From: an uncultured Alphaproteobacteria bacterium
GTDB taxonomy: Bacteria > Pseudomonadota > Alphaproteobacteria > CAAHEQ01 > UBA3637
NCBI GenBank assembly: GCA_949292205.1
Contig: CASEYR010000008.1
Location: 14,382-78,381 of the forward strand
Length of the DNA stretch: 64,000 nucleotides
Direction: 5' to 3'
Part shown: one piece after another, positions 1 to 64,000 of the stretch
Numbering within the stretch: position 1 is the first letter of the stretch
How the letters are laid out: the number at the start of each line of letters is the position of its first letter
Program-made: the position numbers and the translations under genes
Notes under the pieces: generated by a model
The model's input: the letters and a program-made list of their open reading frames with translations, nothing else
Databases searched by the model: none
Told to the model about the DNA's origin: nothing

Positions 1-168
1 TTTAATCATCTACCGATTTTTCGCTCTATTGTCTATGCAGACGGAAGTTTAAAAATGTATGATGGAACCTTTTTAAAACCACAACGTCCGGTCACACAAA
101 AAAAAGGAGGCAAACAAACACAATCCTCCAAAAATCAAAAAAAGAATACTCGCGGGAAATAATTCACT

Positions 169-2253
169 ATGCGCCCATCTATTTTAAACTCGCTATTTAT
201 TCCCGTGGAAAATGTTCCAAGAGTGGGTTTAAAACTTGGGCGACTGGTTAAAGCGTTATGTGGACCTTGTGTATCCGATGTCCTGTGGCATCTACCGAGC
301 GGAGTTAATCACAGACCCAGAATTGAAAAACGACAAGATATTGTCTTTGGGCAGTTAGGAACGTTAGAAATTCAAGTGGTAAGTCACATTTCACCACCAA
401 CACACCGTCAACCTTATCGCATTGTATGTGAAAGTCTGGGGGAAACCTTGGAGTTAGTTTTTTTTAATTACCGGAAAAGCTATCTACAAACAAAATATCC
501 GCCCAATCAACGGCTCTGGGTATCCGGAAAAATCGAGCCTCAAGGAACCGGAATTAAAATTTTACATCCTGATTATATCGCTGACTCACCGGATAAAATA
601 CCGGTATTTGAGGTTATTTATCCTCAATCACGAGGCGTTACAAGCAAACTGTTACGCCGTATATTATCTTATGTACTGCCCGCCGTTCCCGAGTTACCGG
701 AATGGCTTGATGCGGCTTTTCAGGCAAAGAATAGATTGCCTTTCTGGACTCAAGCTCTGGACGAGGCTCATCATCCGAAAACAGAGCAAGATTTAGCCCC
801 TAAAAATCCGGCTCGGTTACGACTGGCTTACGATGAAATTTTAGCCAATCAATTAGCCTTAATGTTGATTCGGCAACAAGCAACTCGCAAAAAAGGTGTT
901 TCAATCCATCCGACCGGTTTTTTAACACAAAAGCTAATAGCCTCTCTACCCTTTCAGTTAACGAAAGCTCAACAAAGAGTCTTGATTGAAATCCAACAGG
1001 ATTTGTCTTCGGAAGCGCAAATGACTCGATTACTGCAAGGCGATGTCGGTAGTGGTAAAACAATTGTTGCACTGTTGTCCGCTTTGTCCGTTATAGAAGA
1101 CGGATTCCAAGCCGCTTTAATGGCTCCGACGGATATTTTAGCGAGACAACATTTTGCTAAAATTGAGGATTTATGCCGTCCGTTAGGTATATCTGTCGCT
1201 ATTTTAACAGCTCGCGAAAAAGGAGCGGAACGCAATCGTATTCTAACCGAATTAGCCGACGGGCGTATCCAGCTTTTAATCGGAACTCATGCCTTGTTAA
1301 CAGAACAAGTTTCTTTTCATAAATTGGGCTTAGCCATTGTTGATGAACAACACAAGTTTGGCGTCAATCAACGATTAGCTCTTATCCAAAAGCAAAAAGG
1401 AGTTAACTTATTGGTTATGACGGCAACCCCCATACCACGCAGTCTGGCTCTGACCGCTTATGGTGATATGGATAGCTCACGATTAGATGAAAAACCCGCC
1501 GGCCGACAACCGATTGAAACAAGCGTTATGCCGATTTCAAAAATTCCGGAGTTGACAGAGCGGCTTTGTGAACGAATCAGAACTTCCCCGACTAAAGTCC
1601 AAGCTTATTGGATTTGCCCTCTGGTAGAAGAATCCGAAAAAACCGATTTGGCTGCTGTCAAAAAAAGATTTTCCGAATTACAACAAGTCTTTGGAAATCG
1701 GGTCGGACTTGTTCATGGACAGATGAAGGGAGCCGAAAAAGATGCTGTTATGGAGCAATTTGCTTCCGGACAACTGGATATTCTGGTTGCAACAACAGTT
1801 ATAGAAGTGGGTGTTGATGTCAAATCCGCCACGATTATGATTATTGAGCAAGCCGAACGTTTTGGTCTGGCCGGACTGCATCAGTTGCGAGGTCGGGTCG
1901 GACGAGGTTCGGATAAGTCCTTGTGTATTTTAATGCATGGCCCCCATTTAACAGATACGGCAAAAGAAAGATTACGCATTATGCGGGAAACTGATGATGG
2001 TTTCGTTTTGGCGGAAGAGGATTTAAAATTACGAGGTGCCGGCGAGATACTGGGAACACGCCAAAGCGGATTACCGGATTTTAAAATGGCAGATATATCC
2101 GTTCAAGGAGATTTGTTGTGGACAGCGACAAAAGATGCCCAGACGATTCTATCGCTGGACCCAAAACTGGAAAGTCCTCGCGGAAAAGCCTTACGAACAC
2201 TCTTATATCTCTTTAAAAAGGACACTGAAATTCAAACATTAAAATCAGGATAA
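169..2253 (+). CDS. recG: ATP-dependent DNA helicase RecG
   Basis: 694 aa. Walker A GDVGSGKT, DEQH box, helicase C-terminal motifs (QLRGRVGRG). Length and architecture typical of RecG. Confidence 0.9.
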   Translation: MRPSILNSLFIPVENVPRVGLKLGRLVKALCGPCVSDVLWHLPSGVNHRPRIEKRQDIVFGQLGTLEIQVVSHISPPTHRQPYRIVCESLGETLELVFFNYRKSYLQTKYPPNQRLWVSGKIEPQGTGIKILHPDYIADSPDKIPVFEVIYPQSRGVTSKLLRRILSYVLPAVPELPEWLDAAFQAKNRLPFWTQALDEAHHPKTEQDLAPKNPARLRLAYDEILANQLALMLIRQQATRKKGVSIHPTGFLTQKLIASLPFQLTKAQQRVLIEIQQDLSSEAQMTRLLQGDVGSGKTIVALLSALSVIEDGFQAALMAPTDILARQHFAKIEDLCRPLGISVAILTAREKGAERNRILTELADGRIQLLIGTHALLTEQVSFHKLGLAIVDEQHKFGVNQRLALIQKQKGVNLLVMTATPIPRSLALTAYGDMDSSRLDEKPAGRQPIETSVMPISKIPELTERLCERIRTSPTKVQAYWICPLVEESEKTDLAAVKKRFSELQQVFGNRVGLVHGQMKGAEKDAVMEQFASGQLDILVATTVIEVGVDVKSATIMIIEQAERFGLAGLHQLRGRVGRGSDKSLCILMHGPHLTDTAKERLRIMRETDDGFVLAEEDLKLRGAGEILGTRQSGLPDFKMADISVQGDLLWTATKDAQTILSLDPKLESPRGKALRTLLYLFKKDTEIQTLKSG

Positions 2254-2260
2254 CAATACA

Positions 2261-2719
2261 GTGACTGTTTATTTTACGCTTCAACCCCCAGAGGTTACCA
2301 AAAAACTCCGAAAAGAATTTGACAGACGAAAATTAAATCGTGTGTTTGTTCGTTATTTATATCGAAAAGGTCTTTTGGATAAATATGCTCATGTTATAAA
2401 CCTGAGCAGAGCCGAAAAAGGTAAAATTCCTCACGGATTTGATGTTCACCACATTGTTCCGCTGTCCGGCGGTGGGCAAAACAAGCTGTCCAACTTTTGC
2501 TTAATCGAAAAATCACTCCATAAATTCATTAACAAAAAGTGTTTTGAGCCGGCTTTACGAGGTATTAAAATCGGACAGACCGTGGCCATAGAGCTCCCCG
2601 ATTTCGGGCCGATTGCTTTACGCCGAGATTATAACGGCTTTATAGACAGAAAACTGGCTCATGCCAAAGATCGTAACCGTTTTTATAATTTCTTACGTAA
2701 GTGGAGTAAAGAAAGATAA
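2261..2719 (+). CDS. HNH/AHH-type nuclease domain protein (GTG start)
   Basis: 152 aa. Core motif FDVHHIVPLSGGG...N..CLI...H matches the HNH beta-beta-alpha-metal fold. Starts 8 nt after the recG stop with a GTG start codon. Confidence 0.55.
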   Translation: MTVYFTLQPPEVTKKLRKEFDRRKLNRVFVRYLYRKGLLDKYAHVINLSRAEKGKIPHGFDVHHIVPLSGGGQNKLSNFCLIEKSLHKFINKKCFEPALRGIKIGQTVAIELPDFGPIALRRDYNGFIDRKLAHAKDRNRFYNFLRKWSKER

Positions 2720-2765
2720 AAAAACGTTAAAGTAATACTATAACATCTTTGAAAGGAGAATCATT

Positions 2766-3359
2766 ATGAAACAATTTTTAATCTTTTTAGGTATTGTCAT
2801 TGCTCTGATTGTTGGTGGCATTTTTTACTATATATCAACTTATAATCGGGCCGTCCGGTTGGATGAGGGGATTAAAGCGGCATGGAGCCAAGTTCTCAAT
2901 CAATATGAACGACGGGCGGATTTAGTTCCGAATCTGGTATCAACCGTTAAAGGATATGCCGCACACGAAAGTCGTATTTTTGAGGAAACGGCTGAAAAAC
3001 GAGCCGCTGTCGGTCAAATCCGACTCACCGCCGATGACCTAAATGATCCTGCAAAGGTCAAAGCATTTCAAGAGGCTCAAAATGCATTGGGTGGCGCTTT
3101 ATCTCGCTTACTAGCCGTTGCCGAAAATTATCCGGATTTAAAGGCAAACCAAAACTTCCTTTCTCTTCAATCTCAGTTAGAGGGAACGGAAAATCGTATA
3201 GCCGTTGCTCGCATGGACTATATTACTCTTATTCGTCAATATAACTCGTTATTAAAAAGTATTCCGGCAAAGTGGATTTTGAACGGACAGTTCAGCCTGC
3301 GTTCCGAATATACAATTGAAGAAGAAAAAAAAGCTCTACCAATCGTTCAATTTAACTAA
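2766..3359 (+). CDS. lemA: LemA family membrane protein
   Basis: 197 aa. N-terminal TM helix, then the conserved LemA block (YN..V.LDE....AWSQV.NQYERRADLVPNLV). RBS GGAGAA upstream. Confidence 0.85.
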   Translation: MKQFLIFLGIVIALIVGGIFYYISTYNRAVRLDEGIKAAWSQVLNQYERRADLVPNLVSTVKGYAAHESRIFEETAEKRAAVGQIRLTADDLNDPAKVKAFQEAQNALGGALSRLLAVAENYPDLKANQNFLSLQSQLEGTENRIAVARMDYITLIRQYNSLLKSIPAKWILNGQFSLRSEYTIEEEKKALPIVQFN

Positions 3360-3374
3360 TTCAATGGAATCAAC

Positions 3375-4313
3375 GTGAAAAAAATACTTTTTATCTTAGG
3401 CTGTTGTTTATTACCGTTCTTGTCTTGGGCTTCAGATGATTTATCGTTTCCTCGTCTAACGGGACAGGTTGTTGATGAAGCGGGGATTTTAAGCCCAAGA
3501 ACAAAACAAAAAATCTTAGCAACCATGAAGCCTCAACAACAATTCGTCGTTGTCACATTAAAATCATTGCGTGGAAAAAGCATAGAGGAATACGGTGTCG
3601 CTTTGGGACGTCACTGGGGAATCGGTGATGCCCAAAAAAATGATGGCTTATTGCTGATTATTGCTCCGAATGAACGAAAGACACGCATTGAAGTCGGATA
3701 TGGATTGGAACATATTATGACGGATGCTCAGGCTTCATATATTATACAAAACGTCTTGTTACCTGCGTTTAAAAAAAATCAATATGAGGCCGGTACATTA
3801 AATGCCGTGTACAGCATTCAACGAGTGCTGGGAGGTTTCCACTATCCTCAAGTCATCCATTTGAACAACTCCAAGAAAAATAAATCGTCCCTATCATCTT
3901 CTCTACCCCTTGTTACGGGAATCGGCTTTTTTTGGCTTCTTATGCTATTTTTTATGCCTCAGATCGTCATTAACAATCTGAAGAAAAAGAGTCTTTTGGA
4001 TGAAACGGACAGAAAAAATTTAAGGCGTGCGTATCAAATAAGATTTTTAATTATTATTTGTTTCATTTTAATGGCGTTAAATATTGTGATATGGGGCAAT
4101 GCATTAATTTGCATCGGCTTGATCATAATACCTCATCTGTTGGTTGTACTCAAATGCCAAGGCCCTGGTATTCAATCAGGACAATCTGGCGGTAAATCCT
4201 CGGGAAGAAACCACTTCGGTGGCGGAGGCGGTAGCTTCGGTGGTGGCGGAGGCAGTAGCTTCGGTGGCGGCGGTGGCAGCTTCGGAGGTGGTGGTTCTTC
4301 CGGTAGTTGGTAA
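3375..4313 (+). CDS. TPM-domain (YgcG-like) membrane protein with Gly-rich C-terminal tail
   Basis: GTG start. Signal peptide; TPM/TLP18.3 motif (GQVVDEAGILS...LIIAPNERKTRIEVGYGLE); two TM helices; C-terminal GGGGSFGGGG x3. Classic lemA-TPM gene pair. Confidence 0.8.
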   Translation: MKKILFILGCCLLPFLSWASDDLSFPRLTGQVVDEAGILSPRTKQKILATMKPQQQFVVVTLKSLRGKSIEEYGVALGRHWGIGDAQKNDGLLLIIAPNERKTRIEVGYGLEHIMTDAQASYIIQNVLLPAFKKNQYEAGTLNAVYSIQRVLGGFHYPQVIHLNNSKKNKSSLSSSLPLVTGIGFFWLLMLFFMPQIVINNLKKKSLLDETDRKNLRRAYQIRFLIIICFILMALNIVIWGNALICIGLIIIPHLLVVLKCQGPGIQSGQSGGKSSGRNHFGGGGGSFGGGGGSSFGGGGGSFGGGGSSGSW

Positions 4314-4318
4314 AAAAC

Positions 4319-4345
4319 AAAGGGGCGCATTTTAATCGTCCCTTT
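4319..4345. terminator. bidirectional intrinsic terminator between convergent TPM gene and argS
   Basis: Hairpin AAAGGGGCG-cattttaat-CGTCCCTTT, flanked by an A-run on one side and a T-run on the other. Confidence 0.55.
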
Positions 4346-4365
4346 CTCTATATCGATTTTTATTT

Positions 4366-6129
4366 TTACATCTTATCCGGTATTTGAAGCCCCAACATAT
4401 CAGCACAAGCCATAGCCAGATGTAATGTATACTTTGTCAGAGCCAACCGAGATTTCTGTGTAACTTCATCGGCTCCTTTAATCGGACAGTCATGATAAAA
4501 CAGATTGAAATCTTGGGCTAATTTAAACAAGTAGTCAGCAATGACATGAGGCGCCCGATTATCATAAGCTGTTTGAACAGAATCCGGCAAAGCATATAAC
4601 CGCAACAACAACTGGCGTTCTGCCGGTGTTGTGATCGTTATGACATCATTAGGCGTTAATTCGGCAGACACACCCAATTTTTCCAAAACGGATTTCATTC
4701 GGACAATAGCATATAAAATATACGGTCCTGTTTTTCCTTCCGTACTTGTCAGCTTATCTTCATCAAACACGTAGTTTTTCATCCGCTCATTCATTAAATC
4801 GGCAAATTTCAGAGCCGACACGCCAACGATTTTAGAAATAGCAGCCTTTTCTTCCTCGTTTAAGTCACGTCCCATTTCTCCGGCTTCCATCTTACGCCGA
4901 GCCGCCGCAACCGCCGTATCAATCAAGTAACGCAAAGTCGGAATACCGCCATCACGTGTTTTATAGGGTTTGTTATCCGTTCCGTTGATTGTTCCAAACC
5001 CTAAATGCTCCAAGCTCATCTGACCGGTTAATCCGATTTTGGAAGAAGCCGTAAATACCTGCTCAAAATGAAGCCCTTGTCTGGCATCAACAACATACAA
5101 AATAGCATCCGGATGAAACTCATCAACCCGTTCTTCTATCGTTGCCAAGTCCGTTGCCCCATACATAACAGCTCCATCCGATTTAACCATAATCAGAGGC
5201 GGTAAATCATTTCCGCTTTTTGCTTTACCCAGCGGAATAATTTCTGCCCCCTGATCCGGAATCAGAACACCGTCTTGACGCAACCGAACTATCATTTGTT
5301 GCAATCGATCATGGACATGGCTTTCACCCCGCCATAAATCAAAAGAAACCCCTAACTCACCATACAAGCTTTTAATATCGGCAACGGACAAGTCAATAAA
5401 ATGTTGCCACAAAGCACGATATCCACGATGTCCGTTCTGTAATAAACGCGTATTTTCACGCGCTCTGGCAGCATACTCTTCATCTTCTTTAGCATGCGCA
5501 CTGGCAATCGGATACATCGTTTCCAGGTCCTTGGAGGAAAAGGGAGCCTCTGTCGGATAATCTCCGGCAAACGTGTCATCAAAATAAGGAAGATCAGGAC
5601 GCTTATCCTGCAATTCGGTAATCAACAGCCCCATCGGCTTACCCCAATCACCCAAATGGACATCGGCAATAACTTTGTCCCCAACAAAGCGACAAATCCG
5701 CTTAACCGCCTCCCCGATAACAGCTGGTCGCAAATGCCCCACGTGTAACGCTTTTGCCACATTCGGACCACCATAATCCAAAACAACCGTCTTGGGCATA
5801 TCCGGACGTTCATACCCACATTCAGGATTGCTTAAGACATCAAAAGCCTGCTCCCCTAAAACAGAATTAGAAATCCGCATATTGATAAAGCCGGGACCAT
5901 CAACAGAGACAGATTCAAAAAAAGAATCGGCACGTAATTTTTCGGCTATTTTCTCGGCAATCTGACGCGGATTTTGTTTTAATGCTTTAGCCAACGGTAA
6001 AGCCCCGTTTGCTTGATAATCACTCATATCCGGACGATCCGACAACCGAACCAATGTATTTGAGGCGTCAAAACCACAGGCCGTAAAAGCCGTTGCAACT
6101 TTTTCCTTAATTTGATTTAATAAGTTCAT
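4366..6129 (-). CDS. argS: arginine--tRNA ligase
   Basis: 587 aa. Class I HIGH-like motif (HVGHLR). Global similarity pattern of ArgRS, including the N-terminal Add-1 region and the C-terminal DALR anticodon-binding region. Confidence 0.9.
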   Translation of the reverse strand: MNLLNQIKEKVATAFTACGFDASNTLVRLSDRPDMSDYQANGALPLAKALKQNPRQIAEKIAEKLRADSFFESVSVDGPGFINMRISNSVLGEQAFDVLSNPECGYERPDMPKTVVLDYGGPNVAKALHVGHLRPAVIGEAVKRICRFVGDKVIADVHLGDWGKPMGLLITELQDKRPDLPYFDDTFAGDYPTEAPFSSKDLETMYPIASAHAKEDEEYAARARENTRLLQNGHRGYRALWQHFIDLSVADIKSLYGELGVSFDLWRGESHVHDRLQQMIVRLRQDGVLIPDQGAEIIPLGKAKSGNDLPPLIMVKSDGAVMYGATDLATIEERVDEFHPDAILYVVDARQGLHFEQVFTASSKIGLTGQMSLEHLGFGTINGTDNKPYKTRDGGIPTLRYLIDTAVAAARRKMEAGEMGRDLNEEEKAAISKIVGVSALKFADLMNERMKNYVFDEDKLTSTEGKTGPYILYAIVRMKSVLEKLGVSAELTPNDVITITTPAERQLLLRLYALPDSVQTAYDNRAPHVIADYLFKLAQDFNLFYHDCPIKGADEVTQKSRLALTKYTLHLAMACADMLGLQIPDKM

Positions 6130-6367
6130 AATAATCCTTTCATATTTTGAGGGGGATTATATCCGAAGCACCCCCAAGAATCAAGCAAAAAATCAAACGG
6201 TAACTTCAAAAAAAGAGTGAAGCGTAAAGAGGCTTTCCGGATTCGCTCAATATATTCAACCTCTACAAATCAAAAAGTTTCACAACACAAAAAGACGAAC
6301 CAAAATCCACTTGATTTTAGAATGCAAAAAGAGTATAAAATCAACCATATCAAACGAGGTTTCAAAT

Positions 6368-9160
6368 ATGCAGAGTTTTATAAAAATACGAGGTGCCCGA
6401 GAACACAATTTAAAAGACATTGATGTTGATATTCCTCGGGATAAGTTAGTTGTCATAACCGGATTATCCGGATCGGGAAAATCGTCTTTGGCTTTTGATA
6501 CCATATATGCCGAAGGACAACGTCGCTATGTGGAAAGTCTTTCGGCATACGCACGTCAATTTTTGGATTTAATGAAAAAACCGGATGTTGACTTGATAGA
6601 GGGACTGTCTCCGGCAATTTCCATTGAACAAAAAACAACTTCTAAAAACCCTCGTTCCACCGTCGGAACGGTCACCGAAATTTATGACTATATGCGACTA
6701 CTTTGGGCTCGCATCGGTATTCCTTATTCGCCGGCAACGGGACTACCGATTGAAGCCCAAACCGTATCACAAATGGTTGATGCCTTAATGGCGTTAGATT
6801 GTGGTACGAAACTGATGATTTTGGCACCGGTCATTCGCTCTCGCAAAGGAGAGTATCGTAAGGAAATTTCTGAATGGCAAAAAAAGGGATTTACTCGCGT
6901 TAAAATGGATGGTGAGTTATACGAAATAGATGACACACCGGCTTTGGATAAAAACAAAAAACATGACATCTCTGTCATTGTTGATCGCGTCATTATCAAA
7001 GAGGGGTTAGAGGATCGGCTGGCTCAATCTATCGAGAAAGCTCTTGATTTAGCAGACGGGTTGGTTATTGCTGAAAATGCCGAAACACATACGGAAAAGT
7101 TGTTTTCATCTAAATTCGCCTGCCCTGTTTCCGGCTTTACGATTGCGGATTTAGAACCTCGCCTTTTTTCTTTCAATAACCCTCAAGGGGCATGCCCCAC
7201 CTGTTCAGGCTTAGGTTTTCGTCAGTATGTTGACCCTGCCCTTGTTATTCCCGACCCGACGAAGAGCATCAAGCAAGGTGCTATTGCGCCTTGGAGCCAC
7301 GGCGATGATATGTATCAATGGTATAGTATGGCATTAAAGTCTTTATTCCGAATACTACCGGAATTGGATTTAGATAAGCCATGGCATAAATTATCTCCGA
7401 AGGTTCAGCAAGCTGTTTTATACGGATATCATAAAGGGCATTCAGATTTTGAAGGTGTTATCCCAAATATGGAACGCCGATATCTGGAAACCGAATCTGA
7501 CTGGATGCGAGAGGAAATCGCAAAATATCAGGCCACCTCTCCCTGTGAAGCGTGTCACGGGGCTCGCCTAAAACCGGAGGCTCTGGCTGTTAAAGTCGGC
7601 GGAAAAAACATTTCCGAAGCGACCCATATTTCTATTGAAGGTGCCTTAAAGTGGTTTTCCGGTTTGAATGAGACTCTTTCTAAACAAAAGCAAGAAATAG
7701 CCAATCGTATTTTAAAGGAGATTATTGAACGCCTAACTTTCTTAAACAATGTCGGACTGGGCTATCTGGCGCTGGATCGGATGAGTGGTACTCTTTCCGG
7801 CGGTGAGGCTCAACGCATTCGTTTGGCAAGTCAAATCGGATCAGGCTTAACAGGCGTCTTATATGTTCTAGATGAACCCTCTATCGGTCTACATCAGCGA
7901 GATAATGATAAGCTACTTGAAACACTTACTCGACTGAGAGACTTGGGAAATACCGTGATTGTTGTTGAACACGACGAAGATGCCATTAGAACGGCTGACT
8001 ATGTCATCGACATCGGCCCCGGAGCAGGACGAAACGGCGGACATATTGTTGCGCAAGGAACGCCTCAAGAAATTATTAACAATCCGATTTCAACAACCGG
8101 ACAATTCTTATCAGGTATGCGAAAAATCATCGTTCCAAGCAAACGTCGCTCCGGCAACGGGAAGTTTTTAAGTATTGAGGGCGCTACAACAAACAATTTA
8201 AAAGATGTCAATGTTGATATCCCTTTGGGAACTTTTACCTGTGTTACAGGTGTCTCCGGAGGTGGCAAATCCTCACTGGTTATTGAAACATTGTATAAGG
8301 GATTAAATCAACTGATTAACAAATCCCGCGAACCGGCCGGTTCTTTTAAAAAAATACGTGGTGTCGGATATATTGATAAAATCATTGATATTGATCAGAG
8401 CCCCATCGGACGAACGCCTCGCTCTAATCCGGCAACTTATACAGGTATGTTTACTCTGATTCGTGAATGGTTTGCGGGTCTACCCGAATCTCAAGCACGC
8501 GGGTATAAACCAGGGCGCTTTTCATTTAATGTTAAAGGCGGTCGATGCGAAGCTTGCTGCGGTGACGGTGTACTAAAAATCGAAATGCACTTTTTACCGG
8601 ACGTTTACGTGGAATGCGATACTTGCCACGGCAAGAGGTATAATCGAGAAACTCTGGAAATAAAATATAAGGATAAATCTATTGCCGACGTCTTGGAAAT
8701 GACCATAGATGAAGCCGCTGACTTTTTTCAAAATATACCTGCTCTACATGATAAGTGTGCTTTGTTACAACACGTCGGATTAGGCTACATCTCACTGGGA
8801 CAATCGGCGGTCACACTATCCGGAGGTGAAGCTCAACGAATAAAACTCTCTAAGGAATTATCTCGTCGCAGCACAGGTAAAACACTTTATATCTTGGATG
8901 AACCAACAACAGGACTACATTTCGCCGATATTCAGAAGTTATTGGAAGTCTTGCATGCTTTGGTTGATCAAGGAAATACGGTTGTCGTCATTGAACATAA
9001 TTTAGACGTTATTAAAACGGCAGACTATATCATTGATATGGGACCGGAAGGCGGAGATGGTGGCGGACGAGTCGTCGCAACAGGCACCCCCGAACAGGTT
9101 GCCGAAAACCCCGGCAGCTATACGGGAAAATACCTGAAACGGCTCTTAGAAAAAACCTAA
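6368..9160 (+). CDS. uvrA: excinuclease ABC subunit A
   Basis: Start refined to the internal ATG ([16 protein letters not shown]...) preceded by GAGG. Two ABC ATPase modules with signatures LSGGEAQRI; zinc-finger Cys clusters. Confidence 0.93.
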
Positions 9161-9195
9161 ACATAAACTATTTTTAGACTGCTAAAGGAGAAAGA

Positions 9196-9669
9196 ATGAA
9201 TTTATTGATTGAATATCTGGATTGCTATGATAAGAGCTGGGGCGAGTTAAGTTACAAGCACACGGATGATTCGGGCTTTGATCTTCGGGCAGCCATACCC
9301 GAACCCATAACGCTAAAACCCGGAGAGTACGCCCTTATCTCCAATGGCATTAAAATCGAGTTTGAAGGTCCCTTTCCTTTTGGAGATGACATCGGATATG
9401 AAATTCAGGTCAGACCTCGTTCGGGATTAGCCGCTAAAAACGGGATATCCATTGTAAATACGCCGGGAACCGTTGATTTCGGATATCGGGGCGAATTAAA
9501 GACAACTCTTATCAATCTAGGAACACAGGATTTTATCATCAATCCGGGAGATAGAATTGCTCAAGCCGTTGTTTGTCCGGTCATTCATCCGAAAATAATC
9601 ACCACAACCTGTGTTTCAAATAATACAACTCGCGGAACGGGAGGATTTGGCTCTACCGGCAAGGCATAG
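9196..9669 (+). CDS. dut: dUTP diphosphatase
   Basis: 157 aa. dUTPase motifs RSGLAAKNGI, DFGYRGEL and C-terminal RGTGGFGSTG. Confidence 0.85.
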   Translation: MNLLIEYLDCYDKSWGELSYKHTDDSGFDLRAAIPEPITLKPGEYALISNGIKIEFEGPFPFGDDIGYEIQVRPRSGLAAKNGISIVNTPGTVDFGYRGELKTTLINLGTQDFIINPGDRIAQAVVCPVIHPKIITTTCVSNNTTRGTGGFGSTGKA

Positions 9670-9697
9670 AAATTTCATTTAATCAAAGGGGGAGAAA

Positions 9698-10681
9698 ATG
9701 AAAAAAACCATAAAAATAAACTATATGGATTTCGGACGATATTCGGATCCGGAAAAGGAGTTCTTTACACCTTTTCTACGAAAAAGATATAATGTTGTTA
9801 TCTCGGATAAGCCGGATTATATCTTTTACACACTGGGCGGTAATACACACCACAACTTTTCGGGAATTCGTATCTTTTGGACGGGAGAAAATGTTGTTCC
9901 GAATTTCAATTACTGCGACTATGCTCTTGGCTTTCAACACATGACATTTGAGGATAGATATCATCGACTTCCCCTCTGGCGAATGTGCTTGTCCGATTTG
10001 AACAAGTCTTTAGAAAAAGGAACGACCCTATCTGATACTGCTCTTTTAAATCGTCAATTTTGTGCAACCGTTATTTCAAATGCACGCCAAACAGATGGAA
10101 AGCGAGAAGAAGCTTTTGAAAAACTATCCACATACAAAACCGTTGCCTCCGGCGGACGTTGGCGAAATAACGTCGGCGGACCGATCGCTGACAAAATAGT
10201 TTTTCAGCGTCAATATAAGTTCGCATTGGCTTTCGAAAATACATATGCTCCGGGATACACAACGGAAAAAATAATACAGGCCTTTGCCTCTGACACTGTC
10301 CCGATTTACTACGGAGATCCTCGTGTCACCGATGACTTTAATCCTGACTCTTTTATCAACGCTCATGATTTTGATACGACGGAACACTTGGTCGAGTTTG
10401 TCAAAAAAGTGGATCAAGATGACACGTTGTATTTAAAAATGATACATGCTCCGATTTTCAAAAACGGACAAATGCCGACTGATTTAACCGATGAGGCTCT
10501 TTTAAAATTCTTTGAACCGATTTTTGATGTTCCGCTTAAGGAAGCTAAAAGGCGTTTTTATGCAAAGCCCTATCAAGATATTGATTACGAAAACTTAAAA
10601 ATGCGAGACCTCAAAACAATGATTAAAACGTTCGGACAGAAACAAATTAAAAAGGTAAAGCACTTTATAATCGGCAAATAA
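9698..10681 (+). CDS. alpha-1,3-fucosyltransferase (glycosyltransferase family 10), Helicobacter FutA-like
   Basis: 327 aa. FWTGENVVPNFNYCDYALGF and YKFALAFENTYAPGYTTEKIIQAF...IPIYYGDPRVTDDFNP.SFINAHDF reproduce the GT10 motifs of H. pylori FucT. Confidence 0.85.
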   Translation: MKKTIKINYMDFGRYSDPEKEFFTPFLRKRYNVVISDKPDYIFYTLGGNTHHNFSGIRIFWTGENVVPNFNYCDYALGFQHMTFEDRYHRLPLWRMCLSDLNKSLEKGTTLSDTALLNRQFCATVISNARQTDGKREEAFEKLSTYKTVASGGRWRNNVGGPIADKIVFQRQYKFALAFENTYAPGYTTEKIIQAFASDTVPIYYGDPRVTDDFNPDSFINAHDFDTTEHLVEFVKKVDQDDTLYLKMIHAPIFKNGQMPTDLTDEALLKFFEPIFDVPLKEAKRRFYAKPYQDIDYENLKMRDLKTMIKTFGQKQIKKVKHFIIGK

Positions 10682-10747
10682 CTTGACTTTTAAAGGCATT
10701 TCGGATACGATACTTTCAATTTTCATTTATTTAAGAAAGGAACACGT

Positions 10748-12424
10748 ATGCCTGCCTATCAATATATTTATGTTATGAAAGATTTATGCAAAACTTTTCC
10801 CGGCGGAAAGGAAGTTTTGAAACATATTTGGCTTTCATTTTTTCCCGGAGCTAAAATCGGCGTCTTGGGACCCAATGGGGCAGGAAAATCAACTTTATTA
10901 AAAATCATGGCCGGTTTGGATCAAGATTTTACGGGTGAAGCTTGGGCTGCAGACGGGGTAAAGGTTGGCTATTTACCACAAGAGCCACAACTGGATCCAA
11001 CAAAAAACGTTATGGAAAACGTGATGGACGGCGTCGGTGAAATTCGTGATTTGATGAAACGGTATGAAGAAGTTAATCAAGCCTTCTGTGATCCGGATGC
11101 AGATATGGATAAACTATTGGCAGAACAGGCCGAGCTGCAGGAAAAAATTGATGCTTGCAATGGGTGGGAAATTGAACGAACGATTGAAATTGCCATGGAT
11201 GCCTTGCGTTGTCCGCCCAGTGATGCCGACGTTACCAAGTTATCCGGTGGCGAAAAAAGACGCGTTGCTCTGTGTCGGTTATTATTATCAAAACCCGATA
11301 TGCTTTTATTGGACGAACCGACAAACCACTTGGACGCCGAATCAATCGCTTGGTTACAAACCTATCTAAAAAATTACAGCGGTACCGTTGTTATGATTAC
11401 GCATGACCGTTACTTTTTGGATAATGTAACAGGCTGGATTTTGGAAATGGATCGCGGTGAAGGTATTCCGTATGAAGGAAACTATACAAGTTGGCTTGAA
11501 CAAAAACAAAAACGACTGGAACAAGAACAAAACGCCGAAAAGAACCGCCAAAAAACATTAGCCGAGGAATTAGAGTGGGTTCGCCAATCTCCCAAAGCTC
11601 GTCAAGCAAAATCCAAAGCGCGTATTACGGCTTATGAAGAGTTATTGAAAAAATCAAATGAAAAAGCACCTGAAACGGCTCAAATCATTATCCCACCCGG
11701 TCCTCGCTTGGGAGATTTGGTTTTGAAAGCCGAACACTTACGAAAAGCATTTGGTGACAAATTATTATTTGATGATTTAAGCTTTAACTTACCCGCAGGT
11801 GGTATTGTCGGCGTTATTGGTCCGAACGGAGCCGGAAAGACAACACTCATGCGTATTATTACGGGACAAGAACAACCTGATGAAGGTTCTTTCCGTATCG
11901 GAGAAACCGTTAAACTGGGGTATGTTGATCAATCTCGTGATAGTTTGGATCCCAACAAAACGGTTTGGCAAGAAATATCCGGCGGATTGGATATTCTGAC
12001 GTTAGGGAAGCGAGAAGTCAACTCACGTTCCTACGCCTCTCAATTTAACTTCAAGGGCGCAGATCAACAAAAGAAAGTCGGCGTTCTATCCGGCGGAGAG
12101 CGTAATCGTGTTCATATGGCAAAGATGTTAAAATCCGGAGCAAATGTTCTTTTGTTGGACGAACCGACAAATGACTTGGATGTAGATACCTTACGAGCAT
12201 TAGAGGAAGCTTTAATGGACTTTCCGGGATGTGCTGTTATAACCTCGCATGATCGTTGGTTTTTGGACAGATTGGCAACACATATTTTAGCTTTTGAGGG
12301 CGACAGTCGTGTCGTTTTCTTTGAAGGAAACTATGCAGAGTACGAAGCGGATAAACACCGTCGTCTGGGAACAGATGCCGATCAACCCCATCGCATTAAG
12401 TTCAAACCGATTGAACGGAATTAA
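10748..12424 (+). CDS. ettA: energy-dependent translational throttle protein EttA (ABC-F ATPase)
   Basis: 558 aa. Near-colinear with E. coli EttA ([22 protein letters not shown], arm region, Pt[12 protein letters not shown]-terminus). Confidence 0.93.
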
Positions 12425-12464
12425 AATAAAATAATCATTTAAAAACAAAAAGGTCATTTCCCCC

Positions 12465-14063
12465 ATGATTCATTTTTGGTTCAGCTTTGGCTATATTGCC
12501 ACAATTGCATTTTTACCGCTACTATATGTATCGGCTAAAACCGTTACCTTTGAAAAAATAAAGGATATTTCTTTTTTACGTTTATTATGTAAAGATTTTA
12601 TCCGAACCCTTCCCGTCTGCTGTCTGATGATGATACCGATTTGTATCTATCCACCGATAACGCGTTGGTATCTTGGAGCGCTTCAGATTATATTTATGCC
12701 ACTAATGTTTGCCGAGCTGGGACATATTTATCTATTCGGAACACGTATCGGATTAAATACCTTTTTTACCTTTTTTGTTTCCAATATAAAAGAAACACGT
12801 GAATTTGTCAGTCAAAATATCCCTTCCATTTTATACATTGGCTTTACCTGCTTTTTCTTGATGCCATTCATCATCATTGCCAACATGCCGATTCCGATAT
12901 TCCAAAGTCTGTTCCTGCAAGTTCTTACCGTGCTTATTTTAAGCGCTTGTTCTTTTCCGTTTGTCCGTAATTTGGGACGTCGTTGGCCGAAATTTAAAGA
13001 TGCTTATATTTTAAATCCTTACAGTAATATCTTTTACCATTACTATGAGTATAAGAAAAACTATCAGGCTTTAAAACAAAAAATCGCAGAATATAGCGCT
13101 TCGGATTTTCCTAAAATCACATCGACTCTTTCCACCGATACACCACAAACATATATTATCGTTATCGGAGAATCTGCCAATAGAATGCATCATTCTTGGT
13201 ATGGATATGCCAGACGAACAAATGAATTTACCGAAACAATAAAAGACGAGCTTCTTATTTTTCCGAATGTCCGTTCTCCTTTTTCGCAAACAATGCCGTC
13301 TTTAGAGAGGACTTTAAGTTTTGCTGATTCAGATAACCCGAATTACCTCTATGAAAAAGGCAACATCATTGATTATTTTAAACAGGCTGGATTTAAAACC
13401 TATTGGTTATCTAATCAATACGCTTTGGATGATACAATCATCACGGCAATGGCTTCTCATGCTGATTATAGCAAGTACTTTAACTTCAGTGGTATGAAAC
13501 GCTTTGAAAAAGCGGGATTAGATGAAGCTATGCTACCGGATATTCAGAAAATCATTCAAAATGATGAAGCAAAAAAAGTCATCTTTGTCCATTTAATCGG
13601 ATCACATTCGGCTTATGTCAATCGCTATCCATCAGAGTTTAAGCACTTTACGGATACACTACCCGACAAAAAACTATCAGCGACAAATTATCAATTATTG
13701 AACGCCTATGATGATTCCATTCGATATACCGACTCAATTATCAGTCGTATCATCCAAATGTTGAAAAACAAAAGCGGTGTACAGTATATGCTATATTTTT
13801 CAGATCATGGAGAAGACATTTTTGATTCGACAACCGAAAGAATTTTAGGACACTCTGAACTAGCTAACGAGCCGATGACGGCGGTTCCGTTTATTTTGTG
13901 GCTATCGCCCACTCTGAAAAAATTACGTTCGGATATTATTCAACGTGCTGAAGAATCAAAAACAAGCTATAATCTGCAAGATGCCATTCATACAATTATT
14001 GATATTTCATCACTTAATAATACGGACTTTCATCCTGAAAAAAGTATTTTAACAAAAGACTGA
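12465..14063 (+). CDS. phosphoethanolamine transferase (EptA/sulfatase family), LPS/lipid A modification
   Basis: 532 aa. About 5 N-terminal TM helices plus a periplasmic sulfatase-type domain (HLIGSHSAY, YDDSIRYTDS, YFSDHGE). Confidence 0.8.
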   Translation: MIHFWFSFGYIATIAFLPLLYVSAKTVTFEKIKDISFLRLLCKDFIRTLPVCCLMMIPICIYPPITRWYLGALQIIFMPLMFAELGHIYLFGTRIGLNTFFTFFVSNIKETREFVSQNIPSILYIGFTCFFLMPFIIIANMPIPIFQSLFLQVLTVLILSACSFPFVRNLGRRWPKFKDAYILNPYSNIFYHYYEYKKNYQALKQKIAEYSASDFPKITSTLSTDTPQTYIIVIGESANRMHHSWYGYARRTNEFTETIKDELLIFPNVRSPFSQTMPSLERTLSFADSDNPNYLYEKGNIIDYFKQAGFKTYWLSNQYALDDTIITAMASHADYSKYFNFSGMKRFEKAGLDEAMLPDIQKIIQNDEAKKVIFVHLIGSHSAYVNRYPSEFKHFTDTLPDKKLSATNYQLLNAYDDSIRYTDSIISRIIQMLKNKSGVQYMLYFSDHGEDIFDSTTERILGHSELANEPMTAVPFILWLSPTLKKLRSDIIQRAEESKTSYNLQDAIHTIIDISSLNNTDFHPEKSILTKD

Positions 14064-14097
14064 TGATTTTACCTGTAAGTATCCCCATATAGGGTAT

Positions 14098-14592
14098 ATG
14101 ATTTATGTAAATGATCTGATGCAACAGGGATACTCTTATCAATTAACCGCACCTATGGGGGCAGATTTTGATCTTGACTTTAAACCGGAATTAACGCCAA
14201 AGGAAATGCTTCAAATGGGCGTGTTCGAAGGAAAATATATGAATGATTGTCAAGATGAATTTCCGAAAGATTGGTTTGAAAATGCTCCGCTATCCCCTTT
14301 AAAACCAGATATATCTTGTAATTTTTTCAAGGTTAAATCACGCCAGCCATTATCCGTTTGGAAACAAAAAGGGTGGATTATTGAACCTGATATCCGCGGA
14401 TGGTTTCAATGGTATTGTAGATACTATATGGGACGACGAATCCCAAATATTGATAAAATCCAAATTAAACGATGGCGTTTATTTTACAGACATAAAGCTC
14501 AAATTTTAAAAGGATGTCTTCCTATGGACTTAGAGTGTCGAAAAAGACAGCGACAAGCTCTGTTACAATGGGCATACAATCCTATTTTTTAA
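14098..14592 (+). CDS. conserved hypothetical protein, Trp/Tyr-rich (GWFQWYCRYYMGRR)
   Basis: 164-aa ORF, no TM segment, no motif I can assign. Basic C-terminus. Confidence 0.4.
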   Translation: MIYVNDLMQQGYSYQLTAPMGADFDLDFKPELTPKEMLQMGVFEGKYMNDCQDEFPKDWFENAPLSPLKPDISCNFFKVKSRQPLSVWKQKGWIIEPDIRGWFQWYCRYYMGRRIPNIDKIQIKRWRLFYRHKAQILKGCLPMDLECRKRQRQALLQWAYNPIF

Positions 14593-14707
14593 CTCTTAGA
14601 CTTATCCTTGAAAAAAATGATTTTCTGTCTTTCTCTCTTGACAAATGGATACAATAGTCATACCTGTAAGTTGTTATTCAAAAGACAACAGACAAAGGGG
14701 AGAGTGG

Positions 14708-14839
14708 ATGATGTCGCCGTTTCATATCATGGCAAAAATTCTGTTGTTGGCATGCTGTGGTATCGGTCTCTTTATTTACGCTTTCTTTTATTGGGCAACT
14801 TATCCGTTTAAAGGGGGAAAACATGAATACAAACATTGA
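14708..14839 (+). CDS. small hydrophobic membrane protein (43 aa)
   Basis: Start refined to MMSPFHIMAKILLLACCGIGLFIYAFFYWATYPFKGGKHEYKH, preceded by strong RBS AAAGGGGGAGAG. One TM helix. Confidence 0.4.
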   Translation: MMSPFHIMAKILLLACCGIGLFIYAFFYWATYPFKGGKHEYKH

Positions 14840-15098
14840 TATGAATGATAACACAAACAAGCTGACACCGGATGAAAAGAAACTGTTAAAATCAGAAATT
14901 AAAAAAGCTTGGTCAGAGTTTCCGGAAGATATGAAGAAATTTATTTTGGAAACAAAAAAAGAAAAATTAAAAGCGTTGTATATGATTGAAGGATGGGCAA
15001 AAGAGAATGGTCATCAAACAATTGTTGATTTAATTTCTCGCAGAATTGCACATAAGGAAGCTAAAATCCAAAAGATGGAAGCCGAATTAAATAAATAA
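14823..15098 (+). CDS. small Lys/Glu-rich helical protein (91 aa)
   Basis: Start refined to MNTNIDMND..., preceded by RBS AAAGGGGGAAAAC. Overlaps the end of the previous small ORF by 17 nt. Predicted all-helical, with a coiled-coil-like C-terminus. Confidence 0.4.
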   Translation: MNTNIDMNDNTNKLTPDEKKLLKSEIKKAWSEFPEDMKKFILETKKEKLKALYMIEGWAKENGHQTIVDLISRRIAHKEAKIQKMEAELNK

Positions 15099-15126
15099 CT
15101 TTTCCGTTTGGAGAAAGGAGAGGACC

Positions 15127-15372
15127 ATGTCATTACCTTCACAGCCGTATCGGAAACAAGATTATGCCTTGGGCAACGGACTTTTCCTTTCCCAACGACA
15201 AGCAAGCGTCTTGCAACAGTTGGGGCAAGGATTATCTAACAAGCAAATCGCGCATAACTTGGGGGTAGCAGAACCGACAATCAAAATGCATGTCAGCGCT
15301 CTGCTTCGTGCTTTCGGGGTTCAAAACCGAGTTCAAGTCTTGTTAAAAGCGAAAGAAAAAGGGTTTATCTAA
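15127..15372 (+). CDS. LuxR/GerE-family HTH DNA-binding protein (stand-alone)
   Basis: 81 aa. LSQRQASVLQQLGQGLSNKQIAHNLGVAEPTIKMHVSALLRAFGV matches the LuxR C-terminal HTH. RBS GGAGAAAGGAGAGG. Confidence 0.75.
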   Translation: MSLPSQPYRKQDYALGNGLFLSQRQASVLQQLGQGLSNKQIAHNLGVAEPTIKMHVSALLRAFGVQNRVQVLLKAKEKGFI

Positions 15373-15408
15373 GTTTCCAAAAGGCAATCAAACGGCCTAT
15401 TCAGGCCG

Positions 15409-17256
15409 TTATTTTCGTTTCAAATAGCCGATAACCGCCGTAGCCGCAGCCGGTGTCATTCCTGTCATCCGCATCATTGCCCCAATCGTTGCGGGCTTTG
15501 TTTTGTTCAGTCGACCGACAATCTCATTGGATAATCCACCGATTTTAGAATAATCCGTATCCAGCGGAATTTTTAATGCCTCATCTTTACGAAAAGCATC
15601 TATATCTAATTTTTGACGTGCCAAATACCCCTGATAGCGCCCCTCTATTTCCAGTTGTTCGGCAACATCTTGCGGAATGTTTTTTAAATCAGGCCAAACC
15701 GTTGTAAGTCTTTGCCAATCAACGCCTTGATAGGATAACATATCAAACGGTGTCCGCTTTTGTCCGTCCGAATTAACGGCGAAGCCAAAATCTTGAAGTT
15801 CTTTCGGCGTATATACCATTGACTTTATCTGATTGCGAGCCCGATCTAACATCTGCTTTTTATTTTTAAATGCCTCGGCTCGTTCCAGACCGACGCACCC
15901 AACCTCTATCCCTTTTTCAGTTAACCTCAAATCAGCATTATCTGCACGCATGGTCAAGCGATATTCGGCTCGAGAAGTAAACAACCGATATGGTTCATCA
16001 ACGCCCGATGTCGTAATATCATCTATCATCACACCGATATAACTGTCGGCTCTATCCAAAAGCAACGTTTTCCCTGTCTTTAATACCTGTAACGCCGCAT
16101 TAACACCGGCGACTAAGCCTTGACCGGCAGCTTCCTCATATCCTGTTGTTCCGTTAATTTGCCCTGCTAAAAAAAGTCCTGAGACTTTCTTTGTTTCTAA
16201 TGTCGGCTTTAGCTCTCTGGGATCAACATAATCATATTCAATGGCATAAGCATATCTTAAAATCCGAACATGCTCTAACCCCGGAATCGTCCGAATAAAA
16301 GCTTCCTGAACATCCTTTGGCAAAGAAGTGGAAATACCGTTCGGATAAATACTATCTCCGTCCCGAGTTTCCGGCTCTAAAAACACATGATGGCTATCAC
16401 GTCCTTTAAAACGAACTAACTTGTCTTCTATGCTCGGGCAATAGCGAGGTCCAATGGAATGAATTTGCCCGCAATACAACGGAGCTCGATATAAATTATC
16501 CTCAATAATTTTATGTGTTTCGGGTGTCGTATGCGTAATATAGCACGGCATCTGTTGCGGATGAAAGTCATCACTTATAAAAGAAAAAGGACGAGGCGGT
16601 TCATCACCGTCCTGCCGAACACACTTAGACCAATCAATCGTATTCTTATCCAACCGAGCCGGTGTTCCCGTTTTTAAACGACCGATACTTAATCCCAAGC
16701 GTTTTAGTGCCGGCGTTATTCCCAAACTGGCTTCCTCACCGTATCTTCCTCCGGGAATCTGCTCTGGTCCCACATGCATAATACCATTTAAAAAAGTCCC
16801 CGTTGTAACGACAATAGCTTTACCATAAACGGATTCACCCGAAGCAACGATACCGATTATTTGGCCTTCTTTTTCAATCAAATCATCGGCCGAGGCCTCC
16901 ATTATATCCAAATTCGGATACGATTGTAAAATCCGCTGCATTTCGGCACAATAAGCTACTTTATCAGCCTGAGCCCGAGGTCCTTGAACAGCAGGGCCTT
17001 TTGAGGCATTCAACATCCGAAATTGAAGTCCTGTCTTATCAATAACACGTCCCATCAAACCGTCCAAGGCATCAATTTCGCGCACAACCGTTCCTTTAGC
17101 CAAGCCACCGATAGCCGGATTACAGGACATATCGGCAATCGTGTTAATATGGTGAGTCACAAGAAGCGTTTTGGCTCCCGTCCGAGCTGAACCGGCAGCA
17201 GCCTCACATCCGGCATGCCCGCCACCGATAACAATAACATCATACTCTTTCATCAT
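15409..17256 (-). CDS. mnmG: tRNA uridine-5-carboxymethylaminomethyl(34) synthesis enzyme MnmG (GidA)
   Basis: 615 aa. N-terminal FAD motif [15 protein letters not shown], full-length MnmG similarity. Confidence 0.93.
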
Positions 17257-17259
17257 CTT

Positions 17260-18594
17260 CTACTTTCCGATACAGAAATCCCTAAAAATGACATCTAATA
17301 AATCCTCGGCATCAATCCGACCGGTAATCCGCCCCAAAGCACGCGCTGCCAATCGTAACTCTTCTGCTTTCAATTCTAAATCTGACACGGATAAAGATCG
17401 CGTCAAAGCACGCACACACTCAATCAAGGCCGTCCGATATCGTTCACGCGTAATAACTCCACTATCTCGTCCCCCAAAATCCCGCTCTAAAATAGTCTTT
17501 ATTTGCTTCCATAATTCCGGTATTCCAACACCCGTCTTGGCACTAATACACATAGCATCTGTGGGAACGGAACGCATTAAATCTGCCTTATTCCAAATTG
17601 TTAAAATTGTTTTTGAAGACAAAACATCCGGCAAGGATTCGGATTGAGGATATACCGTTCCATCTTGAACATGCAAAATCAAATCGGCTTCCTCTGCCCT
17701 TTGGACGGCACGACGAATTCCCTCTGTTTCAATTGCTTCCGCCTGCTCTCTTAACCCTGCCGTATCGGCTAAAATAACGGGGAAACCATCAACATCTAAA
17801 TGAGCCTCAACAACATCTCTTGTCGTTCCCGCTGTTTGAGAAACAATAGCCACATCTTTATGAGTCAGCGCGTTAATCAAACTGGACTTACCGACATTCG
17901 GAACGCCGATAATCGCTATTTGGAAGCCCTCACGCAACCTCTCCCCGACACGATTATCATCTAAATGCTTTTGTATAGACTCTAATAACGAGCGAATATC
18001 AGTATCTATACTTGCCAGTTTTTCAGGTGGAATTTCCTCTTCGGGAAAATCAATAAATGCCTCTAAATAAGCCATATGATGACATAACTGATCCCGCCAA
18101 CCATCGTATAGCTGACCTAAACGACCTTCCATTTGCCCTAAGGCTTGAGCTCGCTGACGCTCTGTTTCGGCATTGATTAAATCCAAAAGCCCTTCAGCCT
18201 CTGTCAAATCCATTTTACCGTTGATAACGGCTCGACGTGAAAATTCCCCTCGCTCCGCCGGACGACACTCCGGAATCTCCCCTAAAGCCATCATCAAAGC
18301 TTGAATAACACCTCTCCCGCCATGCACTTGAAATTCAACAACATCTTCCCCTGTAAAACTATGGGGCCCTTTAAAATATAAAATCAAGGCATGATCAATA
18401 ACCGTCCCGTTTGATGCTTGTATCGGTTTAAAATAAGCATACCGAGGCTTTAGATCTTTTAATCCTGTTAACCGCGATAACACCGTTAACACGTTATTTC
18501 CCGATACACGAACAACGGCGACACCACCTTTTCCCAAACCACTGGATAAAGCATAAATCGTATCCGTCAAACAGTACGAAATTCTATCCGTCAT
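17260..18594 (-). CDS. mnmE: tRNA modification GTPase MnmE (TrmE)
   Basis: 444 aa. G-domain GVPNVGKSSL, DTAGLRE, C-terminal CIGK. Confidence 0.93.
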   Translation of the reverse strand: MTDRISYCLTDTIYALSSGLGKGGVAVVRVSGNNVLTVLSRLTGLKDLKPRYAYFKPIQASNGTVIDHALILYFKGPHSFTGEDVVEFQVHGGRGVIQALMMALGEIPECRPAERGEFSRRAVINGKMDLTEAEGLLDLINAETERQRAQALGQMEGRLGQLYDGWRDQLCHHMAYLEAFIDFPEEEIPPEKLASIDTDIRSLLESIQKHLDDNRVGERLREGFQIAIIGVPNVGKSSLINALTHKDVAIVSQTAGTTRDVVEAHLDVDGFPVILADTAGLREQAEAIETEGIRRAVQRAEEADLILHVQDGTVYPQSESLPDVLSSKTILTIWNKADLMRSVPTDAMCISAKTGVGIPELWKQIKTILERDFGGRDSGVITRERYRTALIECVRALTRSLSVSDLELKAEELRLAARALGRITGRIDAEDLLDVIFRDFCIGK

Positions 18595-19239
18595 TTAGAT
18601 TCCTTCCAGCACTTTCACGAATTGAGCGCGAACAACATCAATATTTAAATTCTTTTCCGAACTGGTTAAAATTACTTCCGGATAACAAGCAACATGTTTT
18701 GAACCGGCTTCTGTCGTCTGTTTTAAAACAGATTCTTTCTCCTCATCGGAAATCTTATCCGCTTTTGTCAAAACGATTTGATAACTGACTGCGGCAGAGT
18801 CAAGCATTTTCATAATGTTTTCATCAACTTGCTTTATTCCATGTCTGGCATCAATCAACAAAAAAACACGACGCAGCTGAACACGTCCCCGTAAATAAGC
18901 ATGAATCAATCGTGTCCATGTTTGAACCGTCTTTTGAGGCGCCGAAGCATATCCGTATCCGGGTAAATCAACAATAAAAAACTGATTTTTTTGTTCAAAA
19001 AAATTCAATTCCTGTGTTCGCCCAGGTGTATTAGAAGCTCTGGCTAATCCCCTCACTCCCGTCACAGCGTTAATCAAACTGGACTTACCAACATTTGATC
19101 TTCCGGCAAAGGCAAATTCAGGCAAATCACTGACGGGAAGTTGTTCTACCTCTACAACTCCACGATAAAAAACAGGCTTCTGCTCAAATAACACATTTCC
19201 TTTTTTAATCAATTCTGCCCGACTATCTGCATCCGTCAT
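18595..19239 (-). CDS. engB: ribosome biogenesis GTP-binding protein EngB/YsxC
   Basis: 214 aa. GRSNVGKSSLIN, DLPGYGYA motifs. Confidence 0.88.
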   Translation of the reverse strand: MTDADSRAELIKKGNVLFEQKPVFYRGVVEVEQLPVSDLPEFAFAGRSNVGKSSLINAVTGVRGLARASNTPGRTQELNFFEQKNQFFIVDLPGYGYASAPQKTVQTWTRLIHAYLRGRVQLRRVFLLIDARHGIKQVDENIMKMLDSAAVSYQIVLTKADKISDEEKESVLKQTTEAGSKHVACYPEVILTSSEKNLNIDVVRAQFVKVLEGI

Positions 19240-19240
19240 A

Positions 19241-20908
19241 TCAGACTCCTACTTTTTTCATAATGTATTTTTGTTGTGCAATTGATAGAATATTACTCCA
19301 AGTCCAATAGATAACCAATCCGGCAGCAAAATTACCCAACATGAACGTAAAAATAACCGGCATCATATTCATGATAATCTTTTGATTTTCATCTGTTGAC
19401 GGAGATGGATTCAAACGTTGTTGAATAACCATGGTTAACCCCATCAAAACAGGCCAAACACCAATATTTAAAACACTGGGAATCGGCCAAGGTAAATATC
19501 CGAATGCCGTAAAGACAGAGGACGGATCCGGAACGGACAGGTCTGTAATCCAACCAAAGAAAGGAGCTTGTCGCATCAAAATAGAAACAGACAAAACCTT
19601 ATACAAAGCAAAAAATACGGGAATCTGAATTAACAAAGGCAAACAGCCCGAAGCCGGATTAACTTTATCCCTTTTATACAAATTCATCATTTCCAACTGT
19701 AACTGTTGCTTATTGTCTTTGAATTTTTCTTGTAGCGCCTTAATTTTAGGTTGGATTTTTTTCATTTTTGCCATACTCTCATAGGACTTTGTCGCTATCG
19801 GCAACAATGCAATTCGCAACAAAGTTGCAAAAATCAAAATGGCAACACCCATATTTCCAACCAAAGAATACAAAAATCCCAAGAAATATAAGAATGGCTT
19901 TGTCAAAAAGTAGTACCAGCCAAAATCAATAGATAAATCAAACCGAGGAATTCCGGCATCGGTATATTGATTTAACAGTTGCAACTCTTTTGCACCGGCA
20001 AACAAGCTTGTCGTCTTTATCAGTGTTTCTCCGGGACGAATCGTTTCCGGCTTAGAAACAAAAGAAGCAATATAATCCTCGCCTTTCTTTAAAAAGGACA
20101 TATCCGATGTCATTGATTGATCGGGAACAAAAACAGCCTGCCAATACTTATCCGTAATACCGATCCAACCTCCTTTATTAACGGTTGAAAAAGGCTCATC
20201 ATCCTCTATATCCGTATATTTTTCTTCAACTTCTCGGTTATCGAAAAAGCCAAGAAACCCTTCATGAACAGAGGTTGCTTTGGTCGGAATCGTATCCTTT
20301 TTCCGAATAATTTGACCATTTAAAGTTGCTTGTACTGGTTCTGTTCCATGATTGGTAATTTTATCCGTCACCCGAAACAGATAGGCATCATCCAAAGCCA
20401 CAGTTCTCTCCACCGTAACCAAGCCGTTTGTCCACGTCAGAACAATCGGCGTAAAGGGAGTTAACTCATTTCCGGATACTTGCGGAGCCATACTGGTGTT
20501 TGGGAAATGAGCATCTGAACTAGTCCAATTTAATTGAGTCAAAAAACCTTTATTCAGCAAAGAAACGTATGGACTATTCTCGGCAGTTGTCTCGCGATAT
20601 TGTAGCAAAGAAAGAGAATCAAATTGCGTACCCGCCGCAGATAGTGATCCTGATACAAAGTCATTTTTAAGCGGAACAGTAACATTTTTCAACTCCTGAT
20701 TTTGAGGAGTTACTTGTTGAGCTTTTTGTTCAATCGCAACTCTTGATTCAGAATTCGCGGAAACAGGCTCTAACATAGATACATAAGCTTCCACTTTTTC
20801 CGAACGACTTGGAAAAAACCAATTAAAGCCCATCAAAACACCAATCACCAAAACAAGGGCGATCATCATACTTTTTTGTTCTTGTTTTTCTTGATCCAAA
20901 TGACTCAT
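19241..20908 (-). CDS. yidC: membrane protein insertase YidC
   Basis: 555 aa. N-terminal TM, large periplasmic domain, C-terminal 5-TM Oxa1 core ([16 protein letters not shown]). Confidence 0.9.
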
Positions 20909-21156
20909 TTTTCTTTCCTTTTAGATAACGGCGGCGGAACCGGATCATAGCCGGAACCCCCCCATGGATGACATCGCATTAAACGACGAACGGTTAACAT
21001 AGCACCTTTTATCGGTCCATGCAACAAAAAAGCCTCTCGCGCATAGGCTGAACACGTCGGATAAAAACGGCAACAAGGCGTTTTAAACGGAGATATTGCT
21101 ACTTGATAAATTCGAATACACCAACGACAGAGATTCCCGATAATTTTACCAATCAT
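20905..21156 (-). CDS. yidD: membrane protein insertion efficiency factor YidD
   Basis: 83 aa. YQ.AISP....[12 protein letters not shown]...HG..KG..L...RL.RCHPWG..G.DPVP. Confidence 0.85.
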
Positions 21157-21617
21157 ACCTTCTCCTGTTCAACGGAAAAGGAAGAGTTCAGAACAGATTG
21201 GACGGCTTCAATCAAGGTATCTGTTTTTATCTCCTTCTTTTTTTCCCGACTTAATTCGGCAGCCGTTCCTTTTGAAATTTGATGAATGGCATAAGATAAA
21301 TCTGATTTTAGCTTGTTAAACGGGCGATCAAAAGTCGATTTTCGACCGATAAAAACCAAATCGTATCCATCTAATTTTGTTATATCTGAAGATAACCGAA
21401 CAACCTCTCGCAAACGGCGACGAATTCTGTTTCTGACAACGGCACAACCAACTTTTTTTGTAACCGTAAACCCAATTCGAACACCTGGGATTTTCGTAGC
21501 ACAAACCTGAACAATCATTCCCGAAGTGATGACTTTTGTTCCCTTTTCGGCAACATGAAGAAACTGCTTTCTTTTCTTCATTCGAACAGTCTTGAACGAT
21601 GTTTGATCAGTCAACAT
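21153..21617 (-). CDS. rnpA: ribonuclease P protein component
   Basis: Start refined to MLTDQ... (ATG at 21617, RBS AAAGGGA). The upstream ATG at 21647 would lie inside the rpmH-rnpA hairpin. RnpA motif [21 protein letters not shown]. Confidence 0.8.
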
Positions 21618-21634
21618 ACAAATCCCTTTATTAA

Positions 21635-21666
21635 AGAAAAAAGGCACCGAGCTACTAACCGGTGCC
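21635..21666 (-). terminator. hairpin plus T-run between rpmH and rnpA (partial terminator/attenuator)
   Basis: GGCACCG-N10-CGGTGCC followed by TTTTTT on the minus strand. Confidence 0.5.
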
Positions 21667-21730
21667 GAATAAATTTAAAACGCTCGCTATCCCTGCTTCT
21701 GCCACATGCATAGCATTTCAGAGCCATTCA

Positions 21731-21865
21731 TTAAGCGCTTAAAACTTTACGTCCCTTGCGACGACGGGCACTTAAAACAGCACGTCCGCCGGCTGTAGCC
21801 ATGCGAGCGCGAAATCCATGCCGACGCGTCCGAACGATTTTACTTGGTTGATATGTACGTTTCAT
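21731..21865 (-). CDS. rpmH: 50S ribosomal protein L34
   Basis: Translates to [44 protein letters not shown] (44 aa). Not in the ORF track because it is under 60 aa. Confidence 0.95.
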
Positions 21866-22094
21866 CTTCTTTCTCCTTGCTTAAACTGTCGAAATTTTCC
21901 AGATGCACGTCGGTAGATTTTTATTCACACCCTTTAGCACCATCGGTTTCCCAACGCACCTTTTTCGACAGCATCTTAAAAAACTGTCTTTTTATACCTT
22001 TTTTCAAACGAAAAGTCAAGACTTTTTTTATTTTTTTATATGCATGCACATAGATCAAAGACAGCAATTGTTTTTGCCGGTATTTTTGATACAC

Positions 22095-22120
22095 AAAAAA
22101 GGACACCCAAGAAAGTGTCC
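22095..22120 (-). terminator. intrinsic terminator downstream of the 22135..22725 gene
   Basis: AGGACAC-ccaagaaa-GTGTCCT hairpin with a T-run on the minus strand. Confidence 0.55.
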
Positions 22121-22134
22121 TTCTGAAATAAATA

Positions 22135-22725
22135 CTACGCCGTGCGACTTCGCTCTATTTCCAACAACCGACGACGAGCCAACATCAAATCTTGTTGCTT
22201 CATTGCCTGTAATGAGCGAACAATTTCTTGTGCTGTTTTTTCCTTTACTTCCCGAGGCATCTGCGCAACGGCACGATCAATTTCGGCAGCATCCGCCTCA
22301 CGTCTTTGATCGGGGGTTTTTAATCCAAATAACAGCTCTTTTGCCGCCGCATCAATTTCCAAATCCAATGATTTTTTATTATTACCATCTAAATTCAAAG
22401 ACTTTTGTTGTTTTTCCATTTCCTGTTCACGGTTGGCTACAACACCTTTATCGGTTGCATAATCCATCAAAACCCAACATTTACGCAAATAATCAACCAA
22501 CTCTTTTAATTTACCATATTCTGCCGCTTTGGGATCCATTTTGTGTAGCATATCGGCCGCCACCTGATAGTTAATCAATGTTTCAGAGCGTATTTCCCTC
22601 ATATCCTTTAATTCAGCATCCGAAATCATTCCATCCGAATAAAAATGCTCTACAACCCGAACCAAGTCAAAATAACGGCTAGCCTCATAATCACGAGAAG
22701 AATCAATTAAGCTTGTATCTACCAT
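22135..22725 (-). CDS. hypothetical helical protein
   Basis: 196-aa ORF, charged/helical, no assignable motif. Has its own terminator. Confidence 0.45.
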   Translation of the reverse strand: MVDTSLIDSSRDYEASRYFDLVRVVEHFYSDGMISDAELKDMREIRSETLINYQVAADMLHKMDPKAAEYGKLKELVDYLRKCWVLMDYATDKGVVANREQEMEKQQKSLNLDGNNKKSLDLEIDAAAKELLFGLKTPDQRREADAAEIDRAVAQMPREVKEKTAQEIVRSLQAMKQQDLMLARRRLLEIERSRTA

Positions 22726-22761
22726 AATAAACCTCCTTATCCGATTACTTATTTTAACCGA

Positions 22762-23286
22762 TTATTTTTTTAGTGTCAAGTTTTTTAAAACAGAGAACGG
22801 ATTTGTATTTTCCTCCTTTTCATCCGGTTCGTTGTCTATGTATTCAAAGGGTTCTGTCGTTTTTCTGGGAAACGGATTTAAATTAACCCCGAACTCTTCG
22901 GCAATCGCTTCACCTAAATTAATCTTACCGTGCACAACCGGCAAAACAATATCTTCATCAACATCCATTTCCGGAGATTCTTTCCCAGGCATATCCGAAA
23001 ATAGCAACCGAAAAGGTTCTGATGTTTTTTCAATAAAAGATTCTAACGAAACAGCACAAATACGCTCCTGTTCAGATTGTATAACCCCCTCAAAAACAAC
23101 AATATCATCCCAAAACAAACGGCCAGAAACAGTTAAAGATAAAATTTTCGGGACATCAAATCGTTTCGCCAATGCCTCACATTCAGCAGATGTTGCATTT
23201 AAAACTAAATCGTCACCCTTTTCTGTAACCGTTCGGACATCAACTAATTTATTTATCCCAAAATTTTCCATACATAATTTTTTCAT
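22762..23286 (-). CDS. yceD: YceD/DUF177 family protein (large-subunit rRNA accumulation protein)
   Basis: 174 aa. Acidic C-terminus ...NPFSVLKNL typical of DUF177. Confidence 0.7.
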   Translation of the reverse strand: MKKLCMENFGINKLVDVRTVTEKGDDLVLNATSAECEALAKRFDVPKILSLTVSGRLFWDDIVVFEGVIQSEQERICAVSLESFIEKTSEPFRLLFSDMPGKESPEMDVDEDIVLPVVHGKINLGEAIAEEFGVNLNPFPRKTTEPFEYIDNEPDEKEENTNPFSVLKNLTLKK

Positions 23287-23344
23287 TGACGAAAAGACTC
23301 CTTTTGCTTATATTAACAAGCATAGTATAACAAAAAGGATAATT

Positions 23345-23803
23345 ATGTTCAAGATTTTGATGATGATTTGTATATTCGGAGGCTTTTTGACCGCTTGCGG
23401 ATTAGAGTATTATCCAAGCGGTGATTTACCGACTCAAGCACGTTTAAAAGCCATACAGGTCGGGGACACAAAAGAAAAAGTACTTCGTATTTTGGGAACA
23501 CCCGCATCAGATAATCCGCCACTACAAGATAAAACAAGCTTTTTGATTTATGCCCAAAATCTTAAAGAGAGTCAGGCTTTTTTTGAACCAAAAGAAATCA
23601 AGCGAGACGTATATGTGTACTATTTTGATGCAAATGATGTTTTAAAAGAACAAAAACATCTAACGCTTAGCGACAAAAGATCCATCGGTTTTGAGGAAGC
23701 AATTACACCTGTTGGGGGACGAGAATTATCTGTATTTGAACAAATCATCAATAACTTCGGCCGATATAATGCTGGCGGACAAGATAGCTCGGTAAAACGG
23801 TAA
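23345..23803 (+). CDS. bamE: outer-membrane lipoprotein BamE (SmpA/OmlA)
   Basis: Start refined (RBS AAAGGA). Lipobox LTAC|G. BamE motif QVGDTKEKVLRILGTP. Confidence 0.75.
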   Translation: MFKILMMICIFGGFLTACGLEYYPSGDLPTQARLKAIQVGDTKEKVLRILGTPASDNPPLQDKTSFLIYAQNLKESQAFFEPKEIKRDVYVYYFDANDVLKEQKHLTLSDKRSIGFEEAITPVGGRELSVFEQIINNFGRYNAGGQDSSVKR

Positions 23804-23809
23804 AAGCTT

Positions 23810-24601
23810 ATGAAACATACCCTTAAAATTATCTTCGGTATTTTAATTATCGTTCAAATAGCTCTTTCGGTTATGTTATACTTATCGATATCTGATACCC
23901 TACCCCGTCCTCAAAGACGATATAGAATTTTAGCTTGTATTAGTAGTTTTAAACGCCCGGTATTTGTTTCGGGACAAGTATTGCGAATGATGAATCAAAG
24001 CTATCCCGTAGATGTTAGTTTATCCATAAAAGGGGTTCCCGAGTTCTTTGTAAAAACAGCATTAAAATCCGAATGGCGTCCTTTTATAGACTCAGGACGA
24101 TTAAAACTTAGAATAGATCCAAACAGAGATCAATTATCTAATTTTCTGGATACGGTACGAGGAATTGATCTATCAAAATACGATTTTTTTTGCAAAATAG
24201 ATGATGATGATTGGTATGGACCGGATTATTTTGAACATGTGAATGAATGGTTAAATAAGACATCAAATATTGGCATTTCCTTAAGCACAAGAGCTTATGT
24301 TATTCGCGATGGGAAAAAAGAGGTACGTGTTTTTAAAAACAATTCCTTATTATCCGGCCCCAGTATGTGTTTTAGCAGAAAAACCATAGAAGCAGCTTTA
24401 GAGATTGAAAAAAATCCGGCAGCACAAAAAAAATATCTACCACGTGTATCTGTAGAACATTTTAAACAACGCCGAGAAGATAATTATATGAACCAATTAG
24501 GGAAAAGCATCGGAAAAGAACAACGAAGAATAACGCCCTTCACGGATCTGTCATTTGGTCAGCAGTACCCATCTGTTATGCGTGGAAACTATCTACCATA
24601 A
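23810..24601 (+). CDS. putative GT-A-type glycosyltransferase (DXD-like IDDDDWY motif)
   Basis: 263 aa. N-terminal TM anchor; ILACISSFKRP resembles a GT2 N-terminal strand; acidic DDDD stretch. Family not assignable. Confidence 0.4.
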   Translation: MKHTLKIIFGILIIVQIALSVMLYLSISDTLPRPQRRYRILACISSFKRPVFVSGQVLRMMNQSYPVDVSLSIKGVPEFFVKTALKSEWRPFIDSGRLKLRIDPNRDQLSNFLDTVRGIDLSKYDFFCKIDDDDWYGPDYFEHVNEWLNKTSNIGISLSTRAYVIRDGKKEVRVFKNNSLLSGPSMCFSRKTIEAALEIEKNPAAQKKYLPRVSVEHFKQRREDNYMNQLGKSIGKEQRRITPFTDLSFGQQYPSVMRGNYLP

Positions 24602-24759
24602 TAGATCAAACTATCGTTTGATATAAAAAAACGATCTCAACTTCACAGCATATTCACAAACAAAGAAATCTCCAAAAAATGTCTTTCGGCTTTATCCTGA
24701 TTTATCTCATGCTAATTTGATAAAAAAATAAAACCTTTCAAAAAGCGAAAGGTTTTAAA

Positions 24760-24836
24760 TGGCGGGAGTGAAGGGGCTCGAACCCTCGACCTTCTGCGTG
24801 ACAGGCAGACGCTCTAACCAGCTGAGCTACACCCCC
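24760..24836 (-). tRNA. tRNA-Asp (GTC)
   Basis: Folds into a cloverleaf: acceptor GGGGGTG/CACTCCC, anticodon loop CTGTCAC, T-loop TTCGAGC, 3' GCCA. Followed on the minus strand by hairpin AAACCTTTC/GAAAGGTTT plus a T-run (24731..24757). Confidence 0.93.
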
Positions 24837-24950
24837 AAGGAATGTGAACATGTTTTTATCAGATTTTTTTTCAAATTGCAAGCCTTTTTTTTGTTTTTTT
24901 TATTTTTTTATATAAGTTATTATATTAAAATAAAAAAATAAAAATATTAT

Positions 24951-26042
24951 TCACGATCTCCCTTCATAGCGAGGCAACCTTTCACTGATAGTTAAAGCTC
25001 GTTTCGTCATAATCTTTTGACGCTTTTGATCTGCGTCAAAATCAAACAGCCGCAAATCCCGCTTTAGAATCCGATGTGTCGTTCCGGTTTTTGAAAGATC
25101 ATCAGCAACCATTGCCAATCCCTCCATTGCCAAGTTCTCATTTGTTTTAATCAAACGAATAGAGGCTTTCTTCGCATGCTTAGAGGCATATTTCCCCGGG
25201 CGATCATACAATGTGTCCAAAAACTCTTGTCGCACCTCTGAAATGCTTAAAATCTCCTTAACAAGTCCCCCTAAATAAATATTAGATAAGTGGCGATCCG
25301 GAATTTCTTGTCCCAAAAATTGTGCCAAAAAACGAGCCATCACCATATATGTCTTCAAAGCTGCAGCATCTCCCTGATGTGCTAATTGAGTTACCTCTTT
25401 CGGCGTTTGAGCTAACTGATTACGATCTGTGCGAATAGCCGTCAGATATTGATAAATACGGAGTGATGAAGGACCACTGATATAATCTTCCCAAATACCT
25501 TCCCGTTGTTCCCGCATATAACCCCAAACATTTTCATCCGTCTTTCCGCCACGCTTAGATGGGATTGCCTCATGATGCCCCGGCTCTGAAGCTTCCACAC
25601 AACCATCATTGGCATACGATCCTCCAAATCCGGTCCCGACAACAATAACACAAGAAGATGGATTCTTCTGACTGGCAGTCGTATTCGGATTTAACTCCTC
25701 CCACTCTTCCGGAGTTAAATCAAGAACTTTTACTGCATGAAAAACAACATCATTTGCCAACAATCCTTTTTGAAATCCAAATTGACGACAAATCTCACGA
25801 ATATCTAACTGTAGCGCTGAATTGGTTAACTCAATACGCCCATCCTCATTAATTTCACCTGCAGCACCTGCAACAAAATAGTCAGGTTTTTCATTAACTT
25901 CCGACAAATATGTTTGAATAGCATCTTCGGTTGAGCGAAACTGATTACAAACATATTTATGAACTTTACTTACCTTCTTATCCTCGGCTATCCCAAAACG
26001 GATATTTGTCCCCCCGACATCTGCAATTAATACTTTACTCAT
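24951..26042 (-). CDS. glk: glucokinase
   Basis: Start refined to MSKVLIADVGGTNIRFG (RBS AAGGAG). Glk-family N-terminal ATP motif. Confidence 0.8.
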   Translation of the reverse strand: MSKVLIADVGGTNIRFGIAEDKKVSKVHKYVCNQFRSTEDAIQTYLSEVNEKPDYFVAGAAGEINEDGRIELTNSALQLDIREICRQFGFQKGLLANDVVFHAVKVLDLTPEEWEELNPNTTASQKNPSSCVIVVGTGFGGSYANDGCVEASEPGHHEAIPSKRGGKTDENVWGYMREQREGIWEDYISGPSSLRIYQYLTAIRTDRNQLAQTPKEVTQLAHQGDAAALKTYMVMARFLAQFLGQEIPDRHLSNIYLGGLVKEILSISEVRQEFLDTLYDRPGKYASKHAKKASIRLIKTNENLAMEGLAMVADDLSKTGTTHRILKRDLRLFDFDADQKRQKIMTKRALTISERLPRYEGRS

Positions 26043-26151
26043 ACTAAAAACTCCTTGGCAGTAACGATGGGAACAGTATATCACATATCCATCTATCTGA
26101 CAAGAAAAACATTAACAGAAACACATCAGACAACACATGAACAATTTAGAA

Positions 26152-26880
26152 TCACCGAACTCTTCGGGTAAAAATTTCCTGAGCTGTTTCCAACTCTTCC
26201 GGCGTATTGACTCCGTGCAATTCGTCTACATCTCCAATAACAACATCGCATTTTAAATTTTGTGTACGAGCCACAGATACAATATCCGTCAAATAATACT
26301 CTCCAGCTGCATTATCATTCTGAATTTGGCGTAATAGCTCTAACACATATTTACCATTTACACACATAACACCGGAATTACATAACCGAATCGCGCGTTG
26401 AGCATCCGTTGCATCTTTATATTCGACAATACCTTCTAACCCATTAGTCCCCATAATTAAACGTCCGTAACGACGTGCATCGGTCGGAATAAATCCCAGA
26501 ACAACAACATCCGCCCCTGATTCATATTCATGAATCATTTTTTTAATTGTTTCCGGTGATATCAAAGGACTATCTCCGAACAAAATTACGACACACCCAT
26601 CAAAGGGACTCAAATAATCGCTTGCCGCCAACACGGCATGAGCCGTTCCCAATCGTTCGGATTGAACAACTGTTTGAATCGGTTCAACAGCCTTTGCCAC
26701 AGCCTCCATATTAGGACCTATAACGACCGTCATATCACGATCACGAATATCTGCCTGTCTAACGCTATTTAGCAAAATACGAATCATAGGTGTTCCACAA
26801 ATGGGATGAAGCACTTTCGGTAAATCCGAACGCATCCGAGTTCCTTGTCCTGCTCCCAATATGATTGCCTTAACTTCCAT
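26152..26880 (-). CDS. sugar-1-phosphate uridylyltransferase, GlmU N-terminal-domain homolog without the acetyltransferase (LbH) domain
   Basis: 242 aa. Colinear with GlmU residues 1-230 (LGAGQGTRM, LGTAHA, GDSPLIS, VEYKDATDAQR, AAGEYYLTD). Stop at 26152, only 67 nt before the next gene. No hexapeptide-repeat domain. Confidence 0.8.
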   Translation of the reverse strand: MEVKAIILGAGQGTRMRSDLPKVLHPICGTPMIRILLNSVRQADIRDRDMTVVIGPNMEAVAKAVEPIQTVVQSERLGTAHAVLAASDYLSPFDGCVVILFGDSPLISPETIKKMIHEYESGADVVVLGFIPTDARRYGRLIMGTNGLEGIVEYKDATDAQRAIRLCNSGVMCVNGKYVLELLRQIQNDNAAGEYYLTDIVSVARTQNLKCDVVIGDVDELHGVNTPEELETAQEIFTRRVR

Positions 26881-26895
26881 TTATTTTCCTTTCCG

Positions 26896-29154
26896 TTAAA
26901 TTAAAATACCATGATCCCGCGCGTACATTTTCAACTTCTCACGCAAAGATCCCGACGTTATTTCCAGTTGTTTTTCCAGATACGCCGATAAATGCTTTTG
27001 ATCCATTGTCCGAATTGCCGCCTTTACCGGCCCTAATGATGAAGGAGTCATTGATAGCGAACGAAATCCCAATCCGACCAAAGCAACAGCCTCTAAACTG
27101 CGACTTGCCATCTCACCACACACTGAACAGGGAACGTGTGCCTGTTGACAGATATCACAAATATATTTCAATGCCTTTAATAAGGATGGAGACAGCGAAT
27201 CATAGCGATTCCAAATCATGGGATTTCCACGATCACATGCATATAAAAATTGAGCCAAATCATTCGTTCCGATAGAGATAAAATCAACTTCTCTAACCAA
27301 TTGTTCCATCTGAAAAATCAAGGATGGAACTTCTATCATTGTTCCCACGCGAATTATGCGCGGCAAAGTCCCACCGCGACGTTTTTCCCGTTCAACCTCC
27401 ATCATTAAGGTCTTACGTGCCTCAATAAACTCACGAACAGAGGCAATCATAGGAAACATTACATACAAATCTAACCCGGCTGCAGCCCGAATAAAAGCAC
27501 GCAACTGACTCCGTAGCAGAGCCCGTCTATCCAAAGTCATTCGAATAGAGCGCCACCCCATCGCCGGATTTTCCTCGGTATGACGTTGAAAGTAAGGCAA
27601 AACTTTATCCGATCCGATATCCAGCGATCGAAAAACAACCGGCTTATTTTGAGCCTGCATCAATGCTCGCCGATATATATCTTCTTGCGTTTTTACGTCC
27701 GGTAATTCTTCTGCAATCATAAATGGCAGTTCTGTTCTATATAAACCGACACCATCAAAAAAAACACCGTCGCCGACCATTAAGTCATTTGAGAGTCCAG
27801 CATTAATATTTAAAGACACGGTTGTTCCATCTCGTGTCGTTGCCGGCAAATCCTTCATTTGAGCATAACGTGCACGTAATTTTTTCTGATTTTGAGCTCG
27901 CTCACTTAAAACATCAAGCGTTTCATCCGATGGATTTAAATAGACATTACCGGCCGTTGCATCCAAAGCAACCGAATCGCCGTTTGAAATAATCTGAGCC
28001 ACGTTTTTGATACCGCAAACCAAAGGTATATTCAAAGAACGTGCCACAATAACCATATGCATGGTTTGGGAACCTTCCTCCAAAACAATTCCTTTAATTT
28101 TACTTTTATCATAATCTAACAACTCAGCCGGTCCTAAATTTTTAGCAATTAAAATCGTATTTCTGGGTATTTTTCTATTTTGAATAGATTTCGCCCGCCC
28201 CAAATGCCTCCTTAATCGTCCGACCAAGTCACGAAAATCATGAATCCTCTCTTTGATATAAGGATCTGTCATTAGCTCCATCCTATCGGTAATTTCATCG
28301 CCCACTTTTTGAACTGCCGCATCTGCCGTTAAACCGGTTTCAATGGCTTTTATCATCTTGGCAATCCAACCTTTATCTTTGATAAACATCAAATATGTTT
28401 CAAAAATAGCCGATTGATCACCACTCATATGCGATGTTGCCAAAATCTTATTGACTTCACACTCAACTCGCTCTAACGCTTGCATTAATTTTTGAATTTC
28501 TTTTTGAGCATCTCCCGATAAAACCTGAACAACCTGCTCGGCTCTCTTATGAACCAAAGCTTGTCCGATAGCAAAACCATCAATTAAACCAGTACCTTCT
28601 ATTTTTTGTCGTCCACCAACCGACAACGTATCTGAATCAGATTTCTTAAATTGCTGACTCGCCAGCATTTCAGCCAAAACCATACCTATAGTTTCCAGCA
28701 ATTCAATCATTTCAGATGAGAAAGTTTGTATTTTTCGTGTTTGAATAGCCAACACACCCAAAATGCGATTAGCACGAATAAGTGGAACACCAACCAATGA
28801 TTTAAATTGTTTTTCTTTCGTCTCTGGCTTATACACAAAGCTGGTGTGGGACCAAACATCTTCAACGGCTAATGGTTTACGCTGTAATGCAATCTCGCCG
28901 ACAAGACCTTCCCCAATTCTCAAAAAAGTTTCATGAACGGCTTTCTTATCTAATCCGTATGTTGCACATAGTTCCAGTATTCCGCCGGGACGAGAAATAT
29001 AACAAGAACAAACATCAACATTTAATCGTTGAGCAACCTGTTCTACTATTTTATCTAATCGTTCCTGTGGAGGCATATCTCGAGCAGTTAATGCCCGCAA
29101 AGACTTCATAATTTGCCGAACAGAAATCATATCATGCAAACGGTTGCGATCCAT
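26896..29154 (-). CDS. ptsP: phosphoenolpyruvate-protein phosphotransferase PtsP (EI-Ntr) with N-terminal GAF domain
   Basis: 752 aa. GAF, then a PEP-utilizing enzyme domain (mobile His region, PEP-binding TIM barrel CGEMA). Confidence 0.9.
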   Translation of the reverse strand: MDRNRLHDMISVRQIMKSLRALTARDMPPQERLDKIVEQVAQRLNVDVCSCYISRPGGILELCATYGLDKKAVHETFLRIGEGLVGEIALQRKPLAVEDVWSHTSFVYKPETKEKQFKSLVGVPLIRANRILGVLAIQTRKIQTFSSEMIELLETIGMVLAEMLASQQFKKSDSDTLSVGGRQKIEGTGLIDGFAIGQALVHKRAEQVVQVLSGDAQKEIQKLMQALERVECEVNKILATSHMSGDQSAIFETYLMFIKDKGWIAKMIKAIETGLTADAAVQKVGDEITDRMELMTDPYIKERIHDFRDLVGRLRRHLGRAKSIQNRKIPRNTILIAKNLGPAELLDYDKSKIKGIVLEEGSQTMHMVIVARSLNIPLVCGIKNVAQIISNGDSVALDATAGNVYLNPSDETLDVLSERAQNQKKLRARYAQMKDLPATTRDGTTVSLNINAGLSNDLMVGDGVFFDGVGLYRTELPFMIAEELPDVKTQEDIYRRALMQAQNKPVVFRSLDIGSDKVLPYFQRHTEENPAMGWRSIRMTLDRRALLRSQLRAFIRAAAGLDLYVMFPMIASVREFIEARKTLMMEVEREKRRGGTLPRIIRVGTMIEVPSLIFQMEQLVREVDFISIGTNDLAQFLYACDRGNPMIWNRYDSLSPSLLKALKYICDICQQAHVPCSVCGEMASRSLEAVALVGLGFRSLSMTPSSLGPVKAAIRTMDQKHLSAYLEKQLEITSGSLREKLKMYARDHGILI

Positions 29155-29489
29155 GCTTAATTCTCACTCCTTCTTTTGCTATCATAAGCAGGATTTTTTC
29201 TTCTCGTCAAGTCTTTTCACATATCTTAAAGTAAGTTTTTGATTCAAATGATATTCAAAAAAATTTTAATCTTGATTAAGAGGCAACATTGGTCTACCTA
29301 CAACAACACTACTATCGTGAGTATGGCAGGTAAAGCCTAAAAAATGATGCTATTTTGACGGTCTGTATATGATCAGCAGATAGCCTATTTAATATTACTT
29401 AACTCAGTACACCCATAGAAACAACACAAAAAAAATATAAAATAAAATCAATGTGTAATAAAATAAATTCAAAAAAATAAAAAAAAGAC

Positions 29490-29518
29490 TTGCAAAAAAG
29501 CATAAAAAAAGATATAAG
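29490..29518 (+). promoter_or_regulatory. putative sigma70 promoter for tRNA-Glu
   Basis: TTGCAA-17-TATAAG, about 15 nt upstream of the tRNA 5' end. Confidence 0.35.
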
Positions 29519-29533
29519 AATACTCACCTTTTT

Positions 29534-29609
29534 GACCCTATCGTCTAGAGGCCTAGGACATCGCCCTTTCACGGCGGTAACGCGAGTTCGAATCTCGCTA
29601 GGGTCGCCA
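29534..29609 (+). tRNA. tRNA-Glu (TTC)
   Basis: Cloverleaf: acceptor GACCCTA/TAGGGTC, anticodon loop CTTTCAC, T-loop TTCGAAT, GCCA end. Confidence 0.93.
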
Positions 29610-29613
29610 ATCA

Positions 29614-29641
29614 AGCAGTGCTAAAAACGCACTGCTTTTTT
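29614..29641 (+). terminator. intrinsic terminator after tRNA-Glu
   Basis: AGCAGTGC-taaaaac-GCACTGCT followed by TTTTTTT. Confidence 0.7.
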
Positions 29642-29749
29642 TGTATAAAAAAATATAATCTATACCTCTAAAGAATTTCACTTGCCAAATACCAAAAATT
29701 GAGTATAAAGAGTTCATACATTATACTCTATTCCGGCGAGGTTAATTAA

Positions 29750-30652
29750 ATGGCTAACTCACACAAAAAACACTTGCATTTACATACGCATCATCATGAA
29801 GTCAGCAATAAGACTGTCTTTTACTTATTTTTGTCATTTTTGATTAACATAATTTTATCTCTTGTTGAAATCATTGGTGGTTTTATCGCCGGTAGTGTCT
29901 CATTGATAGGAGATGCTTTACACAATACATCAGATGCTTTGTCAATCCTAATTGCCGTTATCGCTTTTAAAATCGGTCGAAAAAAAGCTGATACACAGTA
30001 TACTTATGGCTTTAAGCGAGCCGAAACCATCGGTGGATTTATCAATTTAATTTTGTTATTCATATCCGGATGCTATCTGGTTGTTGAGGGAATAACACGA
30101 ATTATTTCCCCCTCTGCTATCAACGGATCAATTATTATCTGGGTTTCTGTTCTTGCTCTGCTTATTGATGTCGCAACGGCAAAACTATCACATCAAGATG
30201 CTGACAAAAATACAAATATGCGTATGGTCTTTTTACACAATTTAGCAGATGCCTTAGGGTCTGTCGGCGTCATTATATCAGGTCTGTTCGTGGTTTTTGG
30301 AGATATCTATTGGATTGATGGCGTTATCGCTCTTTGCATTGCCACCTATATGATTTATCAGTCCGTTTGTTCATTTCCTCATATCGTTAAAATCTTGATG
30401 AATGCCGCTCCGGAACATATTAATCCGACAGAAATAAAAGAAGCTCTCTGCCAAATCTCGGGAGTAAAAGATATTCATCATCTGCATATCTGGTACATCA
30501 ATGAAACGGATATTTCTTTAGAATGTCATTTAGTTGCTGACAACCCAAAGCTCATACAAGAAATCACACATTTTTTAAAAGATGAGTTTCAAATTACTCA
30601 CACCAACATTCAAATCGAGCAAAGTGCCGATTGTGAAGTGTGTTGTTTATAA
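29750..30652 (+). CDS. cation diffusion facilitator family transporter (CzcD-like)
   Basis: 300 aa. His-rich N-terminus; 6 TM; CDF signature in TM2; C-terminal cytoplasmic domain with a terminal CEVCC. Putative promoter TTGCCA-16-TATAAA at 29682..29709. Confidence 0.8.
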   Translation: MANSHKKHLHLHTHHHEVSNKTVFYLFLSFLINIILSLVEIIGGFIAGSVSLIGDALHNTSDALSILIAVIAFKIGRKKADTQYTYGFKRAETIGGFINLILLFISGCYLVVEGITRIISPSAINGSIIIWVSVLALLIDVATAKLSHQDADKNTNMRMVFLHNLADALGSVGVIISGLFVVFGDIYWIDGVIALCIATYMIYQSVCSFPHIVKILMNAAPEHINPTEIKEALCQISGVKDIHHLHIWYINETDISLECHLVADNPKLIQEITHFLKDEFQITHTNIQIEQSADCEVCCL

Positions 30653-30673
30653 GTTATTTCAATAAAAAGTTAT

Positions 30674-31150
30674 TTATTCAATTAAATCAGCCAGTTCAAC
30701 AGGAATGACCTGTTTTAATGCCGCCAAGGAAAGCTCGACCTGATACCCGATTTTACCACCACTAAAAATGATTGTATCAAAATCTACCGCCGTCTGATGA
30801 ATAACCGTCGGAAAGAGTTTCTTCATTCCGATAGGAGAACATCCTCCGTGAACATATCCGGTCAGATGAAGCAACTCTTTCATCGGTAACATCTCTATTG
30901 CTTTCTCACCAACAGATCTGGCTGCTTTTTTTAAATCCAAAACGGTGGCAACAGGTATCATAAACACATAATATCGTTTAGATTTTGAAACAGTAACCAA
31001 GGTTTTAAACACACGGTTAATATCTTGATTCAAAGCACAAGCAACTTCCACACCGTTTATCACTCCTGCTCCGACATAGCTATGAGCCGTATAAGGAATA
31101 TGCTCTTGCTCTAAAATTCGCATCACATTTGTTTTAATTTCTTTAGTCAT
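30674..31150 (-). CDS. ybaK: Cys-tRNA(Pro)/Cys-tRNA(Cys) deacylase YbaK
   Basis: Start refined to MTKEIK... YbaK motif TGYVHGGCSPIG. Confidence 0.75.
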   Translation of the reverse strand: MTKEIKTNVMRILEQEHIPYTAHSYVGAGVINGVEVACALNQDINRVFKTLVTVSKSKRYYVFMIPVATVLDLKKAARSVGEKAIEMLPMKELLHLTGYVHGGCSPIGMKKLFPTVIHQTAVDFDTIIFSGGKIGYQVELSLAALKQVIPVELADLIE

Positions 31151-31985
31151 GAGTCCGTTCAATAGACTTTTGCATACAGCGTAGTTGCTGACGCGTAACA
31201 CGTCCTTCAAATACAGTCGTTGCAGGACCGGTCATGAGAACACTCTTTTTTTCAGCGAGCCAAGAGACATCTAAGCAACCACCTAATAATTCAACCCGAG
31301 CAAAATCCTGACAATATTTTTCAGTAATGGCAGCCACCACAGAAGCACAAGCCCCTGTTCCGCAAGCCATCGTCTCGCCGGATCCACGTTCCCACACTCG
31401 CATTTTCAAGCAGTGATTATTTACAACCTCAACAAACTCAACGTTTGTGCGATTAGGAAATTCGGGTCTTATTTCAATTTCAGAGCCGATCCCCTTAACA
31501 TCAAAAGCAGCTACATTTTGAACAAAGACGACAAAATGAGGGTTGCCCATAGACACATTCATCCCCGAAATATCTAATCCGTTTTTCAACTTTAAGCACA
31601 AATGATCTCCGATAACAGGTGCGCCCATGTCCACTTGAACCGCTTGCACACGACCGTTTTTAACACTTAAGTTAAGTGTTTTAACTCCGGCAAGCGTTTC
31701 AACAGTTAAATTTTCTTTTTTAGTTAAGCCCTTATCATATACATACTTTCCGACACAGCGAATACCATTTCCGCACATTTCTCCTTCCGAGCCATCCGCA
31801 TTAAACATTCGCATCCGAAAATCGGCTTTTTCAGACGGGAGTATCACAATCACCCCATCAGATCCGATGCCTGTATGAGACGGACTAACAACTTTCGCCA
31901 AAGCCCCCCAATCTTGTTCTTTTTCCATCAACCCGTTAAGATAGATATAATCATTGCCCAAACCATGCATTTTAGTAAAGCGCAT
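31143..31985 (-). CDS. dapF: diaminopimelate epimerase
   Basis: 280 aa. FTKMHGLGNDY, catalytic Cys (GNGIRC, ACGTGACA). Confidence 0.9.
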   Translation of the reverse strand: MRFTKMHGLGNDYIYLNGLMEKEQDWGALAKVVSPSHTGIGSDGVIVILPSEKADFRMRMFNADGSEGEMCGNGIRCVGKYVYDKGLTKKENLTVETLAGVKTLNLSVKNGRVQAVQVDMGAPVIGDHLCLKLKNGLDISGMNVSMGNPHFVVFVQNVAAFDVKGIGSEIEIRPEFPNRTNVEFVEVVNNHCLKMRVWERGSGETMACGTGACASVVAAITEKYCQDFARVELLGGCLDVSWLAEKKSVLMTGPATTVFEGRVTRQQLRCMQKSIERTHD

Positions 31986-32013
31986 AACAATTTCCTTTCA
32001 TAGAGATAAATTA

Positions 32014-32214
32014 TTAGTAATGAGGGGGTGGGGTTTCCTCGGACAGAGGCTTAACCAACGCTTCGGCGGAACGATCTTTCAATGCCTCAATTTTTTGATC
32101 CAATAGAGATAAAAGACGAGATAGACGCAAAACCTCAGCATTCAAATCATCCAGTATACGCTCTTGATTTGCCAAGAAAACCTCAATATCCACCAGTCGC
32201 TTTTCCAGATTCAT
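32014..32214 (-). CDS. slyX: SlyX family protein
   Basis: 66-aa coiled coil ending ...ETPPPHY, the SlyX C-terminal signature. Confidence 0.7.
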   Translation of the reverse strand: MNLEKRLVDIEVFLANQERILDDLNAEVLRLSRLLSLLDQKIEALKDRSAEALVKPLSEETPPPHY

Positions 32215-32227
32215 TTAAAACCTCGTA

Positions 32228-32258
32228 GAAAAAAGAGGTCTTTTATGACCTCTTTTTC
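32228..32258. terminator. palindromic intrinsic terminator closing the secreted-protein operon
   Basis: AAAAAGAGGTC-ttttat-GACCTCTTTTT. A/T runs on both sides. Confidence 0.7.
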
Positions 32259-32267
32259 CGTTAGCTA

Positions 32268-33780
32268 TTACTCTGACTGAATAGTAGCACAATCAACTAA
32301 AGCACCGTTGCAAGCACAATCATCAGCCGCCTGAGCACAACTATGTTCATCGTTCAAGAATCGAACGTAAAGAGGACGCTGATAATAAGCCGTTGTCACG
32401 GGTCCGGCAGTCGTCACGGGTCCGGCAGTCGTCACGGGAGCCGTTGTCTCAGGAGCCGTTGTCGTTGTCGGAGCCGTTGTTGTCGTTGTCGGTGTAGCCG
32501 TCGTTGTTGTTGAAAGTGGTCTAGAGAAACTTGTCACCGTTGAGTACTCATTACTGACAGGATTAGACACAGACGATCCTTTTGACGATGTTGACTCAAA
32601 CAACGGATAGGTTGTTCTTGGATACGTCGTTGAGGTCGACTCTGTCATGGTTGACGTTGTCGTTGAGTGTGACGTTGTCGACGGCAACGTTGAATACGAC
32701 GTTGAGTGTGACGTTGTCGACGGCAACGTTGAATACGACGTTGAGTGTGACGTTGTTGACGGCAACGTTGAATACGACGTTGAGTATGACGTTGTCGACG
32801 GCAACGTTGAATACGACGTTGAGTATGACGTTGTCGACGGCAACGTTGAATACGACTGTCGACGGCAACGTTGAATACGACGTTGAGTGTGACGTTGTTG
32901 ACGGCAACGTTGATACCTCTGTCATGGAAGAAATCGTTGACGGCAACGTTGAATACGACGTTGTTGACGGCGACGTTGAATATGACGTTGTTGACGGCGA
33001 CGTTGATACCTCTGTCACGGAAGAAACCGTTGACGGCAACGTTGAGTGTGACGTTGTTGACGGCGACGTTGAATACGACGTTGAGTATGACGTTGTTGAC
33101 GGCGACGTTGATACCTCTGTCACGGAAGAAATCGTTGACGGCGACGTTGATACCTCTGTTACGGAAGAAACCGTCGACGGCGACGTTGATACCTCTGTCA
33201 CGGAAGAAATCGTTGACGGCGATGTTGATACCTCTGTTACGGAAGAAACCGTCGACGGCGACGTTGAATCAGGCGGTGGCGTTGTTGTCGTTTGAATATC
33301 AGCACACTGACAAGACCCATCTATATACATCGGCATCTGACTGGGATGACATGTAACACATGATGGACAACATTGTGCCCTATTCTGCTGATCCGGAGCA
33401 TAACAACCACTGGGACAAGATACATCCCCACCGATAACACTGCTTGTTATTACATCACCCAGCGTTGAAATCACATCGCCTTGTATCGTGGTATCCCCTA
33501 ATATAGTAGAGGTTGTATCCCCCACAACAGTGGAAGATGTATCCCCAAGTGTTGTCGTGGAATCATCCGCAAATGTTGTCGTTTCAAAGAACGGCGTGGA
33601 TGACATACCACATCTGGGATCCGATGGATTTTCCTCACAATAACAGACGCATCGCCCGTCAACAAATCCAACCGGATCAAACTCACACTTGTCAGGCGCA
33701 CAACATACCTCTGCCGTCCATCCGACCTGTGACAAAATCAACGGGATGACCGCCACCCCTGCCATTAAAACGATACGCAT
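32268..33780 (-). pseudogene. secreted mucin-like Ser/Thr-rich repeat protein with N- and C-terminal Cys-rich domains; frameshifted
   Basis: ORF 32596..33780 (signal peptide, CC-containing Cys domain, VSSVTEVSTSPST repeats) and ORF 32268..32843 (STLPSTTSYSTSY repeats, TTTAP linker, C-terminal Cys domain) are one gene. They are split by a frame change at about 32857, where a 39-nt repeat unit lacks 14 nt. Confidence 0.75.
32640..33280. repeat. two families of 39-nt (13-codon) tandem repeats
   Basis: About 7 copies of GTTGAGTGTGACGTTGTCGACGGCAACGTTGAATACGAC, then about 8 copies of GTTGACGGCGACGTTGATACCTCTGTCACGGAAGAAATC-type units. One unit at 32857..32881 is truncated to 25 nt. Confidence 0.9.
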
Positions 33781-35022
33781 TTAATCCTCCTTTTGACGTC
33801 CCGATGTCGTCGGTGCCGCCTGCATAACATTTACCTGACGCACCAAACGGGGCGTTCCTTTGGGTTGTTTCAGGGTATAGATAAACTCTTTATTTTTAAT
33901 TGAATCCGTTAACAACTTTTCTGCCGGCGGAATAACCCTATCCAACTGGCGTTTTAATACCGTCAACACCTTTGCCCGATTTGGGGTCCATTGATTTTGG
34001 GATTTTAAATAATCCGGTTCATTGGCGATAGCCGATTTCAACACATCCAAACTCTTTTGTGCCCGTGTATATTGAATATACCGCATTTTTACCAATGATT
34101 CATACTCATGATCCACCATATCCAGATTAAGCAAAACCAAACTATCCACCACCTTCATTCGGCGATATTCGGAATGAAAGAAACAACCGGACGGGTCATC
34201 AATTTTTCCTGTTTCTATTTGTGAAACATCATAAATCGGATACCCCCATCGGGTTTGCATATCCCGTTTCCGTTCATCAACCAATTCGGCAGGAACTTCC
34301 GCCAACTTGTCCCCCGTAATTAAATACTTTTCGGGGATAAACTTGCCCCCGTATTCATTCCGATGAAACATATCCATATTCGGCACAAAGAACGGCACAT
34401 CAAATAAAAAGGACATATTTTCATTCACAACATCCCGCAGTGTTTCGGCATACGCCCGTTCATCAGGGGTAAATGTATTCAGGACTTTATCCGGTATTGT
34501 AAAAAACGGTTGCGCCCCTTGAACCGGTTCAAAAACCGCCATCATTTTACCGGCATCCAATTTAAAATGATACACGACAACGCGATTTTTATATAAACTT
34601 AACCGAAAGTCATCACCCCAATACAGCCCGCTTGCCCCCGGTCCCCAATACCAATTACCTTGATTCGCCCGAATCAAAGCCATATAATGCGGGGGAATTT
34701 TATCATAGTTAGAGGAAGCCTCCATTTTTTGATTAATATACGGTATTTTTTCAGGATCACGGGTCCGTCGCGGTGGGAAAGCAGCCGTTGCCAAATGTTT
34801 TGCAACAAAGTCATCTATACCGGTTAACGGGATATCAACGGATTCCGTTTTGGGACGGGATATCCCCTTGCCCATCCGTTGTCCCCCGACGGAAGCCAAC
34901 ATCACCCGATTTCTGGCGCCTGTCTGTCCCGTATATCTACCGGATGCCCCCATGACCGGTGTCGTCGTCATAACCGCCATTGCCAATAAACTTAACATCG
35001 TCTTTTTTGCCTGATATCCCAT
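33781..35022 (-). CDS. secreted hypothetical protein (413 aa)
   Basis: N-terminal signal peptide (MKKTMLSLLAMAVMTTTPVMGASG). No recognisable domain. Its stop abuts the ATG of the mucin-like gene (TAAATG). Confidence 0.55.
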   Translation of the reverse strand: MGYQAKKTMLSLLAMAVMTTTPVMGASGRYTGQTGARNRVMLASVGGQRMGKGISRPKTESVDIPLTGIDDFVAKHLATAAFPPRRTRDPEKIPYINQKMEASSNYDKIPPHYMALIRANQGNWYWGPGASGLYWGDDFRLSLYKNRVVVYHFKLDAGKMMAVFEPVQGAQPFFTIPDKVLNTFTPDERAYAETLRDVVNENMSFLFDVPFFVPNMDMFHRNEYGGKFIPEKYLITGDKLAEVPAELVDERKRDMQTRWGYPIYDVSQIETGKIDDPSGCFFHSEYRRMKVVDSLVLLNLDMVDHEYESLVKMRYIQYTRAQKSLDVLKSAIANEPDYLKSQNQWTPNRAKVLTVLKRQLDRVIPPAEKLLTDSIKNKEFIYTLKQPKGTPRLVRQVNVMQAAPTTSGRQKED

Positions 35023-35036
35023 GTTTTTACTCCTTT

Positions 35037-35885
35037 TTATTCGTCCTTAACTTCACCACATCCTGCCGGCACCCATTCACCGTTGTCATCTTTACCGGTA
35101 CACTTGGGGCAACATTCGCACGTTGTTACACCATCACCATCTTCATCATTACAATTATACAGCTCACCGGCACAACAGGCAGACTCACCAGCTCCATTCA
35201 CATACGCTTTTTCACCGTCCGGACAACCCTCGCACTTACCATCTTTAATGCTTGCCTTGTCACAACAAACGTATTCACCGGCATCATTTTTGGCAATGTC
35301 TTCACTGGCTTCACAACACAACGCCACCCCTTCCTTTTCACGCAATACTTCCGAGGCATCGCAACAATATTCTATTCCATTTGAACTTATATATGGAACT
35401 TCCCCATCCTTACAACACGAAGCCTTACATGACTTTGTTCCATCATCTTCCACACACACTTTGTTCGGAGATATACAACATGCCTCTATCCTAGAAGTAG
35501 GGGTTGGATTATACTTTTCCGCATCAGCTGGACAACAACCATATGTATAAGCTAAAACTCCAGATGGACATGTTCTAGTCCCCGCGATATACCATTGCAG
35601 TTCAGCACTATCATCATCACCACCACAGCACGGCGTTCCATCCGGCGCTAAATTTGAACAGAACAAACCGCCACAAGAAGATCGACAACACCCAGCATGT
35701 ACAGCACAATCATCTGCCCCAAAACAAACTTCTTTAGAACACTCCGAATATCCAGAGGGGCAGTTTATCACATCATCTTCTTCCGATGCATCAACTGGAC
35801 ATGCATCAAAAATCTGAGCACTGCCAGAAAAGCTATAAGCAATAAGAAACAATAGTACATATATCCATATCTTCATATACACCAT
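35037..35885 (-). CDS. secreted cysteine-rich protein with CC doublets (282 aa)
   Basis: Signal peptide, then about 45 Cys, many as CC pairs (CCKDG, CCDAS, CCEAS, CCDKA, CECCPKC). Start 4 nt after the stop of the upstream gene. Confidence 0.6.
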   Translation of the reverse strand: MVYMKIWIYVLLFLIAYSFSGSAQIFDACPVDASEEDDVINCPSGYSECSKEVCFGADDCAVHAGCCRSSCGGLFCSNLAPDGTPCCGGDDDSAELQWYIAGTRTCPSGVLAYTYGCCPADAEKYNPTPTSRIEACCISPNKVCVEDDGTKSCKASCCKDGEVPYISSNGIEYCCDASEVLREKEGVALCCEASEDIAKNDAGEYVCCDKASIKDGKCEGCPDGEKAYVNGAGESACCAGELYNCNDEDGDGVTTCECCPKCTGKDDNGEWVPAGCGEVKDE

Positions 35886-35889
35886 CCTA

Positions 35890-37416
35890 TTATTCAGAAA
35901 CTATATCTTCATTTTCATCTTCATTTTCATCTTCATTTTCATCTTCATTTACTTCAATACTAGAGCCTAAAACAGAACATGGTGGACTATAGTATCCTGT
36001 CCCTGATTTAGTAGATATGGCACAAACAACCGGATAATATTCTATCTTATCACATCCGCAATTAGCCGTCGGCTTCACACAGATGGGGGCAATCCTAGCT
36101 AGATGATGCGTCCACGATGGAGCACAACCATAAATCAAATAACTACATAGACCAGAATAATAAACCTCATTAGATAACAGTACCTCACCCGGTTTACAAG
36201 GAGAGCAAGCCTCATTCTGAGGAACACCGTTACAACAATACTGTCCCGCATTCAAACATGTTCTACCACACAAACCATGAACACAACACTGACCTGTATC
36301 AGATTTTTCACCATCGCAACTGCCGATTCCACCCATACCGGGCTCATCATTACCACTATTACCACCACTGCTGCCGCCATCTTCGACATCACAAAACTCA
36401 TTGTCCGGAAGACAAACATTTTCGCACTCATTCGTTCTATCAGGGCAAGAGCAATAGCTACCTGATTGTCCCTTAACCGTATAGGGGCAATCCTCTTTAC
36501 AACACCCATCTACGCACTCATACGGCCTATCCGTCGGGCATCCACCACACGACTCACCGTCCGGAATACAAACACCTTCGCAATCATACGTTCCATCAGG
36601 GCAAGAGCAATAGCTACCTGATTGTCCCTTAACCGTATAAGGACAATCCTCTTTACAACAATCGTCCTCACACTCATACGGTGTCGTTACAAGGCATCCG
36701 TCACCAGAACAGAATCCCGCATCATCACAATCATCGCAACACTTTAAATCCGACGGACACAAAATCGTCCCATACGAACATCCGCCCTGACAATCCGTTC
36801 CAAAGCACAAAATAAACGGTGTCCGAGCTTCCCCTTCGGGATTTTCAGCATTCGGTCGAGACGGACTCCGCTTTGCCGGATCCACAATCTCACAAAACGC
36901 ATCAACTTCATCCTCGTCAGAGGTTGTATATACAAATTTGTTTGAATCGCTCAACCTTGCCGATGTATACTCTAAATTTGCACGCAATAGCTTACGACAA
37001 ACATTCCATGTCATTTCCTCAACATAGACTTCAAATGTCTTTTTGTTAATAACATCAACAAAAATCTCGGCCCCCGTCGGCGTCGTAAAACCATAGATCG
37101 TTCCATCCGCTTCCGGTTCTAAAAAGGTAACACCGCTAATCACTTCTTTGATCGGGATCTGGATACGCCCCCCTGCCTCGGCACGTTCACCATACTTGTC
37201 CGTAATAAATCCCGTTCGCGATCCAACGATTGATTTAACAACCCAGTCAACGGTTTCATTTTCTTTATGGAGTTCAATAGCGTAATGGTATCCCCACAAT
37301 GCCGTTATAGACAAAACACCGACAATAGCCAGTGTTGCCAACATTTCAATCATGGTCCTACCCGATTCGCCTTTCAAATCACCTTGAAGCACGCGAAATC
37401 CCTTAAACATACCCAT
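35890..37416 (-). CDS. prepilin-like N-terminus fused to a disulfide-rich repeat domain (508 aa)
   Basis: N-terminus MGMFKGFRVLQGDLKGESG|RTMIEMLATLAIVGVLSITALWGY: short basic leader, Gly, Glu at +5, about 20 hydrophobic residues (class III signal-like). About 150-aa domain, then Cys-rich modules with a 52-aa internal duplication (YEC.DDCCKEDCPYTVKGQSGSYCSCPD) and an (EDEN)4 acidic tail. RBS GGGGGT. Confidence 0.6.
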   Translation of the reverse strand: MGMFKGFRVLQGDLKGESGRTMIEMLATLAIVGVLSITALWGYHYAIELHKENETVDWVVKSIVGSRTGFITDKYGERAEAGGRIQIPIKEVISGVTFLEPEADGTIYGFTTPTGAEIFVDVINKKTFEVYVEEMTWNVCRKLLRANLEYTSARLSDSNKFVYTTSDEDEVDAFCEIVDPAKRSPSRPNAENPEGEARTPFILCFGTDCQGGCSYGTILCPSDLKCCDDCDDAGFCSGDGCLVTTPYECEDDCCKEDCPYTVKGQSGSYCSCPDGTYDCEGVCIPDGESCGGCPTDRPYECVDGCCKEDCPYTVKGQSGSYCSCPDRTNECENVCLPDNEFCDVEDGGSSGGNSGNDEPGMGGIGSCDGEKSDTGQCCVHGLCGRTCLNAGQYCCNGVPQNEACSPCKPGEVLLSNEVYYSGLCSYLIYGCAPSWTHHLARIAPICVKPTANCGCDKIEYYPVVCAISTKSGTGYYSPPCSVLGSSIEVNEDENEDENEDENEDIVSE

Positions 37417-37450
37417 TGAGCACCCCCAAAAAAAGAATACTTTTATTTAC

Positions 37451-37478
37451 TTTACTTTTGAGTATACCGCTTTTTTCA
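37451..37478 (-). promoter_or_regulatory. near-consensus sigma70 promoter for the secreted-protein operon
   Basis: Minus-strand TTGCAT-16nt-TATACT, about 35 nt upstream of the 37416 start codon. Confidence 0.6.
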
Positions 37479-37508
37479 ATTAATGCAAGGATTTTTTTTA
37501 TGTTTTTA

Positions 37509-37787
37509 CTAAAAAACCTCTCCGAAGCGATTATCCACCAAAAGACTTAGTGCTTCTACCGCTTGACCGGCGTCCTCACCCTCCGCCGTTATCTTAATTG
37601 TATCTCCCAAAGGGACTGCTAACATCAAAAGTCCCATTATGGATTTTCCGGAAGCACTCTGACCATCTTGCTTTTCTACGGAAATATCCGACCGAAACGT
37701 CTCGGCCACCTTGACAAATGCCGCTGTTGCACGAGCGTGAAGTCCTTTTAAATTCTGAATCTTTACCGTTCGAGTGACCGTGTCCAT
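37509..37787 (-). CDS. phosphocarrier protein HPr/NPr
   Basis: 92 aa. Active-site His in GLHARATAAFV. Confidence 0.8.
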   Translation of the reverse strand: MDTVTRTVKIQNLKGLHARATAAFVKVAETFRSDISVEKQDGQSASGKSIMGLLMLAVPLGDTIKITAEGEDAGQAVEALSLLVDNRFGEVF

Positions 37788-38189
37788 CTAATTATCCAAT
37801 CTTAATAAATGTGACGCTATATTGATATACTTACGCCCCGCTTCCTGTGCTGCCAAAACAGCATCCGGAACAGTTTCTGTGCGTTCACGCATTAGCTTAA
37901 CCAACATCGGTATATTCATTCCGGACACAACCTCTATATTACACTCCTCCATAATAGAAATAGCTAAGTTAGACGGTGTCCCCCCAAACATATCCGTGAT
38001 AACAACTACACCATCCCCCGTATCAACAGCGGCTGTCTTTTCCAAGATCTCTCGTCTTTTTTGCTCCATATCGTCATCGGGGTTAATTCCCACACACTCA
38101 ACACCCGTTTGCGGACCAACAACATGCTGTGTTACCGCCAACATCTCTTGAGCTAACCGACCATGTGTTACTAAAACGATACCTATCAT
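37788..38189 (-). CDS. PTS EIIA component, mannose/fructose family
   Basis: 133 aa. MIGIVLVTHG...; PF03610-like N-terminus with the conserved His. Confidence 0.75.
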   Translation of the reverse strand: MIGIVLVTHGRLAQEMLAVTQHVVGPQTGVECVGINPDDDMEQKRREILEKTAAVDTGDGVVVITDMFGGTPSNLAISIMEECNIEVVSGMNIPMLVKLMRERTETVPDAVLAAQEAGRKYINIASHLLRLDN

Positions 38190-38192
38190 TAT

Positions 38193-38660
38193 TTACTCCT
38201 TTTCAATCAATGTTGTCGTCAATTTTAATTTTTGCATTGACAACTGCATGATAGTCCATGCTTGATCTACCAAAGCCGGATGACTTTTCCAAAGTCGATA
38301 AGCCGGCACTTTATGCTCCCCCAAAAACTCGATATTTTGCTCAGGCAATCGCTCTGGGCATTCATCTACCAACTCAATAACCGCTGCAACAGGAGCATTT
38401 GCACAAACCTTAAATCCAGACACTATCCCGATTGAACGAACTTCCAAACAACCGATACCACGTTCCGGCAAAACTGCCAGTAAATCTGTTCCGCTCTCAG
38501 TAAGCTGCGTTACATCATCCGAAACCAACAAAGCCCCTCGATATATGAGTTGAAGAGCCAACGAAGACTTTCCCGAACCAGACCTCCCCCGAATCAGAAA
38601 AGCATGATTATCCAAACAAATACTTGTTGCAGCAATCTGTTGTGCAAAGGAAGCCTTCAT
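38193..38660 (-). CDS. hprK: HPr kinase/phosphorylase, short alphaproteobacterial form (C-terminal kinase domain only)
   Basis: 155 aa. P-loop [19 protein letters not shown]. Gene order hprK-EIIA(Man)-npr is the alphaproteobacterial arrangement. Confidence 0.8.
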   Translation of the reverse strand: MKASFAQQIAATSICLDNHAFLIRGRSGSGKSSLALQLIYRGALLVSDDVTQLTESGTDLLAVLPERGIGCLEVRSIGIVSGFKVCANAPVAAVIELVDECPERLPEQNIEFLGEHKVPAYRLWKSHPALVDQAWTIMQLSMQKLKLTTTLIEKE

Positions 38661-38682
38661 CCGACACCTCTCAACTTAGGTT

Positions 38683-38759
38683 TGGCGTTCTCGGCGGGAG
38701 TCGAACCCACGGCCCCAGGATTAGGAATCCTGTGCTCTATCCATCTGAGCTACGAGAAC
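38683..38759 (-). tRNA. tRNA-Arg (CCT)
   Basis: Cloverleaf: acceptor GTTCTCG/CGAGAAC, anticodon loop TTCCTAA, T-loop TTCGACT, GCCA. Confidence 0.9.
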
Positions 38760-38770
38760 TGAATCCCTCC

Positions 38771-39031
38771 CTACTCTTTGTTTAGATATTCACAGAACAT
38801 CCGAACAATAACAAAGTTAACAACAATTAAAATCAGCTCTAACAAGAAAACTGTGAAACCGTTCTTAAATAAAGAAACGAACGCCCCAAAGACAGCAAGA
38901 GCCAGCACAAACATCAAAACGAAATAAATTGCCTTGGCATATGGCTTTAATTTCGGAGCCATACTAACCGTCAAAACAGGTTCCAATGTTAAGAATTGTT
39001 GCAAAGCTGCTTTCATTTGTTCCTTATCCAT
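38771..39031 (-). CDS. small two-TM membrane protein (86 aa)
   Basis: ORF with two hydrophobic helices between lysS and tRNA-Arg. Confidence 0.35.
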   Translation of the reverse strand: MDKEQMKAALQQFLTLEPVLTVSMAPKLKPYAKAIYFVLMFVLALAVFGAFVSLFKNGFTVFLLELILIVVNFVIVRMFCEYLNKE

Positions 39032-39048
39032 TTTTTTTCTCCTCTTGT

Positions 39049-40527
39049 TTATTTTTTACGCATAGTTGGGAAAGCTATAATATCACGAATCGATGGATTA
39101 GATGTCAACACCATAATCAATCGATCTATTCCGACCCCCAATCCCCCGGTCGGTGGCATACCATGTTCCAAAGCCGTTACAAAATCTTCATCCATCATAT
39201 CCGCTTCATCATCACCGGCTTCACGTGCCTTGACTTGCTCTTCAAAACGAGCCCGCTGATCAATCGGGTTTGTCAACTCGGAGTAAGCATTACACATCTC
39301 CCACGTATTGATAAACGTTTCAAAACGTTCAACCAAACGAGGATCATTGCGATGCTCTTTCGTTAATGGAGATATTGACTTTGGATGATCAATGACGTGA
39401 ACCGGCTGAATCAAATGATCTTCACACTTTTCTTCAAAAACAGCCGCCAAACAGTGTCCCCAATCCGTATCATCCGTAACGGCCACATGTAACTCTTTAG
39501 CGGCAGCACGAGCCTCTTCATCCGTTTGAATCGACATAAAGTCAACACCTGTGTACTCTTTAACCAGATCAGCCATTGAACGTCGCGGATATGGTCCTTT
39601 CAGGTTAATCTTACGACCGTTTAATTCAATTTCCAAAGAACCGTTAACAGCCATACACGCCGTTTCAACGATCTGTTCAAATAACGTCATCATATCCGTA
39701 TAATCGTTATACTGGCGGTATACTTCCATCATTGTAAATTCAGGATTATGCCGTGTATCAATACCCTCGTTCCGGAAATTACGCCCGATTTCAAAAACGC
39801 CTGGAAGCCCCCCGACGATGAGTCGCTTCAAGTACAGCTCAGGCGCCACACGCAAAAACAAATCCATATCCAATGCATTGTGATGCGTAATAAACGGCTT
39901 AGCTGTCGCCCCACCCTTAATCACATGCAACAATGGTGTTTCTACTTCCAACAATCCTTTCCCCAATAATAGCTGACGAATTGCGGTAATAATGTTGCTC
40001 CGCTTAATCAGAGTTTCCGTTGTTTCGGGATTCATAATCATATCCAGATAACGCTGACGATATTTTGTATCCGTATCCGTCAACCCATGGAATTTTTCTG
40101 GCAAAGGCAACAATGATTTTGCCAACATCGTGATTTGGCGAGAAGCAACCGAAAGTTCACCTCTTTTTGTCCGACGAACCGTTCCTTCAACACCAATAAT
40201 ATCACCGATATCCAGAAAGCCCAACATTTCTTTCATAGATTCGGTCGCTTGTTCTAAAGAAGTATATATTTGTATCTTTCCGGTTGCATCATAAACATCT
40301 ATAAACATACCGGAGTTACGAACGGCTCGAACACGACCGGCAACTTTAACAACATCATCGATCTGAGTATCATTCGGTAATGAAGCATATTTCTCCCGCA
40401 GGCTGGCCGAGGTATCCGTCGGTCTGTAAATTTGCGGATACGCATTAATTCCCTTGGCCTCCATATTTTTTAATTTTTCAACTCGAATTTGACGCTGTTC
40501 ATGCCCCGTATTCGTTACTTCTGCCAT
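39049..40527 (-). CDS. lysS: lysine--tRNA ligase, class II
   Basis: 492 aa. OB-fold N-terminal domain; class II motifs (FRNEGIDTRHNPEFTMMEVY; GGLGVGIDRLIM). Confidence 0.85.
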   Translation of the reverse strand: MAEVTNTGHEQRQIRVEKLKNMEAKGINAYPQIYRPTDTSASLREKYASLPNDTQIDDVVKVAGRVRAVRNSGMFIDVYDATGKIQIYTSLEQATESMKEMLGFLDIGDIIGVEGTVRRTKRGELSVASRQITMLAKSLLPLPEKFHGLTDTDTKYRQRYLDMIMNPETTETLIKRSNIITAIRQLLLGKGLLEVETPLLHVIKGGATAKPFITHHNALDMDLFLRVAPELYLKRLIVGGLPGVFEIGRNFRNEGIDTRHNPEFTMMEVYRQYNDYTDMMTLFEQIVETACMAVNGSLEIELNGRKINLKGPYPRRSMADLVKEYTGVDFMSIQTDEEARAAAKELHVAVTDDTDWGHCLAAVFEEKCEDHLIQPVHVIDHPKSISPLTKEHRNDPRLVERFETFINTWEMCNAYSELTNPIDQRARFEEQVKAREAGDDEADMMDEDFVTALEHGMPPTGGLGVGIDRLIMVLTSNPSIRDIIAFPTMRKK

Positions 40528-40636
40528 CTTTGATTTCCTTTTCTAAATTAAATTCTGAAACGTAATCTACCGTCTTTTCCTGAAAAAGTCAAATTATTTA
40601 GATGACAAAATAAAAAAAAATTGCTATGATTGGCTT

Positions 40637-41623
40637 ATGATGACACATTTTATTTGTCCTTTTTTCAAAACCTGCGGCGGTTGCCTGTATCAAGATTTAT
40701 CGGAAGAGGCTTACTTAGAGAAAAAGCAGGCTTTTATTGTGCGTGCTTTTGCCGATCATAGTATTTCCGTCACACCGGATCCTATTGTCAGAATCCCCAT
40801 TCATTCACGTCGACGGGCAACTTTTGCTTTTTCCGGAGAACATATTGGGTACAATGCATTAAAGAGTCATCGCATCATTGATATAACCGAATGCCGGCTA
40901 TTAAAAGAGGAGATTGTAAGCTTTTTACCGACTCTTAAACAATGGGTTCGCATATTGCAAGACAAAGGAGATATCTCTATCTTGGTTACCGACTCAGGTT
41001 TAGATATTCATATCAAAACAACAAAAGCAAATCACCCGAGCTTACCTCTATTAGAACAACTGACTTTTATGGCCTCTGATCCCACAGTGGTCCGATTAAG
41101 TTACAATCAAACACCGATTGTATCAAAGCTATCCCTCCCTTTTCCGCCAGACTCATTTTTGCAACCATCTAAAGAGGGTGAAGCAGAGCTGATTCGTCTT
41201 TTGTTAGAACAAACAACCGATATACACAAAGCGATTGATTTGTTTTGTGGCAACGGCACCTTTACCAGACCACTGTTAGCCAACGGAGTTAAAATTACCG
41301 GCTATGATTGTGCAGAGAATGTCCGTATGCTGGGTTCTAACGGAGTTATGCGGGATTTATTTCGCGTTCCGCTTTCTGCTGAAGAAATGAAAGGGGTAGA
41401 TTGCGTTATTTTAGATCCACCCCGTGCCGGAGCAAAAGCTCAGATAGAACAATTGGCATTAGCAAATATCCCTAAAATTATTATGATTTCATGTAATCCA
41501 AGCACAGCGGCTCGGGATTCAAAGATATTAGTCAATGCCGGCTGGCAATTAACAAAAGTTACACCGATTGATCAATTTACTTGGTCTAATCATATTGAGC
41601 TCTTCTGCGTTTTTAAAAAATAA
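40637..41623 (+). CDS. class I SAM-dependent RNA (uracil-5)-methyltransferase, RumA/TrmA-like, lacking a TRAM domain
   Basis: 328 aa. N-terminal Cys cluster CPFFKTCGGC (Fe-S). C-terminal MTase motifs (DLFCGNGTF, DPPRAG, conserved Cys nucleophile region). Confidence 0.65.
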   Translation: MMTHFICPFFKTCGGCLYQDLSEEAYLEKKQAFIVRAFADHSISVTPDPIVRIPIHSRRRATFAFSGEHIGYNALKSHRIIDITECRLLKEEIVSFLPTLKQWVRILQDKGDISILVTDSGLDIHIKTTKANHPSLPLLEQLTFMASDPTVVRLSYNQTPIVSKLSLPFPPDSFLQPSKEGEAELIRLLLEQTTDIHKAIDLFCGNGTFTRPLLANGVKITGYDCAENVRMLGSNGVMRDLFRVPLSAEEMKGVDCVILDPPRAGAKAQIEQLALANIPKIIMISCNPSTAARDSKILVNAGWQLTKVTPIDQFTWSNHIELFCVFKK

Positions 41624-41640
41624 TACCTCTGACTATCTTT

Positions 41641-41681
41641 TCTTGATTAAAAAAAATCAATATTTATCTTTAATCAAGATA
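41641..41681. promoter_or_regulatory. perfect 11-bp inverted repeat TCTTGATTAAA-N19-TTTAATCAAGA
   Basis: Between the methyltransferase stop and the small ORF at 41694. No flanking T-run, so it looks like an operator rather than a terminator. Confidence 0.35.
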
Positions 41682-41693
41682 GAGAGGTATTCT

Positions 41694-41903
41694 ATGCAAA
41701 AAAACAAAAATAATTTTAGTTTAAAAGATAAACTTGACATTGCCGAAGCTATTTGCACCATTATTGTGACTGTTATGGCATTATGGGGCACAATCATAGC
41801 TATTCAACATGATTTATTTCACAAGGTCAATCATATCATTGAACACTACCACGCAAAAATTGAACAAGATGAAAAGATACTTCGTGAAAAAGATATCCTT
41901 TAA
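41694..41903 (+). CDS. small membrane protein (69 aa)
   Basis: Start refined (RBS GAGAGG). One TM helix, His-rich C-terminal half. Confidence 0.35.
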   Translation: MQKNKNNFSLKDKLDIAEAICTIIVTVMALWGTIIAIQHDLFHKVNHIIEHYHAKIEQDEKILREKDIL

Positions 41904-42032
41904 CCCTAAAATTCATTCTTCAACATCTCAGATTTTCACAAAAAAAGATAATTTTTATCCCCTATTTCTCCAAAAATAATATTTAAGTATATACATAAGT
42001 ATTTATTTTTGTATAAAAGTCATATTATTGTA

Positions 42033-42060
42033 TTGACAAACATCTTATTCTATGTAATAT
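42033..42060 (+). promoter_or_regulatory. consensus-like sigma70 promoter for the XRE regulator
   Basis: TTGACA-16nt-TAATAT, then RBS GGAGG before the ATG at 42091. Confidence 0.5.
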
Positions 42061-42090
42061 ACACTAATAGTTGTATTTTATGGAGGAAAC

Positions 42091-42645
42091 ATGACGAAAA
42101 AGAAACCGACAAACGGAACCGTTCGTGGCCGTTTGTCTGACGGAGCCCCCAATCCGATTGATGTTCATGTTGGATCTCGTGTTCGGGAGGCTCGCAAAAT
42201 ATTTAATTTAAGTCAAGAAGGTCTTGCTGATGCCTTAGGGATTACTTTTCAGCAAGTACAAAAGTATGAAAAAGGGCAAAATAGAATCGGTGCCAGTCGT
42301 CTTTGGGATTTAGCTCAGGTTTTTGGCGTATCGGTTGACTTCTTTTACGAACATCTGGATGAGCAAGCTAAAAACCAAAGCCCTCGTCAAATCTGTAATG
42401 GTGAATTACGAGAAGGAGCTGCCGATCTTGAAGGTGACTTTATTTTATCCATGAATGATCGAGAGCTGATTCGCAACTATAAACGCATCCAAGATCCGCG
42501 AGTTGCTCAAAGTATTTTGGATTTGGTGAAATCGGTTGTTATCAGCGAGAACATATCAAGTAATACAGATTTTTCGGCAGATGATATGAATCCCCTGACA
42601 GATGATTCTGATTTCTGTATTCAGCCACCCGAAGCAAACTCTTAA
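42091..42645 (+). CDS. XRE-family HTH transcriptional regulator
   Basis: 184 aa. Cro/C1 HTH (LSQEGLADALGITFQQVQKYEKGQNRIGASRLWDLAQVFGV), acidic C-terminal extension. Confidence 0.75.
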   Translation: MTKKKPTNGTVRGRLSDGAPNPIDVHVGSRVREARKIFNLSQEGLADALGITFQQVQKYEKGQNRIGASRLWDLAQVFGVSVDFFYEHLDEQAKNQSPRQICNGELREGAADLEGDFILSMNDRELIRNYKRIQDPRVAQSILDLVKSVVISENISSNTDFSADDMNPLTDDSDFCIQPPEANS

Positions 42646-43028
42646 AATCCCATCATCAACCGAATATCATCACTTAGTCTATCAATTGTCCAAGGCGGTT
42701 CAAAAGTTAACTCAACCGTTACGATTCCCGTCCCTGGAACAGACGCAACGGCATTTGCGACCATTCCGGGCATTTCACCCGCCATCGGACAAGTCGGAGC
42801 TGTTAACGTCATGGTAATAAAGACATCTCCGTTTGCTTCCTGACGAATGTCATAGATTAAGCCTAACTCATAAACATTCAACATCAGCTCCGGATCCTGA
42901 ACTGCTTTTAAAGCGGCAACAATATCATTTTGGGAGGCCTGCATACGACTATCCGCTAAAGGCTGTCCGGCTGTTACCCGATAAGTCAAATCCGTTTCTT
43001 CAACAGAAGATATCGTATCTTGTTCCAT
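42642..43028 (-). CDS. sufT: Fe-S cluster assembly protein SufT (DUF59/MIP18)
   Basis: 128 aa. DPELMLNVYELGLIYDI...TLTAPTCPMAG. Confidence 0.8.
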   Translation of the reverse strand: MEQDTISSVEETDLTYRVTAGQPLADSRMQASQNDIVAALKAVQDPELMLNVYELGLIYDIRQEANGDVFITMTLTAPTCPMAGEMPGMVANAVASVPGTGIVTVELTFEPPWTIDRLSDDIRLMMGF

Positions 43029-44219
43029 TCAATTCCCCCTCAGCAAAGTAATAGCCTTTTTCAAAGCGTTCACAAATACGGAAATATCCGATTCATCATT
43101 ATAAAGACCAAACGAAACACGCAAGGAAAGCTCTTGTCCAAAACGATGATGTATCGGCATGGCACAGTGATGCCCGACCCGAACACAGATATGTTCTTGA
43201 GCCAGAGCAAAAGCGATATCGGCCGGATGAATATCTTTTATATTAAATGAGACAATTCCATGTTTTTCGTTTGATTCTCCGACAAGTAGCACACCTGAAA
43301 CAGCTTGCAGTTGGTCAAGAAAATTTCTTGTTAAGAATCGTTCATGATCAGCGATTTTCTCCATACCAATCCTCTGAACATACCGAATAGCCTCTGCCAA
43401 GCCAACCGTTTCAACAAACGGTGTCGTCCCCGCCTCAAATCGGGCAGGAACATCAGCAAAAGTTGTCCCCTCTACCGTTACCCGACGAATCATATCTCCG
43501 CCGAATTGATATGGTGGCAGACTTTCCAAAGCCTCCTTTTTCCCATACAAAACACCAATTCCGGTCGGACCATATAATTTATGTCCCGAAAATGCCAAGA
43601 AATCACAATCTATATCTTTGATATCAACGGGAATATGTGCAATACTTTGAGCCCCATCAATTAAAACCTTGGCTCCAACTTGATGAGCTAATTCAGATAT
43701 TTTTCGAACCGGATTAATCATTCCCAACACGTTTGATATATGGGTCATCGCCACTATTTTTGTCTTATGCGATAGCTTTGCCTGAAAATCTGCCAAATCA
43801 ATCTTACCCGAGGGCAAGACATCAAAAACTTTAAAGGTAGCTCCGGAACGCAAACATGCCTGTTGCCAGGGCACAAAATCTGCATGATGCTCAGCAATAC
43901 AAACCAACACTTCATCACCCGGATATAACAGTTGAGCATATCCGGAAGCAATCAAGTTAATACTTTCCGTTGTACCTTTAGTAAAGACAATTTCATTCGT
44001 GTTGGCATGTATAAAATCAGCAACCGTTCGCCGAGCGTTTTCATACGCCTCTGTTGCCCGAACAGCCAAAGAGCATTGTCCGCGATGGATATTCGCATAG
44101 GAAGATCGATAAAAGGAATCTATTGATTCTAAAACAGTCTGTGGTTTTTGAGCCGAAGCAGCCGAATCCAAATAAACAATCGGTTCTTTTAACAATAAAG
44201 GAAAATCTTCTTTAAGCAT
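43029..44219 (-). CDS. sufS: cysteine desulfurase SufS
   Basis: Start refined to MLKEDFPLL... to avoid a 50-nt overlap with sufD. PLP-lysine region SGHKLYGPTGIG, catalytic Cys (HHCAMP). Confidence 0.88.
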   Translation of the reverse strand: MLKEDFPLLLKEPIVYLDSAASAQKPQTVLESIDSFYRSSYANIHRGQCSLAVRATEAYENARRTVADFIHANTNEIVFTKGTTESINLIASGYAQLLYPGDEVLVCIAEHHADFVPWQQACLRSGATFKVFDVLPSGKIDLADFQAKLSHKTKIVAMTHISNVLGMINPVRKISELAHQVGAKVLIDGAQSIAHIPVDIKDIDCDFLAFSGHKLYGPTGIGVLYGKKEALESLPPYQFGGDMIRRVTVEGTTFADVPARFEAGTTPFVETVGLAEAIRYVQRIGMEKIADHERFLTRNFLDQLQAVSGVLLVGESNEKHGIVSFNIKDIHPADIAFALAQEHICVRVGHHCAMPIHHRFGQELSLRVSFGLYNDESDISVFVNALKKAITLLRGN

Positions 44220-44832
44220 GCTCCCCCATCCATTCATCCACATATTTTTCAAATGAATCATCTAAGACATCTCGAACGAAAGCACGTAACAACATTTTTT
44301 TTGCCACATCTGCGGGAACGCCCCGAGACATCAAATAAAACAACTGTGTCTTATCCAAAGATCCGATAGCCGATCCATGGGCACATTTCACATCATCAGC
44401 ATAGATTTCCAGCTCGGGAATCGCCGTTACGGAAGCTGCATCCGACAAAACAACGGCTCGATGATTTTGAGAAGCATCACATTTTTGAGAGTCTTTGGGT
44501 ATCCGAATTGTTCCTTCAAATGAAGCTTTTGCTCTATCCGTTAAAATCCCTCGGACAATCTGCTCCGAATACGTATTTCCTGCCTGATGCTGCACATCAA
44601 ACCGAATCTTATTTTCAGACTTCCTACCGGATAAATACACACAACTCAACCGACATTTAGCCTCAGCCCCCGCCAAAACAACACGAACAGAGAATGTCCC
44701 ATCAAAAACCAAAGCGGACAAATTTAATTCTTTTCCATCCGGAACCACAAGCCGTAACCCCTCGGAAGAAACATTGACCGTTTTGGTTTGTCCGTCTTGC
44801 GTTATCAAACAAAGATTATTTGTAATCTTCAT
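44212..44832 (-). CDS. sufD: Fe-S cluster assembly protein SufD, minimal 206-aa form
   Basis: Matches SufD beta-helix and C-terminal helices (ELEIYADDVKCAHGSAIGSLDK.QLFYLMSRG). About half the length of E. coli SufD. Confidence 0.7.
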   Translation of the reverse strand: MKITNNLCLITQDGQTKTVNVSSEGLRLVVPDGKELNLSALVFDGTFSVRVVLAGAEAKCRLSCVYLSGRKSENKIRFDVQHQAGNTYSEQIVRGILTDRAKASFEGTIRIPKDSQKCDASQNHRAVVLSDAASVTAIPELEIYADDVKCAHGSAIGSLDKTQLFYLMSRGVPADVAKKMLLRAFVRDVLDDSFEKYVDEWMGEHA

Positions 44833-45568
44833 ATCCTTTTTCTTCCAACTTCAAAGCCAGTGTTTTATCTCCGGAATCAACGATTCGACCGTTAACCATA
44901 ATATGGATATAATCCGGCACGATATAATCCAGCAACCGTTGATAGTGTGTAATCAGCAAAAAAGAACGATGAGCCTCTCGCATCACATTAACCGCCTCGG
45001 AAACCGTACGCAGTGCATCAATATCAAGTCCGGAATCCATTTCATCCAAAATACAGAAATCAGGCTCCAAAAAAGCCATTTGGAACGTTTCCAGTTTCTT
45101 TTTTTCTCCGCCTGAAAAACCGACATTGACGGGACGCTTTAACATATCATCCGTAATACCCAAAGCCTGAGCCCGTGGCTTCAATCGTTTCATAAAACCG
45201 ACGGCATCCAAATCGGGAAACCCCTGAAAACGACGTTTTGCATTCAAAGCCGTCTTTAAGAATAAAGCCGTTCCAACCCCTGGAAGCTCGGTCGGATATT
45301 GAAAAGCCAAAAAGACACCACTATTTGCCCGTTCGTCCGGCGTCATGGCAAGCAAATCTTGTCCCTTAAAGAGAATCTGTCCACCGGTTACCTCATATGC
45401 CGGATGTCCGGCAATAACATTGGATAATGTGCTTTTACCGGAACCATTCGGCCCCATAATGGCATGAACCTCCCCCATCGGAATAGTCAAAGACAGTCCC
45501 TTTAGAATCTCTTTTTCTCCGACACAAGCATGTAAATCTTTAATTTCCAGAAGCGTTTCTTTTGTCAT
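44816..45568 (-). CDS. sufC: Fe-S cluster assembly ATPase SufC
   Basis: 250 aa. Walker A GPNGSGKST, ABC signature FSGGEKKK, D-loop. Confidence 0.92.
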   Translation of the reverse strand: MTKETLLEIKDLHACVGEKEILKGLSLTIPMGEVHAIMGPNGSGKSTLSNVIAGHPAYEVTGGQILFKGQDLLAMTPDERANSGVFLAFQYPTELPGVGTALFLKTALNAKRRFQGFPDLDAVGFMKRLKPRAQALGITDDMLKRPVNVGFSGGEKKKLETFQMAFLEPDFCILDEMDSGLDIDALRTVSEAVNVMREAHRSFLLITHYQRLLDYIVPDYIHIMVNGRIVDSGDKTLALKLEEKGYEDYK

Positions 45569-45839
45569 TTTCCAAATATCTTTTTAATTTATTTAGTTTT
45601 GTTACACTCATTTCTTTAACCAAATCTTGAATACCATAGATATACAAGAATTGATCTAACATAATCAAGACATCTGCCGTTTCTTCGGCAATTTCTTGCA
45701 CATTGTCACGACCGCGATTGATATTTTTCAATATCTCTTTTTGCAGTTCACTCATCTCCTCCAACAGCGTTAAAACCTGAGCCTGCTTACCCCATGTGTC
45801 AAGTGCCTCTTTACAAATATCATCAGGTACATACTTCAT
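45540..45839 (-). CDS. small MazG-like all-alpha NTP pyrophosphohydrolase-domain protein, embedded in the suf operon
   Basis: 99 aa from the ATG overlapping the sufB stop (TAATG). EE..E...EE.AD.L..L pattern. Fills an otherwise 270-nt sufB-sufC gap. Confidence 0.4.
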   Translation of the reverse strand: MKYVPDDICKEALDTWGKQAQVLTLLEEMSELQKEILKNINRGRDNVQEIAEETADVLIMLDQFLYIYGIQDLVKEMSVTKLNKLKRYLENDKRNASGN

Positions 45840-47284
45840 TATCCGACACTCCCTTCTAAATTGATACCGATTAGTCTTTGAGCCTCTACGGCAAACTCCA
45901 TAGGCAGTTTTTGCATAACTTCCCGACAAAAGCCATTTACAATCAAACCAACCGCTTGCTCGGGATTTAACCCGCGAGATTCGGCATAAAATAATTGATC
46001 TTCCGAAATTTTTGATGTTGTCGCTTCATGTTCAATCTGCCCCGTTGTGTTTCCACAAGTCATCACCGGAATTGTATGAGCTCCACATTTGTCTCCAATC
46101 AACAAGCTATCACACCGAGACACATTGCGTGCTTGATCGGCACCGGCAGCAATTTTAACCAATCCGCGATACGTATTATCCGAACGCCCTGCGGAAACAC
46201 CCTTTGAAATGATGGTTGACGAGGTATGCTTCCCCAAGTGAATCATCTTCGTTCCCGTATCCGCCTTCTGACAGTTATTCGTTAACGCGACAGAGTAAAA
46301 CTCACCAATGGAATAATCTCCTTTTAAAATACAGCTTGGATACTTCCATGTAATGGCTGAACCTGTTTCAACTTGTGTCCAAGACAATTTGGCATGATTA
46401 TGACAAATACCACGCTTTGTCACAAAATTATAGATTCCGCCACGACCGTTTTCATCGCCGGGATACCAGTTTTGAACTGTCGAGTATTTCACTTCGGCTC
46501 TATCTTTAACAACAATCTCAACAATAGCGGCGTGTAGTTGATTTTCATCTCGTTGCGGAGCCGTACACCCCTCCAAATAGCTCACATACGAATCCTCTTC
46601 TGCTACGATTAATGTCCGCTCAAACTGCCCAGCATTTTTTGCATTCATTCGGAAATAACTGGACAACTCCAGCGGAGCACGAACCCCTTTCGGAATATAA
46701 ACAAAAGAACCATCAGAAAAAACAGCACTGTTCAGGCAAGCAAAAAAATTATCCGTATACGGCACGACCGAGCCCAGATATTGTCGAACTAAATCGGGAT
46801 ACTCGCGAACCGCTTCAGACATCGGACAAAACAGAATACCCTTTTCCTTTAATTGTTCCCGATACGTTGTCGCAACCGATACGCTATCAAAGATAGCATC
46901 CACGGCAACACCCGCCAATACTTTCTGTTCTTCCAAAGGAATTCCTAGTTTTTCGTATGTTTTTAAAATTTCGGGATCCACATCATCCAAAGATTGAATT
47001 TTTTGACCTTGTGGTGCAGCATAATAATATATATCCTGATAGTCTATCGAAGGATAAGAAAACTTTCCCCAATGAGGCTCTGCCATTGTCAACCAATGAC
47101 GATAGGCCTTCAACCGAAAGTCCAACAACCATTTAGGTTCTTTTTTCCGATCCGAAATAAACCGAATAATATCCTCGTTTAATCCCTTTGGAGCCGTTTC
47201 GGAACTAACCGCAGTTTCAAACCCATACTTATACCGATCAGATATAATTTCACGCACTTTTTTATTTGACGCTTCCATCATCAT
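45839..47284 (-). CDS. sufB: Fe-S cluster assembly protein SufB
   Basis: 481 aa, full-length SufB similarity. Confidence 0.92.
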
Positions 47285-47414
47285 TCCTTTTCATTTTAAC
47301 AAACAAGATGACTTATTTTAAAAAAAAAGTCAAGAAAAAGCATTTTTTTACTTGTTTTCGGATAAAAAAAAGGATAATCTGAACGGTGTCTGGTTTTTTA
47401 GGAGATTTTTTTTC

Positions 47415-48491
47415 ATGCTTGAAACAATTAATGGTTTTGCCGTTGTGCCGGGATTCTTTTTTGTCACAACATTGCTTTTCGTTGTTGTTTCACTTGTCTT
47501 CGTAAATCGATCAAAGCACTTGAGAAGAAAATTGTCAGATACACTGGAAGCCCTAACGATTAAGAATAAAGAACTTGAAGAGCTTAGAATTGCCAATCAA
47601 AATATCCTATCTCCCTTCATCCCAGAAACATCCAAAAGTATTATTGTTTCCTTAGATCAAACAGGAAAAATAACCGATGTCAACGATTATGCTCTTGAGA
47701 TATTTGGATATAAAAAAGATGAAATGGTTGGGCATGATGCTTTTGGAACGATTTTTCCGATTCCGGACAAACAAGATACCCTTCAGGCAAATATTATTTC
47801 TCGCATTTTTTCTAACCCTAAACTATATGTAGAACACGAAACCGAAAACATGAAAAAATCCGGCGAGCGTTTTTGGATATCATGGACAAATCGTGTTATG
47901 TATGATGATAATGGTATTCCGACAGAGGTTCGTTCTGTCGGTTTTGATATCACAAAGCGTAAACGCTTGGAGGAGGAACTGCGTTATTTAGCGACGGTTG
48001 ATCCGTTAACCGGTGTTTTAAATCGTCAAGCCTTGCTGGAAACCGGAGCAAGAGAGTTAAAAAGAGCCCAACGCTATAAACGCCAATTATCTGTTTTAGT
48101 TATGAAGCTCAATTATTTTCACGGTGTTGATGACAACACCGGTTTTAGTGATGAAATCATTCAACAAACGGTTGCAATCTGTCGCAAAACCACACGGGAT
48201 TCGGATTATATCGGTCGCGTCGGAGATGTTGAATTTGCTATTATTTTGCCGGAAACACCTCCTGAAAACGCTTCAATTTTAGCCGAACGGTTAAAAGAAA
48301 AAATCCAAGAAAAAAATTTAAAAGATACGAATCGTTTTTTTGTAACGGCGACCTTTGGTGTTTCCGGAAAAAGTGGTTCGTCAGACACAATAGACTCTTT
48401 ATTGTTAAAGGCCTTAAACGCCCTTCAGACGGCGGATAAAAGCTCACGTCAACAATGGGGAGGAAAAACGGAAATAAAGAAAGGATCATAA
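47415..48491 (+). CDS. membrane-anchored PAS sensor with degenerate GGDEF domain
   Basis: Start refined (RBS AGGAG). TM, PAS (ISWTNRVMYDDNG), then a GGDEF-like domain whose signature reads RVGDVEF instead of GG(D/E)EF. Likely a catalytically inactive diguanylate cyclase. Confidence 0.65.
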   Translation: MLETINGFAVVPGFFFVTTLLFVVVSLVFVNRSKHLRRKLSDTLEALTIKNKELEELRIANQNILSPFIPETSKSIIVSLDQTGKITDVNDYALEIFGYKKDEMVGHDAFGTIFPIPDKQDTLQANIISRIFSNPKLYVEHETENMKKSGERFWISWTNRVMYDDNGIPTEVRSVGFDITKRKRLEEELRYLATVDPLTGVLNRQALLETGARELKRAQRYKRQLSVLVMKLNYFHGVDDNTGFSDEIIQQTVAICRKTTRDSDYIGRVGDVEFAIILPETPPENASILAERLKEKIQEKNLKDTNRFFVTATFGVSGKSGSSDTIDSLLLKALNALQTADKSSRQQWGGKTEIKKGS

Positions 48492-48493
48492 TC

Positions 48494-49384
48494 ATGCAAG
48501 AAATTGTTTTATCAAACGAACAATTAAGTTTGGGTATCCTTCCTGAATATGGCGCATCTCTATCTTTTTTAAGATATAAAAAAGGGGATAAATCGCTGGA
48601 TATTTTACGCCCAACAAATAAGGAAAAAGCAAAAGATGCCAATAGTTCTTCCATGTTTTTGATGTTGCCATTCTGCGGACGTATTCGTGGGGGTTCTTTC
48701 ACATATTGGGGGATTTTAAGAAAGGTTCCTAAAAATCAAACGGGCATATCTGATCCAATTCATGGGGATGGGTGGAAAAGCCAATGGACGGTTAAATCAC
48801 GATCGGAAAATAGTATTACGCTGATAATGAATCATGATAAAGCGTCCGGCGGGTATCCGTTTTCATATTCGGCCGAAGTCGTTTATACATTAAATGAAAA
48901 TGAATTAGAGGTATCAATCAGTGTATCCAATCCTGCTGCACTTCCAATGCCATGTGGGTTAGGAGTTCATCCCTTCTTTGTAAAAGAAAAAGAGGTACAG
49001 CTAAATTTCAAAACTCAGGTTGTTTGGAGTAACGAATCTGATCCGATTTTTGATCAACCCTACACCACGCCGACAACTTGGCAATTTGAGGGAGGAAAAC
49101 CACTTAAGAACGCCGTCTTTGATACTTGCTTCGGCGGTTTTGAAGAAAAGGCAACAATCATTTATCCGGAAAACGGAGTTACGATTGATATAACGACAGA
49201 TGATTTATTTCATCATGTCGTATTGTATGCACCGAAGGGGAAAAGCTTTTTCTGTTTAGAGCCAACTACTTGTGCATCAAATGCTTTTAACCTAGCGGCA
49301 AACGGTGTTATTGGAACGGGAATTCGGAGTATTGGTCCCGGACAAAAATTAACAGGACAAATTAAATTTAAAATTCAAGGATAA
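48494..49384 (+). CDS. aldose 1-epimerase family protein
   Basis: 296 aa from the refined start. Aldose_epim fold residues (HGDGW, FCLEP). Confidence 0.6.
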   Translation: MQEIVLSNEQLSLGILPEYGASLSFLRYKKGDKSLDILRPTNKEKAKDANSSSMFLMLPFCGRIRGGSFTYWGILRKVPKNQTGISDPIHGDGWKSQWTVKSRSENSITLIMNHDKASGGYPFSYSAEVVYTLNENELEVSISVSNPAALPMPCGLGVHPFFVKEKEVQLNFKTQVVWSNESDPIFDQPYTTPTTWQFEGGKPLKNAVFDTCFGGFEEKATIIYPENGVTIDITTDDLFHHVVLYAPKGKSFFCLEPTTCASNAFNLAANGVIGTGIRSIGPGQKLTGQIKFKIQG

Positions 49385-49387
49385 AAT

Positions 49388-50803
49388 ATGAAACAAACAT
49401 TCACAAAAGTCGTGGCCACATTAGGCCCCGCAACGTCTAGTGACGATAAAATCAAATCTCTTATGCGTGCAGGTGTCAATGTTTTCCGTTTAAATTTTAG
49501 TCATGGAGATCATGCAGAACATCAAAGGCGATTTGATATTATTCGCAAACTTTCAAAAGAAAATAAGACACATTATAGTATTTTAGCTGATATGCAGGGT
49601 CCAAAACTTCGAGTCGGACATTTTCAAAACGAACAAATTACATTAAAAGTCGGTCAAAATTTCAGATTAGATATGGATGAAACACCCGGCGATGAAACGC
49701 GAGTATCCTTAATGCATCCTGAAATTTTTGCTGTTTTAAAAGCAGATATGACTCTTTTATTAAATGATGGGCAAATCCAACTACGTGTAAAAGATTTTGG
49801 AAAAAACTATGTAAATACAGAAGTTATCGTTGGCGGTCCCTTATCCGATCATAAAGGGGTCAATGTTCCTGATGTTATTCTACCTATTTCGGCCTTAACA
49901 GAAAAAGATAAAAAAGATTTAGCTTTTGCTTTAAAACTAGGGGTTGATTGGATTTGCTTATCATTTGTGCAACAACCGGAAGATGTTCAAATGGCACGAG
50001 AGTTAATCGGAGACAAAGCCGGTATTATCGTTAAAATAGAAAAACCATCAGCACTTATCCATTTAGATGAAATTGTTGATTTAGCTGACGGAATTATGGT
50101 TGCCCGCGGTGATTTGGGTGTTGAATGTCCGATCGAATCCGTTCCATCATTGCAACGTCGTATTGTTGAAACATGCCGTTTAGCAGGTAAGCCTGTTATC
50201 GTCGCAACTCAAATGCTGGAAAGTATGATTCATGCCCCCGTTCCGACACGTGCCGAAGTATCTGATGTCGCAACGGCTGTTTATGAGGGGGCTGATGGCG
50301 TGATGTTATCTGCCGAAACAGCTATGGGAGAGTATCCGATACAGGCTGTTTCCATGATGAAACGGATAATCTCTCAAATTCAACAAGATGCTTACTATGG
50401 ACCGGCGATGGAGGCTCAATCCTTACCGAAAGACAAAACGGTTGCCAGTGCTATTACCTATAGTATGAAAAAGATGGTCAAGGCTTTGGATAAGCCAGCC
50501 TGTATCGCAACCTATTCTGTTTCAGGCAAGACAACTCTGCGAGCTGCTCGTGAAAGAGCTCTTGTCCCCATTCTTGGATTAACACCTGATGAAAAAGTAG
50601 CCAATAAAATGGCTCTGGTTTGGGGTATTCATCCGTTTGTTACCAAGAACTTGAAAGATATGAATGCTGTCTCTCCGGTTGCCGTCGAAACAGCAAAGGA
50701 ACTCAAGTTAGCGAAAAAAGGAGATGAAGTTATTATTACGGCAGGTATCCCCTTCGCTGAAAGAGGAACAACAAACATTCTTCATATTGCAACGGTAGAA
50801 TAA
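49388..50803 (+). CDS. pyk: pyruvate kinase
   Basis: 471 aa. TLGPAT, MVARGDLG, K+/Mg2+ site, C-terminal allosteric domain. Confidence 0.93.
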   Translation: MKQTFTKVVATLGPATSSDDKIKSLMRAGVNVFRLNFSHGDHAEHQRRFDIIRKLSKENKTHYSILADMQGPKLRVGHFQNEQITLKVGQNFRLDMDETPGDETRVSLMHPEIFAVLKADMTLLLNDGQIQLRVKDFGKNYVNTEVIVGGPLSDHKGVNVPDVILPISALTEKDKKDLAFALKLGVDWICLSFVQQPEDVQMARELIGDKAGIIVKIEKPSALIHLDEIVDLADGIMVARGDLGVECPIESVPSLQRRIVETCRLAGKPVIVATQMLESMIHAPVPTRAEVSDVATAVYEGADGVMLSAETAMGEYPIQAVSMMKRIISQIQQDAYYGPAMEAQSLPKDKTVASAITYSMKKMVKALDKPACIATYSVSGKTTLRAARERALVPILGLTPDEKVANKMALVWGIHPFVTKNLKDMNAVSPVAVETAKELKLAKKGDEVIITAGIPFAERGTTNILHIATVE

Positions 50804-50804
50804 A

Positions 50805-50834
50805 AAAGGTGGTTTAAATACCACCTTTTTTATT
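50805..50834. terminator. bidirectional intrinsic terminator
   Basis: AAGGTGGT-ttaaata-CCACCTT with A/T runs both sides, between convergent pyk and the pilin-like paralog. Confidence 0.75.
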
Positions 50835-50856
50835 AACTGTTTTGGCTATGATAGAG

Positions 50857-52020
50857 CTAACCCGATGTGGGTGGTGTACATGTTCCATTATTCCACTCAC
50901 CCGTCCATGTTCCTCCACATGATTCACACTGAGCCTTGTATTGTAAGGAACCAACCTCTACGGTTGAACAATCCTCACACTTACCACCGACAGAAACTGT
51001 CCCATCAGCACATCGCCTGCAATAACCTCCGCCATATGCAAAATTACACCAATTACATGCTGTTCCAACTCCGGTCATACCAACCGGATTATCCCAAACA
51101 TATCCATCATCATTCCCTTCATCACAGGCATAACATCTTCCACCCTGACTATTAACGCCATGTAACGGCTTATCAATAGGACATTTACACACCCCATTTA
51201 CCTCTATCATCCCCTCGGGACACTCTAAACGACAATAAAAGGCTGAATCTGAAACTCTATTTGGACACATCGAACAAGCCTGTCCCGCTGGAAAATAGAA
51301 TACAGTCTCAGAATAACAATCTATGCATTGCCCATTATTTTTATTGGGCATAAATTGTCCCGGAGGACAACACAAGCCATTCCAACTCACACAACAAGTT
51401 TTTTCACCTTTTTCATTTTCAGAAACAGAGCTGCAACAAAAACCATCTATCATTTTATCAGTAGAACAACAAACCTTACTGTGAGCATTATTAATATCAA
51501 TACCACATTCCTGTCCATCGGGACAACTTTCTTGACAGACACCATCAATACAATCATCGCACTTAGATGAACAATCCGATTTCTTTGTACAATGTTCCGG
51601 TTTTTCTGCTGAGGCCCCCAAAGTACTCGTAAATTCAAACTGTATCCGATTTGTTTCTTGACATATATCTGCATTATTCTGAGCTATTGTATCCCCCACA
51701 TAAATAGCTATCGGTAATTTAAAGTCCGCTCTGACAATTTGCTCACAAACGCCTTGTGGAATATCGGAAAGTGTAATAGCAAAGAAATTGTCACTCAATA
51801 AAAGCTGTTGAACAGGATACCCCTGCTCCGTTTCTGATTTAAACTCTGGCGTATCTACCGTTCTCCCAACCATTAATTTTTGTGAAATAATAATGGCTCG
51901 TTTTTTAACCTCATTGATAATCTCATTGGATTGATACTTATCCATAGCCCAGCGATAACCCATAATGCCACCGATTGCCAAGACACCCATCAAAGCCAGA
52001 ACGCCCAGCATTTCCACCAT
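50857..52020 (-). CDS. paralog of the prepilin-like/Cys-rich secreted protein (387 aa)
   Basis: MVEMLGVLALMGVLAIGGIMGY... parallels MIEMLATLAIVGVLSITALWGY of the 35890..37416 protein. C-terminal half has many CC doublets. In-frame upstream codons encode ...KENESGRS with no ATG/GTG/TTG. Confidence 0.55.
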   Translation of the reverse strand: MVEMLGVLALMGVLAIGGIMGYRWAMDKYQSNEIINEVKKRAIIISQKLMVGRTVDTPEFKSETEQGYPVQQLLLSDNFFAITLSDIPQGVCEQIVRADFKLPIAIYVGDTIAQNNADICQETNRIQFEFTSTLGASAEKPEHCTKKSDCSSKCDDCIDGVCQESCPDGQECGIDINNAHSKVCCSTDKMIDGFCCSSVSENEKGEKTCCVSWNGLCCPPGQFMPNKNNGQCIDCYSETVFYFPAGQACSMCPNRVSDSAFYCRLECPEGMIEVNGVCKCPIDKPLHGVNSQGGRCYACDEGNDDGYVWDNPVGMTGVGTACNWCNFAYGGGYCRRCADGTVSVGGKCEDCSTVEVGSLQYKAQCESCGGTWTGEWNNGTCTPPTSG

Positions 52021-52276
52021 GCTTCGTCCCGATTCATTCTCTTTACTTCTCTTTATTCGGGTATATGTTTCACTTAATTCTACATTAAATTGTTACGATT
52101 TCAGGCGTTAACTCATCTCGTGTAAAAATAGAACACAAGTCTTTTAATCTTTTTCTTTTTTCTCTTGACTTATCTGTCCCGTTCGTGCTATCTCTTTCCG
52201 TAACGGTTTAATGTTCCTTTTTTTGTTATAATCATTTTCGGATACTAACAATTCATAATTTACTGATTTTTTTATT

Positions 52277-53539
52277 TTAGTTTTTACGCAACAAACAACT
52301 GTAAAAGCCATCATACCCCTGATCGGGACAAAAACGCAAGCTACCATACTCTGTCAAAAAAGGAGTCCAACGGTTATCAGTCGGATGAATAATTTCTACT
52401 AGCCCCGTTTCTAGAACAGATTGAACAACTGCGTCCCCCTCCTCTGGTTGCAAAGAGCACGTCGAAAAAACGATTTCTCCTCCTTTTTTTGTTAGCTTAA
52501 TCGCTTTTTTAAGAAGTTCTTTCTGAATTTTCGCCAACCGAGCAATATCATCAGGCTGACGAATATACTTCAGATCGGGATGACGTTGCAAAGTCCCCGT
52601 TGCCGAGCACGGTGCATCTAATAATACGGCATCAAATTTTTCTTTTTCGGCCAAGTCCAAGGCATTTGCACACGCAATATGAACTTGTTCAGTCAAATTC
52701 AATCGTTGCATATTCTCTCGCAATCGAACCAATCGTTTATCTGAGACATCATAGGCATATACTTTAGCCCCACGGCACGCAAGCTGAGCCGTTTTTCCTC
52801 CTGGAGCCGCACACAAATCAGCGACAACTTTTCCCGTTAAGTCGGAAAACAATTGAGCCGGCACACTGGCAGCACCGTTTTGAACCCAAGCCCGTGCCTT
52901 TTCGAAATCAATCAAATCCAAAGGAGAGCCACCATCAAGCCGAATAGAACCTGTAACTAAAACATCTCCTTTCCATTTATCAGCCCAAAATGAAGTATTA
53001 TCGCATACGCTAATATCCAAAGGCGGTGTATTTAAAATAATGGCAGCAAAGCTATCGGCACGTTTTTTTCCATATGCTTTAACCCAAGAATCATATAGCC
53101 AATGTGGTAAGTTAATCGACGAATCCTCAAGACCAGATAATGGATTTTCCAGCCGAGTCATAGCACGTAAAACACCGTTTATCAAGCCGGTCAATCCGTC
53201 CAGATGCATTTTTCTGGCCACCGAAACAGAGGTATTAACAAAAGCATAATCCGGTGTTCCTAAAAAAACGCCCTGAGTAACGCCCAATCTTAAGATTGCC
53301 CAAGCTGTTTTTTGTCGTTTAGGCAAGGGACGCTTCATCAAGCGATTTAAAATACCATCTATCTGACCCAATCGACGCAGACAAGTTGTCACCAACAACC
53401 GAACGAAACGCCGATCGGAAGAGTCTAATTCAGAATATACCTTATCTGCTGAAAAAGCCTCATCTGAGGTACACAGACGATCGGTAATAGCCTCCAGAAT
53501 ACGAACGGCACACAAACGTGAACTCAGATTTTCCGACAT
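52277..53539 (-). CDS. rsmB: 16S rRNA (cytosine967-C5)-methyltransferase RsmB
   Basis: 420 aa. NusB-like N-terminal domain; SAM motif DLCAAPGGKT; catalytic PCSATG. Confidence 0.8.
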   Translation of the reverse strand: MSENLSSRLCAVRILEAITDRLCTSDEAFSADKVYSELDSSDRRFVRLLVTTCLRRLGQIDGILNRLMKRPLPKRQKTAWAILRLGVTQGVFLGTPDYAFVNTSVSVARKMHLDGLTGLINGVLRAMTRLENPLSGLEDSSINLPHWLYDSWVKAYGKKRADSFAAIILNTPPLDISVCDNTSFWADKWKGDVLVTGSIRLDGGSPLDLIDFEKARAWVQNGAASVPAQLFSDLTGKVVADLCAAPGGKTAQLACRGAKVYAYDVSDKRLVRLRENMQRLNLTEQVHIACANALDLAEKEKFDAVLLDAPCSATGTLQRHPDLKYIRQPDDIARLAKIQKELLKKAIKLTKKGGEIVFSTCSLQPEEGDAVVQSVLETGLVEIIHPTDNRWTPFLTEYGSLRFCPDQGYDGFYSCLLRKN

Positions 53540-53548
53540 AGCATTCTT

Positions 53549-55096
53549 CTATGGTCGTCGCAAGAACGCCGGCAAATCCATATTATCATCCAAATCAAAC
53601 AGAGGCGTTTCTTTCGGTTCTTTTCTCGGGGCCGGTTTCGGAGCATGTCGTTTCCCCATCAAATTCGGCACCAAATCAAACAAACTGCTCCGAACTGTTT
53701 TGACATTGGCATCCCCTTGTTTAGCGGCTACATCAACTTCTTCACGCACTTCCGGAATATCATCTATCGAGACAGGTTCCGGCATAATCGGAGTCTTTTC
53801 TTCAAACAGAGCCGGCTCTGGAATTGTCGGAGGTTCCGGCAAATCAACGGCTAAATTAACCTGTGTTCGCTCTAGAACGACCTCAGGTTGAATCAACATG
53901 GATTCATTTGGTAAAGAGGGAGCCGTGCGAATAAGTGCAGGCTCATCCACCTCAAGATTAGGTGTAGATTCTTGAACCGTTTCGATTACAGGAGGCGCCG
54001 AAAATACCGTTGTCGGGGTAACTTCAATCGGTTTAACTTCCGGCTTCTTCGGCTGTTCGGATATATTCTGAGCGGCATCCTTAACCGTTTCATCAATTCC
54101 GGTTGCAACCAAAGAAACACGTATTTTTCCTTGAAGTTCTTCGTTCATAGTTGCGCCAAAGATAATGTTTGCATCCGGATGCAATTCGGCAACAATTCGC
54201 TCTGTAGCCGTATCAACTTCACTCAACGTCAAATCAGAACCACCGGACACATTGATTAAAATACTCCTAGCCCCTTTAACCGTCGTATTATCCAATAACG
54301 GATTGGAAATAGCCCGCTCTGCCGCTTCGGCCGCACGATTCTCGCCACTGCTTTCGCCGGTTCCCATCATTGATCGTCCCATATCAGACAAAACCGTCCG
54401 AACATCGGCAAAATCCAAGTTGATTAACCCCGGATTCATGACCAAATCCGTAATACTGCGAACCCCTTGACACAAGACATCGTCGGCAATTTTAAAAGCC
54501 TCGGCAAACGTTGTTTTATCGCCGGCAATTCGAAACAGATTTTGATTTGGAATCACAATTAAAGTATCCACATATTTTTGTAACTCTATAATTCCTTGTT
54601 CGGCAACCCGCATTCGTCTAGCACCCTCAAAACGGAAGGGTTTTGACACGACCCCCACCGTTAAAATATTCATTTCTTTAGCCAGTTTAGCAATAACGGG
54701 AGCAGCCCCCGTTCCCGTTCCACCACCCATTCCGGCCGTAATAAATAATAAATGCAGTCCGTTCAATGATTCTTTAATTTTATCGGCCGTTTCTTCGGCA
54801 GCTGCTTTACCAACATCCGGATTAGCACCAGCACCGAGACCTTTTGTAATAGCAACGCCTAACTGTAATCTATCGGCCACCAACGATTTTGACAAAGCCT
54901 GAGCGTCCGTATTTGCCGCAAAGAAAGAAACACCGGATAGTTCCGAGGCCACCATATTATTGACGGCATTACCACCGGCACCGCCAACACCGATTACACC
55001 GATATTAGGCGTCAACAGAACTTCCGGCGGAGGCGTTGCCAAACCGATTGATAATCCACTGTCTTCAGTAACACTTAAAAATTCTTGATTAGCCAT
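53549..55096 (-). CDS. ftsZ: cell division protein FtsZ
   Basis: 515 aa. Tubulin signature GGGTGTG. Long alphaproteobacterial C-terminal linker; conserved C-terminal peptide DLPAFLRR. Confidence 0.95.
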
Positions 55097-56334
55097 TGCA
55101 TCACCTTTCCCAAACGACCTTTTTGTTTGACTTGCCCGTTAAATTGCTCAACCGGCATCCGTTGATAATCCGCCAAAACATACTTGAGTAATCCCATACA
55201 TGTTACAAATGTATACGAATCAAATTGATTTGGCAAGTTTTTTATTGTGCCTGGCTTACCTAATCGCACATTTCCGTTTAAAAGAGCCGCTGACTTTTCT
55301 TTTAATCCTTGCAACTCACTACCGCCACCGCATAAAACCAGACGACGAGCTGCCACCGAAAAAACTTCCTTTTCATCGAGTACTCGGCCAGCTCGCTCTA
55401 AGATTTCCTCTAATCTAGGCACAATAATTTTAATTAAATCCGCTCGGGGAATTTGGATATTGGACCCATCCTCTTCACCGATAATTGGAACGATTAAACG
55501 CTCTAGCTCGTCTTTCGGGGAGAGAAAAGCGGCGCCATTTAAGGTTTTCAATCGTTCGGCAGTCGCCAATGAAGCACTTAGTCCCTGAGCAATATCCCGC
55601 GTAATAGCATTCCCACCGCGCGCAACAAGTCCCAAATGAACCAATCCGCCACTTAAAAACAGCGCCAAAGATGTTGTTCCAGCCCCCATATCAATAACCG
55701 TTGCACCGATTTCTTTTTCCTCATCAGACAAAACAGCCAAAGCCGAAGCATAAGGTGTTGCCACTTTCATATCAATACCGACATGGCATCTGTCCAAAAC
55801 CATCACTAGGTTTCTTAATTGTGTTTCCGGAATCGTAATAACGTGAACATGAGCCCCCAAAGTTGTTGCATATAATCCTCTGGGATCATTAATACCTTGC
55901 TCTTTATCAACAACATATCCCAGCGGGAAAGTATGAATAACCTCATCTTCCGCAGAAACGCAAGAAGCAACCATACCATCTACCAAATGTTTTACATCCG
56001 TTGCCGTAATTGGATGTCCATCGGCTATGGTTGTTTCCTGATAAAGATGATTCGATTTTAACTGACTTGATGAGATGTTAACCGTTACCGAATCAATTTG
56101 ACGATCTGCTTGTTTTTCGATTTGAGCCAGAACAGACCCGATACATTCCGTTGCTTTATCCAAATCCACGATAGCACCGGCTTTAATACCCTTGGCCGGA
56201 GCATACCCAAAGCCAACGACTTCCGGCTTTCCGTCAGCCGGCACATGAACCATCAGGCCACATATTTTTGATGTTCCGATATCCAGAACGGTAACATATG
56301 ACTTACCCTTTGAACGTATCCCGCCAAATCTCAT
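55075..56334 (-). CDS. ftsA: cell division protein FtsA
   Basis: 419 aa, actin-like ATPase. Confidence 0.92.
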
Positions 56335-57116
56335 GAAGCACCTCCTTTTTGAGTCCGAACAATCAATCTGTCAGGCAACCGTAAATCTATCACTTTTAAA
56401 TCCCTTTTTAAAATTTGTCCCTCTTCGTTCAGTTGCTGTAGCCGAGCCAAAGCCGTTCCAATACCTGTCTCCGGCAAATAAATCTCGGTACCGGCTTCGG
56501 CATCATTTAAAATTAAATTCCAACGGCGACCACCGACACGAACAGCGGAACGAACTTTAACCGCTATCTCTTTGTATTCATCTAACAAGCGAATCAAAGC
56601 CGGCGTATGTTTCGGTGCATCTTGACCAACAACTAATAATAAATTACCCAGAACGGTCTTATCGTCTTGAATTGGCTTTCCATCCTCATCTAATGGAAAA
56701 TATCGCTTTTTATTTTGCCAAACGGCAATCGGCTTTTTTTCTTCAATTTGGATAAAGACTGTGGACGGCAAGTGGCGTTCAACCGTTACTTTTTTAACCC
56801 ATGGCAATTTTAATAATTTTGCCCGAGATTCCTCTAAATCAATATCGAAAATGGGCATTCCCTGTGTTAAACTCAAAGTAGAGTTAATATCACTTTGATT
56901 TGTTCTGATATGACCGGAGACCAAAACCTGATCCAAAACCAGATGAGCCTTATCACACGTAACATCATATGCCTTTTGCGCAAATGCGATAACAGGCTTT
57001 CCCCAAGGAGAGACAAAGAAGCCAAAGACACCACCACACACCAACACGATTAAGCCAATCATCAACTTAACTTTCAAGGAAACGATTGGCTTTTTTTTCT
57101 TTTTTATTTTCCGCAC
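56331..57116 (-). CDS. ftsQ: cell division protein FtsQ
   Basis: 261 aa. N-terminal TM; POTRA and beta domains. Confidence 0.8.
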   Translation of the reverse strand: MRKIKKKKKPIVSLKVKLMIGLIVLVCGGVFGFFVSPWGKPVIAFAQKAYDVTCDKAHLVLDQVLVSGHIRTNQSDINSTLSLTQGMPIFDIDLEESRAKLLKLPWVKKVTVERHLPSTVFIQIEEKKPIAVWQNKKRYFPLDEDGKPIQDDKTVLGNLLLVVGQDAPKHTPALIRLLDEYKEIAVKVRSAVRVGGRRWNLILNDAEAGTEIYLPETGIGTALARLQQLNEEGQILKRDLKVIDLRLPDRLIVRTQKGGAS

Positions 57117-58027
57117 GAAGCCTCCTCAACCAAACGAGCAACTAAATCCTGATAAGATAACCCTCGACAAACACGAACGACCTCGGGCACTAAAGACAAC
57201 TGTGTCATCCCGGGGTTTGTGTTAATTTCCAGAAACACCAGTCTGGGATGTTCCGGTTCTGTTTCGTCATCCAACCGAAAATCACTCCGAGACGTTCCAT
57301 TACACATCAGAACACGATGAGCCTTTAAAGCCTCAGCCATTGCCAAATCATATACATCTTTCGGCAGCTGAGCCGGAATAACATGTTCTGCCGCACCCGC
57401 CGTATATTTATTATTGAAGTCATAGTAACCTTTTTGAGGTATAATTTCAACGACCCCGATGGCCTCATCATCCAATATGACAACAGATAACTCACGTCCC
57501 GGTATATAGGCCTCCATCAGCATTTTTTTATCAGGGGAAGCCGTTTTTAGAAAGTTCTCTTTATCCGCAGAAGTTCGAATAATTGATACCCCTAAAGAAG
57601 AACCTTCATCATTTGGTTTTAAAACATACGGCATCGGTAAATCTCTATTTTCCCGAATATCCGCAACAGAAACAATCCGTCCTTCGGCAACGGCAATACC
57701 GGCCTCTCGAATAATACGACGTGTCATTTCCTTATTCATTCCGATACTTGAGGCCATAACCCCCGAATGCGTATAGGGAATACCCATTAAATTCAAAACG
57801 CCTTGGATACACCCGTCTTCACCATAACGCCCATGCAAGGCATTAAAAACAACGTCTGGTTTTTCTTGATAGAGAGTATCTACAAAATCTTTAATATCTG
57901 CCGTTAAATCATAGGTAATAACATCATATCCTGTTGCCTTCAAAGCCTCTGCCACACCGGAACCGCTTATTAGGGAAATAGAACGTTCCGATGATAATCC
58001 GCCCATGACAACCATTACTTTTTTCAT
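57104..58027 (-). CDS. ddl: D-alanine--D-alanine ligase
   Basis: 307 aa, ATP-grasp fold. Confidence 0.9.
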   Translation of the reverse strand: MKKVMVVMGGLSSERSISLISGSGVAEALKATGYDVITYDLTADIKDFVDTLYQEKPDVVFNALHGRYGEDGCIQGVLNLMGIPYTHSGVMASSIGMNKEMTRRIIREAGIAVAEGRIVSVADIRENRDLPMPYVLKPNDEGSSLGVSIIRTSADKENFLKTASPDKKMLMEAYIPGRELSVVILDDEAIGVVEIIPQKGYYDFNNKYTAGAAEHVIPAQLPKDVYDLAMAEALKAHRVLMCNGTSRSDFRLDDETEPEHPRLVFLEINTNPGMTQLSLVPEVVRVCRGLSYQDLVARLVEEASCGK

Positions 58028-58029
58028 TG

Positions 58030-58968
58030 CTATCCTTTGTCAACCCCCAATTTACGCACTTCCCACTCCAAAGTAACACCCTGAGTTTCTTGGACTTTTT
58101 TTCTAATTTTCTCACCCAGTGTTTCAATATCTTTGGCGGTAGCGTTTCCTGTGTTAATTAAGAAATTAGCATGCTTATCGGACACAACAGCGCCCCCGAC
58201 TCTAGCACCTCTAAATCCGGCATTTTCAATCAATTTCCAAGCCATCAATCCGTCCGGATTTTTGAAAGTAGAGCCGGCCGTCCGAACGCCTTGCGGTTGA
58301 GAAGCCTCTCGCTTTTTCCGATACTCAGCCGTTTTTGAACGAATTTCCTCCACATCATCGACAAGAGTCCCTTGCATAACCGCTTCCAAGAAAATCCAAT
58401 CATTCGGCAGATAGCACTGACGATAAGCAAACACATCCATTTCTCTCGGATCAATTTCGGTTACCTCTCCGTTTGCCATCATCACCAGAACAGATATCAA
58501 ACGATCAGACATAGATTGTTTAAAAGCCCCTGCATTCATTCGGATAGCACCACCGACAGATCCCGGAATACCCGACAAAAATTCAAAACCGCTTAATTTA
58601 TGACGCTCTGCGACCCGAGCTACCTCCATAACAGAGGCTGCCGCACCACAAATAATTTTATTTCCTTCCACGCGGACGGAAGCAAAGGGCTTACCCAAGT
58701 GAACGGTAATCCCAGGTATACCGCCGTCTCGAATCAGAACATTGCTCCCTGCCCCCAAAACGGTTAAAGGTTCATCAGGCAAAAAACGAATCAACATGGA
58801 TAAATCAGACACATCTGCCGGCTCAAAATAAACCGTAGCAGGTCCGCCGACACCAAACCAAGTTTTACGCCCTATTGGTTCATTTTCCACAACTTGCCCA
58901 GACAGTGGCGGAAGTCTATCCAACAATCGTGGCTTTCGGTCAAACAATCGAGACAACCACTTTATCAT
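58030..58968 (-). CDS. murB: UDP-N-acetylenolpyruvoylglucosamine reductase
   Basis: 312 aa. FAD-binding and MurB C-terminal domains. Confidence 0.9.
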   Translation of the reverse strand: MIKWLSRLFDRKPRLLDRLPPLSGQVVENEPIGRKTWFGVGGPATVYFEPADVSDLSMLIRFLPDEPLTVLGAGSNVLIRDGGIPGITVHLGKPFASVRVEGNKIICGAAASVMEVARVAERHKLSGFEFLSGIPGSVGGAIRMNAGAFKQSMSDRLISVLVMMANGEVTEIDPREMDVFAYRQCYLPNDWIFLEAVMQGTLVDDVEEIRSKTAEYRKKREASQPQGVRTAGSTFKNPDGLMAWKLIENAGFRGARVGGAVVSDKHANFLINTGNATAKDIETLGEKIRKKVQETQGVTLEWEVRKLGVDKG

Positions 58969-60392
58969 TTCAGCTTTCCTTTCAAAGCCTTAACCAACTC
59001 AACAGATTGCGTTGATATAGAACCGGCTCCCAAACAAACAACCGTATCATAGGGACGAATTTGTCCGGCCACCAGATCCGGAAGAGATTTAAAATCGGGA
59101 ACATAGATTGCTTTTGGGTGTCGCACCGACAAAGCCTGAGCAAACTTTTCTCCCGATATATCCTTAATCGGCCCTTCTCCTGCCCCGTAGACATCACAAA
59201 CCAGAACGATATTAGCGTCATTAAAACAAGTCAAAAAATCATTCCATAAATCCCGTAACCGAGAATATCTATGTGGTTGAAAGACAGCAATCACGCGTCC
59301 TTGTGTTCCATTCCGAACGGCTTTCAAAGTTGCTTGAATTTCGACGGGGTGATGAGCATAATCATCATAAACAGTTACCTCTGTACCAATAACCCCCCGC
59401 GGTGTCAGTCGCCGTTGTATTCCTTTAAAATTAGCTAAAGTCCGCTTAATCACTCTGTCCGATAATCCCATCTGAGCAGCTACGGCAACCGCCGCCATTG
59501 CGTTAGCGATATTATGTGTTCCCATTAAGGACAATTCAACATCTTTAATTTTATGAAACTTACTGCCCTGACGAACAAAGACATCGAAAACAAAGCCACC
59601 TGTTTTTGTCCGAATATGGTCCGGATGAACATCTGCTTGTCGATCCAACCCATATGTGATAATTTTACGTTCCGGCAACGATGCAATAATTTCACGAACA
59701 ACGGGATGATCAAAACAGGCAATCGTGCATCCATAAAAAGCGGTTTGTCGAATGAACTCACGATAAGCCATCTTCATATGATCAAAAGTTTTATAAAACT
59801 CCATATGTTCCGGATCGATATTCGTGATGACTGAAATAGTTGTCGGCAGTCTTAAGAAAGAACCATCTGATTCATCGGCTTCTACCACGACCCAGTCACC
59901 CTTGCCCAATCGAGCATTAGATGCTTGAGCATTCAAAATACCTCCGATAACGAAGCTCGGTTTTTTTCCACCCTCCATCATCAAGCTGGCAATCAAAGAA
60001 GATGTCGTCGTTTTTCCATGAGTTCCCGACACGCAAATACTTTGTTTATACTTTAAAATCTCGGCTAACATTTCGGAACGATGTCCAACAGCTAAACCAC
60101 GGCGACGCGCCTCAATCAATTCCGGATTATCCCGATGAATCGCACTGGAAATAACGACGGCATCAACACCGTCCAAATGACTGGCATCATGTCCGATAAA
60201 AACAGAAATCCCTTGTTTAGAAAGACGCTTGGTATTAGCATTTTCGACATTATTGGAACCTTGTACATGAACGCCTAAATCATTCAGCATTTCGGCAATA
60301 GCACTCATACCAATGCCACCGATTCCGATAAAGTGAATTTTATGTAGTGGAAGAGTCAGTTTCATTTTTGATTTCCTTTTACAATATCCCAT
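58965..60392 (-). CDS. murC: UDP-N-acetylmuramate--L-alanine ligase
   Basis: 475 aa. Mur ligase motifs GTHGKTTT, DNPEL. Confidence 0.92.
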   Translation of the reverse strand: MGYCKRKSKMKLTLPLHKIHFIGIGGIGMSAIAEMLNDLGVHVQGSNNVENANTKRLSKQGISVFIGHDASHLDGVDAVVISSAIHRDNPELIEARRRGLAVGHRSEMLAEILKYKQSICVSGTHGKTTTSSLIASLMMEGGKKPSFVIGGILNAQASNARLGKGDWVVVEADESDGSFLRLPTTISVITNIDPEHMEFYKTFDHMKMAYREFIRQTAFYGCTIACFDHPVVREIIASLPERKIITYGLDRQADVHPDHIRTKTGGFVFDVFVRQGSKFHKIKDVELSLMGTHNIANAMAAVAVAAQMGLSDRVIKRTLANFKGIQRRLTPRGVIGTEVTVYDDYAHHPVEIQATLKAVRNGTQGRVIAVFQPHRYSRLRDLWNDFLTCFNDANIVLVCDVYGAGEGPIKDISGEKFAQALSVRHPKAIYVPDFKSLPDLVAGQIRPYDTVVCLGAGSISTQSVELVKALKGKLK

Positions 60393-61480
60393 ACAATATC
60401 AGCCATTTTATCTGCTGCATCTGTTCGACTCAGCTCACTTGCCCGAGTAGCCGCTTCATGTAGCAATCCCGGATTTCGAATCAGCTGAGCCAATCTTTTA
60501 GCAAACATCTTTGGATCAAAATCCGCCTCAATTGTCATCCAACCGGCACCGGCATCACTGAATAATCTGGCATTTTCCGCCTGATGATTGTCTGCCGCCG
60601 ACGGCAAAGGAATAATCAACCCCGGTCGCCCGATAATCATAAGCTCTGTCAAAGTTGAAGCCCCCCCGCGACCAATAACCAAATGACTTTTTTTCAAGAG
60701 CTCCGGCATATTCTGAAAAAAGCTGGACAAAGTGACTTTTTTAAATCCAGCATTATCATAGAATGAATGAGCCGTATCCATATCTTCGGCGCGAACTTGT
60801 TGAGTCAATTCAATCTGAGCGCGCATATCATCGGGTAAAGCCAATAATGCTTCCGGCAACCGTGTACTAAAGAACCGAGCCCCTTGACTGCCCCCAAAAA
60901 TCAACAATCTAAAAACATTTTTAACGGTTGGATAAGCCGTTTTACCGCAATCTAGAATAGCGGGGCGAGCCGGCAACCCGACCTGAACCTGTGGCACATC
61001 TGACGGCACACGCAATGTCGGTTGAAAAGACGTTGCAATTAACCGAGCGCCTTTAGCCAACATCCGATTAGCTCTTCCCAAAACAGCGTTTTGTTCATGT
61101 AAAACAACCGGTATCCTAGCCAAATGACCGGCCATTACCGCCGGAATAGAGGCATATCCGCCGACACCCACGATTGCTGCCGGCTTTAGTTTATACATCA
61201 AGAAAACAGCTTGAACCGTGCCGATATATAGCTTGAAAGCCGCCCAAATTTTACGTAAAAAAGAACGACCGCTCACCGATTCAGCCATCAGACGATAAAC
61301 TTGAACACCTTTTAAGCCTTGAAAAGCCTGACCTCGTTTATCCGTCACGAAAGCAACCTCAATTCCCTTTTTAACCAAAGCGGCCGAAATAGCCTCAGCA
61401 GGAAAAATATGACCACCGCTTCCACCCGTTGTCACAATAACCAGCGTTTTTTGTTTATGCGTTATTTCTTTTTTACTCAT
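60362..61480 (-). CDS. murG: undecaprenyldiphospho-muramoylpentapeptide beta-N-acetylglucosaminyltransferase
   Basis: 372 aa, GT28 motifs. Confidence 0.92.
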   Translation of the reverse strand: MSKKEITHKQKTLVIVTTGGSGGHIFPAEAISAALVKKGIEVAFVTDKRGQAFQGLKGVQVYRLMAESVSGRSFLRKIWAAFKLYIGTVQAVFLMYKLKPAAIVGVGGYASIPAVMAGHLARIPVVLHEQNAVLGRANRMLAKGARLIATSFQPTLRVPSDVPQVQVGLPARPAILDCGKTAYPTVKNVFRLLIFGGSQGARFFSTRLPEALLALPDDMRAQIELTQQVRAEDMDTAHSFYDNAGFKKVTLSSFFQNMPELLKKSHLVIGRGGASTLTELMIIGRPGLIIPLPSAADNHQAENARLFSDAGAGWMTIEADFDPKMFAKRLAQLIRNPGLLHEAATRASELSRTDAADKMADIVWDIVKGNQK

Positions 61481-62605
61481 TTATTCCAATCCTCTACTAA
61501 GAGTTCGGCTGTGAATCAGTCCCAAGATAACTCCAAAGGCAAAACCGATGGAAACCAACGACGACCCGCCATAGGATATGAATGGCAGAGTCATTCCCTT
61601 TGTGGGCAACAAATTCAACGTTGAACCCATGTTTACAATAGCCTGAAAAGCAATTTGTGTCAATAATCCGCCGACTGCGATTTGGCAGAAATAATTATTT
61701 TCCTGTCGAATTAACCAAAAACCACGCAACAAAATAAAAGCAAACACACATACCAACGCCGCCGTCAAAATGAACCCAAATTCTTCGGCCGAAACAGCCA
61801 AAATAAAATCGGTATGAGCATCCGGTAATTCATACTTGACAACACCTTCCCCCGGACCTTTTCCGAACCAACCGGCATTTTGTAATGTTTCCAAAGACTT
61901 TTCAACTTGATAAGCTTCACCTGCTTGTGGATTTAAGAAGCGTTCAATCCGCGCATGTACGTGATCAAAACAAAAATAAGCTATTGGAATCAATCCGGCA
62001 AATGCAACACCTAAAATCGAAACAACAACCATCGGTATCCCTGATAAAAGCAGTTGAGCACCAAAAATAGCACTAACCGTCAACAACATACCAATATCCG
62101 GTTGAAAAAACAACAAAAGAGCAATGATAGTATACAAAACGATTGCCAACAAATATCCCGGAAACTTTTTAATCAATCTGCCCGAAGCCAACAACCAAGC
62201 ACAAACAACGGCAAACGCCGGCTTAACAAACTCGGACGGTTGAAGACCGATGCCAAAAACATTAATCCAGCGTTTAGCACCTTTAATTTCAGTTCCCAAA
62301 AACAGAACAAAAATCATACATACGATGGCTCCGATTAAGACAAGACCGGACAATCGCCTAATCTGCTGAACGGATAACATAGATGTTCCGATTAAAACGA
62401 CTATTGTCGGCACAATAAATATAAACTGACGATAAATAAAGTGGAACGAGCTGATATCATTTCGTTCTGCCACGGCTGGACTGGCCGCCAATGTCAAAAA
62501 GACGCCAAACAAAATCAAGATAAAAGCACTATATAAAATAGACTTATCCAGATTTCGATAGCGGTTGATAAAGAATGTTTGAAATTTAACCAAAAGTGCT
62601 TTCAT
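61481..62605 (-). CDS. ftsW: peptidoglycan glycosyltransferase FtsW (SEDS family)
   Basis: Start refined to MKALLVKF... to avoid overlap with mraY. 10-TM SEDS protein. Confidence 0.85.
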   Translation of the reverse strand: MKALLVKFQTFFINRYRNLDKSILYSAFILILFGVFLTLAASPAVAERNDISSFHFIYRQFIFIVPTIVVLIGTSMLSVQQIRRLSGLVLIGAIVCMIFVLFLGTEIKGAKRWINVFGIGLQPSEFVKPAFAVVCAWLLASGRLIKKFPGYLLAIVLYTIIALLLFFQPDIGMLLTVSAIFGAQLLLSGIPMVVVSILGVAFAGLIPIAYFCFDHVHARIERFLNPQAGEAYQVEKSLETLQNAGWFGKGPGEGVVKYELPDAHTDFILAVSAEEFGFILTAALVCVFAFILLRGFWLIRQENNYFCQIAVGGLLTQIAFQAIVNMGSTLNLLPTKGMTLPFISYGGSSLVSIGFAFGVILGLIHSRTLSRGLE

Positions 62606-62607
62606 AT

Positions 62608-63690
62608 CTACCTCAATTTTAAAGTGGCTAAAGCAAACAAGGCCAACAGAATAGACACAATCCAAAAGCGAACAACGACGGTCGTTTCTGACCATCCTTT
62701 CTTTTCAAAGTGATGATGAATCGGTGCCATCAGAAACACTCTTTTTCCTGTCAGTTTATATGAGCCGACTTGAATAATATCGGACAAAGCCTCGACAACG
62801 AAGACACCACCGGCGATTGCCAGAACAAGCTCATGTTTTGTTGCCACGGCCAAAGCGCCCAAAGCACCCCCCAAAGCCAACGAACCGGTATCCCCCATAA
62901 AAACCTGAGCCGGATGAGCATTATACCACAAAAAGCCCAGAGTTCCCCCAATCAGAGCCCCCCCGAAGACCGCCAATTCACCGGCTTGTTTGACATGATA
63001 GATTTGAAGATATGTTGCATAATCGGCGCGTCCCACCACATAAGCAATAATAACAAAAACCAGCGTTGCCATAATAACGGGAATACTGACAAGCCCATCC
63101 AATCCATCTGTCAAATTAACGGCGTTAGCCGTTCCAACCATTACGACTAAAACGAACGGTATATAAAACCACCCGATATCAATTAAGATATTCTTAAAGA
63201 ACGGAATAGTCAGAGTTGTGGCCATAGAGCCTTGTTCTAAACAGATCATAATCACACAAGCCAACAAGCTAATAAAAAACTCAATTCCCAATCTTTTTTT
63301 ACCTGAAATACCGGCCGTATTATGCTTTGTTAATTTTAAATAATCATCAGCAAAACCAACGGCACCAAATCCCAAAAAGACAAACAATAATACCCAAACA
63401 TACGGATTTGTCGGGATAGCCCACAAAAGCGTTGAGATAGATCCTGCCGCCACGATTAGCAAACCACCCATTGTCGGCGTTCCTTTTTTACTCAAGTGTG
63501 TTTGAGGACCATCTGCCCGAATTGGTTGTCCCTCCCCTTGTTTTCGTTTTAACCACGCAATAAAGGCAGGTCCACAAAATAATACGATTAAAAAAGCCGT
63601 AATTAAAGCACCACCGGTCCGAAATGTAATATATCTAAACAGATTAAGTGGTGTTAACCAATTGCTTAAAAATGAAAGCCAGTATAACAT
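62608..63690 (-). CDS. mraY: phospho-N-acetylmuramoyl-pentapeptide-transferase
   Basis: 360 aa. MraY motifs [12 protein letters not shown]. Confidence 0.93.
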
Positions 63691-64000
63691 TTATTTTTTA
63701 ACTCCTTTTAAGGCTTCAACAATAAGATTCATCTTAGAACCGTGTGATGATTTTACCAAAACAATATCACCATCTTGCAACTCTTTTTTCAAGATAGGAA
63801 TCAAATCAACGGAATCCTGTGTAGTTCCTCCCTGCATATACGTCGGCAAAATAGAAAAGAGGGATTGCATTAACTCTCCTGCCGTATAAACTTTATCAAT
63901 ACCGGCTTCTGTTAAAACAGGCATCAAAGCTTGATGCATCTCGACGGATTCTTTCCCCAACTCTAACATATCACCCAAAACAGCGATTTTACGTCCTCCT
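63691..64000 (-). CDS. murF: UDP-N-acetylmuramoyl-tripeptide--D-alanyl-D-alanine ligase, C-terminal part (runs off window end)
   Basis: Open frame to the window edge. C-terminal Mur ligase domain sequence, position upstream of mraY. Confidence 0.75.
   Translation of the reverse strand, partial: GGRKIAVLGDMLELGKESVEMHQALMPVLTEAGIDKVYTAGELMQSLFSILPTYMQGGTTQDSVDLIPILKKELQDGDIVLVKSSHGSKMNLIVEALKGVKK

Follow-up and report, generated by a model that had tools for sequence, protein, structure and literature searches.

We propose that four tightly packed minus-strand genes of an uncultured gut bacterium (P1 to P4; Table 1) encode a surface or adhesion module of exported proteins, rich in disulfides and mucin-like, with a modular type IV pilin at its head, a reading to which we assign a probability of a little under one half (about 0.45). 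P1 is the predicted pilin, apparently of the type IVb-like kind and fused to cysteine-rich modules, and P2, P3 and P4 are novel partner proteins of it. The analysis covered a stretch of 64,000 nucleotides, referred to as the window.

Table 1. Coordinates of the gene cluster, its regulatory sites and related features in the window.
Feature	Position	Strand	Remarks
P1	35890-37416	-	508 aa
P2	35037-35885	-	282 aa ORF
P3	33781-35022	-	413 aa
P4	32268-33780	-	start 33780; ORFs as read 32596-33780 and 32268-32843
Promoter-like site	37451..37478	-	TTGCAT-16 nt-TATACT, upstream of P1
Intrinsic terminator hairpin	32228..32259	-	AAAAAGAGGTC-ATAAAA-GACCTCTTTTT, then T-run; 13 bp
Tandem duplication within P1	36396..36681	-	Tandem Repeats Finder; 156 nt, 1.8 copies, 87% identical
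Hypervariable allelic segment	35343..36350	-	about 150 C-terminal P1 codons and about 180 N-terminal P2 codons
P1 paralog	50857..52056	-	pilin-like module and Cys-rich tail (34 Cys); directly downstream of rsmB

The ORF coordinates bear out the layout described in a sequence-only reading of this DNA, with intergenic gaps of 4, 14 and 0 nt, the last junction reading TAAATG, and strong Shine-Dalgarno sequences precede P3 and P4. That every product carries a signal peptide or anchor is upheld by inspection to the extent that each has a single N-terminal hydrophobic segment and no second membrane-spanning stretch. The site upstream of P1 had been called a near-consensus sigma70 promoter, a description that it does not deserve: it agrees with the consensus at 8 of 12 positions (3/6 and 5/6) and was not among the sites reported by a promoter scan. 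Promoter-like sites in the region are as numerous as expected from shuffling. The related genomes L015 and L016 have the same two hexamers 16 nt apart, though the spacer sequence has diverged, and TTGATT-17-TATACA occupies the equivalent position in L002 and L008. The palindromic terminator was recovered as claimed, with a folding energy of -18.4 kcal/mol (RNAfold), 9 nt past the stop of the restored P4 ORF; a built-in terminator scan did not report it. Since the hairpin is palindromic, it should be usable from both strands. The gene spacing and the conserved promoter suggest that P1 to P4 are co-transcribed, as a single transcript running from the one promoter upstream of P1 to the one terminator.

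P1 begins with a basic or neutral 19-aa leader and a class III signal, ESG/RTMIE, with Glu at +5. After these come a hydrophobic alpha1-N segment, a pilin module (about 200 aa), a linker rich in Pro and, over roughly the last 300 aa, Cys-rich modules. Residues 22-42 are its sole hydrophobic segment. In an alignment of 15 family members E24 (E+5) is invariant, G19 (G-1) and R20 (R+1) are nearly so, and C140 and C175 of the pilin module are invariant; Arg at +1 is believed to be unusual in bacterial pilins. TIGR02532 scores just above its cutoff (16.8 against 16.3 bits) and Pfam N_methyl falls below threshold (14 against 21.2 bits). The prepilin-like N-terminus that had been read from the sequence was confirmed by leader, motif, hydrophobic tract and TIGR02532. 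In the AF2 model residues 22-82 form a helix, after which come strands; its overall pLDDT, 53.7, means low confidence. A Foldseek comparison with the PDB, which had been suggested as a check, returned type IVb pilins as all of the top six matches (TcpA, an ETEC type IVb pilin and S. typhi PilS), with probabilities of 0.60-0.99 (5/6 at or above 0.90), target-normalised TM-scores of 0.36-0.49 and weak E-values of 4e-3 to 3.5e-2, none reaching 0.001. Pilins were also the only matches when the PDB was searched with a sequence profile of the N-terminal module; PDB sequence searches found no similarity to TcpB, CofB, TcpF or CofJ. With these weak scores, the sequence and model point to a modular, IVb-like type IV pilin. 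P1 possesses 46 Cys, an even count (9.1%), and its tandem duplication encodes a Cys-rich module of 52 aa, each copy of which contains 8 Cys. Thirteen homologs were found among 1.84 billion proteins.

The distant paralog noted at 50857..52020 is indeed related to P1, through the pilin module (27% identity to the P1 N-terminal domain over 164 aa, E 4e-10) and not through the CC-doublet or Cys-rich region. Its class III motif, ESG/RSMVEML, lies in frame upstream of the start given, ATG 52020. An ATA at 52056 is the sole possible upstream start, no ATG, GTG or TTG preceding the motif.

P2, predicted to be exported and 279 aa long if counted from ATG 35876, contains 36 Cys, again an even count (12.8%). 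Its CC doublets sit 14-15 residues apart and number 10 against 4.4 expected by composition (p=0.005), in agreement with their reported abundance. Counts in the other proteins are not above what composition predicts by more than chance (P1, 5 vs 4.1; P4, 2 vs 0.5; paralog, 4 vs 3.3). When P1, P2, P4 and the paralog were compared pairwise over their Cys-rich parts, no similarity was significant (best E-value 0.05). The idea of a CC-doublet family common to three of the proteins is thus not supported. P2 has no Pfam or NCBIfam match, and a search of the same 1.84 billion proteins returned two matches, one of them P2 itself. Direct comparison revealed syntenic homologs in L002 and L008, the 279-aa protein of L002 being 30% identical.

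P3 has a predicted signal peptide, is disordered to about residue 65 (pLDDT below 50 to that point, 78 overall), so that the mature protein would start with some 40 disordered residues, and continues with an alpha/beta core and a long helical hairpin (302-376); its C-terminal tail, TSGRQKED, is conserved. The verdict that it lacks a recognisable domain was sound, as Pfam and NCBIfam gave no match and comparison of the model with the PDB no fold match. Its homologs number 50 representatives among the 1.84 billion proteins. P3 homologs also stand alone in other genomes, with no P1-like gene nearby, and in distant homologs the core is joined to a TIR, ankyrin or thioredoxin domain; for both reasons P3 is not dedicated to a pilus.

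P4 combines a predicted signal peptide, two Cys-rich modules (one with 7 Cys, the other with 8), a Ser/Thr/Pro repeat stretch of about 290 aa and a C-terminal end with 4 Cys; the total, 19 Cys, is an odd count. The repeat stretch is 63% Ser+Thr, and its coding DNA contains tandem repeats of 27 and 39 nt; the Ser+Thr content of P4 is 34-49%. Its N-terminal module is 42% identical to a syntenic 394-aa protein of L002, which also has the 7-Cys module, and no Pfam or NCBIfam match was found. The mucin-like description with Cys-rich ends stands, but not as one intact ORF: a -2 frameshift at 32856/32857 within the repeats takes the upstream 394-aa ORF out of the Ser/Thr frame and leaves the Cys-rich end in the other frame. 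Adding 2 nt there restores a single 504-aa ORF. Since the repeat array is the break point of five independent assemblies, an assembly error is plausible.

Comparison with a same-species strain (L014) revealed an allelic replacement of about 1 kb spanning the 3' end of P1 and the 5' end of P2. Blastn identity of 98% stops at 36351 and resumes at 96% at 35342, and the 1135 nt that L014 has in between are unrelated, with no nucleotide similarity. Flanking proteins are 99-100% identical between the strains, P3 96%, P2 60% and the P1 C-terminus 58%; dS is 1.9-2.2 (saturated) in the block against 0.01-0.05 in its flanks. Values of dN/dS of 0.23-0.6 in every segment, the hypervariable one included, argue for purifying selection throughout. 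A search of the window found no copy of the other allele elsewhere, no recombinase and neither a shufflon of inverted repeats nor a silent cassette. We propose that the P1 C-terminus and P2 N-terminus are old, unalignable alleles exchanged by recombination. Exposed surfaces that bind ligands or act as antigens typically show such a pattern, and a swap of this segment between strains fits the expectation for a surface or adhesion structure and the surface or host-interaction role suggested earlier.

In five lineages of related MAGs (the window and L014; L015/16; L017/18; L019/20; L002/L008) a P1-like gene neighbours a P4-like gene, and in four of these lineages a P3-like gene lies in between. 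The whole cluster occupies the post-rsmB position in L002, L008 and L019, and FtsZ is about 74% identical across lineages sharing the synteny. Pfam, NCBIfam, PHROGs and PADLOC found nothing in the cluster proteins but the class III motif, as expected from the earlier failure to name a family. The cluster is neither of phage origin nor a defence system. The supposed lineage specificity holds in the sense of rare, lineage-restricted families (13, 2 and 50 homologs for P1, P2 and P3). The suggested search for prepilin peptidase and type IV pilus genes came out negative: neither the 64-kb window nor, for 10 kb around the cluster, any related locus has a gene for a prepilin peptidase, an assembly ATPase, a platform protein, a secretin or a major pilin.

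In the proposed mechanism P1 would enter the inner membrane by means of its class III signal, be cut after Gly19 by a prepilin peptidase encoded elsewhere, and join a type IV filament as a minor subunit, probably at the tip, where the filament would show the disulfide-knotted C-terminal modules of about 300 aa. P2, P3 and P4 would be exported by Sec through their signal-like N-terminal segments. Cys-rich P2 and Ser/Thr-rich, probably glycosylated P4 may act as strain-variable partners or as a coat, and P3 as a conserved accessory protein with a fold not seen before, strains presumably exchanging the P1-C/P2-N alleles by recombination. Counting against this reading are the missing pilus genes in the window and around the related clusters, Arg at +1, the subthreshold Pfam N_methyl score, the low-confidence P1 model with its weak Foldseek E-values, the occurrence of P3 apart from P1-like genes and the P4 frameshift.

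P1 might instead remain unpolymerised, on an uncleaved signal anchor or a cleaved pseudopilin-like one, and form with P2 to P4 a structural layer in the envelope or periplasm, cross-linked by disulfides and comparable in principle to cysteine-rich envelope proteins, and not an adhesin displayed on a filament. The absence of filament machinery near the cluster in all lineages examined, the position directly after dcw (cell-division) genes and rsmB in three of them, the pilin-atypical Arg at +1 and the missing canonical start codon before the paralog leader all favor this arrangement, as does the odd Cys count of P4, whose 7-Cys module could make intermolecular disulfides. However, a plain membrane anchor would need neither the nearly invariant G-1 nor the invariant E+5, both of which are required for peptidase recognition and filament assembly, and a complete pilin-like globular module has been kept with its two invariant Cys. 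Hypervariable alleles are also more readily expected of a surface-exposed protein than of one buried in the envelope, and Pfam gave no match to the families of cysteine-rich outer membrane proteins known from chlamydiae; we regard such a layer as unlikely, if the most credible of the alternatives.

It is rather improbable that P1 is the tip minor pilin of a type IVb secretion pair like TcpB-TcpF or CofB-CofJ, with at least one of P2-P4 a soluble colonisation factor that docks on the P1 C-terminal domain by a flexible N-terminus and is expelled by the growing pilus. In known type IVb systems the pilus operon, which is absent here, contains the genes of both the minor pilin and the protein secreted with it; the lack of similarity to the four proteins just named and the solitary occurrence of P3 count against it as well. 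What speaks for such a pair is the best match of the pilin module to type IVb pilins, a size and extra C-terminal domains like those of type IVb minor pilins, and partner genes adjoining P1 in several lineages. The disordered start of mature P3 also resembles the flexible N-terminal signal of CofJ and TcpF. This signal is treated in three published accounts (PMC6048534, PMC9565799, PMC10120004). Least probable of all is a decaying, non-functional remnant, in which P4 would be a pseudogene, the start codon of the paralog lost and the divergence a sign of relaxed constraint. The P4 frameshift, the paralog motif lacking ATG, GTG or TTG before it, and the absence of the exact P1 and P4 sequences from a protein collection that holds their same-contig neighbours would agree with decay; yet dN/dS points to purifying selection in every segment, P3 is nearly unchanged between strains, synteny persists across the FtsZ-divergent lineages, the promoter hexamers are conserved and the frameshift is plausibly artefactual.

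The pilin-led surface module that we prefer shares features with several known systems. P4, with its long Ser/Thr-rich stretch flanked by Cys-rich modules, is like bacterial and eukaryotic mucin-like repeat surface proteins; unlike them, it has no family match, its gene is frameshifted in the assembly and its glycosylation is putative. Allelic or cassette variation of pili is represented by the R64 PilV shufflon and by the pilin allele groups of Pseudomonas and Neisseria. As in pilus-adhesin allele variation, the C-terminal, presumably exposed, part of P1 differs wholly between near-identical strains. The window showed neither a recombinase nor a shufflon with inverted repeats nor a silent cassette, and in contrast to known pilin variation the P1/P2 change looks like homologous replacement by old alleles across a two-gene boundary.

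Among type IVb pilins (V. cholerae TcpA/TcpB/TcpF; ETEC CofA/CofB/CofJ), where the P1 module finds its best structural matches, P1 would be at home in its long leader (19 aa), in a +1 residue other than Phe, in its large size with extra C-terminal domains and in the location of its gene beside predicted Sec-exported proteins. It differs in that sequence homology is undetectable beyond the N-terminal helix, that no assembly genes neighbour the cluster and that P2-P4, being Cys-rich or mucin-like, are unrelated to TcpF and CofJ. Although its +1 residue is Arg, its graft is Cys-rich (about 300 aa), without database signature and neither a vWA nor a lectin domain, and its gene stands outside a pilus operon and leads a separate cluster in which three exported proteins without a known family follow, the architecture of P1 agrees with that of the modular type IV pilins, exemplified by Streptococcus sanguinis PilB and PilC (Raynaud et al. 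2021, PMC8179133) and defined by a pilin module, a linker and a grafted module (PMC8179133).

Genes P1 to P4 lie head to tail on the minus strand, and the four ORFs with intergenic gaps of 4, 14 and 0 nt proposed in the sequence-only reading were recovered from the ORF coordinates. Strong Shine-Dalgarno sequences precede P3 and P4. On its upstream side the cluster adjoins a tRNA-Arg gene and genes for EIIA(Man), HPr and a short HprK; slyX and dapF lie downstream of it. The terminator that had been placed at 32228 is present as a 13-bp hairpin followed by a T-run (dG -18.4 kcal/mol), although absent from the list of the built-in scan. The promoter previously described as near-consensus, TTGCAT-16-TATACT, fared less evenly: it agrees with the consensus at only 8 of 12 positions, the promoter scan did not report it, and promoter-like sites in the region are no commoner than in shuffled sequence, but two related loci with diverged spacer and flanks (L015 and L016; LysS 94% identical) keep both of its hexamers and the spacing of 16 nt. 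In two others, L002 and L008, TTGATT-17-TATACA occupies the equivalent site, downstream of a tRNA gene and terminator. On this comparison of sequences, the candidate P1 promoter passes the phylogenetic footprint test. Rfam and tRNA scans located no RNA elements in the cluster and yielded just three tRNAs.

Coordinates, in the window, of the cluster genes and other features discussed
Feature	Position	Strand	Remarks
P1, pilin-like	35890-37416	-	508 aa ORF
P2, Cys-rich	35037-35885	-	282 aa ORF; public protein collection has a 279-aa form starting at 35876
P3	33781-35022	-	413 aa ORF
P4, fourth gene, mucin-like	start 33780; restored gene 32268-33780	-	broken as read
Terminator	32228-32259		
Paralog of P1	50857-52056	-	directly after rsmB
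Nitrogen-type PTS set	26896-29154 and 37509-38660	-	
GT10 alpha-1,3-fucosyltransferase and sulfatase	9698-10681 and 12465-14063	+	amid a housekeeping stretch

The best-supported identity for P1, already recognized as prepilin-like from its sequence, is a modular type IV pilin. Its leader, MGMFKGFRVLQGDLKGESG, comprises 19 hydrophilic residues, the final one being Gly; the mature N-terminus, RTMIEMLATLAIVGVLSITAL, has Glu at +5 followed by mostly hydrophobic residues (about 21 are expected in type IV pilins), with the hydropathy maximum at residues 29-40. Among 15 family members, including 13 database homologs and the paralog, M22, E24, L26, L29 and G33 never vary, and G19 and R20 are close to invariant. 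Arg at +1, which is unusual for pilins, is kept across the family. Of the models for the class III signal, TIGR02532 (IPR012902) was matched with 16.8 bits (cutoff 16.3) and Pfam N_methyl with 14.0 bits, which is below its cutoff of 21.2. The AlphaFold2 (AF2) model has a low overall pLDDT of 53.7, with values of 65-88 over the N-terminal 200 residues, and shows a long helix at residues 22-82 (22-67 and 69-82) and then strands at 109-163; the mark of the pilin fold, a globular beta-sheet domain on which an alpha1 helix of some 50 residues packs, is present in it. Foldseek analysis against the PDB gave type IVb pilins for all of the best six matches (TcpA, ETEC type IVb pilin, S. typhi PilS), with probabilities of 0.60-0.99 (five at least 0.90), E-values of 4e-3 to 3.5e-2 and target-normalised TM-scores of 0.36-0.49; none of these matches attains E <= 0.001, and they count as suggestive, not strong, evidence. 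The PDB sequences matched by a profile of the N-terminal module were pilins only. The invariant residues C140 and C175 probably occupy the place of the C-terminal disulfide loop of pilins. A Pro-rich linker leads into some 300 residues that contain 43 Cys and include a 52-aa module in tandem, an architecture that agrees with how modular pilins are defined in the literature (PMC8179133). No confirmed match to the pilin module was found among JGI metagenome contigs. The exact sequences of P1 and P4, with several starts tried, are missing from a collection of 15 billion proteins; P2, P3, the paralog, LysS and FtsZ of the same 101-kb contig are present there.

The Cys-rich parts proved to be less uniform than first thought. 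P2 contains 10 CC doublets against 4.4 expected from its composition (p=0.005), spaced 14-15 residues apart. P1, P4 and the paralog have no excess over composition, and no significant similarity was found among the Cys-rich parts of these four proteins (best pairwise E = 0.05), so that the CC-doublet family earlier proposed as common to several of them is not upheld. P2 has two database matches, one being P2 itself, and the proteins at the syntenic position in L002 and L008 are 30% identical to it. Screening of P1-P4 and the paralog against Pfam, NCBIfam, PHROGs and PADLOC returned the class III motif only, in keeping with the original failure to match a named family. The partner proteins P2-P4, each with one N-terminal hydrophobic segment and no other, belong to no known family; the pilin itself is of a known kind, the modular pilins. 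Relationship to the chlamydial OmcA/OmcB-type Cys-rich outer membrane proteins was rejected, P1, P2, P4 and the paralog having no Pfam match at E<=1 except N_methyl. Metallothionein-like metal binding is unlikely in view of the signal peptides, even Cys counts, modelled beta-hairpin modules and hypervariability. Nothing relevant was found in the literature on cysteine-rich class III signal proteins or gut Alphaproteobacteria genomes.

The fourth gene had been taken to be intact. As read, a 394-aa ORF (32596-33780) departs from the Ser/Thr-rich frame at 32856/32857 into a hydrophobic out-of-frame tail, and the Ser/Thr repeats and Cys-containing C-terminus carry on in another frame (ORF 32268-32843). 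The cause is a net -2 frameshift within a 27/39-nt Ser/Thr repeat array. Adding 'AC', the two bases predicted by the repeat unit, gives a single 504-aa ORF whose stop lies 9 nt before the terminator, and whose product has 19 Cys and a Ser+Thr content of 63% across residues 171-460. In five independent assemblies of related loci the P4-like gene is truncated by the contig end, so assembly of the repeat array is clearly difficult. The frameshift may come from misassembly, or it may mark a pseudogene or phase variation.

P3 is confidently modelled, neither Pfam nor the PDB offers a relative, and its representatives number only some 50 among 1.84 billion proteins; it is therefore a candidate for a new fold or family. 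Stand-alone copies also occur on higher-GC contigs labelled Lentisphaerota or Kiritimatiellia. The P3 of the window is 68% identical to one of these (L007 8001-9209, on a 63% GC contig of Ca. Spyradenecus, Lentisphaerota) and just 52% identical to that of the syntenic cluster in L008 (6748-8028), even though the FtsZ of L008 is 74% identical to the window's. Compared over the core with its P3-like counterpart in the next-closest species (L015 12082-12456), it is just 38% identical. Being closer to the Lentisphaerota copy than to that of L008, it points to horizontal exchange, and these identities suggest cross-phylum transfer or replacement within the slot. No P3 relative was found among viral contigs, and a phage origin was dropped. 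So was a catalytic Cys, the sole one (C280) not being conserved in distant relatives. Some distant homologs carry a fused thioredoxin, TIR or ankyrin domain, which gives no coherent functional hint. The 90% identity cluster of P3 also holds unrelated 270-aa GH16 glycoside hydrolases and a 503-aa chimera (P0128) of a glycosyltransferase fragment and P3; these odd members are a clustering or assembly artefact of the collection.

Gene order was compared across related loci. P1, P2, P3 and P4 follow HprK-EIIA-HPr in the window and in L014, a strain of the same species, and lie after ftsZ-rsmB and before batA in L002 and L008. P2 is missing from L015 and L016, where P1, P3-like and P4-like genes follow HprK-EIIA-HPr; L017 and L018 contain the genes P1, P3-like and P4-like, and L019 and L020 contain P1 and P4-like genes after rsmB. 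What stays constant, then, is the pairing of the pilin-like with the mucin-like protein, in most cases with a P3-like gene in between. An uncultured gut bacterium is the probable host. The PTS set comprises a GAF-domain PtsP, EIIA(Man), HPr and a short HprK of 155 aa that has the C-terminal domain alone. Such an arrangement is typical of Alphaproteobacteria, and it fits, as does SlyX, the Alphaproteobacteria label carried by L008. The fucosyltransferase and sulfatase may be relevant to mimicry or foraging of host glycans and to glycosylation of Ser/Thr-rich proteins.

The distant paralog is indeed related to P1. Their similarity lies in the pilin-like domain at the N-terminus (E 4e-10; 27% identity across 164 aa), not in a shared Cys-rich CC-doublet part. 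Its class III motif, IKRSKENESG/RSMVEML, is intact and in frame upstream of the first ATG (52020), which had been taken as the start; no ATG, GTG or TTG start lies ahead of the motif, the sole candidate being an ATA at 52056. Since the site after rsmB holds the whole P1-P4 cluster in L002, L008 and L019, the paralog may be a remnant of the ancestral site. This type of leader, MKKMTMKHNEPG followed by RTMVEMLGVLSIVGVLS, recurs in a third gene, at L002 21040-21281, where it begins a 1024-aa protein with faint ankyrin matches; these genomes thus hold several such pilin-like proteins differing in C-terminal cargo. Locus L004 encodes, at 19419-20242, Flp-type pilins (G/QTMVEY) and a TadE-like protein about 8 kb from a stand-alone P3 homolog, and their leader differs from the G/R[ST]M.EML class.

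Comparison with L014 revealed marked variation within the species. The window and L014 share 99-100% identity in LysS, HprK, EIIA and HPr and, at the nucleotide level, 98% over 10 kb; the P1 C-terminus is only 58% identical and P2 60%. Nucleotide similarity is lost at 36350-35343, where L014 has 1135 unrelated nt. The dS values are 0.01-0.05 in flanking genes, 0.19, 0.29 and 1.9 in P1 codons 1-205, 206-355 and 356-end, 2.2 in the N-terminal part of P2, 0.05 in its last 100 codons and 0.10 in P3, with dN/dS < 0.6 in all segments. Such substitution rates are the mark of old alleles that recombination has brought in and purifying selection has maintained. A silent cassette or shufflon was rejected, as the L014 allele of the 35343-36350 block has no copy elsewhere in the window. 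This two-gene allelic block of about 1 kb offers a concrete strain-typing marker, and it is a candidate for what decides strain-specific colonisation or susceptibility to phage.

The cluster as a whole is best read as a surface module whose genes are expressed together and whose products are exported; its lead component would be a modular type IVb-like pilin with the variable Cys-rich head exposed. Neither the 64-kb window nor the flanks of related loci, searched to 10 kb, contain a prepilin peptidase, an ATPase, a platform protein, a secretin or a major pilin, and filament display of P1 is therefore an inference. An envelope-anchored layer linked by disulfides is a rival that would suit this absence; the type IVb matches of P1 speak for a pilin. 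Those same matches could recommend a secretion pair like TcpB/TcpF, for which PDB sequence searches with the P1 N-terminal and P3 profiles revealed no homology to TcpB/CofB or TcpF/CofJ, returning only the pilin N-terminal helix and a marginal TcpA match (E 0.18). A decaying locus might be read from the broken P4, and at the P1/P2 block the pattern of dS and dN/dS lacks the signature of decay, as it does that of recent in-place positive selection.

The surface-module reading can be carried further, to an undescribed system of gut bacteria (Alphaproteobacteria-labelled MAGs) in which an Arg+1 type IVb-like pilin with interchangeable disulfide-knotted heads would act with a mucin-like glycoprotein and a new-fold P3 exchanged across phyla, the P1/P2 junction being a balanced polymorphism that sets strain-specific recognition of host, mucus or phage. 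In this full form it is unlikely, at roughly one chance in four. The findings have no bearing on any long-standing open question. Should filament display of P1 be real, its tandem disulfide-knotted modules would be a new cargo type for modular pilins, one that comes with a fixed set of partner genes and from a never-cultured gut lineage. Around P1 there is no type IVb operon of the TCP/CFA-III type (major pilin, ATPase, platform, secretin), the scanned ORFs of the window being housekeeping or unrelated. In TCP/CFA-III type systems the minor pilin and its secreted partner are encoded inside the pilus operon, whereas the P1 cluster is situated between HPr/EIIA/HprK and slyX/dapF.

Follow-up and report, generated by a model that had tools for sequence, protein, structure and literature searches.

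The locus and its expression signals

Positions 32268 to 33780 of the window, the whole stretch of 64,000 nucleotides that was analysed, are taken up by a single gene on the minus strand, which three-frame translation starts at the ATG at 33780. It closes a compact cluster of four minus-strand genes that extends from 37416 to 32268. The features of this operon are listed below, with the basis of the assignments in brackets. L018 and L024 are contigs of a related strain and of a sister species, respectively; L003 and L004 are contigs that match the window itself.

35890..37416, minus strand: first operon gene, 508 aa, prepilin-type N-terminus and repeated Cys-rich modules (TIGR02532)
35037..35885, minus strand: second operon gene, predicted secreted protein of 282 aa, 12.8% Cys
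33781..35022, minus strand: third operon gene, predicted secreted protein of 413 aa
33786..33790, minus strand: ribosome-binding site GGAGG, 6 nt 5' of the ATG of the last gene (sequence reading)
32268..33780, minus strand: last operon gene, the whole frameshifted gene for a Pro/Thr/Ser-rich (mucin-like), predicted secreted protein (translation, orthologs in related contigs)
33712..33780, minus strand: predicted signal-peptide-like N-terminus, MRIVLMAGVAVIPLILSQVGWTA (translation; kept in L018 and L024)
33607..33708, minus strand: cysteine module 1, seven Cys, CCx4Cx11CxCxCx8C (translation)
33424..33573, minus strand: degenerate Thr/Ser-Gly-Asp repeats, xxGDTxST-like (translation)
33301..33423, minus strand: cysteine module 2, CPSGC...CCPSCVTC...CQC (translation)
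32866..33258, minus strand: repeat units 1-11, in frame with the ATG, a mosaic of B, A and A-short units (anchor parsing)
32841..32865, minus strand: defective unit 12, 25 nt, CCGTCGACAGTCGTATTCAACGTTG, the single +1 frame-shifting lesion (anchor parsing, translation)
32646..32840, minus strand: units 13-17, 39-nt A units, now out of frame (anchor parsing)
32596..32856, minus strand: out-of-frame tail of the 394-aa product, (VVFNVAVDNVxLN)x5 ..., with the stop at 32596..32598
32271..32645, minus strand: 3' part, untranslated in this allele, open in frame +1 (translation; 100% identity in L003 and L004)
32222..32259, minus strand: intrinsic-terminator-like hairpin with a 13-bp stem and a U tract, after the ancestral stop (folding)

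The TAA of the 413-aa gene (33781..33783) directly adjoins the ATG of the repeat gene, which makes translational coupling of the two genes likely. This stop/start arrangement and the GGAGG are also present in L018 and L024. The N-terminus of the repeat protein is an ordinary signal-like one without a prepilin motif, and from it we infer that the protein is exported. All cysteines of module 1 are kept in L018 and in the L024 protein, with which the N-terminus and this module align at 42% identity (E 8e-18). In a single-sequence AF2 model, cysteine module 2 is the sole part that reaches a pLDDT of 71-85, and the N-terminus, at a pLDDT of 51, is too poorly modelled for a structure search. The 3' part comprises a Ser/Thr segment of unique sequence, a tract rich in Thr and Pro that includes a perfect repeat of 18 nt (32395..32438), and, at the C-terminus, a conserved motif of four Cys. 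The ancestral stop TAA follows at 32268..32270. The hairpin beyond it has a dG of -18.9 kcal/mol (z -3.9), and none of 200 shuffles was equally stable.

With the frame repaired, the gene encodes 504 aa (2 nt added) or 508 aa (14 nt added). The mature repaired protein is composed of 23.8% Thr, 22.7% Ser and 8.5% Pro, i.e. 55% Pro/Thr/Ser in total, and the product of the gene matches no Pfam or NCBIfam family. The description of the gene as mucin-like in an earlier, sequence-only reading is borne out by the signal-like N-terminus, the Thr/Ser/Pro composition and the small Cys-rich modules. The minus-strand gene is genuine, as its ribosome-binding site, predicted signal peptide, Cys modules, Pro/Thr/Ser bias and terminator attest. 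It is unannotated and new; its kind, the variable repeat surface protein, is already known.

The first protein of the operon carries the motif G/RTMIEML, with Glu at +5, and scores 16.8 bits against TIGR02532, for which the cut-off is 16.3. Upstream of the operon lie genes for short-HprK, EIIA-Man and NPr, and then LysRS; downstream are SlyX and DapF. The cluster of short-HprK, EIIA-Man and NPr is consistent with an alphaproteobacterial origin of the DNA. The nearest named relatives of the UvrA protein are found in metagenome-assembled genomes of Alphaproteobacteria/Pseudomonadota, at 78-84% identity. The window has a G+C content of about 41%, and the Rfam search of it returned three tRNAs only.

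Organisation of the repeat array

Tandem Repeats Finder (TRF) reported a 39-nt array at 32661..32856 (5.0 copies, 98% matches, score 371) and a second 39-nt array at 33095..33267 (4.4 copies, 91% matches, score 297), in agreement with the two 39-nt families of the sequence-only reading. A-type units occur at six places in the window when up to three mismatches are allowed, and at none in 100 shuffles. Unit boundaries were set on the coding strand by the anchor CCGTC[AG]AC, which encodes Pro-Ser-Thr. By this parsing, 17 units are resolved between 33258 and 32646 on the minus strand, all of them 39 or 27 nt long except for one of 25 nt.

The B unit (39 nt) encodes PSTVSSVTEVSTS, and the A unit (39 nt) encodes PSTTSYSTSYSTL. 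The A-short unit (27 nt), of which there are three (at 33063, 32997 and 32970), encodes PSTTSYSTL and equals an A unit without one internal 12-nt sub-repeat for TSYS. Together with the 18-nt repeat of the 3' part, the repeat periods in the gene are thus 39, 27, 18 and 12 nt. Units 13 to 16 are homogeneous, with 0-2 nt differences between any pair, and unit 17 is divergent. Units 13 to 16 are a recently homogenised block. The longest exact repeat within the array is 60 nt.

The frame-breaking unit

The reading frame of the ATG holds PST-type repeats up to ...STLPST, and then becomes (VVFNVAVDNVxLN)n. At the same point, frame +1 resumes the PSTTSYSTSYSTL repeats and continues to the TAA at 32268. 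The gene is thereby split into two minus-strand ORFs, 32596..33780 (394 aa) and 32268..32843 (191 aa), exactly at the coordinates that had been read from the sequence. The truncated product has 394 aa with an 87-aa nonsense tail, and the last ~191 codons are lost. The ORF is single in the relatives; here an indel whose length is no multiple of three breaks it in two, as in a frameshifted (pseudo)gene. Separate expression of the 3' fragment is unlikely, since its internal TTG starts have neither a ribosome-binding site nor a signal peptide.

The break lies in unit 12, and can be read in two ways. The unit may be an A unit that has lost 14 nt (ACGTCAYACTCAAC), and the G at position 6 relates it to the block of A units that follows. 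Alternatively, it may be a 27-nt A-short unit that has lost the two nucleotides AC. Across unit 12 the sequence is CCGTCGACAGTCGTATTC, where the intact 27-nt version would be CCGTCGACAACGTCGTATTC; a full 39-nt unit after unit 11 would read ...CACACTCAACGTCGTATTCAACGTTG followed by CCGTCGAC... Both losses give a +1 shift and fit equally well, and neither deletion is flanked by microhomology. The deletion of 14 nt proposed earlier thus holds as a break of the frame, and its length is not required by the data. The lesion junction, GACA/GTCG (the slash marks the join), was absent from all 25 loci that were fetched. Every k-mer across it is unique and has nothing in common with the other units.

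Relatives and variability of the array

Direct searches with the gene yielded no relatives. The N-terminal 171 aa gave no matches in a word-indexed search of 5.8e9 proteins, in an exhaustive HMMER search over 1.84e9 proteins, or among the JGI metagenome contigs, and the pattern of the repeat unit gave none in the JGI metagenomes. Look-ups of the exact products (the 394-aa and 191-aa ORFs, eight alternative starts, and the plus-strand ORFs) returned no record. The collection lacks even the 126-aa product of L003, which makes the negative look-ups uninformative. The related contigs were reached via the neighbouring genes instead. The homolog in L024 was later revealed in this way, by synteny, and the zero matches therefore reflect limits of sensitivity and coverage, not a true orphan. 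Two of the contigs (L015 and L022) stop short of the repeat gene. GH16 loci that were retrieved via the neighbour P0009 proved to be unrelated: a fusion ORF had merged two families in a 90% cluster.

In the contigs of a sister species and of three related strains, the ortholog is in frame wherever it is covered. L018 (SRR9850998), at 96-98% nucleotide identity, contains the operon and the first 214 codons of the ortholog, with an open frame and all cysteines kept; its array opens with a different order of units, namely PSTTSYSTTYSTS, PSTISSMTEVSTT and PTTVTSVTEVSTS. L019, from the same sample, contains the last 254 codons, and L020 (SRR29449908) contains the last 246, both open in the PST frame. 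These two contigs have an additional Cys module after the array, which is 49% identical to module 2 (E 6e-8), and extra Thr/Pro repeats. The last 168 codons are present and open in L023 (SRR29999949), where the array ends in a 27-nt unit. The sister-species scaffold, L024, has the same order of four genes and ends in an intact Ser/Thr-rich protein of 394 aa with its own 102-nt repeats. L003 is identical to the window except at a single position, 32747, inside a unit, where a His-type unit becomes a Tyr-type unit.

The differing repeat content of the contigs from related strains supports the suggestion of the sequence-only reading that the array is a variability hotspot. Unit order, unit type or unit content differs in every related strain that was found, down to the extra Cys module in L019 and L020 and the single change in L003. 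In-frame coding tandem repeats that vary between strains define the variable repeat surface proteins, and for the gene of such a bacterial protein the variability of the array is ordinary.

Age of the lesion and selection

All 191 codons after the lesion are open, to the same stop as in the orthologs, and there is no secondary damage. In the non-repeat part after the lesion (127 codons alignable with L019), nine differences are synonymous and five non-synonymous, for a dN/dS of 0.19. The open frame and this ratio indicate that the lesion, if real, is recent. The lesion is thus either very recent or not real. For the N-terminal part, five synonymous and ten non-synonymous differences give a dN/dS of 0.61, a value based on only 15 differences, with which relaxed constraint could also be compatible. 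The housekeeping neighbours have dN/dS values of 0.04-0.07.

Discussion

The last gene of the operon, in an uncultured, host-associated alphaproteobacterium, has the array as its repetitive core. We consider it fairly probable that the gene specifies a Sec-exported protein of ~504-508 aa, of which this strain carries a recent, strain-specific truncating or pseudogenising allele. The protein would most likely be an extended, possibly O-glycosylated fibre or adhesin, either surface-bound or secreted, that is made together with the pilin-like Cys-rich protein. The array may be resized and reshuffled by slipped-strand mispairing or by unequal recombination of its units, and the frame would be kept, as the unit lengths are multiples of 3 nt. 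In one unit, a loss of 2 nt (or 14 nt) would then have caused the +1 shift, and translation would end at 32596.

The lesion is probably real in the DNA. Alternatively, the gene may be intact in the organism, and the missing 2 (or 14) nt may be an error of the reads, of the consensus or of polishing in a tandem repeat. This is possible, if rather unlikely. Reference errors classically fall in tandem repeats; when references of Mycobacterium tuberculosis Erdman were compared, errors accounted for about half of their structural differences (PMC12817950). L001 matches 35934..33238 at 100%, L004 matches 32690..29553 at 100%, and L003 matches 32756..29524 with the one difference at 32747. No independent contig spans 32757..33237, and the lesion is carried by one contig. 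Every Logan and MEGAHIT contig that was examined ends within the array, as do all short-read contigs of the strain. The undecayed downstream frame and the intact frames of all relatives, where visible, also speak for an error. Against it, the window shows no errors in the parts that can be checked: it agrees with the Logan contigs L001 and L004 at every position over 5.8 kb, and it has no other broken or split genes. Moreover, a de Bruijn assembler cannot create the lesion junction, as the k-mers across it are unique and no exact repeat exceeds 60 nt. The assembly collapse that had been offered as the artefact alternative is a poor description of such an error for the same reason. A collapse of the graph joins units in register at shared k-mers, of which the junction has none, and would delete whole in-register units instead of 2 or 14 nt.

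In another interpretation, a reversible switch is at work: the 25-nt unit would be its OFF state, unequal recombination would restore the frame, and cells in the ON and OFF states would be mixed. Only 2 of the 39 nt distinguish units 11 and 13, and a 64-nt deletion (25+39) that joins them would leave 1449 nt in frame. The array also recombines between strains, and the otherwise identical L003 differs in a unit type. In principle, the OFF state could thus be reverted by recombination across the defective unit. However, nothing would regenerate the 25-nt unit, and the switch would work one way only, from OFF to ON. In addition, the unit sizes of 39, 27 and 12 nt are multiples of 3, unlike those of true contingency loci. 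We therefore regard a switch as improbable. In its most far-reaching form, the idea is that the operon builds an undescribed surface fibre of gut Alphaproteobacteria, with a mucin-mimicking subunit that is resized and switched OFF and ON by recombination in the array, and for which the 25-nt unit is the natural OFF state. This we hold to be very doubtful.

Full-length protein could also be made from the present allele by programmed +1 ribosomal frameshifting or transcriptional slippage, as both frames are open over 326 nt (32924..32596), and a shift anywhere in this overlap would suffice. Such recoding is extremely improbable: X_XXY_YYZ heptamers, homopolymers of at least 5 nt, prfB-like CUU-UGA and other known +1 motifs are all absent from the overlap, and the orthologs need no shift. 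Long ORFs are open on both strands over the array, among them one at 32582..33295 on the plus strand, with 237 aa and acidic VDGNVEYDVE repeats. That this ORF is the real gene, with the minus strand as its shadow, is scarcely credible, since it is restricted to the repeats and has a TTG start without a ribosome-binding site, whereas the ribosome-binding site, coupled start, predicted signal peptide, conserved Cys modules and terminator are all on the minus strand only. The plus-strand ORFs over the array are instead shadows of its ACG/TCG-rich codons.

The truncated repeat gene, as we read it, appears to resemble the genes of strain-variable tandem-repeat surface proteins, of which MSP1a is the closest example. 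The repeats of Anaplasma marginale MSP1a are reported to be O-glycosylated and to take part in adhesion, and they vary among strains in number and sequence and serve as strain markers (PMC3679145). Both proteins are alphaproteobacterial and have in-frame, Ser/Thr-rich, strain-variable tandem repeats; MSP1a is exported, and export is predicted here. However, no sequence homology was detected (the present product has no Pfam or NCBIfam match), and the units are 9-13 aa long, compared to up to 31 aa in MSP1a. The Cys modules that flank the array, the pilin-like operon partner and the frameshifted allele are also features that distinguish the present gene from MSP1a.

Mycoplasma Vlp and Vsa and the streptococcal alpha C protein are repeat-containing surface proteins of variable size. 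In the staphylococcal SD-repeat adhesins, slippage or recombination lengthens and shortens the tracts of in-frame coding repeats and so alters the length and antigenicity of the proteins (PMC3324548). The present gene shares minisatellite-type in-frame coding repeats with all of these. However, they come from Gram-positive bacteria or mollicutes, have LPXTG or lipoprotein anchors and a different repeat chemistry, and are not known to occur in an operon with pilin-like Cys-rich proteins.

The secreted mucins of eukaryotes also have central repeats with more than 50% Pro/Thr/Ser that are flanked or interspersed by small Cys-rich modules. In contrast to them, the present protein has no VWD, C8, CK or SEA domain from Pfam, is far smaller, and is bacterial. 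The resemblance to mucins is one of composition only, and glycosylation of the protein is hypothetical. The serine-rich repeat proteins (SRRPs) Fap1, GspB and PsrP are Ser-rich, repetitive, exported and O-glycosylated adhesins. Membership in this group was rejected, because there is no LPXTG motif, no long KxYKxGKxW signal peptide, no SxSx dipeptide repeat and no secA2, secY2 or gtf gene nearby; the neighbours of the repeat gene encode DapF, SlyX, PTS-Ntr and Cys-rich proteins. Finally, the contingency loci of Neisseria and Haemophilus resemble the locus in that a repeat tract in a surface-protein gene comes with a frameshifted OFF allele. The locus is not one of them: they use frame-changing units of 1-7 nt, and here the units are multiples of 3 and a one-off indel lies inside a unit.

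If the lesion is real, it would mean that one strain of an uncultured gut alphaproteobacterium has lost or truncated a hypervariable secreted protein, which is the usual signature of selection by the host or by phages on surface structures. The array would then also be a useful marker for strain typing. The locus also shows that short-read metagenome assemblies systematically break or miss surface genes that are unannotated and rich in repeats.

More unusual material adjoins the repeat gene, namely the conserved operon of Cys-rich, pilin-like proteins and its 413-aa member. The model of the 413-aa protein is confident (pLDDT 79), and it has no fold match in the PDB or in BFVD. When genome contigs were scanned with this protein as the query, the only hit was a Kiritimatiellaeota contig with 150 nt of the gene. 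The 413-aa member has moved recently into Kiritimatiellota genomes.

Divergence and genomic position of the cysteine-rich genes

Both Cys-rich genes of the four-gene operon (window 35037..37416, minus strand) are hyperdivergent from their counterparts in the related-strain contig L018 (8941..11465), with dS values of 0.44-0.74 and dN values of 0.20-0.33. The housekeeping genes flanking the operon differ between the same two sequences by a dS of only 0.05-0.08. The encoded proteins also differ in length, with 508 vs 490 aa for the pilin-like protein and 282 vs 349 aa for the other (window vs L018). Judged from this pattern, the gene pair is a putative surface locus that is either hypervariable or recombining.

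Next to rsmB-ftsZ the window contains a paralog of the pilin-like protein, the two sharing 23% identity in an alignment that covers the N-terminal 150 residues (E 2e-10):
50857..52020, minus strand, Cys-rich paralog of the pilin-like protein (387 aa, 9.3% Cys)
The site held by this paralog is occupied by a complete four-gene operon in the sister-species scaffold L024 (3477..9469), where a scaffold gap (Ns) lies inside the pilin-like gene, at a 93-nt repeat.

The 413-aa protein

The 413-aa protein (window 33781..35022, minus strand) belongs to a family of 57 proteins, all unannotated. AlphaFold2, supplied with an alignment of 38 sequences, gave a confident model (pLDDT 79, pTM 0.77, core >90). 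Searches with this model against the PDB and BFVD gave no fold match, the best E values being 1.5 and 0.12, respectively. Copies of the gene, in whole or in part, are located as follows:
window 33800..35033
contig L016, 8266..9496
contig L017, 729..1959
contig L002, 78..231

An insert in Kiritimatiellaeota scaffolds matches the gene with 96.1% nucleotide identity across 1,234 bp, and no other operon gene is shared. Its G+C content is 43%, against 65-68% in the surrounding scaffolds, in which it is fused in frame with a glycosyltransferase-2 fragment, with a GH16 gene downstream. Another copy, 76% identical, is found in a sequence labelled Candidatus Spyradenecus (Lentisphaerota), and in one MAG contig only the last 150 nt of the gene remain. 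The presence of the gene in Kiritimatiellaeota looks like either a recent cross-phylum transfer or a recurrent chimeric assembly.

Variation in the repeat gene

The ENA MEGAHIT contig L003 differs from the window at a single position across 3.2 kb (L003 position 10, window 32747). This C/T site separates His-type from Tyr-type repeat units and lies 10 nt from the contig end, hinting that the array allele may be different in, or polymorphic within, the L003 sample. Downstream of the array, a Thr/Pro-rich tract (32388..32520, minus strand) shows whole-unit indels compared to the related-strain contigs L019 and L023, the variable units being of the TTTTAP, TTMTHTTTTH and GPVTTA types. The tract includes:
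32395..32438, perfect 18-nt repeat, 2.4 copies

Other genes in the window

Further genes include:
9698..10681, plus strand, alpha-1,3-fucosyltransferase, GT10 (FucT_N 1.6e-27, Glyco_transf_10 1e-22)
26896..29154, PtsP-GAF
37509..38660, minus strand, cluster of a 155-aa short-form HPr-kinase (lacking all but the C-terminal domain) with EIIA-Man (133 aa) and NPr (92 aa)
The GT10 family is linked to host-glycan mimicry, and the fucosyltransferase gene would be consistent with a host-associated lifestyle. The HPr-kinase cluster is immediately upstream of the four-gene operon; a PTS-Ntr arrangement of short HPr-kinase, EIIA-Man, NPr and PtsP-GAF is typical of Alphaproteobacteria.

Follow-up and report, generated by a model that had tools for sequence, protein, structure and literature searches.

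The pilin-like gene on the minus strand of the window, as the whole 64,000-nucleotide stretch of alphaproteobacterial DNA analysed here is called, is best explained as a silent, decaying or recently disabled member of a phase-variable pilin-like family, a reading with a probability of roughly 60%. The gene would be one of many paralogues in a modular type IV pilin-like family with a variable Cys-rich ectodomain. Each member appears to have a leader ending in ...E-S-G, a predicted cut before R-S-M-V-E-M-L, and probably a pilin fold like that of type IVb pilins. In relatives, the leader would be translated from an ATG with a strong Shine-Dalgarno (SD) sequence, a few bases downstream of a 32-bp palindrome, and paired palindromes would flank a putatively invertible, promoter-bearing segment of about 100 bp. 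The window copy has kept its final 9-12 leader codons in frame but not its translation-initiation region: ATA takes the place of the ATG, TATACCCGA that of the SD, and the proximal palindrome is degenerate in its outer half. Its promoter segment also appears to be turned so that transcription would run away from the gene. With the initiation region lost and the promoter off, the copy as sequenced would be unable to make a normal prepilin and is probably functionless in its present state. The family itself probably gains and loses copies.

Whether this one gene is silent or weakly expressed is a minor question; the family that it exposes is the larger matter. Three unusual traits characterize the family, namely Arg at position +1, fast-diverging Cys-rich ectodomains and, in a subset of members, putative promoters that are flanked by palindromes and flip between paralogues. 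Together they suggest that a gut lineage that has received little study has a phase-variable repertoire of adhesins or surface proteins.

Leader codons upstream of the annotated start

The pilin-like ORF (50857..52020, minus strand) encodes 387 aa and begins MVEMLGVLALMGVLAIGG, with ATG 52020 as its only canonical start. Its product consists of an N-terminal pilin-like domain and a C-terminal Cys-rich module. Upstream of the ATG, 24 sense codons remain in frame, the last ones reading ...RIKRSKENESGRS, and the whole upstream frame translates as *QFNVELSETYTRIKRSKENESGRS. The first-pass annotation stated that this frame holds no ATG, GTG or TTG, and none is present among the 24 codons; CTG, ATT and ATC are also absent, and the sole near-cognate codon is ATA at 52056-52054. 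The same annotation placed the bounding TAA 28 codons upstream, which is incorrect, as counting back from the ATG reaches this in-frame TAA (52093..52095, minus strand) at the 25th codon, inside the proximal palindrome.

The last of these codons form an in-frame prepilin leader remnant at 52021..52056 (minus strand; ATA AAG AGA AGT AAA GAG AAT GAA TCG GGA CGA AGC), translated as (I)KRSKENESG/RS, where the slash marks the predicted peptidase cut between 52027 and 52026. The Gly -1 codon lies at 52029-52027 and the Glu +5 codon, as placed by the family consensus, at 52014-52012 (both minus strand). The consensus, E-S-G/R-S-M-V-E-M-L with Gly at -1 and Glu at +5, is that of a class III (prepilin) leader end. 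The window copy reads R-S-M-V-E-MLGVLALMGVLAIGGIMG, in which Glu +5 is followed by about 20 hydrophobic residues. The NESG ending of the remnant is also seen in P0013, P0023 and P0024.

When homologues were sought with a query whose first residues were MVEML, 59 came back, and in 54 of them the sequence continues upstream of the motif. Each of these reads G-[RH]-[STPR] at that place (GRS in 50), with Gly at -1 throughout and Arg at +1 in all except one, which has His; the window copy carries the same Gly in a leader that lacks a canonical start. At -2, a position outside the scan pattern, E, Q or D occurs in 81 of 81 5' ends, and E16, M17 and L18 are unchanged throughout alignment A1. This conservation of leader codons is well beyond chance. 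The first-pass annotation had noted it in the operon paralogue and had suggested aligning orthologs to see where conservation begins; in the family comparison the leader conservation holds, and amino-acid conservation extends upstream of the ATG in every one of the 54. Across the family, all four Gly codons are used, as are CGN and AGR for Arg and AGY and TCN for Ser. Since these codons vary synonymously, the conserved element is the protein and not a Shine-Dalgarno site, and the GGGA upstream of the ATG is not conserved as DNA. Judging from these alignments, the codons upstream of ATG 52020 are the C-terminal end of a putative prepilin-type leader that is translated in relatives.

The operon paralogue (35890..37416, minus strand; 508 aa) has the complete leader MGMFKGFRVLQGDLKGESG/RTMIEML. 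One reading in the first-pass annotation had it start at MIEML; instead, its ORF begins at ATG 37416 behind the SD GGGGGTG (37427-37421), 18 codons upstream of the Gly -1 codon (37362-37360; all minus strand). The codon parallel between the two copies is as described earlier, with GAA TCG GGT AGG ACC ATG ATT in the operon copy and GAA TCG GGA CGA AGC ATG GTG in the window copy, including the AGG/CGA difference at Arg, which is followed by Thr in the former and Ser in the latter. Identity between the operon and window copies is 24% and is confined to the N-terminal 170 aa.

A predicted pilin fold and its large family

In the AF2 model of the window copy, a helix (residues 13-63) is followed by a beta-sheet (strands 82-144), with pLDDT >90 over about residues 30-140. 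The top PDB matches of the N-terminal domain in Foldseek are the type IVb pilins CofA from ETEC (9iuf_A, E 1.2e-3, probability 1.0), TcpA from V. cholerae (8uhf) and PilS from S. Typhi (3fhu), which together span probabilities of 0.98-1.0 and E-values of 1e-3 to 4e-2. The N-terminal domain is thus predicted to adopt a type IVb pilin fold, although its identity to these best structural matches is just 10-17%, with TM-scores of 0.38-0.45. In contrast to type IVb pilins, the genes described here are singletons scattered among housekeeping genes, with no pilus operon. Leaders of type IVb pilins are longer, and their +1 residue is variable.

Sequence profiles detect the relationship to a limited extent. 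TIGR02532 and PF07963 give no match to the window copy at E<=0.1, and among 35 family members three match TIGR02532 and five match PRK10506 at E<=0.05. The operon paralogue scores 16.8 bits on TIGR02532 (cut-off 16.3) and 14 on PF07963 (cut-off 21.2). A family profile aligns to the geopilin N-terminus KGFTLIELL, and a profile search against PDB sequences yields pilin N-terminus matches alone, which are weak (E about 0.4-0.8).

Like the type IV prepilins represented by TIGR02532 and PF07963, the family has a short basic leader ending in Gly, Glu at +5, and about 20 hydrophobic residues opening a helix of about 50 residues, together with a pilin fold that is predicted here. It differs in the +1 residue, the position that is N-methylated, which is Phe or Met in type IV prepilins and Arg here (G/RSMVEML). 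It also differs in its very large C-terminal Cys-rich module, in leader lengths that vary greatly (7-116 aa as called) and in having no peptidase or assembly genes beside the family loci examined. Neither the 64-kb window nor the sequence within 3 kb of 80 family loci yielded a prepilin peptidase or pilus machinery, motif scans for A24 peptidases and T2SS/T4P ATPases were negative in the window and in 634 kb of loci, and Pfam annotation of L085 and L086 contains no prepilin peptidase or assembly genes. Because such genes are missing near the examined loci, prepilin processing stays a prediction, with cleavage presumably after Gly.

Modular pilins, such as Streptococcus sanguinis PilB and PilC, carry an N-terminal pilin module and a large extra domain on the filament. 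The family shares this architecture, and its large extra domain too would be exposed on a filament. Unlike in modular pilins, the grafted module is a Cys-rich repeat region with a weak Foldseek likeness to TNF-receptor cysteine-rich domains, and a genome carries at least 6-8 family copies. Among GTDB species representatives, at least 582 copies are confirmed, several per genome, in uncultured gut Alphaproteobacteria of ruminants, humans and rabbits. Between close relatives, dN/dS is 0.49 for the Cys-rich ectodomain versus 0.08 for the pilin domain, and truncated and internally deleted relatives also occur (P0077-P0080). Gene callers begin several members at MVEML, so the prepilin signal is hidden in annotation. 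A literature search with the leader motif and with RF32/pilin found no paper on this pilin-like family in the searched library, and neither the leader nor the 5' block was matched in two scans of JGI metagenome contigs.

Putative promoter segments between 32-bp sites

Upstream of the window copy, a proximal 32-bp site (52066..52097; minus strand CGTAACAATTTAATGT.AGAATTAAGTGAAACA) and a distal one (52199..52230; minus strand TATAACAAAAAAAGGA.ACATTAAACCGTTACG) enclose a segment of 101 nt (52098..52198). The inner halves of the two sites, 52082-52097 and 52199-52214, form a 14/16 inverted repeat 101 nt apart. The inner half of the proximal site is intact, while its outer half is degenerate, being 9/16 self-complementary versus 12-16/16 in relatives. 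Within the segment, a consensus match identifies a promoter-like element on the plus strand, CTTGACT (52164-52170) and CTATCT (52188-52193) separated by a 17-nt spacer. This strand directs it away from the pilin-like gene. From the consensus match, and by analogy with two paralogues in other genomes, L014 and L037, the window copy is probably in the OFF orientation: L037 has the same promoter core (TTTTTTCTTGACTTAT) in the gene-facing direction, as L014 has CTTGACA-N17-TAAAAA.

Similar arrangements recur across the family. A 32-nt palindrome pattern matches 13 times in 561 kb, and all 13 matches fall no more than 400 nt upstream of a family gene; one or two upstream palindromes are present at no fewer than a quarter of the 5' ends examined. 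Paired 32-bp sites in relatives are spaced 118-145 nt apart. Sites of different loci have their ends and symmetry in common, not their sequence, and the window's exact repeat-arm motif has no match in other loci. Promoter consensus matches within the segments comprise CTTGACA-N17-TAAAAA in L013 and L014, and ATTGACA and CTTGACT in L037.

Inside each of two other genomes, the putative promoter segment is inverted between paralogues. Between L013 and L014, which belong to one MAG, a 181-nt segment matches at 167 of 181 positions in reverse complement and at 113 of 181 directly, its flanks are colinear, and CTTGACA-N17-TAAAAA faces the gene in L014 only. In a second MAG, L037 is inverted relative to L059 and L083: 172 nt match the opposite strand with 90% identity. 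For the locus in the window itself, only contig ends hint at inversion: the ENA contig on the rsmB side, k87_2906667, stops at 52207, immediately ahead of the position where the two arms differ (CC/TT). Inversion of 52098-52198 would create the diagnostic junction ...AAAGGAACATTAAA/TTGTTACGATTTCAGG, and the 32-bp sites and leader motif together provide sequence handles for reading switch states from metagenomic reads.

Promoter segments flanked by inverted repeats control surface-structure genes in E. coli fimS (acted on by FimB/FimE), Bacteroides invertons and C. difficile cwpV, and as in those systems the segment here is found in both orientations, in this case by comparison of paralogues. 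The repeats differ in being 32-bp sites that often form perfect palindromes, with TGTNACA conserved at their ends; the segment measures just ~100 bp, and the switch serves a multigene pilin-like family of Alphaproteobacteria. No site-specific recombinase was noticed in the window annotation. Poly-C/G tracts, considered as a general leader switch, were seen in L039 alone. Import of a start codon by inversion was rejected, given that the in-frame TAA sits in the repeat arm and is unmoved in both orientations.

The altered initiation region and its possible causes

The upstream frame is complete for 84 family 5' ends, of which 83 contain an in-frame ATG, GTG or TTG, and the lack of a canonical start is confined to the window copy. 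Canonical leader starts of the family are mostly preceded by a strong SD, with a median anti-SD duplex of -7.9 kcal/mol; SD-like pairing in front of the internal ATG is weak, with a median of -3.2 kcal/mol. A start at M[VIL]EM is absent from 120 further relatives, and P0021, which is called from MVEML, actually has an SD and ATG upstream. The first-pass annotation had offered as a third reading that only an SD is conserved and that both proteins start at M[IV]EML. This is refuted for the operon copy and the family by the operon ATG and SD, the 83 of 84 canonical starts, the synonymous codons and the weak internal SD pairing.

In L098, L001 and L003, the palindrome is followed by GGAAAGGGAA and then by ATG, whereas the window copy has TATACCCGA (52057..52065, minus strand) and then ATA (52054..52056, minus strand). 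Alignment to these three relatives (ATG AGA G.. versus ATA AAG AGA) places the ATA at the position of their leader ATG, 9 codons before Gly, where the family mode is 8-10. The anti-SD duplex before it is only about -2 kcal/mol. L098, the best 5' comparator, suggests an evolutionary lesion of the SD and start region by substitutions or by deletion; a deletion would span about 40-50 nt, in a gapped L098 alignment that passes A-rich, low-complexity sequence. A simple ATG-to-ATA point change was rejected, as the losses also include the SD and the proximal palindrome's outer half.

The surroundings of the gene are consistent with copy turnover. The window copy is located at a synteny break, as pyrG follows pyk in close relatives. 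It has no positional orthologues, since pyk is followed by pyrG in genomes whose pyruvate kinase is at least 90% identical, and its closest homologues, P0002 and P0003, occupy a different position in their genomes. A bidirectional terminator hairpin (50799..50834) separates pyruvate kinase from the 3' end of the gene, and an Rfam search of 50700-52400 gave sub-threshold matches alone, on that hairpin.

Several observations speak against a silent copy. The ORF of 387 codons has stayed intact, and comparison with L001, its closest homologue, gives a long-term dN/dS of 0.07, which fits a gene in use or one disabled recently. About 10 differences cluster in the ~45-nt initiation region beside an untouched ORF, a pattern at odds with slow neutral decay; one event of replacement or deletion, or an alternative start that keeps the gene expressed, would be needed to explain it. 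A weak SD-like GGGA lies 6 nt upstream of ATG 52020 (-4.0 kcal/mol). ATA can initiate translation in bacteria at low efficiency, so some initiation at the window ATA is conceivable.

Continued expression could take the form of a leaderless, signal-anchored protein made from ATG 52020 (MVEML...), which would need no prepilin peptidase and would leave the leader codons as a recent relic. This is unlikely. In its favour, that ATG is the sole canonical start, it has the weak GGGA upstream, the ORF is intact with its low dN/dS, and a candidate gene-facing promoter, CTGAAA-16-TAGAAT, lies at 52104-52077. P0047, encoded on a 62-kb contig of the same MAG and with 33 of 36 N-terminal residues identical to the window copy, is also called from MVEML, so a second such copy may exist. 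However, no other member with retrievable DNA uses this start, and the G-R-S-M codons by themselves give rise to the weak GGGA/ATG context in all members. The candidate promoter is no better than shuffled sequence (3 found versus 5.3 expected). In the product, Arg +1 and Ser +2, which do not vary in the family, would be missing, and the conserved Glu would move from position 5 to position 3. Without the basic leader, positive charges would be C-terminal of the hydrophobic helix (GYRW..K), and pilin topology would then be disfavoured by the positive-inside rule.

Initiation at the near-cognate ATA (52056-52054) would yield a full prepilin with the leader (f)M-KRSKENESG, low initiation acting as a built-in throttle. 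We consider this doubtful. The codon holds exactly the position of the relatives' ATG, and the nine codons that follow are open, basic and leader-like, ending in NESG; a preprint (bioRxiv 10.1101/063800) reports measurable initiation at near-cognate codons in E. coli. Against it, no SD precedes the ATA, whereas relatives depend on strong SDs, and initiation would be weak at best. No other family member has a non-canonical start, and relative to the long leader of L098 the ATA is equally alignable to internal codons (AAT CAG). Of the earlier proposal of a rare start such as ATA, then, the position stands and the missing SD counts against it.

A broader but equally doubtful reading is that the start-less copy is an archived cassette, and that paralogues exchange a 5' block, comprising the promoter switch, SD, ATG, leader and first ~40 codons, by gene conversion. 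Near-identity of the window copy to other paralogues is confined to the first 120-150 nt, and the conversion tract would be the near-identical GAATCGGGACG...ATGGTNGAAATGCTGGG stretch. As in Neisseria pilS, a pilin-family copy is without its own usable start, and 5' coding ends look homogenised between paralogues. Unlike pilS, which lacks the conserved N-terminal coding region, the window copy retains it. No donor-recipient relationship emerged from the comparison, and in place of extended homology to an expression locus, which would let the variable part be converted, there is the 24% similarity to the operon copy in the N-terminal domain only. If this reading were true, silent copies could be re-armed and armed copies disarmed, which together with promoter inversion would amount to two-layer antigenic and phase variation of modular pilins in gut Alphaproteobacteria.

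An assembly or sequencing artefact hiding a true ATG or a start-supplying indel is highly improbable: the source is a metagenome-assembled genome and other assemblies end 50-190 nt from the site, with one contig end at 52069, but ENA ERZ17292904 k87_797478, an independent assembly that may come from the same reads, agrees base for base across 12,682 bases, the ATA and the entire leader remnant among them, and a single base change leaves the SD still missing. Single-indel rescue was also rejected, as out-of-frame ATGs hit stops at once (ATG TAG at 52085-52080, ATG AGT TAA near 52117). The earlier suggestion of an indel or sequencing error therefore fails as an error, given two agreeing assemblies and no single-indel rescue, and survives as the evolutionary lesion suggested by L098. 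The 5' end stretch of the window copy reads ...ACATATACCCGAATAAAG....

A prepilin leader upstream of the annotated start

The Cys-rich, pilin-like gene on the minus strand at 50857..52020 (the window copy) encodes 387 aa from ATG 52020 to 50857, with the N-terminus MVEMLGVLALMGVLAIGG. Frame translation 5' of this ATG gives a TAA followed by QFNVELSETYTRIKRSKENESGRS. The bounding TAA (52095-52093) is the 25th codon upstream of the ATG rather than 28 codons away, as the first-pass annotation had it. None of the 24 upstream codons is ATG, GTG or TTG, in agreement with that annotation; CTG, ATT and ATC are absent as well, and the sole near-cognate codon is an ATA at 52056-52054 (minus strand). The parallel drawn with the operon paralogue (35890..37416, minus strand) also stands, since the latter reads ...KGESGRTMIEML, with AGG for the arginine that the window copy encodes as CGA. 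One of the readings offered there has this paralogue begin at MIEML. Its open reading frame instead starts at ATG 37416, 6 nt past GGGGGTG, and opens with a 19-residue leader, MGMFKGFRVLQGDLKGESG.

Searching a database with the 387-aa protein, whose sequence begins MVEML, gave 59 homologues. In 54 of these the sequence extends upstream of the motif, and all 54 have G-[RH]-[STPR] at that point (GRS in 50). A family scan covering a single genome for each GTDB species with the pattern GRSM[VL]EMLG found at least 599 matching stretches, at least 582 of them confirmed. All 80 loci kept are from uncultured Alphaproteobacteria MAGs of ruminant, human and rabbit guts, whose genomes carry several family copies each. 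Among 81 distinct 5' ends, all four Gly codons are used, Arg is written with both CGN and AGR, and Ser with AGY as well as TCN; position -2, which the scan left free, is always E, Q or D. The proposal that only a Shine-Dalgarno (SD) sequence is conserved here does not survive: the conserved entity is a protein, whose Gly, Arg and Ser codons vary synonymously, and not a ribosome-binding site. The upstream codons of the window copy are the genuine end of a prepilin leader that the family translates.

Probable loss of the start region

Among the 84 family 5' ends whose upstream frame is complete, 83 have an in-frame ATG, GTG or TTG ahead of the Gly codon, most commonly at a distance of 8-10 codons. 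The sole exception is the window copy, which is most likely (probability about 0.6) a silent or recently disabled family member: it would have lost the means of translating its prepilin leader, with its promoter switch in the OFF orientation. Compared with its closest homologue, L001 (76% identity), the gene has a dN/dS of 0.07 with saturated synonymous sites, which indicates that purifying selection has acted on it over most of its past. Either the defect is of recent date or came about in a single step, or the gene remains in use.

The best 5' comparator is locus L098 from the same study, whose upstream region aligns with that of the window copy over ~170 nt. L098 has a palindrome, GGAAAGGGAA and ATG GAA ATG AGA..., for which the window counterpart is AGAATTAAGTGAAACA-TATACCCGA-ATA AAG AGA. 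A gapped alignment suggests an alternative history, in which ~40-50 nt comprising the outer palindrome half, the SD and the start codons were lost; the region is too A-rich to choose between this and substitutions. Under either history the lesion is wider than one base, and a single-base change was rejected as the whole lesion. The gapped alignment also places a minimal start-stop, ATG TAG (52080-52085, minus strand, in the centre of the proximal palindrome and out of the leader frame), against the second start ATG of L098.

A leaderless product could be made from ATG 52020, the only canonical start, but this is rather unlikely: across the family the anti-SD duplex has a median of -3.2 kcal/mol at the MVEML ATG, versus -7.9 kcal/mol at the best leader starts of relatives, and M[VIL]EM is not the start of any of 120 further relatives. 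In protein P0021, for which the gene caller also chose MVEML, AAGGA and an ATG lie 15 codons upstream, and in P0048 the upstream frame contains ATG and GTG codons. Weak initiation at the ATA, a rare start raised by the first-pass annotation, is more doubtful still. The codon lies 9 codons before Gly, at the modal ATG position of the family, but it is preceded by TATACCCGA, which offers no SD (about -2 kcal/mol). An assembly error is very improbable, as contig k87_797478 of another assembly (ENA ERZ17292904), possibly built from the same reads, matches the window without a difference over 12,682 bases, ATA and leader remnant included.

Palindromic sites and putative promoter inversion

On its own, the start-less leader would be a minor matter. 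Nothing in the literature searched appears to describe the family, its G|R cleavage motif or its putative invertible promoters with their flanking palindromes, which together vary two known themes, the modular type IV pilin and the inverton. Family genes are associated with a 32-nt palindromic site, T[GA]TNA[CA]A-N18-T[GT]TNA[CT]A, and in 561 kb of scanned DNA all 13 matches to this pattern fall in the 400 nt upstream of family genes. One or two sites occur at ~20 of 82 5' ends; they are often paired, 118-145 nt apart, and the pair encloses ~100 bp with a candidate promoter. Site centres vary between loci while keeping their symmetry, and the ends, TGTNACA, are conserved. Site regions span 52066-52230 in the window, 2787-2953 in L013, 2788-2955 in L014 and 2755-2931 in L037, and sites are also found in L059, L083, L020, L021 and L001 (3958-3989).

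L013 and L014 are paralogues from one MAG (E20__bin339) with colinear flanks. The 181 nt spanning both sites match at 167 positions in reverse complement and at 113 directly, and CTTGACA-N17-TAAAAA points toward the gene in L014 and away from it in L013. Similarly, in MAG JAZLAQ01, 172 nt of L037 are 90% identical to the opposite strand of L059 and L083, again between colinear flanks. Such opposed segments in paralogues of one MAG read as the signature of an invertible promoter.

The window follows this arrangement: the distal site (52230-52199) and the proximal site (52097-52066) enclose 101 nt, and their inner halves form a 14/16 inverted repeat. A consensus match on the plus strand, CTTGACT (52164-52170), a 17-nt spacer and CTATCT (52188-52193), gives a promoter-like element that therefore points away from the gene; it shares the core TTTTTTCTTGACTTAT with the gene-facing candidate promoter of L037. 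We infer that the promoter switch of the window copy is probably in the OFF orientation. The rsmB-side ENA contig ends at 52207, the base before a CC/TT difference between the arms, an outcome that would be expected of mixed orientations. The gene-side contig ends at 52069, which could be the edge of a repeat common to another paralogue.

Pilin character, family turnover and genomic context

The family N-terminus consists of a basic leader, Gly at -1, Glu at +5 and a hydrophobic stretch, the class III (prepilin) signal pattern. In profile searches the operon paralogue scores narrowly above the TIGR02532 cut-off (16.8 vs 16.3 bits), the window copy matches neither this nor any other profile, and the family profile aligns weakly with the geopilin N-terminus. 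An AlphaFold model from the family alignment contains a helix (13-63) followed by a sheet, with pLDDT >90 in the domain. Its best PDB matches in Foldseek are the type IVb pilins CofA, TcpA and PilS (probability 0.98-1.0, E 1e-3 to 4e-2, TM 0.38-0.45). The Cys-rich tail weakly resembles TNF-receptor cysteine-rich domains. Between the close homologues L001 and L003, dN/dS is 0.49 in the Cys-rich C-terminal part and 0.08 in the pilin domain, which suggests that selection on the displayed Cys-rich module is relaxed or diversifying. Many proteins of 118-128 aa that share the family N-terminus and have leaders of 6-7 residues, for instance MKNTNESG|RSMVEML, turned up in a further search (among them P0097, P0099, P0101-P0103, P0114, P0152, P0154, P0174 and P0180). 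Two carry the JGI name PilE, and these small proteins are probably the major pilins of a system into which the large Cys-rich members plug.

The first 120-150 coding nt of the window copy (51900-52050) are 83-96% identical to L098 (1635-1790) and L004 (3033-3180), both paralogues from the same study and ~50% identical otherwise, versus only ~75% to L001, the true closest full-length homologue. This suggests that 5' ends are homogenised between paralogues by gene conversion within a genome. P0047, likewise called from MVEML, agrees with the window copy at 33 of the first 36 residues and at 28% overall. Pseudogene-like fragments are common in the family: P0077-P0079 are truncated after ~100 residues, and in P0080 (108 aa) an internal deletion joins the pilin N-terminus straight to the conserved C-terminal tail, CxDCSTV..KAQCESCGGTW..GTC. 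L039 has a C9 tract in its leader (~2895-2905, 133 nt upstream of the Gly codon at 3030) that leaves its SD and ATG (AAAGGAGA...ATG) in the +1 frame; C10 would place them in frame with ...ESGRSMVEML. This tract, absent from all other family leaders, is explained either by phase variation through strand slippage or by a misassembled homopolymer.

Palindromic repeat elements are translated as part of many leaders (...SSSGLTRGSR..., ...SFPRRRESR..., ...MPLDTRIKSEYD...), as in L001 (4045-4125), L003 (4040-4095), L009, P0005, P0015, P0028 and P0049-P0058. The L001 insert lies between duplicated copies of GAATCGGGACGT and does not shift the frame. Leader regions thus seem to receive and tolerate mobile hairpin elements, and some very long 'leaders' may be gene-caller over-extensions.

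The window copy lies at a synteny break (50804-52276, compared with L088-L093). Genomes with a pyruvate kinase at least 90% identical have pyrG after pyk; the window has pyk, the pilin-like gene, rsmB, ftsZ, ftsA and ftsQ. The 64-kb window showed no pilus machinery, A24 peptidase or recombinase, and motif scans within 3 kb of the 80 family loci likewise gave no pilus machinery or A24 peptidase. The rest of the window is housekeeping (recG, uvrA, a PTS-Ntr cluster, suf genes and the dcw cluster). The complete pilin-like gene heads an operon (32596-37416, minus strand) immediately downstream of hprK, EIIA(Man) and HPr. The operon codes for three further products, all lacking Pfam matches: a secreted Cys-rich protein of 282 aa, one of 413 aa that has a signal peptide, and one of 394 aa that combines Cys-rich segments with long tandem repeats rich in Ser and Thr (STSPSTxSSVTEV). 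Elsewhere in the window, a GT10 alpha-1,3-fucosyltransferase homologue (FucT_N + Glyco_transf_10; 9698-10681, plus strand) adjoins a sulfatase-family gene and may be relevant to host-glycan mimicry.
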